DNA of 64,000 bases from Arcobacteraceae bacterium (GCA_963662945.1 OY759974.1:1472001-1536000), one strand, 5' to 3'; numbered from the stretch's first letter, positions 1 to 64,000 are shown. Numbers and translations are program-made. The notes: generated by a model from the sequence alone, not told the origin.

Positions 1-15
1 ATCATAATCTGCCAT
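1..15 (-). CDS. 5' end of next gene of the flgK operon (MADYD...), runs off the window; possibly fliD by context
   Basis: ATG at 15-13 on minus strand with GGAGG RBS at 25-21, just after flgK stop; only 5 codons visible. Confidence 0.5.
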
Positions 16-40
16 AATATCCTCCTTATTTGGATTTTAA

Positions 41-2284
41 TTAACTTTTTATACCTAACAATGTTTGTAACATTTCATCAATCACTGTTATTACTTTTGC
101 ATTTGCTTCATATGCAGATTGAAACTTAATAAGTTCAACCATTTCTTCATCTTTATCAACTTTTGTTATGGCATCGTAACTAGATTGTAAAGATTCTCTT
201 ACAGCACCTTGTGCTTCTTCATTGAATATTACACTTTCTCTATCATCTGCTACAACTACTCTCAAAGTTTGAAAATAACTTGAGAATGATTCTGTATTAA
301 GTCCAGTACCATCAAAATCAATATTTTCTTTCCATTGTAAGTCAGCTAAGTAATCTAATTTCTCTTGAGTTAAATTATTTAATGAAGATCTGTTAAAAGT
401 GAGTGTTTTTACACTTGCCCCAGAAAATAAATTAACTCCAACGCCTTTATCCGCGTCAGCATTGAGACTGACAGCATCTGTACCATATACATATGTTCCA
501 TCATCATGCTCTATATAAGAATCAGTAAAATCAGATAATGCTTTTGCAAAGTTGTCAAGCATCTCTTTATATTTATTAAATAGATTATTTCCTGAGTCAG
601 TTTTAATATTTTCTAACATAGCATTCAGTGATCCACCAGTAATGTTTATCTCTTTATCATAGACTTCAATATGAATATCATCTGTACCAACAACACTTAC
701 ATTTTCATTTTTTTCAATATTTGCTCTTCTATTTGTTGTTCCAGGAATATCACTATCATTTATTAAGACTTCACCCACAAATGAACCAGCTTCTCCATCT
801 ACGTTAGCTTCTATTACTAAATATCTATCAACATAATTAGGTGCTGGTGCAACATATTTTGAATGAAGTGGATTACTAGTTAAAATTTTATTTCCATTTT
901 CATCCAATTCATAGTTACCATTATATGCTGTGATTTTTCCACCAATATCTTGATTTTGATTTATTTGATATACAAGTGCTTGAATAATGTTATCAGCTGT
1001 TACTACACTGTTTCCTAATCCATCTATATCTGCTGGTGTAACTCCATCTGCTTCATAAATAGTTTCACCTATTGTTACAGTTACAGAGTAAGTATTATCT
1101 AAAGTATATGTAATACTATCTCTAAGACCTTTAACTGATTCTAAACTTCCAGTAAAAACAATACCATTGCTTTCAGCATTTCCAATTGCTGGTACATCTC
1201 CTTCAAAATCTTCATAAGTAATTAATAATTGTCCACCACCATTATCTGCAATATCTTTAATTTCTTGATCAGGGTGTGATGCATTCCAAGTACTAATAAT
1301 ATTTGCTTTATCAGCAACAATGTTTGTGACTGTAGTAGCTGCATCATCTCCTGCTAAAGAACCAGCAACAGTAGTTCCTAAGAATACAACTGGTGCAGTA
1401 GCTGTTCCAGATAAATTCATAGTTTGTTCTTCTGATACAGGGGCAGCAAATGATGTAAAATTATTTTTAATTGTACTTTGGTAATCTTGTGTAACCGGAT
1501 CAATAACTGTAATACCAGATGGGTTTCGTAATGCATAGACATCTTTTTGAGGTATATAGTTTTCTATTAAATTGAGTTGATGTACATTCGTGTCAAATCT
1601 AACAGCGGTAGCACCTCCAATTTTTATTTGGTAGCTATCTCCTCTAAATATTTCAACATCAATATATTTTGCAAGTTCTAACTCTAGTGCATCTCTTTTA
1701 TCGAGTAAATCATTCGGTTCTCCACCAGTACTATCTTGAATTTGTTTACTAATATCTCCAATGTTTGATAATATACTGTTAACCTCGGCAACAACATCCT
1801 TAACTTCGGTAAGGGTTCCATTTTCTTTTGCTTCAATTGATTCGTATAATGTTTTAAGATCTAAAACTAAACTTTCCGCATTGTTAATTGTGTCATTTTT
1901 ATAAATTTCATTTTGTGGACTTGTTCTTAAATTTTCAATAGATGAAAAGTATCTATTTAAATCCGCAGATAATCCAGAATCATCTGTTTCTGAAAATATC
2001 GACTCTATATCAGCTAACATTGAGTTTAATGTTGAGGTATCTGACAGTTTTGCTTCTTCTCTTATTAAGTTTTGGTACATATAGATATTTGTTGATCGTG
2101 AAACACCATCAATTGTTATACCTCGACCTGTTATCCGAGAGTCTGCATGTGACAGTTCCGAAACATCAACAGCTCTCTTCTTATAGCCAGCAGTATTCTC
2201 ATTTGCAATGTTGTTCATAACATTTTCAACTTGTGTTTGAGCAACTTTAAGTCCAGTTTGTGCTACATTTAATATGTTCAACAT
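41..2284 (-). CDS. flgK: Flagellar hook-associated protein 1 (FlgK)
   Basis: N-term axial motif NNIANENTAGYKK, PNDLLDKRD, C-term DEEMVELIKFQSAYEANAKVITVIDEML. Confidence 0.95.
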   Translation of the reverse strand: MLNILNVAQTGLKVAQTQVENVMNNIANENTAGYKKRAVDVSELSHADSRITGRGITIDGVSRSTNIYMYQNLIREEAKLSDTSTLNSMLADIESIFSETDDSGLSADLNRYFSSIENLRTSPQNEIYKNDTINNAESLVLDLKTLYESIEAKENGTLTEVKDVVAEVNSILSNIGDISKQIQDSTGGEPNDLLDKRDALELELAKYIDVEIFRGDSYQIKIGGATAVRFDTNVHQLNLIENYIPQKDVYALRNPSGITVIDPVTQDYQSTIKNNFTSFAAPVSEEQTMNLSGTATAPVVFLGTTVAGSLAGDDAATTVTNIVADKANIISTWNASHPDQEIKDIADNGGGQLLITYEDFEGDVPAIGNAESNGIVFTGSLESVKGLRDSITYTLDNTYSVTVTIGETIYEADGVTPADIDGLGNSVVTADNIIQALVYQINQNQDIGGKITAYNGNYELDENGNKILTSNPLHSKYVAPAPNYVDRYLVIEANVDGEAGSFVGEVLINDSDIPGTTNRRANIEKNENVSVVGTDDIHIEVYDKEINITGGSLNAMLENIKTDSGNNLFNKYKEMLDNFAKALSDFTDSYIEHDDGTYVYGTDAVSLNADADKGVGVNLFSGASVKTLTFNRSSLNNLTQEKLDYLADLQWKENIDFDGTGLNTESFSSYFQTLRVVVADDRESVIFNEEAQGAVRESLQSSYDAITKVDKDEEMVELIKFQSAYEANAKVITVIDEMLQTLLGIKS

Positions 2285-2301
2285 TTTTATACCCCTATTT
2301 G

Positions 2302-2310
2302 ATTATAACA
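2302..2310 (-). promoter_or_regulatory. Extended -10 sigma70 promoter (TGTTATAAT) for flgK
   Basis: Perfect TGnTATAAT about 18 nt upstream of the flgK ATG. Confidence 0.6.
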
Positions 2311-2338
2311 TCTTAATACAACAATTCTTAAAATTAGT

Positions 2339-3040
2339 TTAAAAAGGAGATATAGATTCTATTAGTTTACTACCCCAAGGTTTCTCTAAAGCATCTGTTT
2401 CATCACCCTCTTTATCATATAAAATTTTTAAGTTTGCTAGTTTTTCTGATTTGATTGTATTATCAACCTCAATGTCGTAAGGTCTAATAACACCACTAAT
2501 TTCTATTGTTTGTTTTTGTCCATTTATTAGTAGTTCTTTTGTACCTCTTACAAAATAATTTCCATTTTGATAAGTTTGTTCTATTATTGCTGAAATAGTT
2601 GTTATAAACTCTTCATCAATACTAGACGTAACTGTTCCTTTAAAAGTATTATTAGACGAACCACTAACTCCTATTCCTAATAATCCATTTAATCTATCAA
2701 TTTTTGCTGTTGTATTTGCGGTAGTTGTTGAAGAAGGTGAAATTAATCCACCATTTATTCCAGTACTATTTGATTTTGTAGTTGTTTTATCATTTGTTGA
2801 ATCATTTGTTAAAGTTTCAGAAATAAGTATTTGAACGATGTCTCCCACTTGTAAATCTTTTTTATCTGCAAATAAAGAAGCACCTTTTCTAGAATATAAA
2901 GTGCCTTTTTTCTTTTGTATAGGTTCAACTTGTTTTATTACCTGGGTTGGTGGTTTTGTATCTAAAGTAAGTTGTTTTTTCTCAGCGCATCCAACAAATA
3001 AAATTGATATTATTAATATAAGTAAAAACTTAACTTTCAT
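2339..3040 (-). CDS. flgH: Flagellar L-ring lipoprotein FlgH
   Basis: Lipobox FVGC, SLFADKK...VGDIV, GVIRPYDI, KPWG; start taken at ATG 3040 with GGAG RBS. Confidence 0.95.
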   Translation of the reverse strand: MKVKFLLILIISILFVGCAEKKQLTLDTKPPTQVIKQVEPIQKKKGTLYSRKGASLFADKKDLQVGDIVQILISETLTNDSTNDKTTTKSNSTGINGGLISPSSTTTANTTAKIDRLNGLLGIGVSGSSNNTFKGTVTSSIDEEFITTISAIIEQTYQNGNYFVRGTKELLINGQKQTIEISGVIRPYDIEVDNTIKSEKLANLKILYDKEGDETDALEKPWGSKLIESISPF

Positions 3041-3458
3041 ATTTATTCTCCACAATAGTTCTTATATCAAGAGCTATTTTTATATCTACATCTGTACTTT
3101 TTAACATTGCATCAGCTCCATATCGAATCATTACTGCTTCAACATTAGTTCCAAAATCACAAGTAATAAGTAATTTATCTTTAACTATTTGTATGGATTG
3201 AATATTCTTTTGATTAATGAGTTTTGTAATTAATACAGATTCTTTGTAGAGTAGTTCTTCTAATTTAACAGATTTTGAATTTAATTTTCTTTCAAGTTCT
3301 TTTTTAGTTTCAAGTTCAGTTGTTAGTTTAATATTTTGTTCTTGAAATTTAGTACTCATATGTTGGAAATATAGCCAAAACATAGCAAGTAAAGAGAATA
3401 GGGTCACTGCTTTAACCATGACCCTTTTTTTATTGTGATTTTGAACTATTATAACCAT
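3030..3458 (-). CDS. Hypothetical single-TM coiled-coil protein in flagellar operon
   Basis: N-terminal TM, coiled coil; lies between fliL and flgH, AAGG RBS. Confidence 0.7.
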   Translation of the reverse strand: MVIIVQNHNKKRVMVKAVTLFSLLAMFWLYFQHMSTKFQEQNIKLTTELETKKELERKLNSKSVKLEELLYKESVLITKLINQKNIQSIQIVKDKLLITCDFGTNVEAVMIRYGADAMLKSTDVDIKIALDIRTIVENKYES

Positions 3459-3481
3459 TGAGTACCTTTATTTATTTTTAA

Positions 3482-4024
3482 CTACTTAATTACAAAAGAT
3501 GTAAAAAATATATCAACTACAGCATTTCTTTTTCTATCATCATTACCTTCTGGAATAGAATCATTAAGTATATTGTTAATTTCATCAATCATCTCTTCTT
3601 TTAACATAGCTTTTCCACCTACTGTTAAAAGTTCTTCACTACTTCTTGCACTTACTTGTCTAATTACCGAGTCTATAATTTCAGCTTTTGTATCTTCTAA
3701 TATAGTTTCTATTGCAGGTTCAGTTGTTTTCATTGTAAAAGAGAGTTTCATAAGTTTTGCTCTCCCTTTTGCATCAGTTATATTTAAAACTAAACTATCA
3801 ACGTTTGCTTTATATGTTTCACCAATATCTTCTTTTTTTGTAGTCTTAACTTGTTCTGTTTTTGCAGTCGGTGTATCCATTTTTTCTTCTAACATACCTT
3901 TAGAATAAAGAAAATATCCAATTCCTCCTACAGCTGCTAATAAGACTATTATAAGTATTATTAAAATTATCATCATTGGGTTTCCACCACTTTTTTTCTC
4001 TGCAACTACTTCTTCTTCAGCCAT
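3482..4024 (-). CDS. fliL: Flagellar basal body-associated protein FliL
   Basis: N-term TM, ELLTVGGKAMLKEEMIDEIN, C-term DIFFTSFVIK. Confidence 0.92.
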   Translation of the reverse strand: MAEEEVVAEKKSGGNPMMIILIILIIVLLAAVGGIGYFLYSKGMLEEKMDTPTAKTEQVKTTKKEDIGETYKANVDSLVLNITDAKGRAKLMKLSFTMKTTEPAIETILEDTKAEIIDSVIRQVSARSSEELLTVGGKAMLKEEMIDEINNILNDSIPEGNDDRKRNAVVDIFFTSFVIK

Positions 4025-4025
4025 T

Positions 4026-4523
4026 TTATTTCTCCTCTTTATTAGTTTCTTCTTTTAAAATTCTCATTTTTTTCATTATCAACGTTGAAGTTTGTGTATC
4101 TAATTTTTTTAATATTTTCATTACTCTTTTGTCGTTCATTCGTATCATTATATCAAATACTTCATCAATTTTACCGTTATTTATCATTTCATTAAAAATA
4201 TTTATTACAACACCAAGTTTCATTTTATCATACATTGTCATAGCTTTTGATGTGATGACTCTATTAATTTCATCAAGTGTTTTTTTATTTTCATCTTTTA
4301 ATTTTTGAATATTTGCTTCTGCAGCTTTAATTTCTTTTTGAATTTTTTCTAGTTCTACTTTGTTTTTTTGATACTCTAACTCTTTTTTTTCATAAAATTC
4401 ATTCAATTCGTCTTTAATTGCAATGAGCTCTTGTTTCTCTTTGTACAAATCACCCTGTTGCACTGTAATTGCAAAAAGTTGGTTTATGAGTAAGAGTAAG
4501 AAGACTAATTTTTTAAAAAACAT
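4026..4523 (-). CDS. MotE-like exported flagellar protein
   Basis: Signal peptide, coiled coil, C-term MYDKMK...MNDKRVMKILKKLD typical of MotE/MgtE-N-like proteins next to fliJ; ATG 4523 has an RBS. Confidence 0.6.
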   Translation of the reverse strand: MFFKKLVFLLLLINQLFAITVQQGDLYKEKQELIAIKDELNEFYEKKELEYQKNKVELEKIQKEIKAAEANIQKLKDENKKTLDEINRVITSKAMTMYDKMKLGVVINIFNEMINNGKIDEVFDIMIRMNDKRVMKILKKLDTQTSTLIMKKMRILKEETNKEEK

Positions 4524-4938
4524 TTGCAACCTTTTTATTTTGAATATGTTTAATTTGCATATATTCAGATGATGTTAATTCCTCTTGTTTGATAATTTGT
4601 TTTAATTTTTCTTTTTTTTGTTCTTGAAGAATATAATTGAATTGTTCACTTTCTTTATTTAAATCAATTATAATATTATTATAATGTTCAATTTGTTGTA
4701 AATAATGTAATTTTTTTCTTCCAAGTTGAATCATATGTTCTTTCATGGTATCTTTGTGAATTTGTAAAACTCTAAAATCTGAAATAGCTCCCATAATATT
4801 CACTGTTGCTGTATTGAGTGCATGGTTAGTTTCTGAGAGTTCTTTATTTATAGTATCTATTTTAGCAACAAGTTGTTGTTTTAATAATATTTGTTGGTTG
4901 ATTTGTTGTTGTTTCAATTTATAGATTTTTTCTATCAT
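4513..4938 (-). CDS. fliJ: FliJ-like flagellar export protein
   Basis: ~141-aa all-helical coiled coil, ATGA overlap with fliQ stop, flagellar context. Confidence 0.6.
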   Translation of the reverse strand: MIEKIYKLKQQQINQQILLKQQLVAKIDTINKELSETNHALNTATVNIMGAISDFRVLQIHKDTMKEHMIQLGRKKLHYLQQIEHYNNIIIDLNKESEQFNYILQEQKKEKLKQIIKQEELTSSEYMQIKHIQNKKVANVF

Positions 4939-5201
4939 TGTGTTTTTCCAAATGTAATAATAATATCCCAAAGATCAAAAGTATATTTTTCAATATGGTC
5001 ACCAACCCAAGGTAATGTAACAACAATAAAAATAGATACAATAATCATTTTAGGAACAAAAGAAAGAGAAGCATCACTAATTTGTGTAACTGCTTGAAAA
5101 ATACTAATTATTAAACCAATAATCATACTTACTATAAGCGAAGGCAAACCAAGAAGTAAAATGATTTTTACTGTACTTTGTGATATTGCTATTAAGTCCA
5201 T
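4935..5201 (-). CDS. fliQ: Flagellar export apparatus protein FliQ
   Basis: GLIISIFQAVTQISDASLSFVPK signature. Confidence 0.96.
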   Translation of the reverse strand: MDLIAISQSTVKIILLLGLPSLIVSMIIGLIISIFQAVTQISDASLSFVPKMIIVSIFIVVTLPWVGDHIEKYTFDLWDIIITFGKTQ

Positions 5202-5202
5202 G

Positions 5203-5622
5203 TTACTCTTTTATTTTAATTGTTATCTCAATAGTTTTATTATTCAACAATTCACTTAAAAGTTTAGCTAAGTTTGTTCCAGTTAAATTTTCTTCTACTG
5301 TAATAGGAGTTTCTAAAGGAGTATTAAGAAGAGGTTCTTCAGTAAGTATATTTTCATTTAGACTAATATCTTCTTCGTTTTGATTTTTATCATTTTCTTC
5401 TTTATCTTCTTCTACAGTTATATCATCATTATTTTCATCTTCTAGAAAATCTTCAATTATAATTTCATCAGAATCATTTATATCAGTAGAATTATTTGTA
5501 TCAGTAGAATCAATTATATCCTCTACATCTTTATCTTCTAACGTAGTTTCAGAATTTTTCCCTAAAGCATCAAGTACATCTGATTCAATGAGTGCATCTA
5601 ATTGTGACAGTTCGTTATCCAT
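5203..5622 (-). CDS. Highly acidic hypothetical protein
   Basis: D/E-rich middle; C-term LAKLLSELLNNKTIEITIKIKE; AGGA RBS; co-oriented with fliQ. Confidence 0.75.
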   Translation of the reverse strand: MDNELSQLDALIESDVLDALGKNSETTLEDKDVEDIIDSTDTNNSTDINDSDEIIIEDFLEDENNDDITVEEDKEENDKNQNEEDISLNENILTEEPLLNTPLETPITVEENLTGTNLAKLLSELLNNKTIEITIKIKE

Positions 5623-5632
5623 GTTTAGTTCC

Positions 5633-6067
5633 TTATTCTTTAGTAAAAGATTTACTGATTGCTTCTATAGTATCGTCTTCTAACATATCATCAATAGAAG
5701 TTATCTCATGTGCTTTTGGTTTTGCATTTTCTATAGATTCTAATCGTTTTTCAATATGTATAATAAGGTCTTTATATGTTCTAATACTAACATCACCCAT
5801 ACCATGATGATCTAGATACTTTTGAGTTATACCATCTTTAGGTACTAAAAATTTAAAAATTTTAGTTGATAGAGTATCTTCTATAATTTTATTTTGATCA
5901 ATTATAAATATTTGAGTAGGATCTTCTTCTATAAGTTCTTCAAGATCATAAAGGTACTCAACATCAATAACTTCACCATCTCCAATTTTAAACCGAATAT
6001 TTCCATGGTCTAAAATTTTATGAATTTCCATTTTAAAAGATAGTTCACCATAAATATATATATTCAA
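5633..6067 (-). CDS. Hypothetical protein, first gene of leftward flagellar operon
   Basis: 144-aa ORF, TTG start with AAGG RBS, TATAAT upstream. Confidence 0.75.
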   Translation of the reverse strand: MNIYIYGELSFKMEIHKILDHGNIRFKIGDGEVIDVEYLYDLEELIEEDPTQIFIIDQNKIIEDTLSTKIFKFLVPKDGITQKYLDHHGMGDVSIRTYKDLIIHIEKRLESIENAKPKAHEITSIDDMLEDDTIEAISKSFTKE

Positions 6068-6166
6068 AATAAACCTTATTAAATTATTTTCAATTATTAT
6101 ATCTAGAATTTATTAAAGTTTAGATAAAATGTTTTCAATTACAAAAATAGTATAGGATGTTTAATT

Positions 6167-7225
6167 TTGAGAAATATTTTATTGACTTTTTTTATATCGT
6201 TAACTATTTATGGTCAAACGATTAAAGATATATCAAATATTGTTGGTATCCGAGAAAACCAGCTTATTGGGCATGGTTTAGTTGTTGGACTTCCAGGGAC
6301 TGGTGACAAAAGTGAATTCACTATGCAATCCTTACAAAACTTATTAAGAAATTCTTATATAAAAATACCTGCATCTTCTATTAGTTCAAAAAATATTGCG
6401 ACAGTTATGGTGACATCTTCTTTACCTCCTTTTGCTAGACAAGGGGATAAGTTAAAGTTAAAAGTGGCATCTATAGGTGATGCGAAATCTATTGATGGTG
6501 GACAACTTTTATTAACACAATTAAAAGGTGTTGATGGAAAAGTTTACGCACTAGGACAAGGTAGTATTGTAGCAACAGGAGAGACCAAAACAACTGGATA
6601 TATATATGAAGGTGCTATAGTTGAAAATGAAGTTGATTATTCGCTTAAAGATGAACATTTTATAACGTTAAGTTTATTAGAACAGGATGCGAGAATTGCA
6701 GCACTTTGTGAAGAAAGAATAAATGCTAAATTTGGGAAAAAAATAGCAACAGCATATGATACACGAACAATAGAAATTGCAAAACCTAATGACATGTCAA
6801 TTATTCGGTTTATTTCAGAGATTGAAAATATAGAAATTGATAGTATGATGAAGAAAAAAGTTATTATAGACCCACAAAAAGAGATTATAGTTGCTGGGGC
6901 AGATATAACAATAAGTCCAGTAACAATTTCACGAGAAAACTTTACATTAAGAATAAAAAAATCTAATTTAGATGATAAAGCTTGGGCTGATCCAGCTGTT
7001 AATACAGGTACTGATATTGGAGATGATGCTAAAGTTGATAAAATACCAGGTGTACAAGTGGTTGATATAGATAATGCACTTATAAATACAAAAAATCAAC
7101 CTACAGTATCAGATTTAATGAAAGCTATGAAGACTATGAAGTTAAATATAACTGAGATTATTGAAACTATTAAAATGATAGATGATCTTGGTGCAATAAA
7201 TGCAGATGTAGAAATGGTGAAGTAA
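6167..7225 (+). CDS. flgI: Flagellar P-ring protein FlgI
   Basis: Signal peptide, GIRENQLIGHGLVVGLPGTGD, LPPFARQGD, SIGDAKS. Confidence 0.96.
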   Translation: MRNILLTFFISLTIYGQTIKDISNIVGIRENQLIGHGLVVGLPGTGDKSEFTMQSLQNLLRNSYIKIPASSISSKNIATVMVTSSLPPFARQGDKLKLKVASIGDAKSIDGGQLLLTQLKGVDGKVYALGQGSIVATGETKTTGYIYEGAIVENEVDYSLKDEHFITLSLLEQDARIAALCEERINAKFGKKIATAYDTRTIEIAKPNDMSIIRFISEIENIEIDSMMKKKVIIDPQKEIIVAGADITISPVTISRENFTLRIKKSNLDDKAWADPAVNTGTDIGDDAKVDKIPGVQVVDIDNALINTKNQPTVSDLMKAMKTMKLNITEIIETIKMIDDLGAINADVEMVK

Positions 7226-7226
7226 T

Positions 7227-8327
7227 ATGGCAGAGTTTTTAAGTCAAGATGAGATAGACGCACTATTAGATATAGCGGATGAAGACGGTGGTTTAGAAGA
7301 GATACCTGAAGATTCAGTTCCAACTTCTAAAGATAAAAGTTATGCTATTTATGACTTTAAAAAGCCAAATAGAATTTCTGCTGACCAGATGAAAGCTTTC
7401 AATGCTCTTCATGATAAAATGTTAAGAGCAACGATTAGTGAAGTTTCAGCAATGTTAAGAAAAATTGTTGATGTAAAACTTTATAGTATTGAGCAGATGA
7501 CTTATGGTGAGTTTATTCTTTCAATTCCTCAAATTACAAGTTTAAATACACTTTCAATTAAACCATTAGAGGGTCGAATTGTTATGGAGTGTAACCCTGC
7601 AATTAGTCATAAAATTATTGCCCATTTACTTGGAAATGGAGATAGTTCTTTAACAGATTCTACAGAAAAAGAACTTACAGAGATCGAATTAGAAGTTTTT
7701 AATCATTTTTATCAACTTATTACAAAACATCTTAAAAAAGCTTGGGAAGATGTCGCAACAATCAATTTTAAAACTGAAAGTATGGATACAAATGCGAATG
7801 CAATTCAAATTATTTCAGATCACGAGATTGTACTTTTAGTTGTATTTGAGATAACAATTGATGATGAATCAGGGTTTTTATCTATTTGTTACCCAATATC
7901 ATATATCGAGTCATTATTAAATGTGATAGTAGAAAAAATATTTGCAGAAGCTAAGAATAGAAAAGTGAGTAAACAAAAAGATATTAATGCTCTAATGTCT
8001 GGTTCAAAAATGAAAATTGATGCAATATTGGCTGAAACAGAACTTTCAATAAAAGACTTATTGAATTTAAAAGAGGAAGATGTTATTGTATTTAGTAAGA
8101 ATGCTAATAGTTCATCTTCAAAGATATATATTAATAATAAAGAAAAATGGTCAGCTGTTGCAGGTTCATCAAATAATAGAAAAGCGATACAAATACAGTC
8201 GAATATAGATCATGAAAAAATGGAAACATTACGATCTTTAAAAGCATTACATGAAGAGAGATTAGAAAAAACACGAAAAGCAAATGAAGCAATAGCAAGA
8301 CTTATAGAAACTAGAGATTCATTTTAG
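7227..8327 (+). CDS. fliM: Flagellar motor switch protein FliM
   Basis: LSQDEIDALL, YDFKKPNRIS, QMTYGEFILS. Confidence 0.96.
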   Translation: MAEFLSQDEIDALLDIADEDGGLEEIPEDSVPTSKDKSYAIYDFKKPNRISADQMKAFNALHDKMLRATISEVSAMLRKIVDVKLYSIEQMTYGEFILSIPQITSLNTLSIKPLEGRIVMECNPAISHKIIAHLLGNGDSSLTDSTEKELTEIELEVFNHFYQLITKHLKKAWEDVATINFKTESMDTNANAIQIISDHEIVLLVVFEITIDDESGFLSICYPISYIESLLNVIVEKIFAEAKNRKVSKQKDINALMSGSKMKIDAILAETELSIKDLLNLKEEDVIVFSKNANSSSSKIYINNKEKWSAVAGSSNNRKAIQIQSNIDHEKMETLRSLKALHEERLEKTRKANEAIARLIETRDSF

Positions 8328-8413
8328 AGATTTAGTGAAGATATAATTTATTAGTTTTTTATAAAATTTTTAGTATAATCACCTATAAATAATGAATAAT
8401 TTAAAGGATAATT

Positions 8414-9511
8414 ATGCTTTTAACTCCTGGGCCAACCGCCGTACCTGAGTTTGTTAGAACTGCAATGTCAGGTGAAACACTTCACCATAGAACACCTGAG
8501 TTTGAAAATATATTTAAAAATACAAGAGAGTTACTTTTAGAAATACTGCAAATGCCAGAGGCTGTAATGTTAGCCTCTTCAGGAACAGGAGCGATGGAAG
8601 CTTGTGTTACAAATTTAACTCATAAAAAAGCACTTACGATTAATAGTGGAAAATTTGGTGAGCGATTTGGAAAAATAGCTCAAGCCCATAATATAGCTTT
8701 TAGTGAATTAAAATATGAGTGGAATACTCCTGCTTCGGTAGAAGATGTTATTAAAACAATCTCAAGTGATAGTGAAATAGATGCTTTATTTATACAGATA
8801 TGTGAAAGTGCTGGTGGTTTAAGACATCCAGTAGAAGAGATTGCAAAAGCTGTAAAAAATATTAATAAAAATATAATGGTTGTTGCTGATGGTATTACTG
8901 CTGTTGGTGTAGAAAAAATAGATACGACGAATATAGATGCACTTATTACTGGAAGTCAAAAAGCTCTTATGTTACCTCCAGGGTTAGCAATGATTGGACT
9001 AAGTAATGAGGCTGTTGCAAAAATAGAATTAAAAAGTAGTGGATACTATTTTAACTTAGCAACTGAGATAAAAAAACAAAGAGAAAATACGACAGCTTGG
9101 ACAGCAGCGACAACCTTGATTATAGGGTTAGGTGCAATACTAGAAAAATTAAAAGTAGATGGTTTTGATTCATTATATAACAAAACTGCACAAAGAGCTA
9201 AAGCAACAAGAGAAGCTTTAGTTGCAATAGGACTTGATATTTATCCTGCAACACCAGCTGATGCAATGACAACTATTTATACAGAGAAATCAAATGAAAT
9301 AAGAAAAATATTAAAAGAGCAATTTGATTTGAATATTGCAGGTGGACAAGATCACTTAAAAGGGAAAATATTTAGAATTAATCATATGGGATTAGTTGCA
9401 GATTATGAAGCTGTTTGGGCTGTTAATGCTGTTGAAATGGCACTTGACAAATTAGGTATGAGAAAATTTGATGGTACAGCAAATAAAATATTTATGGAGA
9501 TAAACTCTTAA
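8414..9511 (+). CDS. PLP-dependent class V aminotransferase (serine-pyruvate/alanine-glyoxylate type)
   Basis: LLTPGPT, SGTGAMEA, GSQKALMLPPG (PLP lysine). Confidence 0.9.
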   Translation: MLLTPGPTAVPEFVRTAMSGETLHHRTPEFENIFKNTRELLLEILQMPEAVMLASSGTGAMEACVTNLTHKKALTINSGKFGERFGKIAQAHNIAFSELKYEWNTPASVEDVIKTISSDSEIDALFIQICESAGGLRHPVEEIAKAVKNINKNIMVVADGITAVGVEKIDTTNIDALITGSQKALMLPPGLAMIGLSNEAVAKIELKSSGYYFNLATEIKKQRENTTAWTAATTLIIGLGAILEKLKVDGFDSLYNKTAQRAKATREALVAIGLDIYPATPADAMTTIYTEKSNEIRKILKEQFDLNIAGGQDHLKGKIFRINHMGLVADYEAVWAVNAVEMALDKLGMRKFDGTANKIFMEINS

Positions 9512-9514
9512 ATT

Positions 9515-11615
<2,101 letters not shown>

Positions 11616-11623
11616 GAAATAAT

Positions 11624-12175
11624 ATGAAATTAAAAAAACAACATACTCCTTATATATCAAGAAAAATAACAAAAGATATAGTAAATGCAGATTTTATAGA
11701 AGTAAGAAAAGAAAAGAATAGTATTGCTGCTGAGTGTGAGAGAATTTTAAATGAAGATATTCAAAAAGAGATAGATCTTGATGAAGCAGTAAATGAAATC
11801 TTAGAAAAACAAGAAGAAGAGATTGAGTTTTATAAAGCTGATTATAGACAACTATTCTGGATGACAAAAAAAAGAATGGCTAATGAGTTTGGTGTAAATT
11901 TAAATTTTGAAGATAGATTTTCAAATATAGCTCATACAATAATGGATTTCTTATATGAAGAAGATTTTATCCATTTTACAGTGAACGACAATCAAGTGAA
12001 AAATCTTATAGCAAATTCTATAGGAGATTTTATAAAAGGATATGATGAAGCAGATAGTGCTGCATATGAAAAAATTAAAAGCTATAAAAGAAAACTTATC
12101 CCTGGAACTGAAGATTATGACATTGTATTTAATAGGTTGTATGAAGAAGAATTGATGAAAAAAGGTTTGATATAA
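11624..12175 (+). CDS. DUF507-family protein
   Basis: C-term KIKSYKRKLIPGTEDYD...YEEEL; purA-DUF507-carA order. Confidence 0.75.
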   Translation: MKLKKQHTPYISRKITKDIVNADFIEVRKEKNSIAAECERILNEDIQKEIDLDEAVNEILEKQEEEIEFYKADYRQLFWMTKKRMANEFGVNLNFEDRFSNIAHTIMDFLYEEDFIHFTVNDNQVKNLIANSIGDFIKGYDEADSAAYEKIKSYKRKLIPGTEDYDIVFNRLYEEELMKKGLI

Positions 12176-12186
12176 AAAGGAATAGT

Positions 12187-13308
12187 ATGGAAAATATTTA
12201 TGTATATTTTGAAAATGGTACATTTTTAAGCGGAAAATCTTTTGGTGCAAAAGGAACAGCTGTAGGAGAGATTGTATTTAATACTTCAATGACAGGATAT
12301 CAAGAAATTATCACAGATCCAAGTTATGCTGGTCAATTTGTAACTTTTACAGCACCAGAAATTGGAAATGTAGGGGTAAATGAAGATGATAATGAAAGTA
12401 GTCAAATACACTGTAAAGGTGTATTTGTAAGAAGTTATAATGAATTTCACTCAAATTTTAGAGCACAAAATAGTTTATCTACATTATTAAAAGAGAATAA
12501 TACTTTAGGTATTTGTGAAATAGATACAAGATATATAACTAAAATGTTAAGAGATGAAGGTGCTATGATGATGATAGCATCAACTGAAATTTCATCAAAA
12601 GAAGAATTAAAACTTAAGTTAGAATCAAGTCCACGAATTGAGGATATAAACTATATAGAAATAGTAAGTACAAAAGACTCTTATATTCATAAGTATGGTG
12701 CATGGAATATGGATACTATGTCATATAACAAAGCTATGATGAGTGATAAAAAAGTTGTAGTAATTGACTTTGGAGTAAAAAGAAATATATTAAATGAACT
12801 TGTTGAGTCTGGACTTGAGGTTGAAGTAGTTCCAAGTAACTTTAAAGCAGATGATTTAATTCAGAGATTTAAAAATAAAGAGATAGGTGGCGTGTTTTTA
12901 AGTAATGGACCAGGTGATCCATTAACTTTAGTAAACGAAAAAGAGCAAATACAAAAATTAATAAATGAAGATATCCCAATGTTTGCTATCTGTCTTGGTC
13001 ATCAAATGTTAAGTATTGCACATGGCCATAATACATATAAGTTACCATTTGGACAACATGGTGGTAACCATCCAGTACAAAATAGTACAGGTGTAGTTGA
13101 AATTACAGCACAAAATCATAATTATAATGTACCAAAAAGTATTGAACAAATTGCAGATGTTACACATATTAATTTATTTGATAATACAATTGAGGGTGTT
13201 AAATATAAAAATAAACCCATATTCTCAGTACAACATCATCCAGAAGCAAGTCCTGGCCCGCATGAAAGTAAATATGTATTTAAAGAGTTTGCATCACTCG
13301 TTAAATAA
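12187..13308 (+). CDS. carA: Carbamoyl-phosphate synthase small subunit
   Basis: FNTSMTGYQEIITDPSY, LSNGPGDP, ICLGHQ, HPEASPGP. Confidence 0.98.
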   Translation: MENIYVYFENGTFLSGKSFGAKGTAVGEIVFNTSMTGYQEIITDPSYAGQFVTFTAPEIGNVGVNEDDNESSQIHCKGVFVRSYNEFHSNFRAQNSLSTLLKENNTLGICEIDTRYITKMLRDEGAMMMIASTEISSKEELKLKLESSPRIEDINYIEIVSTKDSYIHKYGAWNMDTMSYNKAMMSDKKVVVIDFGVKRNILNELVESGLEVEVVPSNFKADDLIQRFKNKEIGGVFLSNGPGDPLTLVNEKEQIQKLINEDIPMFAICLGHQMLSIAHGHNTYKLPFGQHGGNHPVQNSTGVVEITAQNHNYNVPKSIEQIADVTHINLFDNTIEGVKYKNKPIFSVQHHPEASPGPHESKYVFKEFASLVK

Positions 13309-13314
13309 ATTTAC

Positions 13315-13346
13315 AAAAAGGGCAACTTTGGAGTTGCCCTTTTTTT
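13315..13346 (+). terminator. Rho-independent terminator after carA (A-tract/T-tract, likely bidirectional)
   Basis: AAAAAGGGCAACT-TTGG-AGTTGCCCTTTTTTT. Confidence 0.9.
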
Positions 13347-13370
13347 ATAGAGAAATACAAAAGGATAAAT

Positions 13371-14135
13371 ATGAGTAAAGAAACAATAACATTTATAGGT
13401 AATGGAAATATGGCACTTTCTATTGCTGTTGGATTAAAAGAGATATTTAATATTGAAGTAGTTGGACGGAATAGAGAAAGTATAGAAAAATTTGAAAAAA
13501 AACTTGGTATAAAAGTTGAAAAACATCTTTTAGATGATTTTGATATTGCAAATAAAGTAATAATATTATGTGTAAAGCCAGCAAATATTCAAGAAGTTGG
13601 AGTAAAACTAAATGGTATAGCTAAAGAGTTATATTCAGTTTTGGCTGGGACAACATTAATGATGTTGAAAGAAAATATCAAATCATCTTCTACTGTAAGG
13701 GTTATGCCAAATCTAGCTGCAAGTGTAGGTGGATCTATGACGACACTTACAGGAGATAATAATTTGAAAGAAAAATCTTGTAAATTATTTGAGGCAATAG
13801 GGCAGACTCTTTGGTTAGATAGTGAAAAAGAATTGGATATTGCAACAGCAGTAGCAGGAAGTGGTCCTGCATATTTAGCATTAGTACATGAATCATTATG
13901 TGATGGAGCTGTAAAACAAGGGATGAAAAGAGCAGATGCAGTTAAAGTAGCAAATGGTTTATTTAAAGGGTTTGGTGATTTAGTATCAGTAACCCAAGCT
14001 ACTCATATTAAAGATGGGGTAATGAGTCCAGGTGGAACTACTGCAGCTGCCTATGCAAGCTTAGAAAAAGGGAATGTAAGATTTAGTTTTATAGAAGCTG
14101 TTGAATCTGCATTTCAAGTAACACAAAAAAAATAG
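13371..14135 (+). CDS. proC: Pyrroline-5-carboxylate reductase
   Basis: FIGNGNMA, RVMPN, GSGPAY, SPGGTT. Confidence 0.95.
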   Translation: MSKETITFIGNGNMALSIAVGLKEIFNIEVVGRNRESIEKFEKKLGIKVEKHLLDDFDIANKVIILCVKPANIQEVGVKLNGIAKELYSVLAGTTLMMLKENIKSSSTVRVMPNLAASVGGSMTTLTGDNNLKEKSCKLFEAIGQTLWLDSEKELDIATAVAGSGPAYLALVHESLCDGAVKQGMKRADAVKVANGLFKGFGDLVSVTQATHIKDGVMSPGGTTAAAYASLEKGNVRFSFIEAVESAFQVTQKK

Positions 14136-14144
14136 AGGTAAAGT

Positions 14145-15377
14145 ATGGATAGTTTTTTGATAAAAGCAAAAGAAGCAACAAAAATTATTGCTAATCTCAG
14201 TGGTAAAATAAAAAACGATATATTGTACAAAATGGCAGATGCTCTTTTAGACAATAGTGATTATATTATAAATGAAAATAAAAAAGATATGGAAGCTGGA
14301 ATTACAAATAATTTATCAGCAGCTTTAATGGACAGATTATTATTAAATGAAGAAAGAGTGAAAGGTATGGCTATAGCGATTAAAGAGATAGCTGTGTTGA
14401 AAAATCCTGTTGGAAGAACCCATGAAGGATGGATTGTTGACAATGGAATGAATATACAAAAAGTATCTGTGCCAATAGGGGTCATTGGAATTATTTATGA
14501 AAGTAGACCAAATGTTACAAGTGATACAGCAGCATTATGTTTTAAAAGTGGAAATATTTGTATATTAAAAGGTGGAAAAGAAGCAGAAAACTCAAATAAA
14601 GCTATTGCTAAAACATTACAAGAGGTATTAGAAAAGAATAATTTACCAAAAGAAGCAATTTCTCTTTTACCAGATAGTAGTAGAGAAGGTGTTGCAAATC
14701 TAATAAAACAAGATAAATACGTAGATTTGATTATTCCAAGAGGTGGTGAAGCACTAATAAAATTTGTAAGTACAAATGCAAGTGTACCTGTAGTAAAGCA
14801 TGATAAAGGATTGTGCCATACTTATATAGATAGTGATGCAAATATAGAGAAAGCAGTCAAAATTTCTTTAAATGCAAAATGTAGAAGAGTAGGTATATGT
14901 GGAGCAATGGAAACTATGTTAATACACAAAGATATTGCAATACAAATTTTACCTATATTACAAAAAAAGTTTCAAGAATTTAACACTGAATTAAGAGGGT
15001 GTGAAAAGACACAAAAAATTATAGCAGTAAGTAGTGCTTCTGAAGAAGATTTTAATACGGAGTATTTGGATAATATTTTATCAATTAAAATTGTATCTGA
15101 TGTAGAAGAAGCTTGTGATCATGTCTCAAAATATGGTTCAGGACATAGTGATGCAATTATTACAGAAAATCATACTACAGCAGAGATTTTTTTAAATAGT
15201 ATCGATAGTGCTTGTGTATATTTGAATGCAAGTACTCAATTTACTGATGGTGGAGAGTTTGGATTTGGTGCTGAAGTTGGTATAAGTACAAATAAACTTC
15301 ATGCACGTGGTCCAATGGGAATTAATGAACTTACTACCTACAAATACAAAATTTATGGAGATGGGCAAATCCGATAG
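14145..15377 (+). CDS. proA: Gamma-glutamyl phosphate reductase
   Basis: IIYESRPNVT, LKGGKEA, GAEVGISTNKLHARGPMG. Confidence 0.97.
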   Translation: MDSFLIKAKEATKIIANLSGKIKNDILYKMADALLDNSDYIINENKKDMEAGITNNLSAALMDRLLLNEERVKGMAIAIKEIAVLKNPVGRTHEGWIVDNGMNIQKVSVPIGVIGIIYESRPNVTSDTAALCFKSGNICILKGGKEAENSNKAIAKTLQEVLEKNNLPKEAISLLPDSSREGVANLIKQDKYVDLIIPRGGEALIKFVSTNASVPVVKHDKGLCHTYIDSDANIEKAVKISLNAKCRRVGICGAMETMLIHKDIAIQILPILQKKFQEFNTELRGCEKTQKIIAVSSASEEDFNTEYLDNILSIKIVSDVEEACDHVSKYGSGHSDAIITENHTTAEIFLNSIDSACVYLNASTQFTDGGEFGFGAEVGISTNKLHARGPMGINELTTYKYKIYGDGQIR

Positions 15378-15390
15378 CTATAAATAAATA

Positions 15391-15414
15391 TTAAAACTTT
15401 TATGAAAGTTTTAA
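15391..15414. other. AT-rich inverted repeat between proA and fdx (weak terminator or operator)
   Basis: TTAAAACTTT-TATG-AAAGTTTTAA. Confidence 0.4.
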
Positions 15415-15471
15415 AGATAGTTTTATTTTATCTATGATAAAGTTACCTAAATTAAATATAGGAGAGAGAAG

Positions 15472-15732
15472 ATGGCAGTAGTTATTACAGACACATGTAT
15501 ATCTTGTGATGCTTGTTTAGATGAGTGTCCAACAGGATCAATCGTTGATAACGATGAAAACCCAACAGGAGAGGATATTTATTATGTAAATCCAGAAACT
15601 TGTACAGAGTGTGTTGGAGATCATGATCAACCAGCATGTGCTGAAGCTTGTCCTACTGAGGGTTGTATAGTATGGGGTGAAAATCCTAAGCATGAAGGTG
15701 CAGTTGCAGGGCAACCTTGTATAGAAGATTAA
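15472..15732 (+). CDS. 2[4Fe-4S] ferredoxin
   Basis: CISCDACLDECP and CTEC...CAEACP motifs. Confidence 0.93.
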   Translation: MAVVITDTCISCDACLDECPTGSIVDNDENPTGEDIYYVNPETCTECVGDHDQPACAEACPTEGCIVWGENPKHEGAVAGQPCIED

Positions 15733-15755
15733 TTCTAAACTATTAATTTAGGAAT

Positions 15756-15792
15756 AAAAAAGGTAAGAGATTCAATTCTCTTGCCTTTTTTT
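15756..15792 (+). terminator. Rho-independent terminator after ferredoxin
   Basis: AAAAAAGGTAAGAGA-loop-TCTCTTGCCTTTTTTT. Confidence 0.85.
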
Positions 15793-15803
15793 ATTTTTTT
15801 AGC

Positions 15804-15819
15804 TATAATCCGCAACTTT
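15804..15819 (+). promoter_or_regulatory. sigma70 -10 (TATAAT) with GC-rich discriminator for ndk operon
   Basis: GCTATAATCCGCAACTTT upstream of ndk RBS AGGAG. Confidence 0.6.
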
Positions 15820-15841
15820 AATTAATATATAGGAGAATATA

Positions 15842-16258
15842 ATGGAACAAACATTATCAATCATCAAGCCAGATGCTGTTGCAAAGAATGTTGTAGGTAA
15901 AATCTTAGATAGATTTGAAACAGCAGGTTTAAGAATTGCAGCAACAAAAAAAATTCAACTGTCAAGAGCAGAAGCAGAAGCATTCTATGCTGTTCACTCA
16001 GAAAGACCTTTCTTTGGAGAACTAGTAGAATTCATGATTTCAGGGCCAGTTGTAGTATCTGTACTTGAAGGTGAAAATGCAATGGCAAAAAATAGAGACT
16101 TAATGGGAGCTACAAATCCTAAAGAAGCAGCAGCTGGAACAATAAGAGCTGATTTCGCAGAATCTATTGATGCAAATGCAGTACATGGTTCTGATTCATT
16201 AGAAAATGCTGCAATTGAGATAAACTTCTTTTTGCAAAAAAAGATATTTGTTAATTAA
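15842..16258 (+). CDS. ndk: Nucleoside diphosphate kinase (C-terminus probably frameshifted; expected stop at 16254)
   Basis: [28 protein letters not shown]. Confidence 0.96.
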
Positions 16259-16263
16259 AATTA

Positions 16264-16641
16264 ATGAAAATAGAGTTTCGAAAGATACCGCTAAATTCAA
16301 GTGAATTTGAAATTGATTCAGATTCAGTTAAATTTTCAGGAACTTTCAGTAAAATATCATCAAAACTTGCTAAAATTGATGGAAAAATTGAAGGTAATAT
16401 AGATGTAGATTGTTGTAAATGTGGACAATCTATGGATATATCTTTAGATGAACCAACAACTTTTTTAGTTAGCGATGGTGTATACTCTAGTGAAGATGAA
16501 GAATATATAGTAATTGAAGTTGAAAATCATATTTTAGATTTTGATGAAATATTACAAAGTGAGCTAGAGTCACTAAAATCAGAGTATTATATTTGTGATA
16601 CTTGTAAAAAAAATAACGACTATGTCGAAATAGAATATTAA
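16264..16641 (+). CDS. YceD/DUF177-like protein
   Basis: CxxC pairs (CCKC, CDTC), position directly before rpmF-plsX. Confidence 0.75.
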   Translation: MKIEFRKIPLNSSEFEIDSDSVKFSGTFSKISSKLAKIDGKIEGNIDVDCCKCGQSMDISLDEPTTFLVSDGVYSSEDEEYIVIEVENHILDFDEILQSELESLKSEYYICDTCKKNNDYVEIEY

Positions 16642-16650
16642 GGATAAAAA

Positions 16651-16803
16651 ATGGCAGTACCAAAGCGAAGAGTGAGTCACTCAAGAAGTGCAAAAAGAAG
16701 AACACACTACAAAATTACTTTAAAAAGACCAGTAAAAGATACAGATGGGACATGGAAAATGCCTCATAATGTAAACCCTACTACAGGTGAATATAAAAAC
16801 TAA
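16651..16803 (+). CDS. rpmF: 50S ribosomal protein L32 (not in ORF track)
   Basis: Translates [62 protein letters not shown] overlap with plsX. Confidence 0.97.
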
Positions 16804-17792
16804 TGCTAAAAATAGCAATAGATGCAATGGGTGGAGACAATGGTCCTTCACCTGTTATAGATGGCTTAATTTTAGCACTAAAAAAAGATAGACACTTTAA
16901 TGCTATTTTAGTTGGTAAAAAAGAAGAACTTTTACCTTTAATTCCTCAACGATTTAATGAACGTATAACAATACACGAAGCTAGCGATGTTATAAGCATG
17001 CATGATCATGCAACTGATGCACTTAAAAGAAAAGAAAGCAGTGCTTATGTTGCTATTGATTTAGTAAAAGAGGGGCTTGCAGATGCCTATGTAAGTGCAG
17101 GGCATAGTGGTGCTTCTATGAGTTTAGCAACATTAAGAATAGGAAGAATTAAAGGTGTAAGTAGACCAGCTATTGCTACACTAATGCCTACGGTAAATGG
17201 GACAACATTAGTATTAGATGTTGGTGCAAATGTTGATTGTGATGCTAAAAATCTTTTAGAATTTGGCGTAATGGGAAGAATTTATGCTGAAGATGTTCTT
17301 GGTATTGATAATCCATTAGTAGGATTATTAAGTAACGGAGAAGAAGAGTCTAAAGGGAATGAAGTTACAAAAGCAGCATTTAAACTTTTAGAAAAAACAC
17401 CTAATTTTGTTGGAAATGTGGAAGGAAATGATATTTTCAATGGAACAGTTGATGTTGTTGTTTGTGATGGTTTTGTAGGAAATATTCTTCTTAAAACAGC
17501 AGAAGGTGTAGCTGATACAATTGGTAAAATAATTAAAGATAATTTACGAAGATCACTAGTATCAATTACAGGTGCTGTTTTAATGAGAAAAGTATTTAAA
17601 AAATTAAAACTAAAAGTTGATTACGCCGAATATGGTGGGGCACCTTTAATTGGTGTTAAAGCACCGGTTATTATTGCACATGGTAAGTCAAATGCAAAAG
17701 CAATGAAAAATGCAATATTTCAGGCAATATCTGCAGCAGATTCAAATCTAAATATTGACATTGAAGAGAAATTAAGACAATTTAAGGATTAA
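16803..17792 (+). CDS. plsX: Phosphate acyltransferase PlsX
   Basis: [38 protein letters not shown]. Confidence 0.97.
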
Positions 17793-17797
17793 TATTT

Positions 17798-18757
17798 ATG
17801 TATGCTTCGTTTAAGTCTATAGGTGCTTATATGCCTAGTGAGATTCGTACAAATCAATGGTTTATTGATAGAATGGATACTAGTGATGAATGGATTACAA
17901 AAAGAACAGGTATTAAAGAACGAAGAATTGCATCTGATGATGAAGAAACGAGTGATTTAGGTGCAAAAGCAGCACAAATTGCAATTGACAGAGCAGGCAT
18001 ATCTAATAATGATATAGATTTGATAATATGTGCAACAATTAGTCCTGATTATATGTGTATGCCTTCAACTGCATGTTTAATAGCAGAGAAGTTGGGAAGA
18101 AGAGATGTTATGGCACTTGATATAAGTGCTGCATGTACTGGATTTATATATGCATTAAGTGTTGCAAAAGCTTTTATTGAATCAGGTATGAAAAAAAATG
18201 TGTTAATAATTGGTGCCGAAAAACTAAGTAATATTGTTGACTATACAGATAGAACTACTTGTATGCTTTTTGGTGATGGGGCAGGTGCCGCTGTTATAAG
18301 TTCTACAGAAGATAAAAATGAAGCAATTATAGATATTCAATGTAGTGCTGATGGAAGTCAGAAAGACTTACTTTTAACTCCAAGTGTTCAGAGTAGCGAA
18401 GCTTCTTTTATGCAGATGAAAGGAAATGAAACTTTTAAAATAGCAGTAAGAACACTTACTTCTGATGTGCAAAAGATTATGGAAAAAAATAATTATAAAA
18501 ATGAAGATATAGATCTTTTTATACCGCATCAAGCAAATTATAGAATAATAAAAGCTGTAGGGGATGCTCTAAACTTTGAAGATAATCAAAAAGTATTAAC
18601 TGTTGATAAATATGGTAATACATCTTCTGCATCAATTCCAATGGCAATAAATGAATGTTTTGAAGATGGACGTTTAACAAAAGGGAAAACAATTTTACTT
18701 GATGCTTTTGGTGGCGGATTAACTTGGGGTTCTGCAATTATTAAATTTAATGGTTAA
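17798..18757 (+). CDS. fabH: 3-oxoacyl-ACP synthase III
   Basis: [35 protein letters not shown]. Confidence 0.97.
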
Positions 18758-18759
18758 GC

Positions 18760-18765
18760 TATAAT
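18760..18765 (+). promoter_or_regulatory. sigma70 -10 box for the riboswitch leader transcript
   Basis: GCTATAAT right after the fabH stop, ~25 nt before the aptamer. Confidence 0.55.
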
Positions 18766-18789
18766 TAAATATAGTCTTGATACAATCAA

Positions 18790-18866
18790 CTAAATAGCCA
18801 AACTTACTGTGAAGTAAGGACGGAAAGCTACGGATCTTGATTTTAAGATGGCCGAGTTGCAACTTA
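18790..18866 (+). ncRNA. Cyclic di-GMP-I (GEMM) riboswitch aptamer
   Basis: AG-CC-AAA-CTTACT-GTGA-AGTAAG-GAC-GG-AAA-GCTACGG-ATCTTGA-TT-TTAAGAT-GGCCGAGTTGC matches GEMM architecture: GNRA-capped P2, GAC..AAAG junction, compensatory CC/GG pair, P3 hairpin, ligand residues G20/A47/C92 equivalents at 18797/18824/18860. Confidence 0.88.
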
Positions 18867-18921
18867 CAATACAACTCTCAATTTTTAAATCAATATTTAT
18901 TTTAAATTTATAGGACTAACA

Positions 18922-19170
18922 ATGATTAAGAATCAGAAAAATGGTAGAATAAATTTTAAAATGGTATTGATATTAACATTAATCCTAGCTGGTTTTATTT
19001 ACTATTGGTATGTAACTAAAGATTCTTTAGATGAAACATATAAAATAAAATCAGCAGGTGGTGATTTTGGATATAAGCAGACTTATATCAATAGAACAGG
19101 GAAAGATGTTGAAGAAAAAAAAATTAATCTATCTGATGATTATTGGACTGGCGGTAAGTTTGGTTTTTAG
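18922..19170 (+). CDS. Small single-TM protein, riboswitch-controlled (paralogue 1)
   Basis: AGGA RBS, N-term TM, C-term TYINRTG...KINLSDDYWTGGKFGF. Confidence 0.8.
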   Translation: MIKNQKNGRINFKMVLILTLILAGFIYYWYVTKDSLDETYKIKSAGGDFGYKQTYINRTGKDVEEKKINLSDDYWTGGKFGF

Positions 19171-19190
19171 TTTATAATGAGGAGAATATT

Positions 19191-19403
19191 ATGAATAAGA
19201 AAACGACATCAATTATTGCAATAATTGCAGCATTTAGTTTTATTGTGATAACAAATTTTGATACTTTAACAAAAAAAAGTGATGAGAAGTATGTAATTCA
19301 AAAATGGCAATCTACATATATTAATTCAACAGGTCAAAAAGCAAAAGATAATAAAATAGAGCTTTCAAATAACTATTGGGAAGGTGGAAAGTTTAGTTTT
19401 TAA
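19191..19403 (+). CDS. Small single-TM/signal-anchor protein (paralogue 2)
   Basis: GAGGAG RBS, N-term hydrophobic helix, C-term TYINSTG...KIELSNNYWEGGKFSF. Confidence 0.8.
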   Translation: MNKKTTSIIAIIAAFSFIVITNFDTLTKKSDEKYVIQKWQSTYINSTGQKAKDNKIELSNNYWEGGKFSF

Positions 19404-19422
19404 TTATAATTAAAACTAAACT
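19390..19422. terminator. Near-perfect 33-bp palindrome over the overlapping stops of paralogue 2 and clpA
   Basis: AGTTTAGTTTTT-AATTATAATT-AAAACTAAACT (one bulged T). Confidence 0.45.
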
Positions 19423-21631
19423 CTTCTCCTTTATAGTCTATTGTAACATTCCCACCATCTTTTAAAGCTCCAAAGAGAATTTCATCTGTTAGTGGTGTTT
19501 TGATATATTCTGTAATAACTCTTTGAAGTGGTCTCGCTCCCATAAGTTTATCATATCCTTTGTGTGCTAATTCTTTTTTCGCATTGGTTGTTAACTTAAT
19601 AGTTATATTTTTATCAGCTAAATTAGCTTCTAAATCTTTAATAAACTTAGTTACAATTTTTAATAATATTGGTTGTGTAAGTTGTTCAAATTTTACAACA
19701 GTATCAAGTCTATTTCTAAACTCTGGTGCAAAGAATTTTTTTACAGCTTTATCTTCATTAAGATTATCATCTTTTGCAAATCCCATAATACTAGCTTGAG
19801 TTGCACCAAGGTTTGATGTCATAATTAATATAACATTTTGAAAACTAGCTACAGTACCATTATTATCTGTAAGGGTTGCATTATCCATAACTTGTAGAAG
19901 TAAAGACATAAGATCAGGATGTGCTTTTTCAATTTCATCTAGAAGTAATACAGTGTGAGGATGTTTTTTAATAGATTCTGTTAATAATCCCCCTTTCTCA
20001 TAACCAATATATCCAGCAGGGGCACCAATAAGACGACTTACTGTATGTGCTTCTCCATATTCAGACATATCAAATCTTTCAAAATGAATACCCATAACGT
20101 GAGCTAATTCTTTAGCAACTTCGGTTTTTCCAACTCCTGTACTTCCTGTAAATAAGAAACTACCTACTGGCTTATTGTCTATACCCATACCAGATCGATT
20201 TATTTTAATTGATTTTACAATTGTTTTAATTGCTTCGTCTTGACCAAATACTCTTTTTTGAAGATTTAGTTCTAGATTTTTTAACAAACTTAAATCTGAT
20301 TTAGTTGCAGTTTTTGGTGGAATTTGGGCAATATTTGCAATTGTATTTTCTACATCTTTTTCTGTAATTTTAACAATTTTCCCTTTTTTAGAAAGCTTCA
20401 CTGTTGCTGCAACTTCATCTATTACATCAATTGCACTATCTGGTAAAAATCTATCGTTAATAAATTTTTTACTTAATTCAACGGCTAATTTTAAACTCTC
20501 CCCAGTATATTGTACATTGTGAAACTCTTCATATTTTGCTTTTAAGCCTTCTAGAATTAATACACAATCATCAAGAGAAGGCTCTTTTACTTCAACTTTT
20601 GCAAATCGTCTACTAAAAGCTTTATCTTTTCCAAAGTCATTTCGATATTCTTCATAAGTTGTAGCACCAATAACTCTGAGTTTTCCTGAACTAAGCATAG
20701 GTTTTAAGATATTTGATGCATCCATTGCACTATTTCCTACACTTCCTGCACCCACTACTGTATGGATTTCATCTATGAAAAGAATAGCATTTTTCTTTCT
20801 ACTTACCTCTTGCAAAACAGCTTTGAGTTTCTTCTCAAAATCACCTCTGTATTTAGTTCCAGCAATCATCGAACCCATATCTAAAGAATATATTTTTGCA
20901 TCACGTAGAAATTCAGGTACTTTTTCATTTACAATTTCTAATGCTAATCCTTCTGCAATGGCAGTTTTCCCAACACCAGTTTCCCCTAAAAGAATTGGAT
21001 TGTTTTTCTTTCTTCTTGCTAATATTTCAATAACTCTTTTTATCTCTTTATCACGTCCAATAACAGGATCAATTTGTCCCTCTTTAGCAAGGGACACAAG
21101 TTCAACACTATTTTGTTGCAAAGGTGTTTCTTGAGTTTTCTTTTTGTAATCTTTTACTTTACTAAATTCAAGTGGTGTATCATCATCTTCTTGTTCTCTA
21201 GATTCTCCATGGCTTATCTCTTCAAGAATATCAATTCTTTCTAAACCATATTCTCTTAAAAGAAAAGTACAATATGCTTTTTCATCTTTTAGGATATAGA
21301 CGAACATATCTTCAACTGTTGATTCTCCTTTTCCTGAAAGTTGAGAATGTGAAACCATTTGTTCTATTGTAGTAGTTAATGTAACTGTTTCTATTGGATC
21401 TTCATTTTTATATTCTTCAGGATATTGTGGAGTGTTTTCTAGAATATAATTTTTTAGTTTTATTTCAACATCTTCAACATCTATGTTTAATTGATTTAAA
21501 ATACCAAAAATAGACTGTTCTTTTAAAAGATAGACAAAAATATGTTCAATTGTTATATATTCATGTCTATTTGCTCTTGCATAGTTTACTGCTTCAGAAA
21601 ATACTCTTTGTAGATTTTTACTTATTAACAT
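19400..21631 (-). CDS. clpA: ATP-dependent Clp protease ATP-binding subunit ClpA
   Basis: Two AAA modules (GETGVGKT, GSTGVGKT), RFDMSEY, no ClpB/C middle coiled coil, clpS upstream. Confidence 0.96.
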   Translation of the reverse strand: MLISKNLQRVFSEAVNYARANRHEYITIEHIFVYLLKEQSIFGILNQLNIDVEDVEIKLKNYILENTPQYPEEYKNEDPIETVTLTTTIEQMVSHSQLSGKGESTVEDMFVYILKDEKAYCTFLLREYGLERIDILEEISHGESREQEDDDTPLEFSKVKDYKKKTQETPLQQNSVELVSLAKEGQIDPVIGRDKEIKRVIEILARRKKNNPILLGETGVGKTAIAEGLALEIVNEKVPEFLRDAKIYSLDMGSMIAGTKYRGDFEKKLKAVLQEVSRKKNAILFIDEIHTVVGAGSVGNSAMDASNILKPMLSSGKLRVIGATTYEEYRNDFGKDKAFSRRFAKVEVKEPSLDDCVLILEGLKAKYEEFHNVQYTGESLKLAVELSKKFINDRFLPDSAIDVIDEVAATVKLSKKGKIVKITEKDVENTIANIAQIPPKTATKSDLSLLKNLELNLQKRVFGQDEAIKTIVKSIKINRSGMGIDNKPVGSFLFTGSTGVGKTEVAKELAHVMGIHFERFDMSEYGEAHTVSRLIGAPAGYIGYEKGGLLTESIKKHPHTVLLLDEIEKAHPDLMSLLLQVMDNATLTDNNGTVASFQNVILIMTSNLGATQASIMGFAKDDNLNEDKAVKKFFAPEFRNRLDTVVKFEQLTQPILLKIVTKFIKDLEANLADKNITIKLTTNAKKELAHKGYDKLMGARPLQRVITEYIKTPLTDEILFGALKDGGNVTIDYKGEEFSFNYN

Positions 21632-21634
21632 TTT

Positions 21635-21931
21635 TTATTCCTCTTGCGCTATTGCTTTTAATGGAAAGTTAGCTTTTCTTGCCATTGTTTTTACTTGGGC
21701 TACTTTTGTATACGCAATTTCTTTTGTATAGATACCACATAAGCCTTTACCATTATTGTGTACATTGAGCATAATCGTTTCCGCTTCACTAAGTGACTTT
21801 CTAAAGATTTTTGTTAAAACTTCAATAACAAATTCCATAGTAGAAAAATCATCGTTAAGTAATAATACTTTATATTTCTTTGGTTCTGCTAAATCTAACT
21901 CATCATCTAATTTATATTCATAACTTGCCAA
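21635..21931 (-). CDS. clpS: Clp protease adaptor ClpS
   Basis: YKVLLLNDDFSTMEFVIEVL, MLNVHNNGKG, FPL. Confidence 0.95.
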   Translation of the reverse strand: MASYEYKLDDELDLAEPKKYKVLLLNDDFSTMEFVIEVLTKIFRKSLSEAETIMLNVHNNGKGLCGIYTKEIAYTKVAQVKTMARKANFPLKAIAQEE

Positions 21932-21934
21932 TTT

Positions 21935-23551
21935 TTACCCTTTATTTATTGTACACTTTAAAGCACTTTGCACTAGTTGTTCCGCTACCAATTCATTTTC
22001 GTTGATGAAACTATCTATTTTTAAATCTTTAAAGTCATCTATTTGTGCTTTATGTGAAACTTTTAATACAATTGTAATAGTTGGATCAATACTATTAATT
22101 GTTTCACAAATAAGTCTAATTTTTTCATCATTATCAATCGCTATTATAACAGCAGTTGCATTTTTAACAAATAAAGAATTTAGCATAGTTTTAGAAGCAG
22201 CATTTCCAAAAAATACAATGTCACCTTTTGCATGTCCCTCTTTAACATGTTGTCTATCATGTTCAATTGCTACATATGCTAAATTTGAATTTCGTAAGTT
22301 TTTTACAATTTTTTGTCCCAAAATTGAGTAACCACATACAATAATATGATTTTTGATATCCGCACTTACCATCGGTTCTTCTAATATTTCAGTTCTTTGA
22401 GAATAAAATAGATTTGTAAATGCTCTTACATGTCTTAATACAAGTGAAGTAAAAATCAATGATATTATAACAACAGAAATCATAATTTGATTGAGTTCAT
22501 TACTTATGAGTTGATTTGTACTTGCAAGGGCAAGAACAGCAAAAGAAAACTCTCCAACTTGTGCTAAAGCAAGTGCTGTTTTGATTGCTCTTTTTGTAAA
22601 GGTAAATATTCTTACAATTAAAAATATTATAACGACTTTTAATGCTAAAATGGCAATTGATAATCCAATTATTATAAAAAAGTTTTCAAAAATAGTAGGA
22701 ATATTTACTTGCATACCAACTGAAATGAAAAAAATTCCTAATAAAATATCTCTGAATGGAACAAGGTCTGCTTCTATTTGATATTTATATTTTGTTTCAG
22801 CAATAAGCATACCTGCTAAAAATGCTCCAAGTGAGTGTGAAAATCCAAAACTATATGCAAGCCAAGCTGATGACAATACAATAAGAAGTATAGCTATTAT
22901 AAAAAGTTCCTCAGTATGACTATCTACAACATGTGCTAAAAACTTTTCTAATACATAAAAACCTAATATAAATAAAATGACACCAACAACAATAGCAGAC
23001 AAGATAGTATTAAAAACCATTGTACTTAAAGAAGCTTCTGCATTTGAAAGGATAGTAATCATTAGTAAAATAGGGATAACTGCCAAATCTTGAAATATCA
23101 AAATACCAACACTGTTTCGTCCATAAGGTCTATGAATATCACCATTTTCATTTAAAACTTTTAAAACTATGGCAGTTGAAGATAACGCAAGGGCAGAACC
23201 AATTACTAAAGAAGTTTTCATATCTAATGAGAATATTTTATTTGCAATAAAAGTAAAAATAATAGTGGTCACTATTACTTGTAAACTTCCAAAAACAAAT
23301 ACCTCTTTTTTCATTTGTTTTAGGTGATTTACTGAAAATTCTAAACCAATGGTAAACATTAAAAATACAATACCATATTCTGCAATATGATTTACATAAT
23401 TATTGTTAATGTGAATAAAATCAGTAAAGGAAACTATAACAATACCTGTAAAAATATAACCAACTATTGGTGAAATGTTAATCTTTTTTAATATAAGATT
23501 TAAAATTAATGATAAAAATAGTGTAAACACTATAACTGTTAATATATCCAT
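21935..23551 (-). CDS. CPA2 (KefB/KefC-like) cation:proton antiporter with TrkA-N domain
   Basis: Multiple TMs, FTIGLEFS, LSSTAIV, IFQDLA, AQVGEFSF, HIIVCGY; ATG 23551 with GAGGA RBS. Confidence 0.9.
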   Translation of the reverse strand: MDILTVIVFTLFLSLILNLILKKINISPIVGYIFTGIVIVSFTDFIHINNNYVNHIAEYGIVFLMFTIGLEFSVNHLKQMKKEVFVFGSLQVIVTTIIFTFIANKIFSLDMKTSLVIGSALALSSTAIVLKVLNENGDIHRPYGRNSVGILIFQDLAVIPILLMITILSNAEASLSTMVFNTILSAIVVGVILFILGFYVLEKFLAHVVDSHTEELFIIAILLIVLSSAWLAYSFGFSHSLGAFLAGMLIAETKYKYQIEADLVPFRDILLGIFFISVGMQVNIPTIFENFFIIIGLSIAILALKVVIIFLIVRIFTFTKRAIKTALALAQVGEFSFAVLALASTNQLISNELNQIMISVVIISLIFTSLVLRHVRAFTNLFYSQRTEILEEPMVSADIKNHIIVCGYSILGQKIVKNLRNSNLAYVAIEHDRQHVKEGHAKGDIVFFGNAASKTMLNSLFVKNATAVIIAIDNDEKIRLICETINSIDPTITIVLKVSHKAQIDDFKDLKIDSFINENELVAEQLVQSALKCTINKG

Positions 23552-23647
23552 TTTTCCTCTTTGAAAGTAACACATACTTTATAATATTTGAATTTAACAT
23601 AATTTTTTGTATAATGAACTTAAATAATGAATTTAAGGGTATGTAAT

Positions 23648-24028
23648 ATGAAATATGGTGAACAAGAGATAGTTGAATTTGATATAAATAAAGAAGAAAA
23701 CTATTGGCCAAATGAACATGAAAAAAATTACCTTATAGATATAGAACTTCCAGAGTTTATGGCAAAATGTCCAAGAAGTGGATATCCTGATTTTGCAGTA
23801 TTAAGATTACAATATGTACCAAACGAAAAAGTGATTGAACTAAAGGCTTTAAAGATTTATATTAATACTTTTATGTATAGAGAAATTTCTCATGAAAATG
23901 GTGCAAATGAGATTTATGATACCTTATATAAAAATCTTCAACCAAAAAAGATGAAGCTTGTAGCTGATTTTAAACCAAGAGGAAATGTTCATACAGTTAT
24001 CACTATAGATAGTGAAGAAAACAATTAG
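23648..24028 (+). CDS. queF: NADPH-dependent preQ0 reductase QueF
   Basis: PEFMAKCPRSGYPDFA, ELKALKIY, ISHE, PRGNV. Confidence 0.93.
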   Translation: MKYGEQEIVEFDINKEENYWPNEHEKNYLIDIELPEFMAKCPRSGYPDFAVLRLQYVPNEKVIELKALKIYINTFMYREISHENGANEIYDTLYKNLQPKKMKLVADFKPRGNVHTVITIDSEENN

Positions 24029-24040
24029 GAAAAAGTAGCG

Positions 24041-24676
24041 TTGAAACAATTAGTATCAAGTAATGAAGCAGCAAATATTTTAGGCTTATCTTTACAAGGG
24101 ATACATTATCGTATAAAAAAAGGGCAGTTAGAATCTATAAAACAAGATGGTAAAATATATGTTTATATAGATAGCTCAAATATAAAAAATCAACATCAAA
24201 ATACTACTTCTTCAACAAATCAAAACAAATCATTGAATGATCAAGCAATTCACTTAAGTGAATTAGCTTTAAAATCTAAAGATGAACAAATTTCAATTTT
24301 GAAAAAAACCATTAAATTTATGAGAAGACAATATACTTCTGAGATACACAGACTTGATAAAAATCAACAAAAAATATTAAATGTATTTCAAAGTGAAGTT
24401 GATTTATTAAAAAGTGCATTTAATGAGATGAAATCAATCTATCAAGTTGAACATCAAGAGAAGCAGGAACAATCTAACCAGCACTCTCATCAAATAGGGT
24501 TACCATTTATGAATCTTAAAGAATTTTTTATTCTTATGCGAAACTACAATAAAACAGATAGTCAAATCAAAGCTATTATTTTAAATAAAATTAAGAGTGG
24601 TGATAAAAGATTTATTTATAAAAAAGATACAAAAGAGGTAATTATATTTAAAAATGATTTTTTAGATTTGATCTAA
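24041..24676 (+). CDS. N-terminal HTH DNA-binding protein with coiled coil
   Basis: EAANILGLSLQGIHYRIKKGQL excisionase/MerR-like HTH. Confidence 0.75.
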   Translation: MKQLVSSNEAANILGLSLQGIHYRIKKGQLESIKQDGKIYVYIDSSNIKNQHQNTTSSTNQNKSLNDQAIHLSELALKSKDEQISILKKTIKFMRRQYTSEIHRLDKNQQKILNVFQSEVDLLKSAFNEMKSIYQVEHQEKQEQSNQHSHQIGLPFMNLKEFFILMRNYNKTDSQIKAIILNKIKSGDKRFIYKKDTKEVIIFKNDFLDLI

Positions 24677-24997
24677 AAAAACATTTTGAACAGATACGGT
24701 ACAGTTAGGTAAGATATCTGGTTTAGTGATTTGAATATTGAGTGCTGAAATATTATATTTTTTATAAAGTTTTTTTTCTAGAAAAATAATAGCATCTTCA
24801 ATAAGTCCAAATTGTTTTGTTTTCATTGTTTTTTTAACTAGCTTTGCAACTTTACTATAATCAATAAATTCTTTGTCTTGTTTGTAAAAAACATACTCAA
24901 AATCAATATTTACTATAACTTTTTGAGGCTCTTCTCTTTCAAATGGAAGAATACCAATAATTGTTTTAAATGAAAGTTCTTTTATAAAAACTTTCAT
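24662..24997 (-). CDS. folB: Dihydroneopterin aldolase
   Basis: IIGILPFEREEPQ, IDYS, FGLIE, ITKP; follows plsY. Confidence 0.88.
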   Translation of the reverse strand: MKVFIKELSFKTIIGILPFEREEPQKVIVNIDFEYVFYKQDKEFIDYSKVAKLVKKTMKTKQFGLIEDAIIFLEKKLYKKYNISALNIQITKPDILPNCTVSVQNVFLDQI

Positions 24998-25013
24998 ATT
25001 ATGAGGTTGATTA

Positions 25014-25637
25014 TTAGGCAACTTTTGTTTCCTCTCCTTTAATAAGTCTTATTATATTTGGAATATGTTTATAAAAGATAATAAAAGTAATAATGTACAT
25101 AGGTGCATTAGAATCAACTCCAAGCCCATTTTGAAGGAATATTGCAGAGATAACCACTGCAACCAGACCTAAAAGAGATGAGATAGATGAAATTTTTAAA
25201 ACTTTTGCACAAAATCCCCATACAACAGCACCTATTACTGTAGGAATAGGAATTAATACCAAAAATACACCAAGACCAGTGGCAACTCCTTTTCCTCCTT
25301 CAAAGCTTAGGTAAATACTATAACAATGACCAAGTACACTTAAGATTGCTATTGCCCATAATGTTTCTAAGGGCATATTCATAAGCATAGCAACTACTAC
25401 TATAAGTAGTCCTTTGAGTGCATCTAAAATAACAGTTGTAATACCAAGTTTTTTAGCTAAAGCTGGATTAGTTTGTTTTACAACTCTTAAAACATTTGTA
25501 GCCCCTATACTTTTGCTACCATGTTCTTTTACATTTACACCTGCATATTTTTTTGCTAATAATAAACCAAATGGGATTGACCCTACAAGATAAGCAACAA
25601 TATAAAATATGATATTTGGATTTGAGAAAAATTCCAT
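25014..25637 (-). CDS. plsY: Glycerol-3-phosphate acyltransferase PlsY
   Basis: YLVGSIPFG, GSKSIGATNVLR, GGKGVAT, HIPNIIRL. Confidence 0.96.
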   Translation of the reverse strand: MEFFSNPNIIFYIVAYLVGSIPFGLLLAKKYAGVNVKEHGSKSIGATNVLRVVKQTNPALAKKLGITTVILDALKGLLIVVVAMLMNMPLETLWAIAILSVLGHCYSIYLSFEGGKGVATGLGVFLVLIPIPTVIGAVVWGFCAKVLKISSISSLLGLVAVVISAIFLQNGLGVDSNAPMYIITFIIFYKHIPNIIRLIKGEETKVA

Positions 25638-25752
25638 ACATTTCCTTTTAAAAATAATTACGTATTTTATCCAAATCTGCTTTGAAATTGAATTAACAAG
25701 TGCTTAACTTTATTTTGTTATTATTATCTTATAAATATTAAAAGGAAAATTT

Positions 25753-26892
25753 ATGTTTAAAAGTTTATTGGTAATGTTTTTTATAAGTCTTATCTCTTTA
25801 CAAGGAGTTGTATTTGAGAAAAAAGCAACAGTATCTCCTGTTTTAGTGCAACAAGAAAAAGGAAAATTTTGGTGTCCTGTTTCTGGAGAAAAAATAGAAG
25901 ATTTTTATAAAACATCTTACATTGCAAAATTAAAAATGAATGGAAATAATAGACAATACTGTAGCTTAAGATGTTTAGTCATAGATATGGATGAATATGG
26001 AATAGATTTAGATTCAATTGAGGTCTTAGATATAACATCACAAAAATATATAAAAGCTAAAAGTGGTTACTTTGTGGTTGGAAGTAAAGTTGATGGTAGT
26101 TTATCTAGTGTAAGTAAATTAGCTTTTCAAAACATCAATGATGCACAACAGTTTGTCAAAAAGTATAAAGGAAAGATTGTTGATTTTCAAGAGGCACTTT
26201 CTGTAGCTAAAGAATCTTTGGAAAAAGATAATGAGATGATATTAAAGAAAAAGAAGAAAAAAATATATCCTAAAGGGAAAAATATATTTGATAAAGTATG
26301 TCAAAAAGAGAAAATAGACCCAACAGATTTTATTGAAATTAATGAATTAAAACAAGAAATAGTGGATAAAAAACTTTGTAAACCTTTAAAAGAAAAGGAT
26401 TTACAAGCAGTAGCTTTATATATTTGGGAAGTAAAAAGATTTGGAGATTTGAGTACTTTAGAAGACAAAGTACAAGTAACTGAAGATGAGAAGTGTCCTG
26501 TCTGTGGAATGTACACATATAAATATCCAAGATGGGCAGCACAAATTTTTTATGAAGAGGGAGAACAAAAAAAGCATTGGTCATTTGATGGAGTAAAAGA
26601 CCTTATGAAGTTTTATTTTGATCCATTAAGATGGGGAAATTATAAAATAGCAAAAAAAGAAAATATAGTAAAAATATTAGTGACAGATTATTATTCTCAA
26701 AAAGGGATTGATGGTACCAAAGCATATTATGTAATAAGAAGTGATGTTTATGGTCCAATGGGACATGAACTTATTCCTTTTGAATCTTTATCAGATGCCC
26801 AAACCTTTAAAAAAGATCATTTTGGGAAAAAAATAATTCAATTTTCAGATATATTAGAAGATGAGGTGTATCAATTAGATTTTAACGAATAG
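25753..26892 (+). CDS. Exported NosL-family protein, two NosL-like domains
   Basis: Signal peptide; CPVSG..YCSLRC..YFVVGS and CPVCGM..FDGVKD..YVIRSDVYGPMGHELIPF..FKKDHFG. Confidence 0.85.
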   Translation: MFKSLLVMFFISLISLQGVVFEKKATVSPVLVQQEKGKFWCPVSGEKIEDFYKTSYIAKLKMNGNNRQYCSLRCLVIDMDEYGIDLDSIEVLDITSQKYIKAKSGYFVVGSKVDGSLSSVSKLAFQNINDAQQFVKKYKGKIVDFQEALSVAKESLEKDNEMILKKKKKKIYPKGKNIFDKVCQKEKIDPTDFIEINELKQEIVDKKLCKPLKEKDLQAVALYIWEVKRFGDLSTLEDKVQVTEDEKCPVCGMYTYKYPRWAAQIFYEEGEQKKHWSFDGVKDLMKFYFDPLRWGNYKIAKKENIVKILVTDYYSQKGIDGTKAYYVIRSDVYGPMGHELIPFESLSDAQTFKKDHFGKKIIQFSDILEDEVYQLDFNE

Positions 26893-26939
26893 TTAACAGA
26901 TGCTAAGATACAATATATAAATTTTTACAAAGGACAAAA

Positions 26940-27659
26940 ATGAAAAAATTAGTTATAAGTTTATTGACAATAGTGTCACTATGTACAGTAGGTTCTTTTG
27001 CTATGAATCCAAATGGAACAGGGATGAAAGATGGTAAAGGGATGGATAATTATAGAGCCGTACCACCAAGTAAAGATACAATTATTCAAGATGGTAAGAA
27101 TAAAATGTATTGTCCTGTATGTGGTATGACTTTACCAATGTTTTATAGAACAAACCATGCTGCAACTGAAAATGGACATACACATCAGTACTGTTCAATT
27201 GTATGTGAAGTAGAAGATGCTGTAAAAAATGGAAAAAAACTTGAAAATCATAAAGTTGTAGATAATACTACATTAAAGTTTATTGATGCTAATAAAGCTT
27301 TTTTTGTAGTTGGAAGTAAAAAACCAGGTACTATGAGTGTTATAAGTAAATATGCTTTTGGAACAAAAGAAGCTGCTCAAAAATTTGCAGATCAATTTGG
27401 TGGAGAGATTATGAATTTTGATGCTGTTTATAAAATGGTAGAAAAAAACTTAGAAAAAGATTTACAAGCTACTAAAATGAAACAATCAAAAATGGCAGAA
27501 ATGGGTGAAATGATATACAATAAAATGTGTCAAAAAACTGATAAAAGATTTACTTCAGTAGCTGATGCTAAAACATTTTTAACAACAAGTGGTATTTGTG
27601 GAAAAATTCAAGGAAAAAAACACCAACAAGTAGCACTTTTCTTATCAAATAAAAAATAA
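26940..27659 (+). CDS. Exported NosL-family protein, one domain
   Basis: Signal peptide; CPVCGM, QYCSIVC, FFVVGSKKPGTMS..KYAF..FGG. Confidence 0.85.
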   Translation: MKKLVISLLTIVSLCTVGSFAMNPNGTGMKDGKGMDNYRAVPPSKDTIIQDGKNKMYCPVCGMTLPMFYRTNHAATENGHTHQYCSIVCEVEDAVKNGKKLENHKVVDNTTLKFIDANKAFFVVGSKKPGTMSVISKYAFGTKEAAQKFADQFGGEIMNFDAVYKMVEKNLEKDLQATKMKQSKMAEMGEMIYNKMCQKTDKRFTSVADAKTFLTTSGICGKIQGKKHQQVALFLSNKK

Positions 27660-27667
27660 TAATTTTG

Positions 27668-27697
27668 AAATACAAAATCCTTAAGGATTTTGTATTT
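27668..27697. terminator. Perfect 30-bp palindrome / terminator after NosL pair
   Basis: AAATACAAAATCCTT|AAGGATTTTGTATTT. Confidence 0.7.
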
Positions 27698-27826
27698 ACC
27701 AAACTTAACACTACACTTTATACTTTCACTATAATTACCTTTACTCTCTAAAATTCAGTAGTCACTAAATGAAAATTTGTTATATTATAAAATTAAGAGA
27801 AACAAATTTTAGGATATAAAATAAAT

Positions 27827-28819
27827 ATGAACATAAAAGAAGAAATAGTTAAGCTTAAAAAAGAGCTTGATGTAACTATTGTTGCACACTTTTATCAAAA
27901 AGATGAAGTATTTGAAATGGCTGATATTGTAGGAGATAGTCTAGAATTGGCAAAAAAATCTATGGTGGCACCAACACAAAATGTTATTTTTTGTGGGGTT
28001 GGATTTATGGGTCAAAGCCTTAAAGTATTAGCGCCGCAAAAAAGAGTATTGATGCCAAAGATTGCTTGTTGTGCAATGGCAAAAATGATAGATGTTGATT
28101 ATTATAATATGAATTTAAAAATACTCAATGAAGCAGGAATATCTAATGATGATATTCTTCCTATAACATATATTAACTCAAGTGCAGAAGTAAAAGCAGA
28201 AGTTGGGAAAATGGGTGGATATGTTTGTACAAGTTCTAATGCATATAAAATTATCAATAAAGGTTTAGAAAGTGGTAAAAAAATATTTTTTGTGCCAGAT
28301 AGATGTCTAGGGCAAAACTTTGCAAAACAAATTGGACTAAAATCAGCTGTTGTTGGAATTGATGATATTGAAGATGTAAAAAGTGCAGATATAATTTGTT
28401 TTAATGGATTTTGTTCTGTACATCAACTGTTTACTCCAGAAGATGTGGATTTTTATAGAGAAAAATATCCAGAGATATTAGTTGCTGTTCACCCAGAGTG
28501 TGATCCTGCTGTGGTAGAAAAAGCTGATTTTGTAGGAAGTACTTCTCAACTGATAAAATATATTACAGAAGATATCTCACCTGAACAAAAAGTTGTGGTT
28601 GGAACTGAATTTAACATGGTTAATCGGTTAAGAGATAAAAATACTTATGTATTAAGTTCTACAAAACCTGAGTGTCCAACAATGAATGAAACAACATTAG
28701 AGGATTTGTATAACACATTATTATCAATTAAAAATAAAACTTATGATAATGAAATAACAATTAGTGAAGATGTAGCGAAATACGCAAAAATAGCATTAGA
28801 TAGAATGTTTGAGGTTTAA
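27827..28819 (+). CDS. nadA: Quinolinate synthase
   Basis: AHFYQ, GDSLELA, FCGVGFM, YINSSA, CSVH, HPEC, CPTM. Confidence 0.96.
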   Translation: MNIKEEIVKLKKELDVTIVAHFYQKDEVFEMADIVGDSLELAKKSMVAPTQNVIFCGVGFMGQSLKVLAPQKRVLMPKIACCAMAKMIDVDYYNMNLKILNEAGISNDDILPITYINSSAEVKAEVGKMGGYVCTSSNAYKIINKGLESGKKIFFVPDRCLGQNFAKQIGLKSAVVGIDDIEDVKSADIICFNGFCSVHQLFTPEDVDFYREKYPEILVAVHPECDPAVVEKADFVGSTSQLIKYITEDISPEQKVVVGTEFNMVNRLRDKNTYVLSSTKPECPTMNETTLEDLYNTLLSIKNKTYDNEITISEDVAKYAKIALDRMFEV

Positions 28820-28824
28820 ACTTA

Positions 28825-29649
28825 ATGGCGATTAATATAAGAAAATTTGTAAAAAATGCAATTACAGAAGATAATGGAAGAGGAGATTTGTTTTTTGATA
28901 TTGCACCAAAAGGGCGATTTACTGCAAGAGTAATTGCAAAAGATGATGGAATAATTGCAGGAATTAAGTATGCAAAAGTTTTAGCACGTACTGAAAAGTT
29001 TGATTGTAAGTTTTTACTACGTGATGGAGATGAGGTAAAAAAAGGTGATATCATAGCAGAATTAGAAGGAAAAGCATCCGTACTTCTTAGTTCAGAGAGA
29101 ACTTTTTTAAATCTTTTACAACATGCTTCTGGTATTGCTACAAATGCAAGTAGATATGCAAAACTTCTAGAAGGAAGTGATGTTGTACTTCTTGACACAA
29201 GAAAAACAAGACCTCAGTTAAGAGATTTTGAAAAATATGCTTCGCGAGTTGGTGGTGCAATTAATCATAGACTAGGACTTGATGATTGTTTGATGTTAAA
29301 AGATACTCACTTAAAAACTATTTCCGATTTGAAAGAATTTGTAAAAATAGCACGAAAAAGAATATCTTGGGTAACAAAAATTGAGATTGAGTGTGAAACT
29401 TTCGAGCAGGTACAAGAAGCTATGGAAGCAGGGGCTGATATCATTATGTGTGATAATATGACACCTGAACAAATACGAAAAGTTGCAGATTATCGAGATG
29501 AAGTGCATCCACATATTTTACTTGAAGCAAGTGGGAATATCACTGAAAAAACGATTGAAAGTTACTTAGGTAGTGGTATTGATGCTATTAGTAGTGGAAG
29601 TATTATTCATCAAGCAACGTGGCTAGATTTCTCTATGAAATTCGACTAA
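28825..29649 (+). CDS. nadC: Nicotinate-nucleotide pyrophosphorylase
   Basis: ERTFLNLLQHASGIAT, DTRKTRP, HRLGLDD, EASGNI. Confidence 0.96.
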   Translation: MAINIRKFVKNAITEDNGRGDLFFDIAPKGRFTARVIAKDDGIIAGIKYAKVLARTEKFDCKFLLRDGDEVKKGDIIAELEGKASVLLSSERTFLNLLQHASGIATNASRYAKLLEGSDVVLLDTRKTRPQLRDFEKYASRVGGAINHRLGLDDCLMLKDTHLKTISDLKEFVKIARKRISWVTKIEIECETFEQVQEAMEAGADIIMCDNMTPEQIRKVADYRDEVHPHILLEASGNITEKTIESYLGSGIDAISSGSIIHQATWLDFSMKFD

Positions 29650-29770
29650 AAAAGGTTTATTTTAAATTCTAGCTTCATATAAGCAAGCTTATCTTTCAGT
29701 CACTTACTGAAGTAAGCTCCTTCTCGACAAACTTACTTCTATCTTGCTATAATTAAAATAAAACTTTTTT
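29648..29770. repeat. ~120-bp imperfect palindromic (REP/MITE-like) element between convergent nadC and pgpA
   Basis: Arms AAAAAAGGTTTATTTTAAATTCTAGC / GCTATAATTAAAATAAAACTTTTTT; core GTCA-CTTAC-TGAA-GTAAG-CTCC. Confidence 0.55.
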
Positions 29771-29791
29771 TATATTTGTATGTTAGAAAAA

Positions 29792-30250
29792 TTAGAAGAT
29801 TAGAAAATAGGTTAGGCTAGTGCACAGACCTGCAAATACTCCTGCGATCATATCGTCACCCATAACTCCCCAACCACCTTTTACATCTCTATCAATTTTT
29901 CCAATAATAGATGGTTTCCAAATATCAAAGATTCTAAAAAATATAAATGCAATGATTCCCATAATCCAATTTTCAGCTGTAATTCCAGATACACCCATAG
30001 CAATCCACATACCTGCTAATTCATCTATAACAATCTCTTTACTATCATGGATACCCGTTTCTTTTTCATAAATATCAATTTGTTTAACTGCAATTACAGA
30101 GATAAGAAGAGAAAGCAAAAAAAGTGTGGTGATACTTATAATTTGCAATAATCCCATACCAAGAATTAATGCTACAAAGCTTCCTACTGTTCCTGGTGCT
30201 TTTGGGCTTAGTCCACTATATCCTACTGTTACAAAAAATTTATTTAACAC
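29792..30250 (-). CDS. pgpA: Phosphatidylglycerophosphatase A
   Basis: SGLSPKAPGTVGS, EIVIDELAG, FRIFDIWKP, GVMGDD. Confidence 0.95.
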   Translation of the reverse strand: MLNKFFVTVGYSGLSPKAPGTVGSFVALILGMGLLQIISITTLFLLSLLISVIAVKQIDIYEKETGIHDSKEIVIDELAGMWIAMGVSGITAENWIMGIIAFIFFRIFDIWKPSIIGKIDRDVKGGWGVMGDDMIAGVFAGLCTSLTYFLIF

Positions 30251-31149
30251 TATTTATCACCTTTTTCTTTTTCTATACCAAATTTTTTTCTTTTTTCCCA
30301 TAGTGATTTTCTACTAATTCCAAGCCGTCGACTAAGTTCAGTATCTGGATACTTGTCTTGAAAACTGGTAACCATTAACTTTACATAATCATTAATTGTA
30401 AGTATTGAATCTACAGTTGAAAGTTTATTTGCTATTTTAAGTTCAATTTTTGGATAAGGAATATCTCCTAAATCTTCTAAAGATGAGAGAATAACATCAA
30501 AATTTTCTATTGTTTTTAATATAAGATCCTTTGAACTTTTTTTAACATAATGAAAGTCATAAATGTATAATAATTCATCTTTAAAGTCATTAGGTTCAAT
30601 TTTTGTACTATTCTCTAAAGAGATAAATTTTATAGTCTTATCTAATTTTTGTGCAACTTCTAAAACTATTTTATCTGCAACTCTCTGGTCATTTGTTTCA
30701 ATTGCAAAAGGAAGTGTATCTGGAATTGCTACATCATGTTCAATGTTATAAAATGCAAAATCTATATAGTTTGTTAAATTTTTCTTCATTTGTTTTAATT
30801 TTTTAAATTCATCATAATGATAAATTTTTCGTACTAACTCATCCATAATAAAAGGTTTTACAATATAGTCCATTGCACCATCTTTAAGAGGTTTTGTTAC
30901 TGTAGTATCATTGATATATGAAACAAGTAAAATAATAATACTATCTTTAAATTTTGAAATAATTTTATGTACATCATTACTACTAATATTTGTAGAAAGC
31001 AAAATAACATCATAATGTTCTTCAAATTTCACTTCTTTAATATTTGATACGTGAGTACAATAATTTCCTTCTTCATGAAGTCTTATAGCAACTTTTTGTG
31101 CTAAATAAACTTCTTCATCTAATATAAGTATATTCATTTTGTTTTCCAA
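30250..31149 (-). CDS. Atypical response regulator: receiver-like domain plus C-terminal Fis-type HTH
   Basis: ILILDEE, GAMDYIVKPF, DTELSRRLGISRKSLWEKRKKFG. Confidence 0.85.
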   Translation of the reverse strand: MENKMNILILDEEVYLAQKVAIRLHEEGNYCTHVSNIKEVKFEEHYDVILLSTNISSNDVHKIISKFKDSIIILLVSYINDTTVTKPLKDGAMDYIVKPFIMDELVRKIYHYDEFKKLKQMKKNLTNYIDFAFYNIEHDVAIPDTLPFAIETNDQRVADKIVLEVAQKLDKTIKFISLENSTKIEPNDFKDELLYIYDFHYVKKSSKDLILKTIENFDVILSSLEDLGDIPYPKIELKIANKLSTVDSILTINDYVKLMVTSFQDKYPDTELSRRLGISRKSLWEKRKKFGIEKEKGDK

Positions 31150-32258
31150 TTATAAAATTTTAAATTTGCATTGCTTAACACGGCAACACCTTCTGCTCTT
31201 CCTACAAAGCCCATTTTCTCACCTCTTGTTGCTTTTATATTTATTTTTTGTTTTGAGATACCAAGAATTGATGAAAGTAAACTTCTCATACTATCTTTGT
31301 GTGGATTGATTTTTGGTTTTTCTGCTAAGATGGTTAAATCTATATTAACAATTTCATATCCAACATTGTAAACAAAAGTTACAATTTCTTTGAGTAATTC
31401 TTTTGAATCAGCACCTTTGTATACAGGGTCAGTATCTGGAAAAAATTCTCCAATATCTCCAGCTCCTATTGCACCTAACAATGCATCAATAATACTATGA
31501 ATTACTACATCACCATCACTATGTGCTTTAAAACCAACTTCTGATTCAATTTGGATACCACCTAAAACCATTGGTTTATTATTTTCAAATTGATGAACAT
31601 CAATACCACTTCCTATAAAAAAATCATTTGATGGTTCTTTTAAACAAGTTATCTCTTGTAATTCTTTTCCAAAAGTGAGTTTTGTAGATTCATTTGAACC
31701 TTGTATATAATAAACAGATTGATTTATATTTTTTATAGCACTGCTTTCATCCGTAAATTCAATCGAAGTATCTAGTGCTTGTTTCAAAATTTCTGTATTT
31801 GAGAGTTGTGGAGTTTGTATTAGTTTTACATCTTCTCGATTGATAGTTTCATTTTTATAAATAACAGTATCTGAAACATTTAATACAGGAACTATACAAG
31901 TTGCTTTTGTTTTAGATGCTACAAGCTCTTCAATAACAGTTTGTGGTATACAACATCTTGCAACATCAGTTATCATAACATAAGAAGATGTTACTTTTTG
32001 CAAAGCATTTTTAATAGATTGTTGTCTAGTGCTACCACCTGCAACAAAATCATAGTTATCTGAAAAGTTTTTCATATAACTTAACTCATTTTGATGAGAA
32101 ACTATAATGATTTTATCAAAATTATGGAATGATGATATTCTTTTTGTTACGTATAACCACAAAGGTTCATCTTCTATTCGTAACCATTGTTTTTTGGCTT
32201 TTAATTCGAATCTAAATGAATTGCCTGCGCATAGTACTACTAAAGTTGTCTCGTTCAA
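31134..32258 (-). CDS. ispDF: Bifunctional IspD/IspF
   Basis: AGNS.RF, TRQQS, IQTPQ; GIDVHQF, HSDGDVVIHSIIDALLGA, GDIGEFFP. Confidence 0.95.
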   Translation of the reverse strand: MNETTLVVLCAGNSFRFELKAKKQWLRIEDEPLWLYVTKRISSFHNFDKIIIVSHQNELSYMKNFSDNYDFVAGGSTRQQSIKNALQKVTSSYVMITDVARCCIPQTVIEELVASKTKATCIVPVLNVSDTVIYKNETINREDVKLIQTPQLSNTEILKQALDTSIEFTDESSAIKNINQSVYYIQGSNESTKLTFGKELQEITCLKEPSNDFFIGSGIDVHQFENNKPMVLGGIQIESEVGFKAHSDGDVVIHSIIDALLGAIGAGDIGEFFPDTDPVYKGADSKELLKEIVTFVYNVGYEIVNIDLTILAEKPKINPHKDSMRSLLSSILGISKQKINIKATRGEKMGFVGRAEGVAVLSNANLKFYNWKTK

Positions 32259-32380
32259 AATGACCTCTTATTTATATAATGTGTAAAAAAGTTACGAATT
32301 ATATATAATTCTCACTTAATATGTTATTAGTTAAATTTCAGATAATATTATGTGATAAAAATACGTAGAAAAGGGTTCAT

Positions 32381-33271
32381 TTGCCATTTATTTTAAAAGA
32401 ATTTCCAGCAGTACCTGGAAAAAAGATTCAACAATTTTTAATTGATGATGTTGGGTTAAGTATTTCTAGTTCTCAAAAATTATTAGCTAAGTGTAGAGTA
32501 TTTGATCAAAATGATAAAGTTTTACAAAATGGTGAAAAATTAAAATGTGATTTTATTAAGATTGCCATGTTTGAAGGACAAACAAGAGGATTAAAGCCTA
32601 TCTTCAATACTAGAGAATTTGCAATATTTGATAAACCATCTGGAGTAATTGTTCATCCCACTTCAAGAAATACAGAGTATTCATTACTTGATGAGATACG
32701 ATTTCATTTTGGAGATAGTGCTAATTTAGCTCATCGAATTGATCAAGAGACTTCTGGTTTAGTTCTTATAACTAAAAGTAAGTATAGTGACATAATTTTA
32801 AAAGATATGTTTGAAAATAAACTTTATGAAAAAAAATACTTAGCTATAGTTGAGGGAAAAATAGATAAAAATATAACAATTGATAGTGGGATAAAAAAAG
32901 CAACAAATAGTAAAATAGGTGTAAAAATGGTAACAGCAGCTGATGGAAAAGAATCTATTACTCATATAATACCATTAGAATATAATAAAATAAAAAATCA
33001 AACTCTTGTTGAAGCAATACCAATTACTGGTAGACAACATCAAATACGAGTACATCTTGATTCTATAGGACATAAAATTGTTGGAGATCCAATATATGGA
33101 GTAGATGAAGATATTGCAGATAAATATCTCTTAAAACAATTAACGCAAGAAGAGAGACTTCTTCATATAAAAGATGAAAGATTGCGGTTGCAGGCAAATT
33201 TTTTAAAATTTCAGTTTGACAATAATACATATGAAATTTATTCAAAGCTTAAGTTTAAAGTAGTAAAATGA
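32381..33271 (+). CDS. RluA-family pseudouridine synthase
   Basis: DKPSG, HRIDQETSG, TGRQHQIRVH, VGDPIYG. Confidence 0.93.
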   Translation: MPFILKEFPAVPGKKIQQFLIDDVGLSISSSQKLLAKCRVFDQNDKVLQNGEKLKCDFIKIAMFEGQTRGLKPIFNTREFAIFDKPSGVIVHPTSRNTEYSLLDEIRFHFGDSANLAHRIDQETSGLVLITKSKYSDIILKDMFENKLYEKKYLAIVEGKIDKNITIDSGIKKATNSKIGVKMVTAADGKESITHIIPLEYNKIKNQTLVEAIPITGRQHQIRVHLDSIGHKIVGDPIYGVDEDIADKYLLKQLTQEERLLHIKDERLRLQANFLKFQFDNNTYEIYSKLKFKVVK

Positions 33272-33275
33272 TAAC

Positions 33276-34244
33276 ATGAAGAATGAAATGTTAAATCTTA
33301 TTGAGTTAGCTATACAAGATAAAGAGAAGCTAAAGTCTTTAGAGAATATTTACTCATTATATGACCAATTACAATACAGCGAAAACATACAAGAAATGGC
33401 ATCAAGTTTATGTGATTGGTTAAGAGAAAAATATGAAGTTCAAAATATGAAATTTTCTCTATTTGATTTAGAAACAAATTTATCGACAGATGTTATTAAA
33501 AAGGGTGAAGAGTTCTTCTTAGATGGAGAATATTCTTTTTATTTTATTATAAATACTCATACAGATATGAATGCAATAGTGGCATTTAGTGCGACAAATG
33601 AAGAACATTTCAACAGTATAAATGATGACTATTCTTTTATAGAAGCAGCTTTTTTCCAAATATCACCTATTTTACAAAATGGAATTATGAAAAAACATCA
33701 TGTTGAAGCTTCCTCAATAGATAGCGTGACAAATGTTCATAATAGAAAATATCTTATAAAGCATATAAATAAGATAATATCTTTATCTCAAAATGATGAA
33801 AAAGATATTGCTTTTTTGATGATAGGTATTGATAGATTTAAAGCAGTAATTGAAGAATTTGATTATGATATTGGAGATAAAGTACTTATAGAGTTAGCCA
33901 AAGTTATTCATAGTCATATAAAAGATTTTGATATTGTTGCTAGATTAACAGGGGATGAGTTTTTAGTTGCGTTGGTGAATCCAAACTCTATTTCTCTTGT
34001 TGAAAATACTGCAAAAAAAATTATTGAAGATTTTGCTAAAGTTGAAGTAACTGTCAATCAAGAAACAGGACAAACATTAAGAAAAACAGTTTGTATTGGT
34101 ATTTCTCTTTTCCCTTATGATGGAACTGATATAACACAAGTCTTAAAAAATGCAGATATATTTCTAAATGAAGCTAAAAATAAAGGACGTTCTCAATATG
34201 CTTTTTATAAAAAAGAAGAAGAGAGTAGCATAGATTTATTTTAA
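33276..34244 (+). CDS. GGDEF-domain protein with degenerate active site
   Basis: DSVTNVHNRK, GIDRFK, GDKVL, ARLTGDEF, AKNKGR. Confidence 0.88.
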   Translation: MKNEMLNLIELAIQDKEKLKSLENIYSLYDQLQYSENIQEMASSLCDWLREKYEVQNMKFSLFDLETNLSTDVIKKGEEFFLDGEYSFYFIINTHTDMNAIVAFSATNEEHFNSINDDYSFIEAAFFQISPILQNGIMKKHHVEASSIDSVTNVHNRKYLIKHINKIISLSQNDEKDIAFLMIGIDRFKAVIEEFDYDIGDKVLIELAKVIHSHIKDFDIVARLTGDEFLVALVNPNSISLVENTAKKIIEDFAKVEVTVNQETGQTLRKTVCIGISLFPYDGTDITQVLKNADIFLNEAKNKGRSQYAFYKKEEESSIDLF

Positions 34245-34261
34245 TTTTAGCTTAAGTTGTG

Positions 34262-34315
34262 TATAATTCGCAACTTTTATAAAGGGCGACAAAGACGCGA
34301 CCCTTTTGCTATAAT
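34262..34315 (+). promoter_or_regulatory. rpmE promoter (-10 TATAAT) and GC-rich leader hairpin
   Basis: TATAATTCGCAACTTT then AAAGGGCG...CGACCCTTT stem before the RBS. Confidence 0.5.
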
Positions 34316-34331
34316 AAAAAAAGGAAAGAAA

Positions 34332-34532
34332 ATGAAAAAAGATATTCACCCAGATTTCAAAGTATGTCAAGTAAGTTGTGCTTGTGGAAATGCATTTGAA
34401 ACAAAATCTAATGTTGAAACTTTAAGAATCGACGTTTGTGCTGCATGTCACCCATTTTTCACAGGTGAGCAAAAAATTGTTGATGCTGCTGGTAGAGTTG
34501 AAAAATTCAAAGCTAGATATGCAATGAAATAA
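34332..34532 (+). CDS. rpmE: 50S ribosomal protein L31
   Basis: [21 protein letters not shown]; true start ATG 34332 with AAGGA RBS. Confidence 0.97.
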
Positions 34533-35347
34533 TGTTGACATTTGTTCCAACTCCTATAGGGAACTTAGGAGATATATCTTTTAGAACACTTGAAGTTCTA
34601 AAAGATGGGGAACTAATCTTGTGTGAAGACACAAGAATAACAAAAAAGCTTTTCTCTCTTATTAGTTCAAAATATGATATAACTTTTCCTAATTTTCAAT
34701 TTATTAGTCTTCATTCCCATAATGAAAAAGAGTTTTTAACTACTGAAAATATTGAAATACTTAAAACAAAAAACTGTATATATTTAAGTGATGCAGGGAT
34801 GCCTTGTGTTAGTGATCCTGGAAGTTACCTGGTTGATTTTTGTTTAAAAAATAACATTTCATATGATATTTTGCCTGGGGCTAATGCAATTTTAACAGCT
34901 TATGCAAGTAGTGGATTTTCTCATACTACATTTACTTTTTTTGGATTTTTACCACATAAAGGTTCCTCTCGTAGTGATATGTTAGACAAAGTGATGAATA
35001 GTGAGAATTTGGCTATTTTATATGAATCTCCACATAGATTATTAAAACTTTTAGAAGAGATTAATAATATTGATAAAAATAGAATAGTATTTTTAACAAA
35101 AGAATTAACAAAAAAATATCAAAAGAGATATAAAGATAGTATTGATAATATCTTTCATCAATTCAAAAATGAAACTATTAAAGGTGAATGGGTAGTAATT
35201 ATAGAACCAAAACAACAAGAGAATATTGGTATTATTACTTATAATGATATAGCAGAACTTTCTCTCGCTCCAAAACAAAAAGCAAAATTATTGTCTAAAT
35301 TAACAGGAGAAAGTGTAAAAGATATTTATAATAAGTTAATATCTTAA
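34532..35347 (+). CDS. rsmI: 16S rRNA C1402 2'-O-methyltransferase
   Basis: PTPIGNLGDIS, CEDTR, SDAGMPCVSDPG, YESPHR, ELTK. Confidence 0.95.
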   Translation: MLTFVPTPIGNLGDISFRTLEVLKDGELILCEDTRITKKLFSLISSKYDITFPNFQFISLHSHNEKEFLTTENIEILKTKNCIYLSDAGMPCVSDPGSYLVDFCLKNNISYDILPGANAILTAYASSGFSHTTFTFFGFLPHKGSSRSDMLDKVMNSENLAILYESPHRLLKLLEEINNIDKNRIVFLTKELTKKYQKRYKDSIDNIFHQFKNETIKGEWVVIIEPKQQENIGIITYNDIAELSLAPKQKAKLLSKLTGESVKDIYNKLIS

Positions 35348-35353
35348 AATACT

Positions 35354-35947
35354 ATGCAATTTGTTCAAGAAGAATTTAATGTAACTGTTGAGATTAAGAA
35401 ATCAAAGTTTATTGCATATCTATTTCCTTACGAAAAATTTGATGAAGTGATGGAAAAATTAAAAGTTGAACATCCTAAAGCAAGACATTTTGTTTATGCC
35501 TATAGATATTTGAATGAATTTGACCAAGTTGTTGAAAATAGTAGTGATGATGGAGAGCCAAAGGGTACAAGTGGGAAACCATCTCTAGCTGTGTTGACTG
35601 GGATGGAGATTATTAACAGTGGAGTTATAATTGTGCGTTACTTTGGTGGTATTAAGCTAGGTACAGGTGGATTAGTTCGTGCTTATGGTGATGCAGTTAA
35701 TGAAATATTGAAGTGTGCAAAACTATTTGAATATAAAAAACTTATTGAAAAAAAACTAAATTTTGAGTATAGTTACTTATCAAAAGTTGAGTATTTACTG
35801 AATAAATATGATATTATCACCACAAAAAAAATATTTGAATCAAATGTAATATTATATATTCAAGCTTCCCAAGAACAATTAGATAAGCTTGCAAATGAAT
35901 TAGATAGAAAATGTAAAATAGAGGAAATAGAATTTGAAAAAAAATGA
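35354..35947 (+). CDS. yigZ: IMPACT/YigZ family protein
   Basis: IKKSKFI, SDDGEPKGTSGKP, RYFGGIKLGTGGLVRAY. Confidence 0.93.
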   Translation: MQFVQEEFNVTVEIKKSKFIAYLFPYEKFDEVMEKLKVEHPKARHFVYAYRYLNEFDQVVENSSDDGEPKGTSGKPSLAVLTGMEIINSGVIIVRYFGGIKLGTGGLVRAYGDAVNEILKCAKLFEYKKLIEKKLNFEYSYLSKVEYLLNKYDIITTKKIFESNVILYIQASQEQLDKLANELDRKCKIEEIEFEKK

Positions 35948-36365
35948 TGTGCCACCATATGGGTGGATTTTAATTCTAATTAGTATTGTAAATATAATTT
36001 TTAGTACATATTTTATCTCTATTTTTTTAGCAGGGGTTGTTTTTAAAATATTTTTAGAATCTTTAAAAAAGCAATATTATTATATTCTTACTTTTTCAAT
36101 TGTAACTTTTTTAATCATTGAAGTTGTACAAGGATTTAAACTATTTTTATTAACTGCAATTGCACTTTTTTTATACTATTTTATTATTCCAAGGATTAAA
36201 CATACTTTTTCATCTTCAATAATGTCAGAATTTATTTATATTTTTTTATTTTATCTTCTAACATTTATTGTTACTATTTTTTATACGTTATTTAATATAA
36301 ACATGTTGTATATTTTTATATATAATTTTTTAATTGATATTATTATCGTAGGATTTATTATATGA
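35934..36365 (+). CDS. Polytopic membrane protein, possible MreD analogue
   Basis: ~5 hydrophobic segments, ATGA overlap with mrdA. Confidence 0.6.
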   Translation: MKKNDVPPYGWILILISIVNIIFSTYFISIFLAGVVFKIFLESLKKQYYYILTFSIVTFLIIEVVQGFKLFLLTAIALFLYYFIIPRIKHTFSSSIMSEFIYIFLFYLLTFIVTIFYTLFNINMLYIFIYNFLIDIIIVGFII

Positions 36366-38128
36366 GATTAAAATTAATTATAGGATTTATATTTGTAATT
36401 GTTGCTCTTTTATTAGGGAGAGTATATTACTTAAGTATTCAATCAAATGAATATTATGAAAAACTCTCTAAAAAAAATTATATTAAAAGATTTTATACTA
36501 CTTCTTCAAGAGGTTCTATTTTAGATAGAAATGGCAAATATTTAGCAATTAATAAAGTTGGATTTAGTATCAATGTAAAACCGCATCTTAGAAGTAATGA
36601 AAAATTTAAAGATGTAGAAGAAGTGGCAAATCTTATAGTGAAGTATTTTCCAAATTTTAAATACGAAGAACTACTTAAGAAGTATAAACAGTTAGACTCC
36701 CCATATAAACATAATTTGATTAAGTTAATTGATTATATTCCTTATGATGATTTCTTTAAATACTATACTATATTTAATTCAAATGATAATGTTGAAATAG
36801 AACTAGCAACTTTACGGAAATATCTTTATAAAGATGTTGCGGCACATATTTTAGGATATATGGGAAAAACAACCATCAAAGATATTGAAAATGATGAGGA
36901 TAGTAAGTATTTTGAACAAACTGGTAGAAGTGGAATAGAAAAATATTATGATAAAGTTTTACGTGGAGAGTTAGGGTATCAAGATGTTCAAGTAAATTCA
37001 TTATATAAAAAATTGAAGGTTTTAAATGAAGTTAAATCAACAAAAAGAGATATTCAACTTACAATAGATATTGAACTTCAAAAATATATTCATGAACTTT
37101 TTGGAAAACAAGCTGGTGCTGTTGTTGTTATGGATATTAACAATGGAGAACTTCTAGCCGCAGGAAGTTTCCCTGAATTTGATAATAATTTATTTGTTAA
37201 TGGGATTAGCCATGAAGATTGGAAAAAGATTCGGGAAGATTTTAATCATCCATTTACTAATAAATTAATAAATGGATTGTATCCACCTGGTTCAGTTATG
37301 AAAATGGGAGTTGCTATTGCTTTTTTAGAAAATGATATTCCTCCTAACTTTACAGTGTATTGTGATGGAGAGATGCAATTAGGTACAAGAAAATTTAGAT
37401 GTTGGAATGACAAAGGACATCATAGAACAGGTTTTGTAAAAGCTATTAGAGAAAGTTGTGATGATTTCTTTTATAAAGGAAGTTTAAAAATCGGTATAAA
37501 TAGTATTCATAAAACATTAGATAGATTTGGAATAGGGAAAAAAACGGGGGTAGATTTACCAGTAGAATTTGCAGGTATAAATCCAGATAAAAAATGGAAA
37601 AAAGATACACAAAAACTACCTTGGTATATGGGAGAAACATTAGTTGCTTCAATTGGACAAGGATTTATAAATGTAACACCAATGCAAATTGCAAGATATA
37701 CAGGGGCAATGGCAACTAATAAGTTACAAAGACCTCATTTATTACAAGATGAGAGTTTAATTGAGTCTGTTGATACAAATATCTCACAAAGAGATTTACG
37801 TATTGTACAAAGAGGAATGTATGAGGTTGCTAATAAACAATTTGGTACTGCTGTAAATTATATTAAATCTAAAGTTACTGTCGCTGCTAAAACGGGAACT
37901 GCACAGGTTGTTGGTATTCCTCAATCTGAGAAAAAAAGAATGAAAGAGCATGAGTTAGAATATTTTCAACGATCTCAAGCTTGGCTTACAACTTATGCCC
38001 CATATAAAAATCCTCAATATGTGGTTACTATATTAGTAGAGCATGGTGGACATGGTGGTAGTGCAGCTGGGCCAATGGCAGGAAAAATTTATGATAAACT
38101 TATTGAATTGGGATATATAAATGAATAA
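36362..38128 (+). CDS. mrdA: Penicillin-binding protein 2
   Basis: RGSILDRNG, YPPGSVMK (SxxK), SCD, KTGTAQV, EHGGHG. Confidence 0.94.
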   Translation: MRLKLIIGFIFVIVALLLGRVYYLSIQSNEYYEKLSKKNYIKRFYTTSSRGSILDRNGKYLAINKVGFSINVKPHLRSNEKFKDVEEVANLIVKYFPNFKYEELLKKYKQLDSPYKHNLIKLIDYIPYDDFFKYYTIFNSNDNVEIELATLRKYLYKDVAAHILGYMGKTTIKDIENDEDSKYFEQTGRSGIEKYYDKVLRGELGYQDVQVNSLYKKLKVLNEVKSTKRDIQLTIDIELQKYIHELFGKQAGAVVVMDINNGELLAAGSFPEFDNNLFVNGISHEDWKKIREDFNHPFTNKLINGLYPPGSVMKMGVAIAFLENDIPPNFTVYCDGEMQLGTRKFRCWNDKGHHRTGFVKAIRESCDDFFYKGSLKIGINSIHKTLDRFGIGKKTGVDLPVEFAGINPDKKWKKDTQKLPWYMGETLVASIGQGFINVTPMQIARYTGAMATNKLQRPHLLQDESLIESVDTNISQRDLRIVQRGMYEVANKQFGTAVNYIKSKVTVAAKTGTAQVVGIPQSEKKRMKEHELEYFQRSQAWLTTYAPYKNPQYVVTILVEHGGHGGSAAGPMAGKIYDKLIELGYINE

Positions 38129-39083
38129 GAACCAAACAGAGTTTCAAAATGTATATAAGTTAATTCATTCAAGTCATTATATTCTAATAGTCACTCATAT
38201 TAATCCAGATGCAGATACTTTGTCTTCAGCTTTAGCTTTAAGTAATTATATGTCTAGAAATAATATAAATCATAAGGTATATAATAGTTCACAACATTTA
38301 CCTAGAAATTTAGATTTTTTACCAAGATTTGATAAGATTGTAAATACATTACCTCATACTTATGATTTGGTTATATATGTTGATTGTGGTGACCAACAAC
38401 GAATTGGGACAGAACTTTTAAATTGTAAAACGATTAATATTGATCATCATCAATCTAATGATAATTATGGAGATATAAATATTGTTGATTTTCATAAAGG
38501 AAGTACGGCTGAAGTTATATATGAGTTTTTTATTCAGAATAATATTACAATAACAAAAGATATAGCTACTTGTTTATATATTGGGATATATGATGATAGT
38601 ATCGCTTTCACAACTCCTAGAACAGATCAAAAGACTTTTGAAGCCTTAAATACTATTGTTGGAACAGGTATTAATATTACAAAAATATCACAAAATTATT
38701 TGATGAGAGATTCTTTAGCTAAGTATAGATTAATGCCTCAAATTTTACAAACTTTGGATTTATATTGCGAAGGAAGAGTTGCATCTATATATCAAAAAGA
38801 AGAATGGTTAGAAACAACAGGAGCAAATTTTAATGAATGTGATGATGTTGTAAATGATATATTAAAGATATCAATAGTACAAATAGCTATTTATTTAAGA
38901 GAAGAGAAAAATTATATAAGAGTATCGTTAAGAGGAAAAGATGATGCAAAAATAAATCTCTCGAAAGTTGCAAGTAACTTTAGTGGTGGTGGCCATAAAA
39001 ATGCGGCAGGAGCCACATTAAAAGATGTAAGTATAGAAGAAGCTATCAAGAAGCTCTTAGAAGTTATTAAAAATTACATTTAG
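38121..39083 (+). CDS. DHH/DHHA1 phosphoesterase (NrnA-like)
   Basis: HINPDAD, VDCG, NIDHH, GGGHKNAAG. Confidence 0.9.
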   Translation: MNKNQTEFQNVYKLIHSSHYILIVTHINPDADTLSSALALSNYMSRNNINHKVYNSSQHLPRNLDFLPRFDKIVNTLPHTYDLVIYVDCGDQQRIGTELLNCKTINIDHHQSNDNYGDINIVDFHKGSTAEVIYEFFIQNNITITKDIATCLYIGIYDDSIAFTTPRTDQKTFEALNTIVGTGINITKISQNYLMRDSLAKYRLMPQILQTLDLYCEGRVASIYQKEEWLETTGANFNECDDVVNDILKISIVQIAIYLREEKNYIRVSLRGKDDAKINLSKVASNFSGGGHKNAAGATLKDVSIEEAIKKLLEVIKNYI

Positions 39084-40527
39084 TATCAAATTCTTGTTGT
39101 GTAATATTTGCTATTAATGTATCAATATTTTCAGTTGATTCTCTTATAAGTGAATTCATTTTTATTTGTAATTCTTCATTTTCAAAAGGACCTATAAAGA
39201 TTTGAGTTTTCCCATTATCATTATTACATATAGAAATTCTTGCTTGTTTTGAATTTGTTTTTAATACTAGTTCTTTAAATAATTTGTATTTAAGACTATT
39301 TACTAAAACAAATTTTAATTTACTATTTGATTCTATCATATTAATAATATTAGTTGTTTCCGTAGAATGTTGTATTTTATGCTCTTCTGGTATAGTTATA
39401 GTTTCATTACTTTGTTGCTCTTTTTTATCTTCTTTTGGTTCTTCTGTATGTATAGGAGTAGAAGGTTCTTTTTTTTCTTCAACTACAAGAGGTTCTTCTT
39501 TATTTTGTTTTGCAAATTCTATAAGTTCTTGTTCTTTTTTAAGTTGTATGATTCTTTGTTTCTCTTCTTGTGCTTGAGCTTCTAATTCTTCTTGTGTAAG
39601 TATTTGATATTTTGTTAATAATTCAAGTTTACTATTAAGCCTTTCAACATTTATATCACTCATTTTAAAGTCGATTTTTTTTGAAGGTTTATATTTGATT
39701 ACCTCAATATTATTTTTAATTTTTTCTGTAGTATTTATATCTTTTGGTTCTTTTATAGGTTCTGGATCAAACATACCCATCATATACATTATTACAGCTA
39801 TAATTAAAGTAAGAGTGATAAGACCACCAATGATAATAATAATCTTTTTTAATTTTTTTTCTTTTGAATCAGTTTCATTTTCTTGAATCTCTTCTTCATT
39901 TTCTTTTTTATCTTCTGTTGGTGTTGTTTCTGTTTCCAAAACTTCTTCAGAAATTTCTTCAGGAACTTCTTTTTTTACTTCTTCTGGATAAAATGTTTGA
40001 TTCATATTTGTAAGTTCAGTTATAAAACCAATAAAGTTTTCTTCAAATTGGGTAAAAATAACTATTTCTTTTTCATCAATATCTATTAAAAATCTATAAA
40101 TATTTTCAACTGATTCAAGTGAATTTCCATCAAAAATTTCTTTATGTTTTATATTGAATTTTGATTTATTACCAATATCTTCAAAACTACTAGCATTGAT
40201 AGTCGTGACAAGTCCACCACAAGTATTAGATATGAATTCAGCCATTGCATCAGCAGTATCATCATCAATTTTTGATGATATCTCACTATTTGGTGCCCCC
40301 ATCATAATATTAAATATTAAAGATGCACTTTGTGCTGGAACATAATATGAGAAAATAGATGTTAATTTATCAAAGGCAAATTCTACATCAATTTTTATAA
40401 GCTCACTATTTTCGAAATCTCTTTTGTCTACTTTTGTACATTCTTTTAATGACGTGTCTTTCGCTAACAAATCACTTAATGTATCAGACAAATTTTCTGG
40501 TATAATTTTTGATAAATCTGAAGCCAT
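39067..40527 (-). CDS. FliY-N/CheC-like domain + TM + coiled coil + SPOR-like C-terminus
   Basis: N-term aligns with FliY at 55222 (MASDLSKII/MASDISNII; IDDDTADAMAEFIS/IDDEITDAVKEIIS); TM IIIIIGGLITLTLIIAVIMYM; C-term QIFIGPFENEE. Confidence 0.7.
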   Translation of the reverse strand: MASDLSKIIPENLSDTLSDLLAKDTSLKECTKVDKRDFENSELIKIDVEFAFDKLTSIFSYYVPAQSASLIFNIMMGAPNSEISSKIDDDTADAMAEFISNTCGGLVTTINASSFEDIGNKSKFNIKHKEIFDGNSLESVENIYRFLIDIDEKEIVIFTQFEENFIGFITELTNMNQTFYPEEVKKEVPEEISEEVLETETTPTEDKKENEEEIQENETDSKEKKLKKIIIIIGGLITLTLIIAVIMYMMGMFDPEPIKEPKDINTTEKIKNNIEVIKYKPSKKIDFKMSDINVERLNSKLELLTKYQILTQEELEAQAQEEKQRIIQLKKEQELIEFAKQNKEEPLVVEEKKEPSTPIHTEEPKEDKKEQQSNETITIPEEHKIQHSTETTNIINMIESNSKLKFVLVNSLKYKLFKELVLKTNSKQARISICNNDNGKTQIFIGPFENEELQIKMNSLIRESTENIDTLIANITQQEFDTKCNF

Positions 40528-40964
40528 TATTTATTTTCCATTTTGTTTTTTAGTCTATTTTCTTTTTGTTGCTGTAATATTCTTTCTTTGTTCTTTTGGT
40601 AATATTCTTTTCTATATTCTCTCAGTTTTTCTTTTTGCTTGTCTCTGTACTCTTTATCGTATTCTAGTCTGGTTTCTTTATTCTGATTGTAATATTGTTG
40701 CTTTTTATTTTTGTATTCTTCAATTTTATTTTTTATTATCTCTTCTCTTGACTGTACATGAAGTTTTTGCTTTTTTGCAATCTCTTTTAACTTATCTGCA
40801 AAGTTCCCACCAAAAAGTTCAACTTCATAATCTATTGATTGAACTTTTTTTGCAACGGATGCCTGTTTTTTTTGCATTTTAGATTTTAAATAATAAGCTC
40901 TTTTTTTTCTCTTATGCTCTAAAAGCTTTTCTTCTCTAATTCTTTTTAATTCAGTTAAATCCAT
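40527..40964 (-). CDS. Highly charged K/E/Q/Y-rich helical hypothetical protein
   Basis: Between flgG and the FliY-like gene, TAATG coupling; YYxxNKE repeats. Confidence 0.7.
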   Translation of the reverse strand: MDLTELKRIREEKLLEHKRKKRAYYLKSKMQKKQASVAKKVQSIDYEVELFGGNFADKLKEIAKKQKLHVQSREEIIKNKIEEYKNKKQQYYNQNKETRLEYDKEYRDKQKEKLREYRKEYYQKNKERILQQQKENRLKNKMENK

Positions 40965-40991
40965 TGACTCTCACTAACCTAATTTTTTAGA

Positions 40992-41780
40992 TTAATTTTT
41001 TAATTGATTTACTATTTGAAGCATAGTATCAGTTGTCGTGATTGACTTTGAGTTTGCTTCATATCCTCTTTGTGCCGTAATTAGGTTTACCATTTCTGTT
41101 ACAAGTTGTACATTTGAACCTTCTAACATACCTTGCCTAATAGTTCCCATACCATTTAGTCCTGGTGTTTCATCAATAGGGTCTCCTGATGTATCAGTTG
41201 CAAGGTATAAACTATCTCCTTGAGGTGCTAATCCAGAAGGATTGATAAAATTTACTAATGTAATTTGTCCAAGTGTTTGTACTGCACCTGTTGCTGGTTC
41301 AGTTGCTGAAACTGTACCATCTTGTGCTATAGAGATATTTATAAGATCTTCAGGAATAACAATTTCTGGTTCAACTTTGTATCCTAATCCATTTACTAAA
41401 GTCCCTTCACTATCAAGTTTAAAAGAACCATTTCTCGTGTATGCAGTTTCTCCTGCTGGTGTAGTAACTTGAAAAAAACCATTCCCTTGTATAGCCATAT
41501 CATAAGTATTCCCAGTTTCAAGTAAACTTCCTTGCGTAAAGTTTTTTTGAATACCTGCAACTCTAACTCCTAACCCAGTGTCAATTCCTGTTGGATTATT
41601 TGTATCTGCACTAGTTGCTCCAGCAGTATAATTTAAAGATTGGTACATAAGGTCCTGAAACTCGGTTCTATCCTTCTTGAATGCTGTTGTATTAACGTTC
41701 GCTATGTTGTTTGAGATAACATCAATGTCTTGTTGTTGTGCAACCATTCCAGCTGCTGCTGTGTGAAGTCCTCTAATCAT
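40992..41780 (-). CDS. flgG: Flagellar distal rod protein FlgG
   Basis: NNIANVNTTAFKKDRTEFQDLMYQ, YTRNGSF, EMVNLITAQRGYEANSK. Confidence 0.96.
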   Translation of the reverse strand: MIRGLHTAAAGMVAQQQDIDVISNNIANVNTTAFKKDRTEFQDLMYQSLNYTAGATSADTNNPTGIDTGLGVRVAGIQKNFTQGSLLETGNTYDMAIQGNGFFQVTTPAGETAYTRNGSFKLDSEGTLVNGLGYKVEPEIVIPEDLINISIAQDGTVSATEPATGAVQTLGQITLVNFINPSGLAPQGDSLYLATDTSGDPIDETPGLNGMGTIRQGMLEGSNVQLVTEMVNLITAQRGYEANSKSITTTDTMLQIVNQLKN

Positions 41781-41914
41781 TACATATCCTTCTTGTTTAA
41801 GTTCATTAATTTTACTAAAATTATTATTAAATATATATAAAGTCTAAATTAAGATATAATTTAAAGAAAATTTAGTACAATGTGATGAGATATTTAATAT
41901 GAAAAAGGGATGAT

Positions 41915-42283
41915 ATGCGTATATTAATTGTAGACGATAGTTCAACTATGAGAAGAATAATTGGAAATGTTGTTCAGCAACTAGGTGTTTCAAAAGAAGA
42001 TTTTGATGAAGCTGAGGATGGTGTAGTTGCATGGAAACTTTTTCAAGAAAAAAATAATTATGACGTTGTTCTTACAGATTGGAATATGCCAAATATGAAT
42101 GGATTGGATCTTGTAAAGCATATAAGGACAGCTAATAAAACAGTTCCTATTGTAATGATTACAACTGAAGGTGGTAAGGGAGAAGTTATTACAGCTTTAA
42201 AAGCGGGAGTTAATAACTATATTGTTAAGCCATTTAGTGCAGATATATTAAAAGAAAAACTAGACGGACTAGTTAAGGGATAA
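41915..42283 (+). CDS. cheY: Chemotaxis response regulator CheY
   Basis: VDDSSTMRRI, TDWNMPNMNG, TTEGGKGEVITALKAGVNNYIVKPF. Confidence 0.95.
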   Translation: MRILIVDDSSTMRRIIGNVVQQLGVSKEDFDEAEDGVVAWKLFQEKNNYDVVLTDWNMPNMNGLDLVKHIRTANKTVPIVMITTEGGKGEVITALKAGVNNYIVKPFSADILKEKLDGLVKG

Positions 42284-42286
42284 CCT

Positions 42287-43135
42287 ATGAGTATGAGTCA
42301 AGCAGAGATTGAAGCACTTATGAGTGGTGCTGAATCTATAGAACCAGATGAAGTAGAAGAAGTATCGGCTGATGAGCAATCAAATGAAATTGCTGAAGAT
42401 GTACAAACTGAAGTACAAGAGACTCAAGAGAGTGAAGAAGCAACACCAGACACTGTAGAAGATGATAATAGTAATATAGATGATATCTTAGCAGGTATAG
42501 ATGGTATTGTTGATGATGGTAATGAACTAGAAGAAGAAATTGCAAATAATATAGAAGAAAAAGAAGTAAAAAAAGAAGAATCAATTGAAGATTTAATTGA
42601 TTTAAATCAATATCCTATGCCTGTAAAAAATGAAAATAAAGTAGTAAATCAATTAAATGAAGTAGCTGATGACAGTGAAGAAAAAGCATCCCAAATTTTT
42701 GATGTGTTAAGTTTTATTCTTGATGAGAATAATGAAATTCAAAATTACAATAAAAGTATGGGAGAATTTATAAATACTCAAGTAGAATTATTAAGTGCTT
42801 TATCTAAAAAATTTCCAAATATAGATGTTTTTAGTGATAATTTAGAAATAGCAAAAAATCTTGTTGAGGCTTCTCAAAATTTATCAGCAAAAGTTGATGG
42901 TGAGAATAATAAAGTTTTTGAAGCTATGGAATTAATGCAATATCACGATATAAATCGTCAAAAAATAGAACGAGTAATGGCAGTTATTAGAAAATTAAAT
43001 AGTTACCTAAATGGTATTTTTGAAGATGATAACGATAAGCCTGAAGTACAAATAGCAAAACATATCTCAGGGGATTCTAATGATATTGTTGGTGCAGATG
43101 ATATAGACTCATTAATTGCAGAGTTTTCAAATTAA
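42287..43135 (+). CDS. cheZ: CheZ-like phosphatase (Campylobacterota type)
   Basis: MQYHDINRQKIERV (DxxxQ), C-term DDIDSLIAEF, next to cheY. Confidence 0.85.
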   Translation: MSMSQAEIEALMSGAESIEPDEVEEVSADEQSNEIAEDVQTEVQETQESEEATPDTVEDDNSNIDDILAGIDGIVDDGNELEEEIANNIEEKEVKKEESIEDLIDLNQYPMPVKNENKVVNQLNEVADDSEEKASQIFDVLSFILDENNEIQNYNKSMGEFINTQVELLSALSKKFPNIDVFSDNLEIAKNLVEASQNLSAKVDGENNKVFEAMELMQYHDINRQKIERVMAVIRKLNSYLNGIFEDDNDKPEVQIAKHISGDSNDIVGADDIDSLIAEFSN

Positions 43136-43144
43136 GGATAAATA

Positions 43145-43867
43145 ATGACACAAGGACTACACCCATTAGCAGCTAATATGGTTAACCAACTGAATAGAGT
43201 TGATGTATTGTCAAATAATCTAGCAAATGCGAATACAAAAGGCTTCAAAGAAGATAACTTAGTAGAGGGGTCTTTTAATCATTATTTAGATAAAGCACAA
43301 CAAAAAGATGAACCTACTTTAAAACTAAGTGAAGTTATGAATACAATACCTAAAATTGATGGTGAATATATGAATCAAGAGGTGGGCTCTATAACACAAA
43401 CAGGAAATCAATTAGATTTTGCACTAAGTCAAGAAAATATGTTTTTTAAAGTTCAAAATAAAAATGGTGATATTGAATTAACACGAGATGGTGGTTTTAA
43501 AATACTAGAAGGTAGACTTGTAACACAAAATGGAAATAATGTATTAGACGATAATAATCAGCCAATAACTGTTGGAGATGATAATGAATTTGCAACAAAT
43601 ATATCTGTCGTATCAACTCAATTTTCAAATTTAAATAAAATAGGAAATAATAATTATAAAGTTAACGATTTCAATCAAGTTACGATTGTTGCAAATAGTA
43701 ATGAAAATTTACTTCAAGGTGCAATAGAGCAAAGTAATGTTAGTACTATAAAATCAATGGTTACTTTGATTGAAGCACAAAGAAAATTTGAACAAGATCA
43801 AAAAGCTGTAAATGGAATTGATGCTTTAAATAGAAAAGTTATTGAATCTATTGGGAATAATGGGTAA
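43145..43867 (+). CDS. flgF: Flagellar proximal rod protein FlgF
   Basis: SNNLANANTKGFK, TGNQLDFAL, TRDGGF, IEQSNV. Confidence 0.82.
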   Translation: MTQGLHPLAANMVNQLNRVDVLSNNLANANTKGFKEDNLVEGSFNHYLDKAQQKDEPTLKLSEVMNTIPKIDGEYMNQEVGSITQTGNQLDFALSQENMFFKVQNKNGDIELTRDGGFKILEGRLVTQNGNNVLDDNNQPITVGDDNEFATNISVVSTQFSNLNKIGNNNYKVNDFNQVTIVANSNENLLQGAIEQSNVSTIKSMVTLIEAQRKFEQDQKAVNGIDALNRKVIESIGNNG

Positions 43868-43874
43868 TACTTAG

Positions 43875-44279
43875 ATGCAACCAAGTAGTGTAACAGATTT
43901 ATTATTTCAACAATTAAACTTTCGAGGTGAGAGACAAAAAGTAATATCATCAAATATCGCTAATATTGATACACCAGATTTTAAAACTAAAGATTTAAAG
44001 TTTAAAAATGAACTAGAAAAATCTAAGTATGAATCACAATTAAAATTAACCAGAACACACAATCATCATCTTCCTTTAATGGATAGTTCAAATAAGAATA
44101 GTATGGAATTATATGAAGTACAAGGGCTGCCAGAACAAAATGATGGAAATAATGTTAATTTAGATACACAAATGAGTAATATGTCAAAAAACTCAATTAT
44201 GTTTAGTGCTATACAAAATTCTATTAAAAAAGATTCAGCATGGTTTAAAACAGTTATTGATGCTTCAAGTAAAAATTAA
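43875..44279 (+). CDS. flgB: Flagellar rod protein FlgB
   Basis: RQKVISSNIANIDTPDFKTKD, DGNNVNLD. Confidence 0.95.
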   Translation: MQPSSVTDLLFQQLNFRGERQKVISSNIANIDTPDFKTKDLKFKNELEKSKYESQLKLTRTHNHHLPLMDSSNKNSMELYEVQGLPEQNDGNNVNLDTQMSNMSKNSIMFSAIQNSIKKDSAWFKTVIDASSKN

Positions 44280-44294
44280 TAGGATATAGGTAAT

Positions 44295-45971
44295 ATGGAT
44301 CAAATCATTAAATTTATTAATAATCTAAACTCAGGTCAAAGAGCCGTAATAATAGGTGGATTTTCTATTTTATTTTTATTTTTAATGGGTTTATTAATCT
44401 ACTCAAATATTAAAGCAAAAGATGAAGAGTTAAATTATACAATCGCAACTAACCTTACAAAAAATCAAGTTATGTTAGCAAGCAACGAATTAGATGGGGC
44501 ATCTATACCTTATTTAGTTGTAGGAAGTGGTAATAATCTTACATTAAAAACAAACAAAAATAATATAAATGTTGCAAAAATTAAATTAGTTACAAGTGAT
44601 GCTGCAACAGCGAAACACACAGGATGGGAAATATTTGATAAAAGTTCATTGGGAACTACAAATTTTGAAAATAAAGTAAAATATTTAAGAGCTTTAGAGG
44701 GTGAGTTAGGAAGATCACTAGAATCAATTACAGGTATTTTATCAGCATCTGTTAAAATTGCAATACCTAAAGAGTCAGTTTTTACACAAAGAAAAGTACC
44801 TCCTACTGCATCTGCTGTATTAAATTTACGTGAAGGTACAGCTTTATCTCAAAGACAAATTGCAGGAATTAAAAATTTTATCGCATCTGCTATTCCAAAG
44901 TTATTACCAGAAAATATAAAGCTTATTAATCAAAATGGTTCATTATTAGAGAATAGTGAAGAAGATATTGAAAGTTTAAAATATATTCAACATGAAAAAT
45001 ATAAAACAAAATTAGAATCAGATTATGAGAATAAGATTAAAGATCTTTTATCAAATGTACTTGGTGGAAATAGAATGTCTGCAAAAGTATCAATTGAATT
45101 AGATTTTACTAAACAAGAAATAAGTCAAGAAATTTATGATCCGGAGGGGACAATTAGAAGTCAACAAACAACTGAAATAGCTAGTCAATCAGATGCTCAG
45201 GAACCAAAACCAGGTGGAGTACCAGGAGTACAAAGTAATATTGAAGATCCTGAGGCTCAAAATGGTTTGAAAACAACAAAAGCATCATCAGAAGAAGCTA
45301 AAAATGTAACAAACTATGAAATTTCTAAAAAAATAATAAATCAAAAAAATAATGCTTATGCAAGTATTGCAAATATAACAGCTGCAGTAACATTTGATTC
45401 TAAAATTTTAGAAAAGATTGAAAATAAAGAAGAGTTCTTAGCTGGTTTGAATGCTATTGTACAAGAAGCAATAGGATACAAAGAGAAAAGAGGAGATAGA
45501 GTTACTGTAAAAGCTTTTAAATATTTAGAGATAGATGAAAAAACAAATCAAGCACAACAGCAAGAGGATGCTTCTTTAGGTGTTTCTAGTGTGCAAAATA
45601 TATTTAAAGAATATGAACAATATATTCAATATTTAATTGCAATGATTTTATTATTTATATTTTATAAAAAATTTATAGCAAATAATGAAATTGCATTAAT
45701 GGGTGAAAATAAAACTGTTGGTACAAATAACTTAGACGAAGATTTTGAATTTAGTGAGTTTGATACTAATGATGCAAGAAGTAAATTAAAAGCTAAGGTA
45801 AAAAGTCAAATTTTAAATAACTTAGATGGTTTAGATGCTGAAGAAGCTGCGAAGTATGAAGTATTAATTGAACAGATAGATAAAGCAGTTTCGGACAATC
45901 CTCAAGATATAGCACAAATGATAAAAATGCTACTTCAAGAGGGCGACAGCAAGTTTAAGTCGAAAGGGTAA
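44295..45971 (+). CDS. fliF: MS-ring protein FliF
   Basis: GWEIFD, LRALEGELGRS, PTASAVL, GGVPGVQSNI, NYEISK, RGDRVTV. Confidence 0.96.
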   Translation: MDQIIKFINNLNSGQRAVIIGGFSILFLFLMGLLIYSNIKAKDEELNYTIATNLTKNQVMLASNELDGASIPYLVVGSGNNLTLKTNKNNINVAKIKLVTSDAATAKHTGWEIFDKSSLGTTNFENKVKYLRALEGELGRSLESITGILSASVKIAIPKESVFTQRKVPPTASAVLNLREGTALSQRQIAGIKNFIASAIPKLLPENIKLINQNGSLLENSEEDIESLKYIQHEKYKTKLESDYENKIKDLLSNVLGGNRMSAKVSIELDFTKQEISQEIYDPEGTIRSQQTTEIASQSDAQEPKPGGVPGVQSNIEDPEAQNGLKTTKASSEEAKNVTNYEISKKIINQKNNAYASIANITAAVTFDSKILEKIENKEEFLAGLNAIVQEAIGYKEKRGDRVTVKAFKYLEIDEKTNQAQQQEDASLGVSSVQNIFKEYEQYIQYLIAMILLFIFYKKFIANNEIALMGENKTVGTNNLDEDFEFSEFDTNDARSKLKAKVKSQILNNLDGLDAEEAAKYEVLIEQIDKAVSDNPQDIAQMIKMLLQEGDSKFKSKG

Positions 45972-45974
45972 TTA

Positions 45975-46985
45975 ATGTCAACAATACAAGCAAATTATGA
46001 ATTACTGACAGGTATGCCTATGATAGAAAAAGTTGCACACTTTTGTGTACTTATAGGAGAAGAGGCAACAGTTAAAATTTTTCAAAGTTTACCAAAAGAG
46101 ATTGTTGAAGATTTATCTATTCAAATATCTCAAATAAGATCTATTGATAAAGCTATATCACTGGCAATATTAGAAGAGTTTCACCTCTTTATTAAGTCAA
46201 GTGCATATATTAGTAGTGGTGGATTTGATTATGCAAAAGATATTTTATACAAGTCATTAGGAAAAGCAGAGGCGGATAAGGTTCTTGCAAAATTAGCAAG
46301 AATGCAAGAAGCAAAACAATCTTTTGCCTATCTTGATAATATTGATCCAAAACAATTAGCTGACTTTATTAAAGATGAGTCTCCTCAAACAATAGCAGTT
46401 GTTTTAGCACATATGGAACCAGAGGATTCTTCTACAGTATTATCAAAACTTGATGAGAATTTAAGGGTAAAAGTTTCAATGCAAATGGCTACCATTAAAG
46501 ATGTTTCACCAACAATTGTAAGATCAATGTCAAATGTACTTGAGAAAAAACTAGAATCATTGTTAGCATCGATTGTTACTGTTGGTGGTGTAAAAACAGT
46601 AGCCGATATGTTGAATAAAATGGGACCAAAAGCAAATGAAATTTTAGCAAATATTAATGGATTAGATGCAGAGTTAGCTGCAAAAATAAAAGAAAAAATG
46701 TTCGTATTTGAAGATTTATTAGCATTAGAAACAAATGATATTATGAAAGTTTTAGGAAATGTTGAAACAGAAGATTTAACAATAGCTTTAAAAAATGCTA
46801 CAGAAGATGAAATGGATACAATTAAAAGTGCTATGTCTCAAAGAGCTAAAGATAGATTTAACGAAGAGTTTGAGATGTTAGGAAAAGTGAAAATTAAAGA
46901 TATCGAAGAAGCACAAAGAAAAATTCTTGAAGTTGCAATGAGACTACTAGAAAGTGGTGAAATTGAAAGAGCAGATGAGGAATAA
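45975..46985 (+). CDS. fliG: Motor switch protein FliG
   Basis: GGFDYAK, ESPQTIAVVLAH, GGVKTVA, MFVFEDL, MSQRA. Confidence 0.96.
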   Translation: MSTIQANYELLTGMPMIEKVAHFCVLIGEEATVKIFQSLPKEIVEDLSIQISQIRSIDKAISLAILEEFHLFIKSSAYISSGGFDYAKDILYKSLGKAEADKVLAKLARMQEAKQSFAYLDNIDPKQLADFIKDESPQTIAVVLAHMEPEDSSTVLSKLDENLRVKVSMQMATIKDVSPTIVRSMSNVLEKKLESLLASIVTVGGVKTVADMLNKMGPKANEILANINGLDAELAAKIKEKMFVFEDLLALETNDIMKVLGNVETEDLTIALKNATEDEMDTIKSAMSQRAKDRFNEEFEMLGKVKIKDIEEAQRKILEVAMRLLESGEIERADEE

Positions 46986-46987
46986 AA

Positions 46988-47650
46988 ATGTCAACAAATA
47001 ATGTAAATACAACAGCTAGTATTATTAAGTCACATCAAGAAGCTCAACCTTATGAATTAGGAAACTTTATTTCAAATAATCAGTCTCAAAATGACCAAAT
47101 GAGAAATGTCGCTGTATTAAATGATAAAACAATTAATGGAAATGTTGATCCGGTAATTCAAGAGATACAAAAATTACAACAATCTATGATGGAAATTGCA
47201 CAAAAAGTTACCATGATAGAGAATGATGGTATTAAAGGTAGAGATTTAGATAAACAACTTATTGAAGCATTAAAAGATTTAAAACATTATTCAACTTTTT
47301 TTGAGCAAGCAACATTTCAAATGGAAACTAAACTTTTAAAAACATCATTGTCAATTGCAAAAAAAATAATTGGTATTGAAGTTGGTGAATCATCATCAAA
47401 AATTGCTAAAGAAACAATATTAAGCATGATGGACAAAATTAAAACTGCTTCAAAAGTTACAATACATTTAAATCCAAAAGATTACATTGTATTGAAAGAT
47501 CAACTAAATTTTGATTCCTTTGTAAACATTCAAGAAGATTCAAATGTAACTGCAGGTGGAGTTGTAATAGCAAGTGATCTTGGTAATTTTGATGGAAATG
47601 TAGAGTCTAAAATTCAAAGTATGCTTGAATCTCTTGATGCAATTATATAA
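46988..47650 (+). CDS. fliH: Flagellar assembly protein FliH
   Basis: IHLNPKDY, GGVVIASDLGNFDG; follows fliG. Confidence 0.88.
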   Translation: MSTNNVNTTASIIKSHQEAQPYELGNFISNNQSQNDQMRNVAVLNDKTINGNVDPVIQEIQKLQQSMMEIAQKVTMIENDGIKGRDLDKQLIEALKDLKHYSTFFEQATFQMETKLLKTSLSIAKKIIGIEVGESSSKIAKETILSMMDKIKTASKVTIHLNPKDYIVLKDQLNFDSFVNIQEDSNVTAGGVVIASDLGNFDGNVESKIQSMLESLDAII

Positions 47651-47719
47651 CTTAAATTAAATAAAACTCAAAAAATATACTTAATCTCATTTAATTATTA
47701 TACAAAATTATATTTTTTA

Positions 47720-47728
47720 TGATATAAT
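47720..47728 (+). promoter_or_regulatory. Extended -10 (TGATATAAT) for fliN-flgD-flgE operon
   Basis: Perfect TGnTATAAT in fliH-fliN spacer. Confidence 0.6.
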
Positions 47729-47756
47729 ATTTGAAAATAACGGAAAAGATGACTAA

Positions 47757-48044
47757 ATGGAAATTACAACAAATGATTACGAAGTTCTAGTTGATACTGA
47801 AGCTAAGGTTGATGTGATGCTAGGTCATACAGATATTACAGTGAAAGATTTTCTAGACTTTTGTGAGGGAGATGTTATTCCTTTGAACAAATTAGCTGGA
47901 GAAGGTGGTGATATCTTCGTAAATGAAAGGGTTATTGGTACTGGAGATATTATTGTTATTGATGAAAAATTAGCAATAAGAGTTCAAGATGCCATGAGTC
48001 CAGAAAAAGTTGTTAATTTCTTTTTTGATGAAAAATCTGTATAG
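47757..48044 (+). CDS. fliN: Motor switch protein FliN (SpoA domain)
   Basis: VDVMLG, LNKLAGE, VNERVIGTGDIIVIDEKLAIRV. Confidence 0.88.
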   Translation: MEITTNDYEVLVDTEAKVDVMLGHTDITVKDFLDFCEGDVIPLNKLAGEGGDIFVNERVIGTGDIIVIDEKLAIRVQDAMSPEKVVNFFFDEKSV

Positions 48045-48053
48045 GAGTATATT

Positions 48054-48734
48054 ATGGCAGTAGATAGTGTAGTAACAAAAAGTGCAACAGGTGTAGATGG
48101 TAATGCTTATACAACAGCTGTTAGTAATGATCAATTAACAACACAAGATTTCTTAACACTTATGCTTGAAGAGATGAAAATGCAAGATCCAACAGATCCA
48201 ATGGATAGTTCTGCTTTAATGGATAGCCAATTAAAAATGTCAACTATTGAATCAAATTTAGCATTAACAGAGTCTATGCAGGCAATGCAAGCTTCTTATG
48301 CTTCATCTGCGCTTGCAACTGCTGCTAATATAATAGGTCATGTGGTAGAAGATGGCTCCACAAATGACAAAGGAGAAATCAAATCTTATGTAGTAGAAAC
48401 TATAGAGAATAAAGATGGAGAACTTTATGTCAATGCAAAAGAAGTCATTGGAGTTAAAGATGCTTTAGTTAATAAAGAAACGGAATTATTAACAATATAT
48501 GATGCCGATGGATATATCTATGAAGATGGTGAAAAAACAGAAAATAGACTTGCATTAGATGCTAATGGAAGATTTACTTATAATGAAGATGGAACATTAA
48601 AAATAGTTGATTCTAATAATGATGTAGTTACAGATGAAGCTATTACTTCAAAATATGCCTACTATGGCTCATCTGCTGTTTATGCTGATGAAGCAACAGT
48701 CATACCATTAGGTTCAATATTAGTAGTAAATTAA
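48054..48734 (+). CDS. flgD: Hook capping protein FlgD
   Basis: DFLTLMLEEMKMQDPTDPMD. Confidence 0.93.
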   Translation: MAVDSVVTKSATGVDGNAYTTAVSNDQLTTQDFLTLMLEEMKMQDPTDPMDSSALMDSQLKMSTIESNLALTESMQAMQASYASSALATAANIIGHVVEDGSTNDKGEIKSYVVETIENKDGELYVNAKEVIGVKDALVNKETELLTIYDADGYIYEDGEKTENRLALDANGRFTYNEDGTLKIVDSNNDVVTDEAITSKYAYYGSSAVYADEATVIPLGSILVVN

Positions 48735-48744
48735 GGATACAATT

Positions 48745-50175
48745 ATGATTACTGCAATGTCAAATGGAGTTAGTGCATTAACAGCGTTTCAAAAAGCATT
48801 AGATGTTCAGTCAAATAATGCAGCCAATGTTGGAACAATGGGTTTTAAATCTGATTATGTATCATTTTCGGATATGATGTATGATAGAAGTGTTGGTTTA
48901 GGTACAAGTATGAATAGCCCATTAAAAAGTTTTACTCAAGGGCAACTTCAACCAACAGGAAGTGAGTATGATTTTGCATTAGATGGTGATGGATTTTTTA
49001 CTGTAGCTGCACCACAAGATACAAATGTATTATATTTTACAAGATCAGGACACTTTAGTAGTGATTTAAATAATAATTTAGTAGATGAAAATGGAATGTT
49101 GGTATTAGGTGTATTACCTACAATTAGTGGTGATAGAATAACTTCAGAATATGAAAAAAGAATTGCAACATCTGTTGCTAATGGGGATACAACAACTGTT
49201 TCAACAAATACTTTTGCTACTGATTATACAAAAACAGCTACAATTACAGGTACAAGTGGACAGAATTATAAAACAAGTACTGCTAACATAAATGATATCG
49301 AAGCATTAGGTACAGCATATCAACGAGCATTAACTGCCTATGCAATAGATCCAAAAGAAGGAGAAGTTGCTTCAACTCATCAAGATATTGTAGAATTTCC
49401 TTTAATCGCAGGAGATGGAAATGAATATACAATTGAGTTAGTTATTGATGGAATAAAATTTCAACAAGATTTTGATACAAGTATTGAAAATACATTGAAT
49501 TTATTATCAGATAGTATAAATGAATATACAGGGATTACATCTTCTGTTGATACATCAACAGGAATTATGACAATAGAATCAATTGTTCCTGGTCAAAAGA
49601 TTACAGTATCTCAAGCAAAACTTAATAGTGAAAATGTATTAATTAATACAGTTAGCCTAGAGTCCGGAACTGGACAAAATTTGGTAGATGCAATTTATGA
49701 AAAGTTAAAAGCATTAATTGAATTGAATGGTGGACAAATTGCTACAACAAGAAGTGAAGTTACGAAGCCAACAAGTGGTGGTGTTTTAAATCAACAACCT
49801 ATAGTATTAGATTTAGATCAGTTAGGTATCAGTGATGAATGGTATGGTGATTTAGAAAATGATAATGGAAACCTTTATTTAGTACAAGGTGATGCTAGAT
49901 TTTTAGTTGGACAATTGGCACCAGTAATATTTGCAGATAAAAGTGGATTACAACCAGAAGGTAACAACCTTTATTCTAAAAGTAGTTCATCAGGTGAACC
50001 TATTTATGTAGAGTCTATTAGCAAAGTTGTAAGTGGTTATTTAGAAGCAAGTAACGTTAAGTTATCTGATGAGTTAGTCCATCTTTTAACATTCCAGAAA
50101 GCATTTGAAGCAAATTCAAAATCAATAACAACATCTGATGAGTTATTAAAAACAGCTCTGGCACTTAAAAATTAA
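48745..50175 (+). CDS. flgE: Flagellar hook protein FlgE paralogue (short)
   Basis: NNAANVGTMGFK, DFALDGDGFF, FTRSGHF, LEASNV..FQKAFEANSKSITT. Confidence 0.8.
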   Translation: MITAMSNGVSALTAFQKALDVQSNNAANVGTMGFKSDYVSFSDMMYDRSVGLGTSMNSPLKSFTQGQLQPTGSEYDFALDGDGFFTVAAPQDTNVLYFTRSGHFSSDLNNNLVDENGMLVLGVLPTISGDRITSEYEKRIATSVANGDTTTVSTNTFATDYTKTATITGTSGQNYKTSTANINDIEALGTAYQRALTAYAIDPKEGEVASTHQDIVEFPLIAGDGNEYTIELVIDGIKFQQDFDTSIENTLNLLSDSINEYTGITSSVDTSTGIMTIESIVPGQKITVSQAKLNSENVLINTVSLESGTGQNLVDAIYEKLKALIELNGGQIATTRSEVTKPTSGGVLNQQPIVLDLDQLGISDEWYGDLENDNGNLYLVQGDARFLVGQLAPVIFADKSGLQPEGNNLYSKSSSSGEPIYVESISKVVSGYLEASNVKLSDELVHLLTFQKAFEANSKSITTSDELLKTALALKN

Positions 50176-50180
50176 AGTGA

Positions 50181-50227
50181 CCAGATTTAAGTAGTTATTG
50201 CTATTATGCATAACTACTTAAATTTGG
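50181..50227. other. Long intercistronic stem-loop between the two flgE genes
   Basis: CCAGATTTAAGTAGTTATTGC-TATTAT-GCATAACTACTTAAATTTGG, ~20-bp stem, no U-tract. Confidence 0.65.
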
Positions 50228-50268
50228 ACATTTAACTATGTTCATAATTATTATATAAAGGAATCATC

Positions 50269-52455
50269 ATGGTTGGAGCACTTTGGACAGGGATCTCAGG
50301 ACTTGGGGGATCGCAAATAGGGCTAGACAATGAGTCAAATAATATAGCGAATGTTAATACTATTGGATACAAAGCATCAAGGGTATCATTTGCAGATCAA
50401 ATGTATCAAGATAAGATTGGTAAAGGGGTTACATCATTTGATGTTGAAAAGATGTATACTCAGGGAAATCTCAAAATCACAGGAGTGTCTTATGATATGG
50501 CACTTTCTGGTGATGGATTTTTTCAAGTTAAAAATGGAAATGAAACTTACTATACAAGAGCTGGTAACTTCAGAATGGGTGAAGGTGGAAAACTTGAAGA
50601 TGTTGGTCAAAACACTGTTCAAGGTTGGGCAATACAACCAGTAACTCCCGATGATATAACATCTACAGATCCAAATGCGACATACTTTACAAGTGATTTC
50701 ACAAAGCTTTTAGGGAATAGGGTAATTAGAGATACAACAACTATAGAAACAATAGTCGCTAAAGCTACAGACTACACACAAACTGCAACAACAGATAATC
50801 CAGTAATATTTACAGGTGCTGGATATAAATCAGCATCAACAAAAATTGCTGATGTTGAAGCATTAATTACTGAATATAATTCAGCGCTAGCAGTATATTC
50901 TGAAGCAGATCCAAAACCAACAGCATCATCTTCATCGTCACAAAAAGATCTTTTAAATTATGATTTAGCAGGTAAAACACTTGCGGAAGGTGATGAAGTA
51001 TATATTTATATTGATGGTGTAAAGTATTCACAAAGTTTTGATACAGATAACGCAACTACAATGAAAAAATTTGCTGATAAACTTTCTGATACACCAGGAT
51101 TTAAAGCATATGTGACTGATGATATTGCTTCACCATTTGATGTAGATACACAAACAGCTCCAGGGAATGGATATATAGTAATTGAAGGAATTGTTCCTGG
51201 ACAACAATACAGAGTTACAGAACTTGGTTGGACAGATGCTAGTAATAGTAACTTAGCATCAAAAGGGACAGTAACAAATGTTCAGCCATCAGTTTTAGGT
51301 ACAGGTATGGGACATATCAATTCTGTAAAAGATGCACTAGCAGAAGCTGTAAGTGGAAAACAAATGGATGTATATACTACATCAATTTTAGCAGCAGTAG
51401 ATGGTGTAAATGACTTTGCATATCAAATTGAGATTTATGATAAAAATACAAATCAAACTGTAACAATACCAACAGTGCCATTAGATATATTAGCACCAGC
51501 AAACGTAGATGATTTTGTTGCTGCAATAAATGCAAATACAGCTGCAACTGATGAATTAGCTGATTATGTAAAAGCATATAATATTAATGGAAGTTTAGTT
51601 ATTAAGACATTAGATGATAACTATGATGTTGAGTTTACTGGGACAATGACTGGACCAATTAAAGAGATTCAAAATTTCACAATTGCTAATACAACACCAA
51701 CAGCTGGGAACGTGGCATTTGCTGGAGAATCAATTGCTCTAGCAGGGACTGAAACTACAGATGAAGTTGGGGCAGCAATTGTAGCACATTTTGCTGGAGT
51801 TGTACCAACAGCAACAGTAGAATCTGTTACGTATGATCCTACTACAGATACATTAACAGTAACATATTTATCAACAGCAGGAGATGTAGCAGAAGCACCA
51901 GCAGCAACATCAAATGGTGTTGATATATCTGCGGCAGTTGAAGTTACACAAGGTGCATTGTTAGGTGTAATTGCAAGAGATCCAAATTATAGTGGTAGAG
52001 AAGGTGCTGGAGCTGAATTTTTACAAATTAACACGATGATTAATCAAACAGCTTCAAGAAGTGATATTCAATTAAGACTAGATACTTTAGGTTTGACAGA
52101 TAGTGCATTTGGTGATTTTGAGGTTGATTCTACAGGGCTTATAACTATGACACAAGATGGAGCAAGATTTGCTATTGGACAAGTTGCTGTTGCAAGGTTT
52201 ACTGATAATAGAGGTTTAGATCCGGTTGGAGATAACTTATTAATGGAAACAACTAGAAGTGGAGCGGCATTATTTAACATTAATAATGATAAAATGGCTG
52301 AAATACAAGGTTCAACATTAGAATTATCAACAGCTGATTTAAGTGAATCATTAGTAAATTTAATGGTATTTCAAAGAGCTTTTGAAGCAAATGCTAAATC
52401 AATTACGACAGCAGATTCAATTTTAACGACATTAATTCAATTAAAACAAAGATAG
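50269..52455 (+). CDS. flgE: Flagellar hook protein FlgE (long, extra surface domains)
   Basis: NNIANVNTIGYKASR, YYTRAGNF, LVNLMVFQRAFEANAKSITTAD. Confidence 0.9.
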   Translation: MVGALWTGISGLGGSQIGLDNESNNIANVNTIGYKASRVSFADQMYQDKIGKGVTSFDVEKMYTQGNLKITGVSYDMALSGDGFFQVKNGNETYYTRAGNFRMGEGGKLEDVGQNTVQGWAIQPVTPDDITSTDPNATYFTSDFTKLLGNRVIRDTTTIETIVAKATDYTQTATTDNPVIFTGAGYKSASTKIADVEALITEYNSALAVYSEADPKPTASSSSSQKDLLNYDLAGKTLAEGDEVYIYIDGVKYSQSFDTDNATTMKKFADKLSDTPGFKAYVTDDIASPFDVDTQTAPGNGYIVIEGIVPGQQYRVTELGWTDASNSNLASKGTVTNVQPSVLGTGMGHINSVKDALAEAVSGKQMDVYTTSILAAVDGVNDFAYQIEIYDKNTNQTVTIPTVPLDILAPANVDDFVAAINANTAATDELADYVKAYNINGSLVIKTLDDNYDVEFTGTMTGPIKEIQNFTIANTTPTAGNVAFAGESIALAGTETTDEVGAAIVAHFAGVVPTATVESVTYDPTTDTLTVTYLSTAGDVAEAPAATSNGVDISAAVEVTQGALLGVIARDPNYSGREGAGAEFLQINTMINQTASRSDIQLRLDTLGLTDSAFGDFEVDSTGLITMTQDGARFAIGQVAVARFTDNRGLDPVGDNLLMETTRSGAALFNINNDKMAEIQGSTLELSTADLSESLVNLMVFQRAFEANAKSITTADSILTTLIQLKQR

Positions 52456-52461
52456 GTAGAG

Positions 52462-52791
52462 ATGGAAGATTTTTTACTCGTTTCTGTATTAGGTGTATTA
52501 ACAGTATATTTTTATAGTAGCATGAATGTGTATAAATCTCTTTATAGAAAAATTAGCGAAGAGAAAGATATGCAAATAGAGAAGGTAAAAAATTTAGAAA
52601 AGTTAAAAGAGAAATTTGAACAACAAGTAAAATTTTCTCTTGAGACAATAAGTGATTCTCAAGAAAGCTTAAAGTCTACAAGAGAAGATTACCAAGAATT
52701 AAAACTACAAAATACTGAGCTTGAACATAGAAATAGGCTTCTTCAAGAGAGGATCAATGAGCTATATGCTTCAGTTGGAAGTCTGAATTAG
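52462..52791 (+). CDS. Hypothetical TM + coiled-coil protein
   Basis: N-term hydrophobic helix then heptad repeats. Confidence 0.75.
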   Translation: MEDFLLVSVLGVLTVYFYSSMNVYKSLYRKISEEKDMQIEKVKNLEKLKEKFEQQVKFSLETISDSQESLKSTREDYQELKLQNTELEHRNRLLQERINELYASVGSLN

Positions 52792-52794
52792 TAT

Positions 52795-54822
52795 ATGAAA
52801 AAATTTAATAAAAAGATTTTAAATATAATTTTAATATCACTATTTATTACTAATTTATATAGTGAAGACGGTAAAACATTGGAGTCTCAACCTCAAATAT
52901 TATTTGAACATGAAAATTTACAAGAATCACAAAATAAAAGAGAGCTGTTAATTAAATTTAATACAGCTGTTTTATATCTTGAGCAAGAAGAATATATTCA
53001 TGCAATAAAACTTTTTAAACAGTCATCACAAATACTTAAAATACCTTCTTATTTGAATATTGGAATTGCATATTATAAGTTAGGTTCTATTAATAATGCA
53101 TATTTGTATTTAAGAAAAATATATGATTTTAAAGAACTCCAATTTAAAGATAAATACTCTTATTTTAGTGCGGCATATTATCTTTATAAAATCACTAAAG
53201 ATAAAAAATATATAGATGAAATAACTAGTATTAGTGCAAAAGCTAAATATTTAACAGACCATGAAAAACTTTTAGTTGTAGATACTTTAATTCTACAACA
53301 GAAGTATCAATATGCATTAGATTTAGCAAAAGAAGTTACTACAATTTCAAATTTAAAATTGGCATTATTAAATATAAAACTTCGAGATTACAATAATGCA
53401 AAATTTTATTTAGAACAAGCATATACCAATGCAAAAGGTGATAAATCTAAAAATGAAATATTATGGATTAAACTTTTTAATGCATTAAAAGGGAATGATA
53501 TTACTAATATTCTAGATACAATTGCAAAAATTGAAGATAGAAAAAGAATTTTTAAGGTAAATCAAGACTTAAAACTTGAACTCTTTTTTAATAAAAATAA
53601 ATTTACACCAAAAGAATATTTTGATCAAATTGTAAACTTATCGCATGATAGAAAAATTGATTTTATTTATTATTTCGCTCCATTTATTTTTGAAGATTAT
53701 GATAGTTTGGGTGTAAATGAAGCACGTGGATTTATAATCAAAAATGAAAATAGTATTTCTGAACTTAATATGATGATTCAATACAATGCAGATTTTCTTG
53801 AAGTGGTGAAATTAGATCCAATACAAAGAACTTTTAGATTACAAAAAATGATAGATGAAAAATATGATACAAAGGCATATGAATATTATAATTTAGGTCT
53901 AACATATGCCCAAATTTATGATTATAATAATGCATATAAATATTTTAAAAAAGCATATAGTTTAGATCATGGAAATAAACTATATTCAATAATGACATTT
54001 TTAACATCAAAAAAATTAAGTTTAAATGAGGATAAAGTTTTTTGGGAAATTTTAGTTAAAAATATTTTATCAGATAAAGGTAGTTTTAATTTTATTGCTA
54101 AATATATATATAAAATATTTGAAAATCCAGAAATAGTTTTAGATGAAAAAACACTTAGTTATAAACAAAAGAAATCTATATTTTTTAGGGCACTTTATTT
54201 TATTGATAATATAGAAAAAAATGGTATTGTTAAAACAGAACCTTTATTAGTTGAGTTTTCAAAGGATCCTTTAGTATATCTTCTTAATTTAATTGCAAAA
54301 GAAAAAGATGAAAGTGATTATGCTTATATTTCGAGAATACAAGATGAATTACCTAAAATTTATAACAATACATTTTTAAAAGGAAGTTTAGTAATTACAG
54401 ATTTTTATTTAGATACACTTAAAGCATTAGGACTTTTTGATACAACAGATTTTGATATACCAAATCATAATGAGCCAAGTTATTTAAGAACAAAAGCAAT
54501 TGTGAATCTTTATCAAAACAATCCCATTAAAAGTATAGAGATAATTGAAGGACTACAAAAAAAATATAATTTACAAAGTGTAGATAGTTATTATATATTA
54601 GCAGCCTCTCAATTATCTTCGAATAGAAAACAATTTGCATATACAACATTAAGTGAAATAGAATTAATTTATAATGATAAAGATGCGAAATTCTTAAGTG
54701 GAATAAGGCTTTTACAAGATTTAAAACTAGGTTCAGCACCACAACATTTTATGGATAAACTTAAAGGTAAAATGATAGATTTTAAATTAGAAAAATTTGA
54801 TGATTTCTTAGAATCTTTATAA
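52795..54822 (+). CDS. Exported TPR protein, PflB-like periplasmic motor scaffold candidate
   Basis: Signal peptide, TPRs (YLNIGIAYYKLG; YYNLGLTYAQIYDYNNAYKYFKKAYSLD), flagellar context. Confidence 0.7.
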   Translation: MKKFNKKILNIILISLFITNLYSEDGKTLESQPQILFEHENLQESQNKRELLIKFNTAVLYLEQEEYIHAIKLFKQSSQILKIPSYLNIGIAYYKLGSINNAYLYLRKIYDFKELQFKDKYSYFSAAYYLYKITKDKKYIDEITSISAKAKYLTDHEKLLVVDTLILQQKYQYALDLAKEVTTISNLKLALLNIKLRDYNNAKFYLEQAYTNAKGDKSKNEILWIKLFNALKGNDITNILDTIAKIEDRKRIFKVNQDLKLELFFNKNKFTPKEYFDQIVNLSHDRKIDFIYYFAPFIFEDYDSLGVNEARGFIIKNENSISELNMMIQYNADFLEVVKLDPIQRTFRLQKMIDEKYDTKAYEYYNLGLTYAQIYDYNNAYKYFKKAYSLDHGNKLYSIMTFLTSKKLSLNEDKVFWEILVKNILSDKGSFNFIAKYIYKIFENPEIVLDEKTLSYKQKKSIFFRALYFIDNIEKNGIVKTEPLLVEFSKDPLVYLLNLIAKEKDESDYAYISRIQDELPKIYNNTFLKGSLVITDFYLDTLKALGLFDTTDFDIPNHNEPSYLRTKAIVNLYQNNPIKSIEIIEGLQKKYNLQSVDSYYILAASQLSSNRKQFAYTTLSEIELIYNDKDAKFLSGIRLLQDLKLGSAPQHFMDKLKGKMIDFKLEKFDDFLESL

Positions 54823-54858
54823 AAAATTATGCAAAAAGTACAATTATAATAATTTTTA

Positions 54859-54867
54859 TGATATAAT
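54859..54867 (+). promoter_or_regulatory. Extended -10 (TGATATAAT) for flaG-like/fliY/motAB operon
   Basis: TTTTTATGATATAATA, same as the fliN promoter. Confidence 0.6.
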
Positions 54868-54896
54868 AATTGCATATTTAATCTAAGGAGGACGGT

Positions 54897-55208
54897 ATGC
54901 AGTTAGGAAGACTTGAAATGATGGATCAAGCACAGGTTGATTATGTATCTAAAATCTCTAAAATTCAAGAAACAGATCAAAAAGCGAAGATAGACCCTGA
55001 TGAGAAGTACAAAAATGCTTCTGCAAAAGTTGAAGCACCAGATAATGAAGTTATCTTAGATAATGTGAAATTCGGTTATAACTCTGATACAAATGATTTT
55101 TTTGTTAGAATTAAAAAAGGTGATGCGGAATTTCAATATCCTACAGAAGATATGATGAAATTAAAACAAAGTTTAATGGACGCATATAGAAGTTCACAAG
55201 AATTATAA
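54897..55208 (+). CDS. flaG: FlaG-like protein
   Basis: VKFGYNSDTNDFFVRI...QYPTEDMMKL resembles the FlaG C-terminal signature. Confidence 0.65.
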   Translation: MQLGRLEMMDQAQVDYVSKISKIQETDQKAKIDPDEKYKNASAKVEAPDNEVILDNVKFGYNSDTNDFFVRIKKGDAEFQYPTEDMMKLKQSLMDAYRSSQEL

Positions 55209-55221
55209 TTAGGGTAAATAG

Positions 55222-56079
55222 TTGGCATCAGATATATCAAATATTATAAAAAGTGAAATAGCAACAACTCTTGAGAGTTTACTTTCTTTAAGTAGTAGTG
55301 TTGAAAAAGTTTCACTTTTAGATGGAGAAGAATTAAAAGGTGGTCAGTGTATAAAAGTAGCTACCACCTTTGATTTTGGCTCAAAAAGTTCTAATTGGAA
55401 TTTTTTTATACCTACAGCTACAGCAACGCAATTTGAATACTTAATGTTGGGTGGTGTAACAGACCTAAAAGATAGTATAGATGATGAAATAACAGATGCA
55501 GTTAAAGAAATTATATCAACAATTTCAGGAAGTGTTGTTACAAGTGTAAATGCCCAAGGATTCGATGATATCAATGGGATGAAGTTTACATTAGGTGATA
55601 CAAGCATCGTGGGTTGTGATGAGATAGTAAATAAAGCACAAAGTTATAAGTTTGTGTTTAAGTTAAATGAAGATGATTTTGAATTAATTATTGAATTTGA
55701 CACTAATATTATGAACTTTTTATCTTCTATATCTGGAAAGAAACAAAATGATGACTCTCAGAGTAATAGTTCTACATCTAAAGAAATAACAGGTGCAGGT
55801 TCAATTTTAAATTCACTTTTAGGTGAAGAATCAGTAGACAATTTGCGATTATTGTTTGATATAAAGATGAAACTTAGTGTTCGATTGGGAACGAAAGTAT
55901 GTCTTTTAAGAGATGTTATTAGTTGGGATATTGGGGAAATAATTGAATTAAGCCAAATGACAAATGAACCTTTAGATATATTAGTAAATGGCGTAATTAT
56001 AGGAAAAGGTGAAGCTGTTATAGTTGATGGAAAATTTGGTGTAAAAATTAAATCAATTGGTGTAAAGAAAATTAATTAA
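55222..56079 (+). CDS. fliY: Motor switch protein FliY (CheC-like N + SpoA C)
   Basis: DAVKEIIS; LLFDIKMKLSVRLG, EPLDILVNG, GEAVIVDGKFGV. Confidence 0.9.
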   Translation: MASDISNIIKSEIATTLESLLSLSSSVEKVSLLDGEELKGGQCIKVATTFDFGSKSSNWNFFIPTATATQFEYLMLGGVTDLKDSIDDEITDAVKEIISTISGSVVTSVNAQGFDDINGMKFTLGDTSIVGCDEIVNKAQSYKFVFKLNEDDFELIIEFDTNIMNFLSSISGKKQNDDSQSNSSTSKEITGAGSILNSLLGEESVDNLRLLFDIKMKLSVRLGTKVCLLRDVISWDIGEIIELSQMTNEPLDILVNGVIIGKGEAVIVDGKFGVKIKSIGVKKIN

Positions 56080-56089
56080 ATGAGAAAAA

Positions 56090-56848
56090 ATGGATAAAAC
56101 AACCGCAGGTGGATTAGCAGGAGTATGGGGATTAGTAGCTTTGGCTATTGTTCTTGGTGGTGCTGGATTTGGAGCTTATGTTGATATTCCATCAGTTATA
56201 ATTGTTATTGGTGGTACTATTGCTGTTACTATTGGTCAGTATGAAAGTAGTGATTTAGGTAGATTTGGGAAAGCTGTGGGAATAGCTATGAACGAAGTAA
56301 AAGTCGAGCCAATTAATGAACTAATTGAAAAAATAATTATTTACGCAACTGATATCAAGAAAAACGGAGTAATGTCAGTAGAATCTAAAATTCAAGAAGA
56401 AACAAATCCATTTTTTAAAGAAGCTTTTAACCTTTTAGTTGACAATACTAAACCAGATGTTTTAGAAAATCTTTTGGAAATTAAACTAGAACATATGGAA
56501 AATAGACATAGTACTATGATAGCAATGTTTAGTAGTATAGGTGGAACAGCAGGTGCAATGGGTATGACGGGTACACTAGTAGGACTAGTTGCAATGCTTG
56601 CAAATCTTTCTGATCCTTCTTCTGTTGGTCCAGCGATGGCGGTTGCCCTTTTAACAACTATGTATGGTTCTTTACTGGGAACAGGATTTGCTGGTGTTAT
56701 GGAAAATAAATTAACACAAAAACATAAAAAAGAACTTATTAGTTGTCAAATAATAATTCAAGGAGCTCATATGATAGCTTCTGAGGAATCAATAGGTAAT
56801 GTAAAAATGAAACTAGGGGCAATAATGCCTGATAGTAGTGAATCATAA
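56090..56848 (+). CDS. motA: Stator protein MotA
   Basis: VDIPSVIIVIGGT, GMTGTLVGLVAMLANL, GPAMAVALLTTMYG. Confidence 0.95.
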   Translation: MDKTTAGGLAGVWGLVALAIVLGGAGFGAYVDIPSVIIVIGGTIAVTIGQYESSDLGRFGKAVGIAMNEVKVEPINELIEKIIIYATDIKKNGVMSVESKIQEETNPFFKEAFNLLVDNTKPDVLENLLEIKLEHMENRHSTMIAMFSSIGGTAGAMGMTGTLVGLVAMLANLSDPSSVGPAMAVALLTTMYGSLLGTGFAGVMENKLTQKHKKELISCQIIIQGAHMIASEESIGNVKMKLGAIMPDSSES

Positions 56849-56865
56849 ATAAGGATATGATATAA

Positions 56866-57660
56866 ATGGCTAAAGAAAAGTGTCCAGATTGTCCTAAATG
56901 TTTACCAGGTTGGTTAGTACAATTTGGTGACTTGATGTCACTTTTATTATGTTTCTTTATTTTGCTGTTATCTATGGCAACAATGGATAAAAAGAAAGTT
57001 GAAGAATACTTTGAAATTATGAGAAGAAGTATGGGATTTCTTCAAGGTTCTACGGATACAGCAGAGGCCGAGACAGAATCTTTATCCGCATTTCATGCTG
57101 ATAAAAGTGATTCAGGGAGTGGAGATGATAATGGTCAAAATTCAGAAGCTGCTGATATATCACAAAAAGTTGAAGAAGTAACTCAAGAGTTTAATGATAC
57201 TAGTGAAGATGAAAATAAAAAAGTACAAATGACTATGAAAGGGAATAATGAGTTTACTCTTGATATTCCATCATCATTAATGTTTGCTGAAGGTGAATAT
57301 ACTTTAGAAAACCCTAATGCAAAAAGATTTATAAATAAGCTAACGAAAGTTTTAAAAACGATGACGCAGCAATTTGATATAGAAGTTGCTGGACATACAG
57401 GTTCTAATTATTTAAGAAGTGATGGAATACCAAGAGATTCATGGGATTTATCTGCATTAAGAGCAATATCTGTTGTAAAAGAACTAATAAAAAATCAAAT
57501 GGATCCTGCAACACTAAAAGTAAGTGCATTTGGATCATATAGACCCAAAAGTGATGATGCTTTTGAGAATAGACGAGTAGAGTTAAGATTTGTATCAACA
57601 AGTCAAAATAATAACCGTATGGCTCAAGAGGAAAACTTTTTTGATAGGATAGAGGAATAA
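56866..57660 (+). CDS. motB: Stator protein MotB
   Basis: PGWLVQFGDLMSLLLCFFILL, WDLSALRA, NRRVEL. Confidence 0.95.
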   Translation: MAKEKCPDCPKCLPGWLVQFGDLMSLLLCFFILLLSMATMDKKKVEEYFEIMRRSMGFLQGSTDTAEAETESLSAFHADKSDSGSGDDNGQNSEAADISQKVEEVTQEFNDTSEDENKKVQMTMKGNNEFTLDIPSSLMFAEGEYTLENPNAKRFINKLTKVLKTMTQQFDIEVAGHTGSNYLRSDGIPRDSWDLSALRAISVVKELIKNQMDPATLKVSAFGSYRPKSDDAFENRRVELRFVSTSQNNNRMAQEENFFDRIEE

Positions 57661-57670
57661 GGAGATTTCG

Positions 57671-57967
57671 ATGGAAATAAATAATCAATTTTTAGATATA
57701 AATAGTATTCGACCAAAATCTTATGATAATATAAAAAATAAAAATCTTAATGAAGATAAATCACTAAGGGATGTATGTAATAATTTTGAAGCATTTTTTA
57801 TGAATCAAATATTAGAAACATCTTTAAAGTCTAGTAATGTTGCAGGAGAAGGCACAGGTTCTGAAATAATCAAAGGTATGTATACTGATGCATTATCTCA
57901 AAAATCTGCTGGAAGTTTGGGTATTAGTGATATGTTATATAAATTTTTAAGTGAGAAAAAATCATGA
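57671..57967 (+). CDS. flgJ: Rod-binding (short FlgJ) protein
   Basis: LRDVCNNFEAFFMNQIL, GMYTDALS, LGISDMLYK. Confidence 0.85.
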   Translation: MEINNQFLDINSIRPKSYDNIKNKNLNEDKSLRDVCNNFEAFFMNQILETSLKSSNVAGEGTGSEIIKGMYTDALSQKSAGSLGISDMLYKFLSEKKS

Positions 57968-58341
57968 TAGAAACTACAGTTGCACAATTAAAATCCGTTG
58001 TAAATGAACTACATAGCTCAATTATATTAGACATAGAAGATGTTAAAAAAGCTAGACATGAAAGCCTAGTTCAACGAAATAATGTTAAACTAGACCTTAT
58101 GGATACATTATCAGATTTAAAACAAAAACTTAATGAAGAACTCTCAAAAGAATATCAAAACGGTGTAGATATTACAGTATATAAAAATTCTATTGATGAG
58201 CTTGAAGAACAATTAGGTGAATTATATAGAGCAAATGGAAAATTAGCGGCGATAGTTTTACCAGTCAAAGAGATGTATAAAGAGATAATTGAGGAATTAT
58301 CAAGCCAAAATGGTGGATCATTAGTAGAGGTGATGGCATAG
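57964..58341 (+). CDS. FlgN-like export chaperone
   Basis: DIEDVKKARHE..., helical, directly after flgJ. Confidence 0.6.
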   Translation: MIETTVAQLKSVVNELHSSIILDIEDVKKARHESLVQRNNVKLDLMDTLSDLKQKLNEELSKEYQNGVDITVYKNSIDELEEQLGELYRANGKLAAIVLPVKEMYKEIIEELSSQNGGSLVEVMA

Positions 58342-58748
58342 TGTTTCGTAATTTTTATTTAAAATTTTTATTATCTTTTTTTCCTATAGTACTATTTTCA
58401 AATGAAATAAATGTAGTTCCTATTGCTAATAAAAACATCAATTATAAATCTAAAATTTATTCATATGATGTACGATTAGTTCAAGAAAATCAGAAGTATA
58501 AATGTAAAAAATACGTTGATGTAATTACGTTGAAAAAAAATAAATATTTTGCACAACATTATATAGCAAAAGATAGAACAATATGTGCAGAAGATGTTTT
58601 TATACCTAAGTCTAATACAATTAGATTTAAGTTTGGGAACTTAGAAATAGAGCGAGAAGGAACCGTTATAAAAGAAACCGATGAGTACATAAAAATTAAG
58701 AATTTTGATGGTACAATAGATAAGATTTATAAAGATGGAAGAAACTAG
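58341..58748 (+). CDS. flgA: Short FlgA-like (SAF domain) P-ring chaperone
   Basis: Signal peptide; VPIANKNI..I...DV, A..YI.K...I...DV.IP, F.FGNLEIEREG, IKIKNFDG echo the FlgA C-terminal pattern. Confidence 0.5.
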   Translation: MFRNFYLKFLLSFFPIVLFSNEINVVPIANKNINYKSKIYSYDVRLVQENQKYKCKKYVDVITLKKNKYFAQHYIAKDRTICAEDVFIPKSNTIRFKFGNLEIEREGTVIKETDEYIKIKNFDGTIDKIYKDGRN

Positions 58749-59900
58749 ATGAAAATGCTCTCATTTTTAGGTGAGTCACCTACAAAAGCTTTACAAAATG
58801 CACAGAAAGAATGTGGACCTGATGCAGTTGTAATATCTACAAAAAAAATATCATCTAGCGGTAAAAATAGTGTTAATATGTATGAAATTACTGTTGCATT
58901 AGAAGAAGAATATGATAGTAATAAAAAAATAGCAAAACAAAAAATAGTAAATACACACGCACAATCAAATTCACAAAAGATAGATGCTCAATTTTATGAC
59001 TTTAGAGCGGAAATTGAAAATATGCAAGAGTCATTATATAGAGTTCAAAAAACTCTATGGGAGCCTAAAAGTCAATTATATGATTTAGTTATTCCTCCAG
59101 AATTTATAGATATATATACTTTATTTGAAGATAATGAATTTGATCCTGAAATGACGTATAGTATTATGAAGAAAACTATTGAACAATTACCAGTAGCTAT
59201 GAAATCAAGTCCTGAAAAAATTAAAAACTTTTTTAAATTAATTTTAAGACGGGTAATTGCTATAAAACATGAAGTACCATTAAGAGTTCATCAAAGAAAA
59301 GTGATGATGTTTGTTGGTCCCACTGGAGTTGGTAAAACTACAACAATTTCAAAATTAGCTGCAAGATATGCTTATAAATTAGGTATTAATTATAAAGTAG
59401 GAATTATTACTCTAGATTCATTTAGAGTAGGTGCTGTAGAACAATTACGTGCATATACAAATATTATGAGACTGCCATTAGAAGTTGTAAAAAAACCAGA
59501 AGAGTTAAGTGAAGCTATAATGAGATTAAAAGATTGCCACTATATCTTAATTGATACAGCAGGTGGAAGTCAATATGATATGGATAAAATAGAATTAATT
59601 AATCAGTATCAACAAAATGCAACAGAAACACCAATTGAAAAAATGTTAGTTATGCCAGCAAATGTGAAAACTACTGATTTGTATGAAATATATAATAGTT
59701 ATTCAACTTTACATATTCATAATTTAATTTTTACTAAATTAGATGAAACAATAAGTTATGGTAATTTGATTTCATTTGCGCATAAAACAAAAAAATCAAT
59801 TTGTTATTTATCTGTAGGACAAAATGTTCCTGATGATTTGCATGAGGCAAGTAGTGAATATCTAATTAATTGTTTTATGAATAAAAAACATAACGCATAA
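58749..59900 (+). CDS. flhF: SRP-family GTPase FlhF
   Basis: GPTGVGKTTTISKLAA, DSFRVGAVEQL, DTAG, TKLDET, GQNVPDDL. Confidence 0.96.
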   Translation: MKMLSFLGESPTKALQNAQKECGPDAVVISTKKISSSGKNSVNMYEITVALEEEYDSNKKIAKQKIVNTHAQSNSQKIDAQFYDFRAEIENMQESLYRVQKTLWEPKSQLYDLVIPPEFIDIYTLFEDNEFDPEMTYSIMKKTIEQLPVAMKSSPEKIKNFFKLILRRVIAIKHEVPLRVHQRKVMMFVGPTGVGKTTTISKLAARYAYKLGINYKVGIITLDSFRVGAVEQLRAYTNIMRLPLEVVKKPEELSEAIMRLKDCHYILIDTAGGSQYDMDKIELINQYQQNATETPIEKMLVMPANVKTTDLYEIYNSYSTLHIHNLIFTKLDETISYGNLISFAHKTKKSICYLSVGQNVPDDLHEASSEYLINCFMNKKHNA

Positions 59901-59911
59901 GGGTATGTATT

Positions 59912-60727
59912 TTGTTTGACAAAATATCAGAACAAGCTGATAAGCTTGTTGCAATGACAAAAAAACATAATAGAAATTCTAGAACAAAAGTTGTAGTAAT
60001 TACTTCTGGAAAAGGTGGAGTAGGAAAGTCTACACTTACATCTAATATAGCTTATTTACTTTCAAGACAAGGAAAAAATGTCGCAGTCCTTGATGCAGAT
60101 ATTGGATTGGCAAATCAACAAGTATTATTTGATATTAAGCCACAAAAAACTTTTTTTGATTACCTAGATGGTGAGTGTGAGTTAGAAGATATATTTTTAG
60201 AAACAAGTTATCATGGAGTAACACTTATAGCTGGAAAAAGTGGATATCAATATGGAAAACTAAATAATAGTATGATGTTTTCAAGAGTTGTGGATGATAT
60301 ACTAGATCTAAATAGGTATGATATATTACTAATTGATACAGGTGCTGGTATTAATGAACATGTTCAAGAATTTTTAAATTTAACAGATAATATTTTAGCT
60401 ATTACAACAACAGATCCTAGTGCTTTAACTGATGTTTATGCGCTTTTAAAGATGATTAGTTTAAAAAAAGAAAAGCTTATGTTGTGTTTTAATTATACTT
60501 CAAAGTATGAAATTGGAGAAACAATAACAAAATCTATTACAAATTTAGCACTAAAAAATAAACTTAATAGAAAATTTATGGTACAATATATGGGAAATGT
60601 AAGTGAGATGAAAAGTATTGCAATTACTGGTAGATTAAGAAAACTATTTACAAGGGAATTGAAGCAAGAAATAGCGTCTCAAGAGTTGCGAATGGTAGTT
60701 GATAATTTAGTAAAACAAATAGGATGA
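59912..60727 (+). CDS. flhG: MinD-like ATPase FlhG
   Basis: TSGKGGVGKS, DADIGLAN, IDTGAG; follows flhF. Confidence 0.93.
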   Translation: MFDKISEQADKLVAMTKKHNRNSRTKVVVITSGKGGVGKSTLTSNIAYLLSRQGKNVAVLDADIGLANQQVLFDIKPQKTFFDYLDGECELEDIFLETSYHGVTLIAGKSGYQYGKLNNSMMFSRVVDDILDLNRYDILLIDTGAGINEHVQEFLNLTDNILAITTTDPSALTDVYALLKMISLKKEKLMLCFNYTSKYEIGETITKSITNLALKNKLNRKFMVQYMGNVSEMKSIAITGRLRKLFTRELKQEIASQELRMVVDNLVKQIG

Positions 60728-60734
60728 AGTAATT

Positions 60735-61067
60735 ATGAAGACGGAAGAATTTTCACAACGATTATTACAAAGTCGAATATTTGATACATATGTAGGTGCA
60801 GTTTTTTTTGGCACAGTTATTTTTTTTGTTCTTAATGCATCATTTTATACACCGATTGAAATGATGGTTGGAATAGTATTTGTAACGGTGTTTTTCAAAG
60901 GACTAGCCAATTTAATGATATCAATGACTATCTCTTTATTTACTCTTTCAAATGAGCAAGATAGAATAGATTTTGAGAAATCGTCAAATACTTTAGAATC
61001 TTTAGTAAATGATTTAGCAATACAAGAAGCTGCAACACAAAGTAATAAAACTATAAATAATGGTTAA
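60735..61067 (+). CDS. Hypothetical two-TM protein
   Basis: Two hydrophobic helices, between flhG and fliE. Confidence 0.7.
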   Translation: MKTEEFSQRLLQSRIFDTYVGAVFFGTVIFFVLNASFYTPIEMMVGIVFVTVFFKGLANLMISMTISLFTLSNEQDRIDFEKSSNTLESLVNDLAIQEAATQSNKTINNG

Positions 61068-61077
61068 AGGATAAGGT

Positions 61078-61410
61078 ATGAAATTAACTGAGGTAACAAA
61101 TTCATTGAGTGGAATAAACAAAAGCTCTTTATTAAATTCGGTTATCAACAATGTTGATATGTCTAAAGATCATCAATCAAATACAAATGGTGAGTCGTTT
61201 GCTGAAATTTTAAAACAATCTGTAAATGAAGTTAATAATTCACAAGTACAAGCATATGATGCAATGCATGATATTGCAACTGGAAAGGTTGAAAACTTAC
61301 AAGAAGCTGTTCAGAAGATTGAAGAAGCTGAACTTAGTTTAAAACTAGGATTAGAAGTTAAAAATAAAGCGTTAAGTGCATATAAACAAGTAATGGCGAT
61401 GCAAATATAA
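61078..61410 (+). CDS. fliE: Hook-basal body protein FliE
   Basis: SFAEILKQSVNEVN, AELSLKLGLEVKNKALSAYKQVMAMQI. Confidence 0.95.
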   Translation: MKLTEVTNSLSGINKSSLLNSVINNVDMSKDHQSNTNGESFAEILKQSVNEVNNSQVQAYDAMHDIATGKVENLQEAVQKIEEAELSLKLGLEVKNKALSAYKQVMAMQI

Positions 61411-61437
61411 TTTAATTAAATTATAAAGGAGTTTAGA

Positions 61438-61893
61438 ATGGGTTTTTTTGATGGATACAACGTAGCTACATCTGGTATGAGTGCTCAAAGAGAGAGAATT
61501 AATATAGTAAGTTCAAATATTGCTAACTCACAAACAACGCATTCTAAAGAAGGAGGACCTTACAAAAAACAAAATGTTGTTTTTGAAGAGGTATTACTAG
61601 AAACAAATAATAAGTTAAATAAAAACAGTAAAGCCTATGAAGATGAGAGTGCATTATCATTAAAGGGAGTAGGTGTTAGGGAAATTATAGAAGCAAAAGG
61701 TGAGCCTATAATGAAATATGAACCTACACATCCAGATGCTAATCAAGATGGTTATGTAGCTTATCCAAATATAAACCCTGTGATTGAAATGGTTGACCTA
61801 ATAGAAGCGATGAGATCTTACGAAGCAAATGTATCTGCATTTAAGACACAAAAAGATTTAGATACTAAAACACTTGATATAATTAAAACATAG
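61438..61893 (+). CDS. flgC: Flagellar rod protein FlgC
   Basis: SGMSAQRER, NIANSQTT, YEPTHPDA..GYVAYPNINPV, RSYEAN. Confidence 0.96.
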   Translation: MGFFDGYNVATSGMSAQRERINIVSSNIANSQTTHSKEGGPYKKQNVVFEEVLLETNNKLNKNSKAYEDESALSLKGVGVREIIEAKGEPIMKYEPTHPDANQDGYVAYPNINPVIEMVDLIEAMRSYEANVSAFKTQKDLDTKTLDIIKT

Positions 61894-61895
61894 GA

Positions 61896-63902
61896 TTGAA
61901 CATGTCTGTAGATCTTTTATCTAATCTTGGTAAAGAGGTAGTATCAAAAAAAGATACGGTAGTAGATTCTAAAAAAGAAGTTTCTACAAAAAAAGAAGGA
62001 AGTTCTTTATTTGATTCTTTAATGAAAGATATTCAAAAAGATAAAGAAAATATATCTACATCAACTTCTCAACAAAAAACTGAAAATAAAGTTATTTCTG
62101 AAAATAAACATGAACATACTGCTAAATTAAAAGAGGGAACATTAGAAGCATCAAAAAAAGTTTCTGAAGGATTAGTTGATTTAGTTGTTGATAATGTAAA
62201 AAATAAAACAGACAAAGATATAGAGTTATCTAAAAGTAAGAAAACAACTGCAAAAGATGAATTATCAAAAAAAAATAATGAAGAGATAAAATCAAAAGTA
62301 GAAGTGAAAGTAACAACAATCAAAGAGGCAGTAGAAGATATTAAAAATGAGATATCAAATATTGGACAAGAAAAAAAAGATGAAGTAAAATCAAAAGATA
62401 TAAAGAAAACAATAGATGAGAAAACAACTGCAAAAGATGGATTATCAAAAAATAATGAAGAGATAAAATCAAAAGTAGAAGTAAAAGTAACAACAATAAA
62501 AGAAGCAGTAGAAGATATTAAAAATGAGATATCAAATATTGGACAAGAAAAAAAAGATGAAGTAAAATCAAAAGATATAAAGAAAACAATAGATGAGAAA
62601 ACAACTGCAAAAGATGGATTATCAAAAAATAATGAAGAGATAAAATCAAAAGTAGAAGTAAAAGTAACAACAATAAAAGAAGCAGTAGAAGATATTAAAA
62701 ATGAGATATCAAATATTGGACAAGAAAAAAAAGATGAAGTAAAATCAAAAGATATAAAGAAAACAATAGATGAGAAAACAACTGCAAAAGATGGATTATC
62801 AAAAAACAATGAAGAGATAAAATCAAAAGTAGAAGTAAAAGTAACAACAATAAAAGAAGCAGTAGAAGATATTAAAAATGAGATATCAAAGATAAATCAA
62901 TTAGAGGCTCAAGAGAGTGATACTGTTGATGAGAATAGGATAGATGAAAATCTAAAATCAAATAATATATCAAAAAATACATCAAATCAAAATCAAATAG
63001 TACAAAATTCACAAATAGTAAAAAATGATACAAGTATCGATGGTAAAACAGTATTATTGGCCAATGGTTTCTTAAATTCTCAACAAAAAAATAAGGAAAC
63101 TGTTTCTTTATCACAAGTTGCAGATGCAAAAAACAATATAGAAAAAAATAAAACCCTACAATCTGTTAAAGAGAGTGCAAATATGTTGGGTTTAAAAATT
63201 GATAAAATTGATGTTGAACATACAGATAAAAATGGTGAAGTTAAAGTAGATATTGGGGATAAAAAAAATAAAGAATCTCAATTGTTAATGATGCAAAACA
63301 GAGGTCTCAATAGACTTATAATAGATAAAGACTCCAATATACATAATAATCAAAATATGATATCTGGTGAGCAAATGATTGAAGCACAAGAAGAAATGTC
63401 TTCTAAAAAAGAGAAAAATGTTATAGTAAATGTACCTCAGAATGTTGTTGAAACAATACAGAGTAAAATAATAGGTGCTCACCAAAAAGTGGGAAGTTTT
63501 ATGAGTGAAGTAGCTAGAAATATGTACCTTAATTATAAACCACCATTTACATCATTTAGAATGAATTTAAATCCTGCAAATTTAGGGAGTATTGCTGTTG
63601 TAATGAGAGCTAGTAAGACGGACAATAGTGTAAATGTTAGTATGAATATGAATAATAGTTCTACAATGGAAATTTTTGCAGAAAATAAAACAGCATTACA
63701 AACAGCTCTTCAAAAGCAACTTGGAGATGGTTCAAATGTTACTTTAAATTTTGATATGCAAGATAGTAGTTCTAATGAACAGTTTGGAGAGTCTAATCAA
63801 AATAATAGTTCAGGTGCTCAATATGGTACAAGTAATACTTCTGATGAACCTACTACTGCAATTATAGAGGAAGAAAATACAGAAGAACAAGCTTATATGT
63901 AA
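61896..63902 (+). CDS. fliK: Flagellar hook-length control protein FliK (start may be ATG 61902)
   Basis: Long low-complexity N-region plus C-term T3S4 domain FRMNLNPANLGSIAV...LQTAL, acidic tail. Confidence 0.88.
   Translation: MNMSVDLLSNLGKEVVSKKDTVVDSKKEVSTKKEGSSLFDSLMKDIQKDKENISTSTSQQKTENKVISENKHEHTAKLKEGTLEASKKVSEGLVDLVVDNVKNKTDKDIELSKSKKTTAKDELSKKNNEEIKSKVEVKVTTIKEAVEDIKNEISNIGQEKKDEVKSKDIKKTIDEKTTAKDGLSKNNEEIKSKVEVKVTTIKEAVEDIKNEISNIGQEKKDEVKSKDIKKTIDEKTTAKDGLSKNNEEIKSKVEVKVTTIKEAVEDIKNEISNIGQEKKDEVKSKDIKKTIDEKTTAKDGLSKNNEEIKSKVEVKVTTIKEAVEDIKNEISKINQLEAQESDTVDENRIDENLKSNNISKNTSNQNQIVQNSQIVKNDTSIDGKTVLLANGFLNSQQKNKETVSLSQVADAKNNIEKNKTLQSVKESANMLGLKIDKIDVEHTDKNGEVKVDIGDKKNKESQLLMMQNRGLNRLIIDKDSNIHNNQNMISGEQMIEAQEEMSSKKEKNVIVNVPQNVVETIQSKIIGAHQKVGSFMSEVARNMYLNYKPPFTSFRMNLNPANLGSIAVVMRASKTDNSVNVSMNMNNSSTMEIFAENKTALQTALQKQLGDGSNVTLNFDMQDSSSNEQFGESNQNNSSGAQYGTSNTSDEPTTAIIEEENTEEQAYM
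62241..62890 (+). repeat. In-frame tandem repeat, 177-bp (59-aa) unit, ~3.7 copies, inside fliK
   Basis: Units start at 62241, 62421, 62598, 62775 (first unit 180 bp with one extra Lys codon); near-identical DNA. Confidence 0.95.
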
Positions 63903-63913
63903 AAGGGAAAAGC

Positions 63914-64000
63914 TTGCAACAGTTAATATCACTTTTAGATCAACAGACTGTTTTAGCTTTTTTACTGCTGTTGGGGCGTGTTTTGGCTTTTATGGCATTT
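63914..64000 (+). CDS. fliR: 5' part of flagellar export protein FliR (runs off window)
   Basis: TTG start after AAGGGA; MQQLISLLDQQTVLAFLLLLGRVLAFMAF fits the FliR N-terminus (F.L...R...F..F). Confidence 0.7.
   Translation, partial: MQQLISLLDQQTVLAFLLLLGRVLAFMAF

Follow-up and report, generated by a model that had tools for sequence, protein, structure and literature searches.

The known systems nearest to the locus reported here are the Vc2 and Vc1 riboswitches of Vibrio cholerae (RF01051), whose targets we take to be gbpA and tfoY; a helix joining the 5' and 3' ends of the aptamer, P1, is present in the Vc2 structure. More widely, c-di-GMP riboswitch regulons in species such as Clostridioides difficile take in flagella, pili and surface proteins. 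Vc1 is reported to be c-di-GMP-responsive (PMC4744006). The locus that we analysed lies within a 64,000-nucleotide stretch of DNA from an Arcobacteraceae bacterium (GCA_963662945.1, OY759974.1:1472001-1536000), which we call the window. Its RNA belongs to the same covariance-model family as Vc2 and Vc1, has the same G/A/C contacts, and likewise forms the 5' leader of a gene whose product is extracytoplasmic, in our case by prediction. It differs from them in a shorter P3 from which an inner segment of RF01051 is missing, in an undetectable P1, and in its apparent target, which is an orphan microprotein family and not gbpA or tfoY. With the riboswitch regulons for surface parts it would share control of the envelope or cell surface, to the extent that the envelope role predicted here is correct. 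Sister riboswitches in the same genus, with flagellin-like, Flp-pilin and TolC-like targets, have the same type of aptamer as the window, whereas the proteins compared here span 66-89 aa and carry no pilin, flagellin or adhesin signature. On the evidence below, we consider it likely that a canonical class I c-di-GMP riboswitch controls, as an ON switch, a self-contained unit of two duplicated, exported microproteins. The riboswitch class is already known, and the new part is the orphan family under its control. The features of the locus are as follows.

18760..18765, + strand: TATAAT, candidate -10 box, 3 nt past the fabH stop; the start would be near 18772
18781..18786, + strand: TACAAT, alternative -10 box; the start would be near 18793, within the 5' junction of the aptamer
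18787..18865, + strand: c-di-GMP-I (GEMM-I) aptamer, from covariance models, pair list and covariation in 30 aptamers
18798-99/18822-23 and 18803-08/18813-18, + strand: P2, with a GUGA loop of the GNRA type, from model pairs mapped onto the window
18826-36/18847-58, + strand: P3, from model pairs mapped onto the window
18797, 18824 and 18860, + strand: contact nucleotides G18797 (G20-equivalent), A18824 (A47-equivalent) and C18860 (C92-equivalent), from alignments to both models
18854..18886, + strand: terminator-like hairpin, putative expression platform, GAGUUG (18854-59) against CAACUC (18872-77) around a 12-nt loop
18922..19170, + strand: ORF1, 82 aa, with a K/R-rich N-terminus, a hydrophobic helix at about residues 12-37 and a predicted exported tail ending LSDDYWTGGKFGF
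19191..19403, + strand: ORF2, 70 aa, a paralogue of ORF1 with a shorter N-terminus, ending LSNNYWEGGKFSF
19376..19437, no strand assigned: long hairpin, candidate bidirectional terminator, spanning the overlapping stop codons of the convergent ORF2 and clpA

Scanning of the whole window with cmscan gave a single Rfam match above gathering threshold, to RF03167 (c-di-GMP-I-GGC) at 18788-18865 on the + strand (62.5 bits against a cut-off of 59, E 2.3e-12). RF01051 (c-di-GMP-I) matches at 18787-18864 on the same strand (62 bits against a cut-off of 35, E 9e-12), so that the check by covariance model proposed in the initial annotation of this DNA came out positive with both models. When the two were run separately over the genome (2,497,315 bases in a single contig), each returned one match, at this same locus, and the genome therefore has one c-di-GMP-I place. 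All the P2 and P3 pairs assigned by the models are standard pairs in the window. G18797 lies directly 5' of P2, A18824 is the first nucleotide after P2 and C18860 the second after P3, and the alignments to both models thereby confirm the selective G/A/C combination that had been read from the sequence alone. When 30 related aptamers were aligned, RNAalifold recovered P2 and P3 with compensatory changes in 12 of the 21 consensus pairs, and the contact columns hold G in 30/30, A in 30/30 and C in 29/30 (the locus L006 has U). The covariance models, the G/A/C contacts and the placement on the same strand 57 nt before ORF1 together support the reading of this RNA as the leader of a class I c-di-GMP riboswitch, a known class, and it is predicted to bind c-di-GMP.

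The aptamer had initially been described as complete at 18790-18866. P2, P3 and the junctions bear this description out, while the closing helix does not and the inner part of P3 is deleted; the models place the element at 18787-18865. P1 is not detectable in the window aptamer or in the 30 related ones: of the 3 P1 pairs in RF03167 just 2 are standard in the window, RNAalifold predicted no closing helix across the 30 aptamers, and the best helix that the 13 nt ahead of the 5' junction can form with the 14 nt following the C92-equivalent has on average 4.43 pairs, compared with 4.49 in shuffled sequences. The RF01051 model is itself without P1. That the window has no such helix, which a classical switch would use, and no inner P3 segment counts against the switching mechanism proposed below. 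The loss of the inner P3 stem-loop of RF01051, which concerns the part of distal P3 where a tetraloop-receptor segment would be sought, belongs to the window's lineage, as seen in the near-identical aptamer of the locus L032.

Upstream, the TATAAT box that had been pointed out earlier is indeed present, at 18760-65; it is not listed by a promoter scan, which returned 6 promoter-like sites where 7.2 would be expected and hence no excess, and AT-rich hexamers are common in this region of the window. It is furthermore rivalled by TACAAT at 18781-86, which starts 15 nt before the A preceding G18797. Among the 12 related leaders listed, a TAnnnT hexamer 15-18 nt before the G20-equivalent also occurs in L006, L014, L015, L019 and L022; L012, L020 and L023 have none, and at these three loci fabH ends about 20 nt or less from the junction. 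A transcription start inside the 5' junction, near 18793, would fit the missing P1.

In the leader, the 5' arm of the terminator-like hairpin, GAGUUG, is shared with the aptamer, where it makes up the 3' strand of basal P3 together with the junction G. The hairpin (-5.5 kcal/mol) is followed by UCAA and then by UUUUU at 18882-86. Among the nearest orthologous leaders, L015, L019, L025 and L026 preserve both arms and the U-run while the sequence and length of the loop vary, and L027 has four U. We propose that in the ligand-free RNA the GAGUUG of basal P3 would pair with CAACUC and form a weak terminator before the U-run, and that bound c-di-GMP would lock the junction and basal P3, allowing transcription to continue into ORF1 and ORF2. 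Since the ligand would stabilise the junction and basal P3 and so block the hairpin, an anti-terminating ON switch is the simplest reading of this arrangement, and we lean slightly towards it.

The main competing view keeps the same riboswitch and genes and has c-di-GMP lowering expression, or acting through ribosome access; we give it a real though clearly smaller chance. In its favour, the proposed terminator is weak, with its 12-nt loop and the 4 nt between stem and U5, and a terminator scanner called no sites in 18600-19700, although its rules bar loops of more than 8 nt. More distant leaders of the family (L004, L005 and L007) lack a U-run and cover the ribosome-binding site with a hairpin, and in the leader of L014 a stretch of 12 nt is complementary to P2 and contains the anti-Shine-Dalgarno sequence ACCUC. 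Moreover, a similar GAGUUG/CAACUC element also precedes flagellin-like genes in relatives, which are usually repressed by c-di-GMP, and the architecture therefore leaves the sign of the regulation unfixed. Against this view, the only conserved alternative pairing in the window's own leader takes away the basal P3 strand and has a U-run behind it, and the leader shows no evident complement to the ribosome-binding site of ORF1 (AGGA, 18912-15).

The two short ORFs and their ribosome-binding sites reported initially (82 aa at 18922-19170 and 70 aa at 19191-19403) are present as described, with AGGA at 18912-15 before ORF1 and GAGGAG at 19179-84 before ORF2, each 6 nt before the ATG. The proposed paralogy of the two products likewise holds, with 38% identity over 69 residues (E 8e-13). 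Relative to the nearest orthologue, changes at the first, second and third codon positions number 5/6/18 in ORF1 and 9/5/23 in ORF2, a third-position excess of the kind seen in translated genes under purifying selection. An alignment of 28 sequences defines a C-terminal family motif, LSDxYWxGGKF: W75 and G78 never vary, and at least 90% of the members share L70, S71 and F80.

The earlier statement that neither protein could be assigned to a family is upheld by every resource searched. The best Pfam matches for the ORFs reach 14-15 bits against cut-offs of 27-31, nothing in NCBIfam comes near the cut-offs for either, and PADLOC gave no matches. A profile search of the PDB had a best E of 0.1, which concerned the N-terminal hydrophobic helix only. 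When all 28 family members were scanned, no curated family matched more than two of them. A word-index search with ORF1 recovered 17 proteins, of which the three that bear names are each a 'hypothetical protein', one of them from a Campylobacterota MAG. Among 1.84 billion representative proteins, a profile built from 18 members had 15 matches at E <= 0.001, of which 12 are family-like, at 48-89 aa; the remaining three are long proteins (432-3894 aa, each matching in 5-9 short stretches) that we took as spurious, the one inspected, P0031, being a repeat protein. The aptamer is ordinary and would be expected from Rfam-based annotation; its apparent target, an orphan family represented by 12 short clusters in 1.84 billion, is out of the ordinary. 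The named genome records that carry it are all labelled Arcobacteraceae, Arcobacter, Campylobacterales or Campylobacterota; the family is unannotated and, in the searches made here, found only in Arcobacteraceae.

AlphaFold2 models, built from a 28-row alignment for ORF1 and a 39-row alignment for ORF2 (mean pLDDT 63.7 and 66.3), confidently predict an N-terminal helix, which comprises residues 12-37 of ORF1 and 3-31 of ORF2 and has a pLDDT above 90 in both, reaching about 92. The tail of about 45 aa is not confidently folded in either model (pLDDT about 47-56). ORF1 carries a net charge of +4 ahead of the helix and of 0 over the 15 residues that follow, in keeping with an N-in, C-out topology; in ORF2 it is +2 on either side of the helix, and the charge rule is uninformative. 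Based on the predicted N-terminal helix and this charge distribution, we suggest a membrane or envelope location in which a signal-anchor or signal peptide would place the tail outside the cytoplasm. There the microproteins may respond directly to high c-di-GMP as its output, binding a partner via LSDxYWxGGKF. An envelope-facing effector of high c-di-GMP that docks through its C-terminal motif is our best guess at their function.

A variant of this proposal, in which the products are cleaved and secreted peptides, such as signals or bacteriocin-like molecules, and not membrane-anchored proteins, strikes us as unlikely, although several features are compatible with it: in distant subfamilies the hydrophobic stretch ends in TLSA/IDIK or SIQA/NDK, like a classic cleavable signal peptide, the hydrophobic stretch of ORF2 is short, and the tails have no predicted fold of their own. 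The ORF1-type helix, however, has 19-26 residues and no small-x-small cleavage site after it, and no gene for export, immunity or maturation recurs as a neighbour, the neighbours being fabH and clpA in the window and a histidine kinase and a lipoprotein at L004. Pilin identity was also considered. Flp/Tad pilins have a leader ending in G, followed by an xxxxEY motif and a hydrophobic helix, and this G/xxxxEY processing motif is absent from the 28-sequence alignment, by which we rejected it. Flp-like genes are found at the riboswitch loci L013, L029 and L030, where they carry an EKG/AMD leader and, as judged by reading translations, encode Flp-type pilins accompanied by a prepilin-peptidase-like gene.

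We then used the contextual information available from related genomes. RF01051 occurs in 29 of 61 of these, including the window's own, and within the genus in 22 of 27, not counting the own genome. A family member is the first gene behind the aptamer at 16 of the 29 riboswitch loci from other genomes, a count that covers these 29 loci and leaves out 22 further riboswitch matches. By reading translations, the other 13 loci have flagellin-like (L009, L021), Flp-pilin (L013, L029, L030), TolC-like (L010) and assorted or unclear ORFs in this place. From the protein side, 24 of 184 genomes of Arcobacteraceae have a match at E <= 0.001. Three of them (G071, G092 and G183) were dropped, as their matches cover only model positions 3-55, the hydrophobic part, in frames of 143-144 aa, and the aptamer is absent at the loci. 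The remaining 21 carriers comprise the own genome, 18 of its 27 genus mates and two members of another genus, G138 and G139.

The aptamer lies directly upstream of the family gene in 19 of these 21 carrier genomes, a positive answer to the question, raised with the initial annotation, of whether homologues of the two ORFs also lie downstream of GEMM elements. The exceptions are G027, in which the gene begins 14 nt past the fabH stop, and G139. As the carriers are related, these counts do not represent independent events; the linkage nevertheless extends over four or more sequence subfamilies and holds in several genomic contexts. It should also be noted that, at 11 of the 12 named loci, the leaders are identical to those of L007, L012, L014, L019, L020 and L022-L027, and that L036 appears to be the same as L056 of G023, with the same score of 58.2 bits. 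With these limits, the linkage of the microprotein family to the aptamer is near-obligate. The own genome has just two copies, ORF1 and ORF2, and the two-gene form is found only there and in G006, G009 and G013, pointing to a recent tandem duplication. A conserved functional neighbour was not found: plsX-fabH and clpA-clpS flank the unit in the window, and L004 has the histidine kinase and lipoprotein genes. At L063, reading of the ORFs shows an aldo-keto-reductase-like gene and a gene for a large membrane protein as neighbours.

Because the family stands almost always behind a c-di-GMP switch, it is probably a direct output of c-di-GMP signalling. In a six-frame search the own genome showed 38 GGDEF and 20 EAL matches above cut-off, from which we conclude that c-di-GMP, the expected ligand, is made in this organism. 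The same kind of search gave no PilZ match even at E <= 10 and no PilZNR match; MshEN has one sub-threshold match of 17.5 bits, and no c-di-GMP-II riboswitch was found in this genome. Among the PilZ, PilZNR, MshEN and riboswitch classes searched, the riboswitch is accordingly the only dedicated c-di-GMP receptor recognised, and the two-gene unit is one of few identifiable c-di-GMP read-outs. Searches of the accessible literature gave no account of these genes or of c-di-GMP riboswitch targets in Arcobacter. Being compact and simple to delete, the unit is a concrete starting point for finding out the role of c-di-GMP in Arcobacteraceae.

A bolder extension would make the LSDxYWxGGKF microproteins a main, dedicated c-di-GMP effector arm in this PilZ-less group of Arcobacteraceae, in which dozens of GGDEF/EAL enzymes stand beside a single riboswitch. 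A rise in c-di-GMP would then turn the riboswitch on and yield one or two periplasm-facing microproteins, whose motif would dock on the flagellar stator or basal body, on a pilus or adhesin system, or on a cell-wall enzyme, and the docking would execute the switch from the motile to the attached state. We regard this as speculative and rather improbable; were it true, these proteins would represent a new class of riboswitch-coupled microprotein effectors.

G20, A47 and C92 (Vc2 numbering) are ligand contacts, and an A at the G20-equivalent is the mark of the GEMM-Ib riboswitches for 3',3'-cGAMP. We take the label 'GGC' to stand for G20/G47/C92, consistent with the consensus lines of both models: J2/3 reads 'GA' in RF03167 and 'AA' in RF01051, and the window has 'AA'. 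That the aptamer might be a specificity variant, of the c-di-GMP-I-GGC or the cGAMP-type GEMM-Ib kind, with a ligand other than c-di-GMP, is suggested by clan competition, which picks RF03167 as the best model for the window and for 8 of 12 related loci. We consider this very improbable. The window exceeds the RF01051 cut-off by 27 bits and that of RF03167 by just 3.5 (62.5 against 59), and it has an A at the J2/3 position that appears to define the variant; A18824 fits RF01051, unlike the G of the RF03167 consensus, and the window and all 30 relatives have A in place of the RF03167-type G at the first J2/3 position, by which the GGC variant was ruled out. The GEMM-Ib type was ruled out by G18797, a G and not the cGAMP-type A, with G in 30/30 relatives. 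On this reading of the label, the set in the window is the canonical G/A/C and the 'GGC' given by clan competition is misleading; that Rfam names these aptamers 'GGC variant' in spite of their canonical A is a point of some relevance to annotation.

NCBIfam models identify plsX-fabH upstream of the unit and the convergent clpA-clpS downstream, which bears out the fabH and convergent clpA setting given at the outset. Across the junction of ORF2 and clpA, the hairpin at 19376-19437 has a folding energy of -18 kcal/mol and a z-score of -3.4, and 1 of 200 shuffled sequences folds as well; it is plausibly a bidirectional terminator that closes the ORF1-ORF2 unit. The overlap of the ORF2 and clpA stop codons means that read-through would be antisense to clpA, and it lends some colour to the idea that the ORFs are incidental and the leader is a riboswitch-terminated small RNA or a c-di-GMP-gated antisense RNA into clpA, but this is scarcely tenable given the coding-type substitutions in both ORFs, the C-terminal motif that is invariant across 28 sequences, the family's position behind the riboswitch also at loci without clpA, and the strong hairpin at the gene ends.

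Transcription of the duplicated microprotein genes together with their riboswitch leader has a possible counterpart in RNA libraries. Three metatranscriptome runs, each from a separate study, contain contigs of 402, 374 and 364 nt that span 18803-19173, 18807-19148 and 18818-19178 at about 88-90% identity to the window; these contigs are assembled, come from relatives and may include DNA (among the runs, X7 is probably DNA), and the parts of the window that they leave uncovered are uninformative. One of them runs on into sequence resembling the ribosome-binding site and start of ORF2. Taken together, the contigs hint weakly that a single RNA carries the aptamer, ORF1 and the beginning of ORF2.

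Across the whole 2.5-Mb genome that contains the window (G000) we observed 38 GGDEF and 20 EAL matches, a single class I c-di-GMP riboswitch and only a sub-threshold match to MshEN; searches of the same complete genome recovered no class II c-di-GMP riboswitch and no PilZ or PilZNR domain. Under Rfam clan competition, the aptamer at 18788-18865 of the window, along with those of the related loci L034, L035 and L038-L043, is labelled RF03167 ('c-di-GMP-I-GGC'), with scores exceeding the cut-off of 59 by just 0.3-9 bits. At the position where the RF03167 consensus has G, the window and 30 of 30 aligned aptamers retain the canonical A, this alignment covering six of the eight labelled loci by way of duplicate loci from related genomes. 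We posit, from the sequences, that the 'GGC' name of these aptamers may be a mislabelling introduced by automated annotation.

We examined the closing helix and the 5' end of the RNA, using the following segments of the window's aptamer and their equivalents in the same 30 aligned aptamers:

18777-18797, 5' segment examined for P1
18860-18883, 3' segment examined for P1

Pairing in this P1 helix was not above chance in the 30 aptamers, with 4.43 pairs as against 4.49 in shuffles. Since several leaders display a -10-like hexamer 15-18 nt upstream of the G20-equivalent residue, their sequence suggests that the RNA may start within the 5' junction of the aptamer. Three metatranscriptome runs on aquifer or sediment samples yielded short contigs of 364-402 nt that span the aptamer through ORF1 (18803-19178 of the window); these represent a relative about 88-90% identical to the window.

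The leaders of some other loci differ from that of the window. In the leader of L014, which is identical to that of L037, ACCUCACAGUAA is complementary, without mismatch over 12 nt, to aptamer P2 (5' strand and loop), and it also contains a complement to the downstream GAGGU ribosome-binding site, which suggests a distinct, possibly translational, design. In the distant subfamily represented by L004, L005 and L007, the leaders are devoid of a U-run and the family gene has its ribosome-binding site covered by a CUCC-tetraloop-GGAG hairpin. At the other end of the window's module we identified a candidate bidirectional terminator:

19376-19437, long hairpin (-18 kcal/mol, z -3.4) spanning the point where the convergent genes ORF2 and clpA end in overlapping stop codons

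In the genus mate G027 (L055, 1480-1740), the family gene begins 14 nt past the fabH stop, with no aptamer upstream of it in this locus, and has apparently been taken into the plsX-fabH operon.

Elsewhere in the genus, with downstream genes named from a reading of their translations, sister riboswitches precede a flagellin-like gene (L009, L021), a TolC-like gene (L010), or Flp-type pilin genes that have a prepilin-peptidase-like gene behind them (L013, L029, L030). The microprotein family is absent from the related genomes G016, G018 and G022, in each of which the sole riboswitch match from the RF01051 search lies upstream of a Flp-type pilin gene, likewise read from translations.
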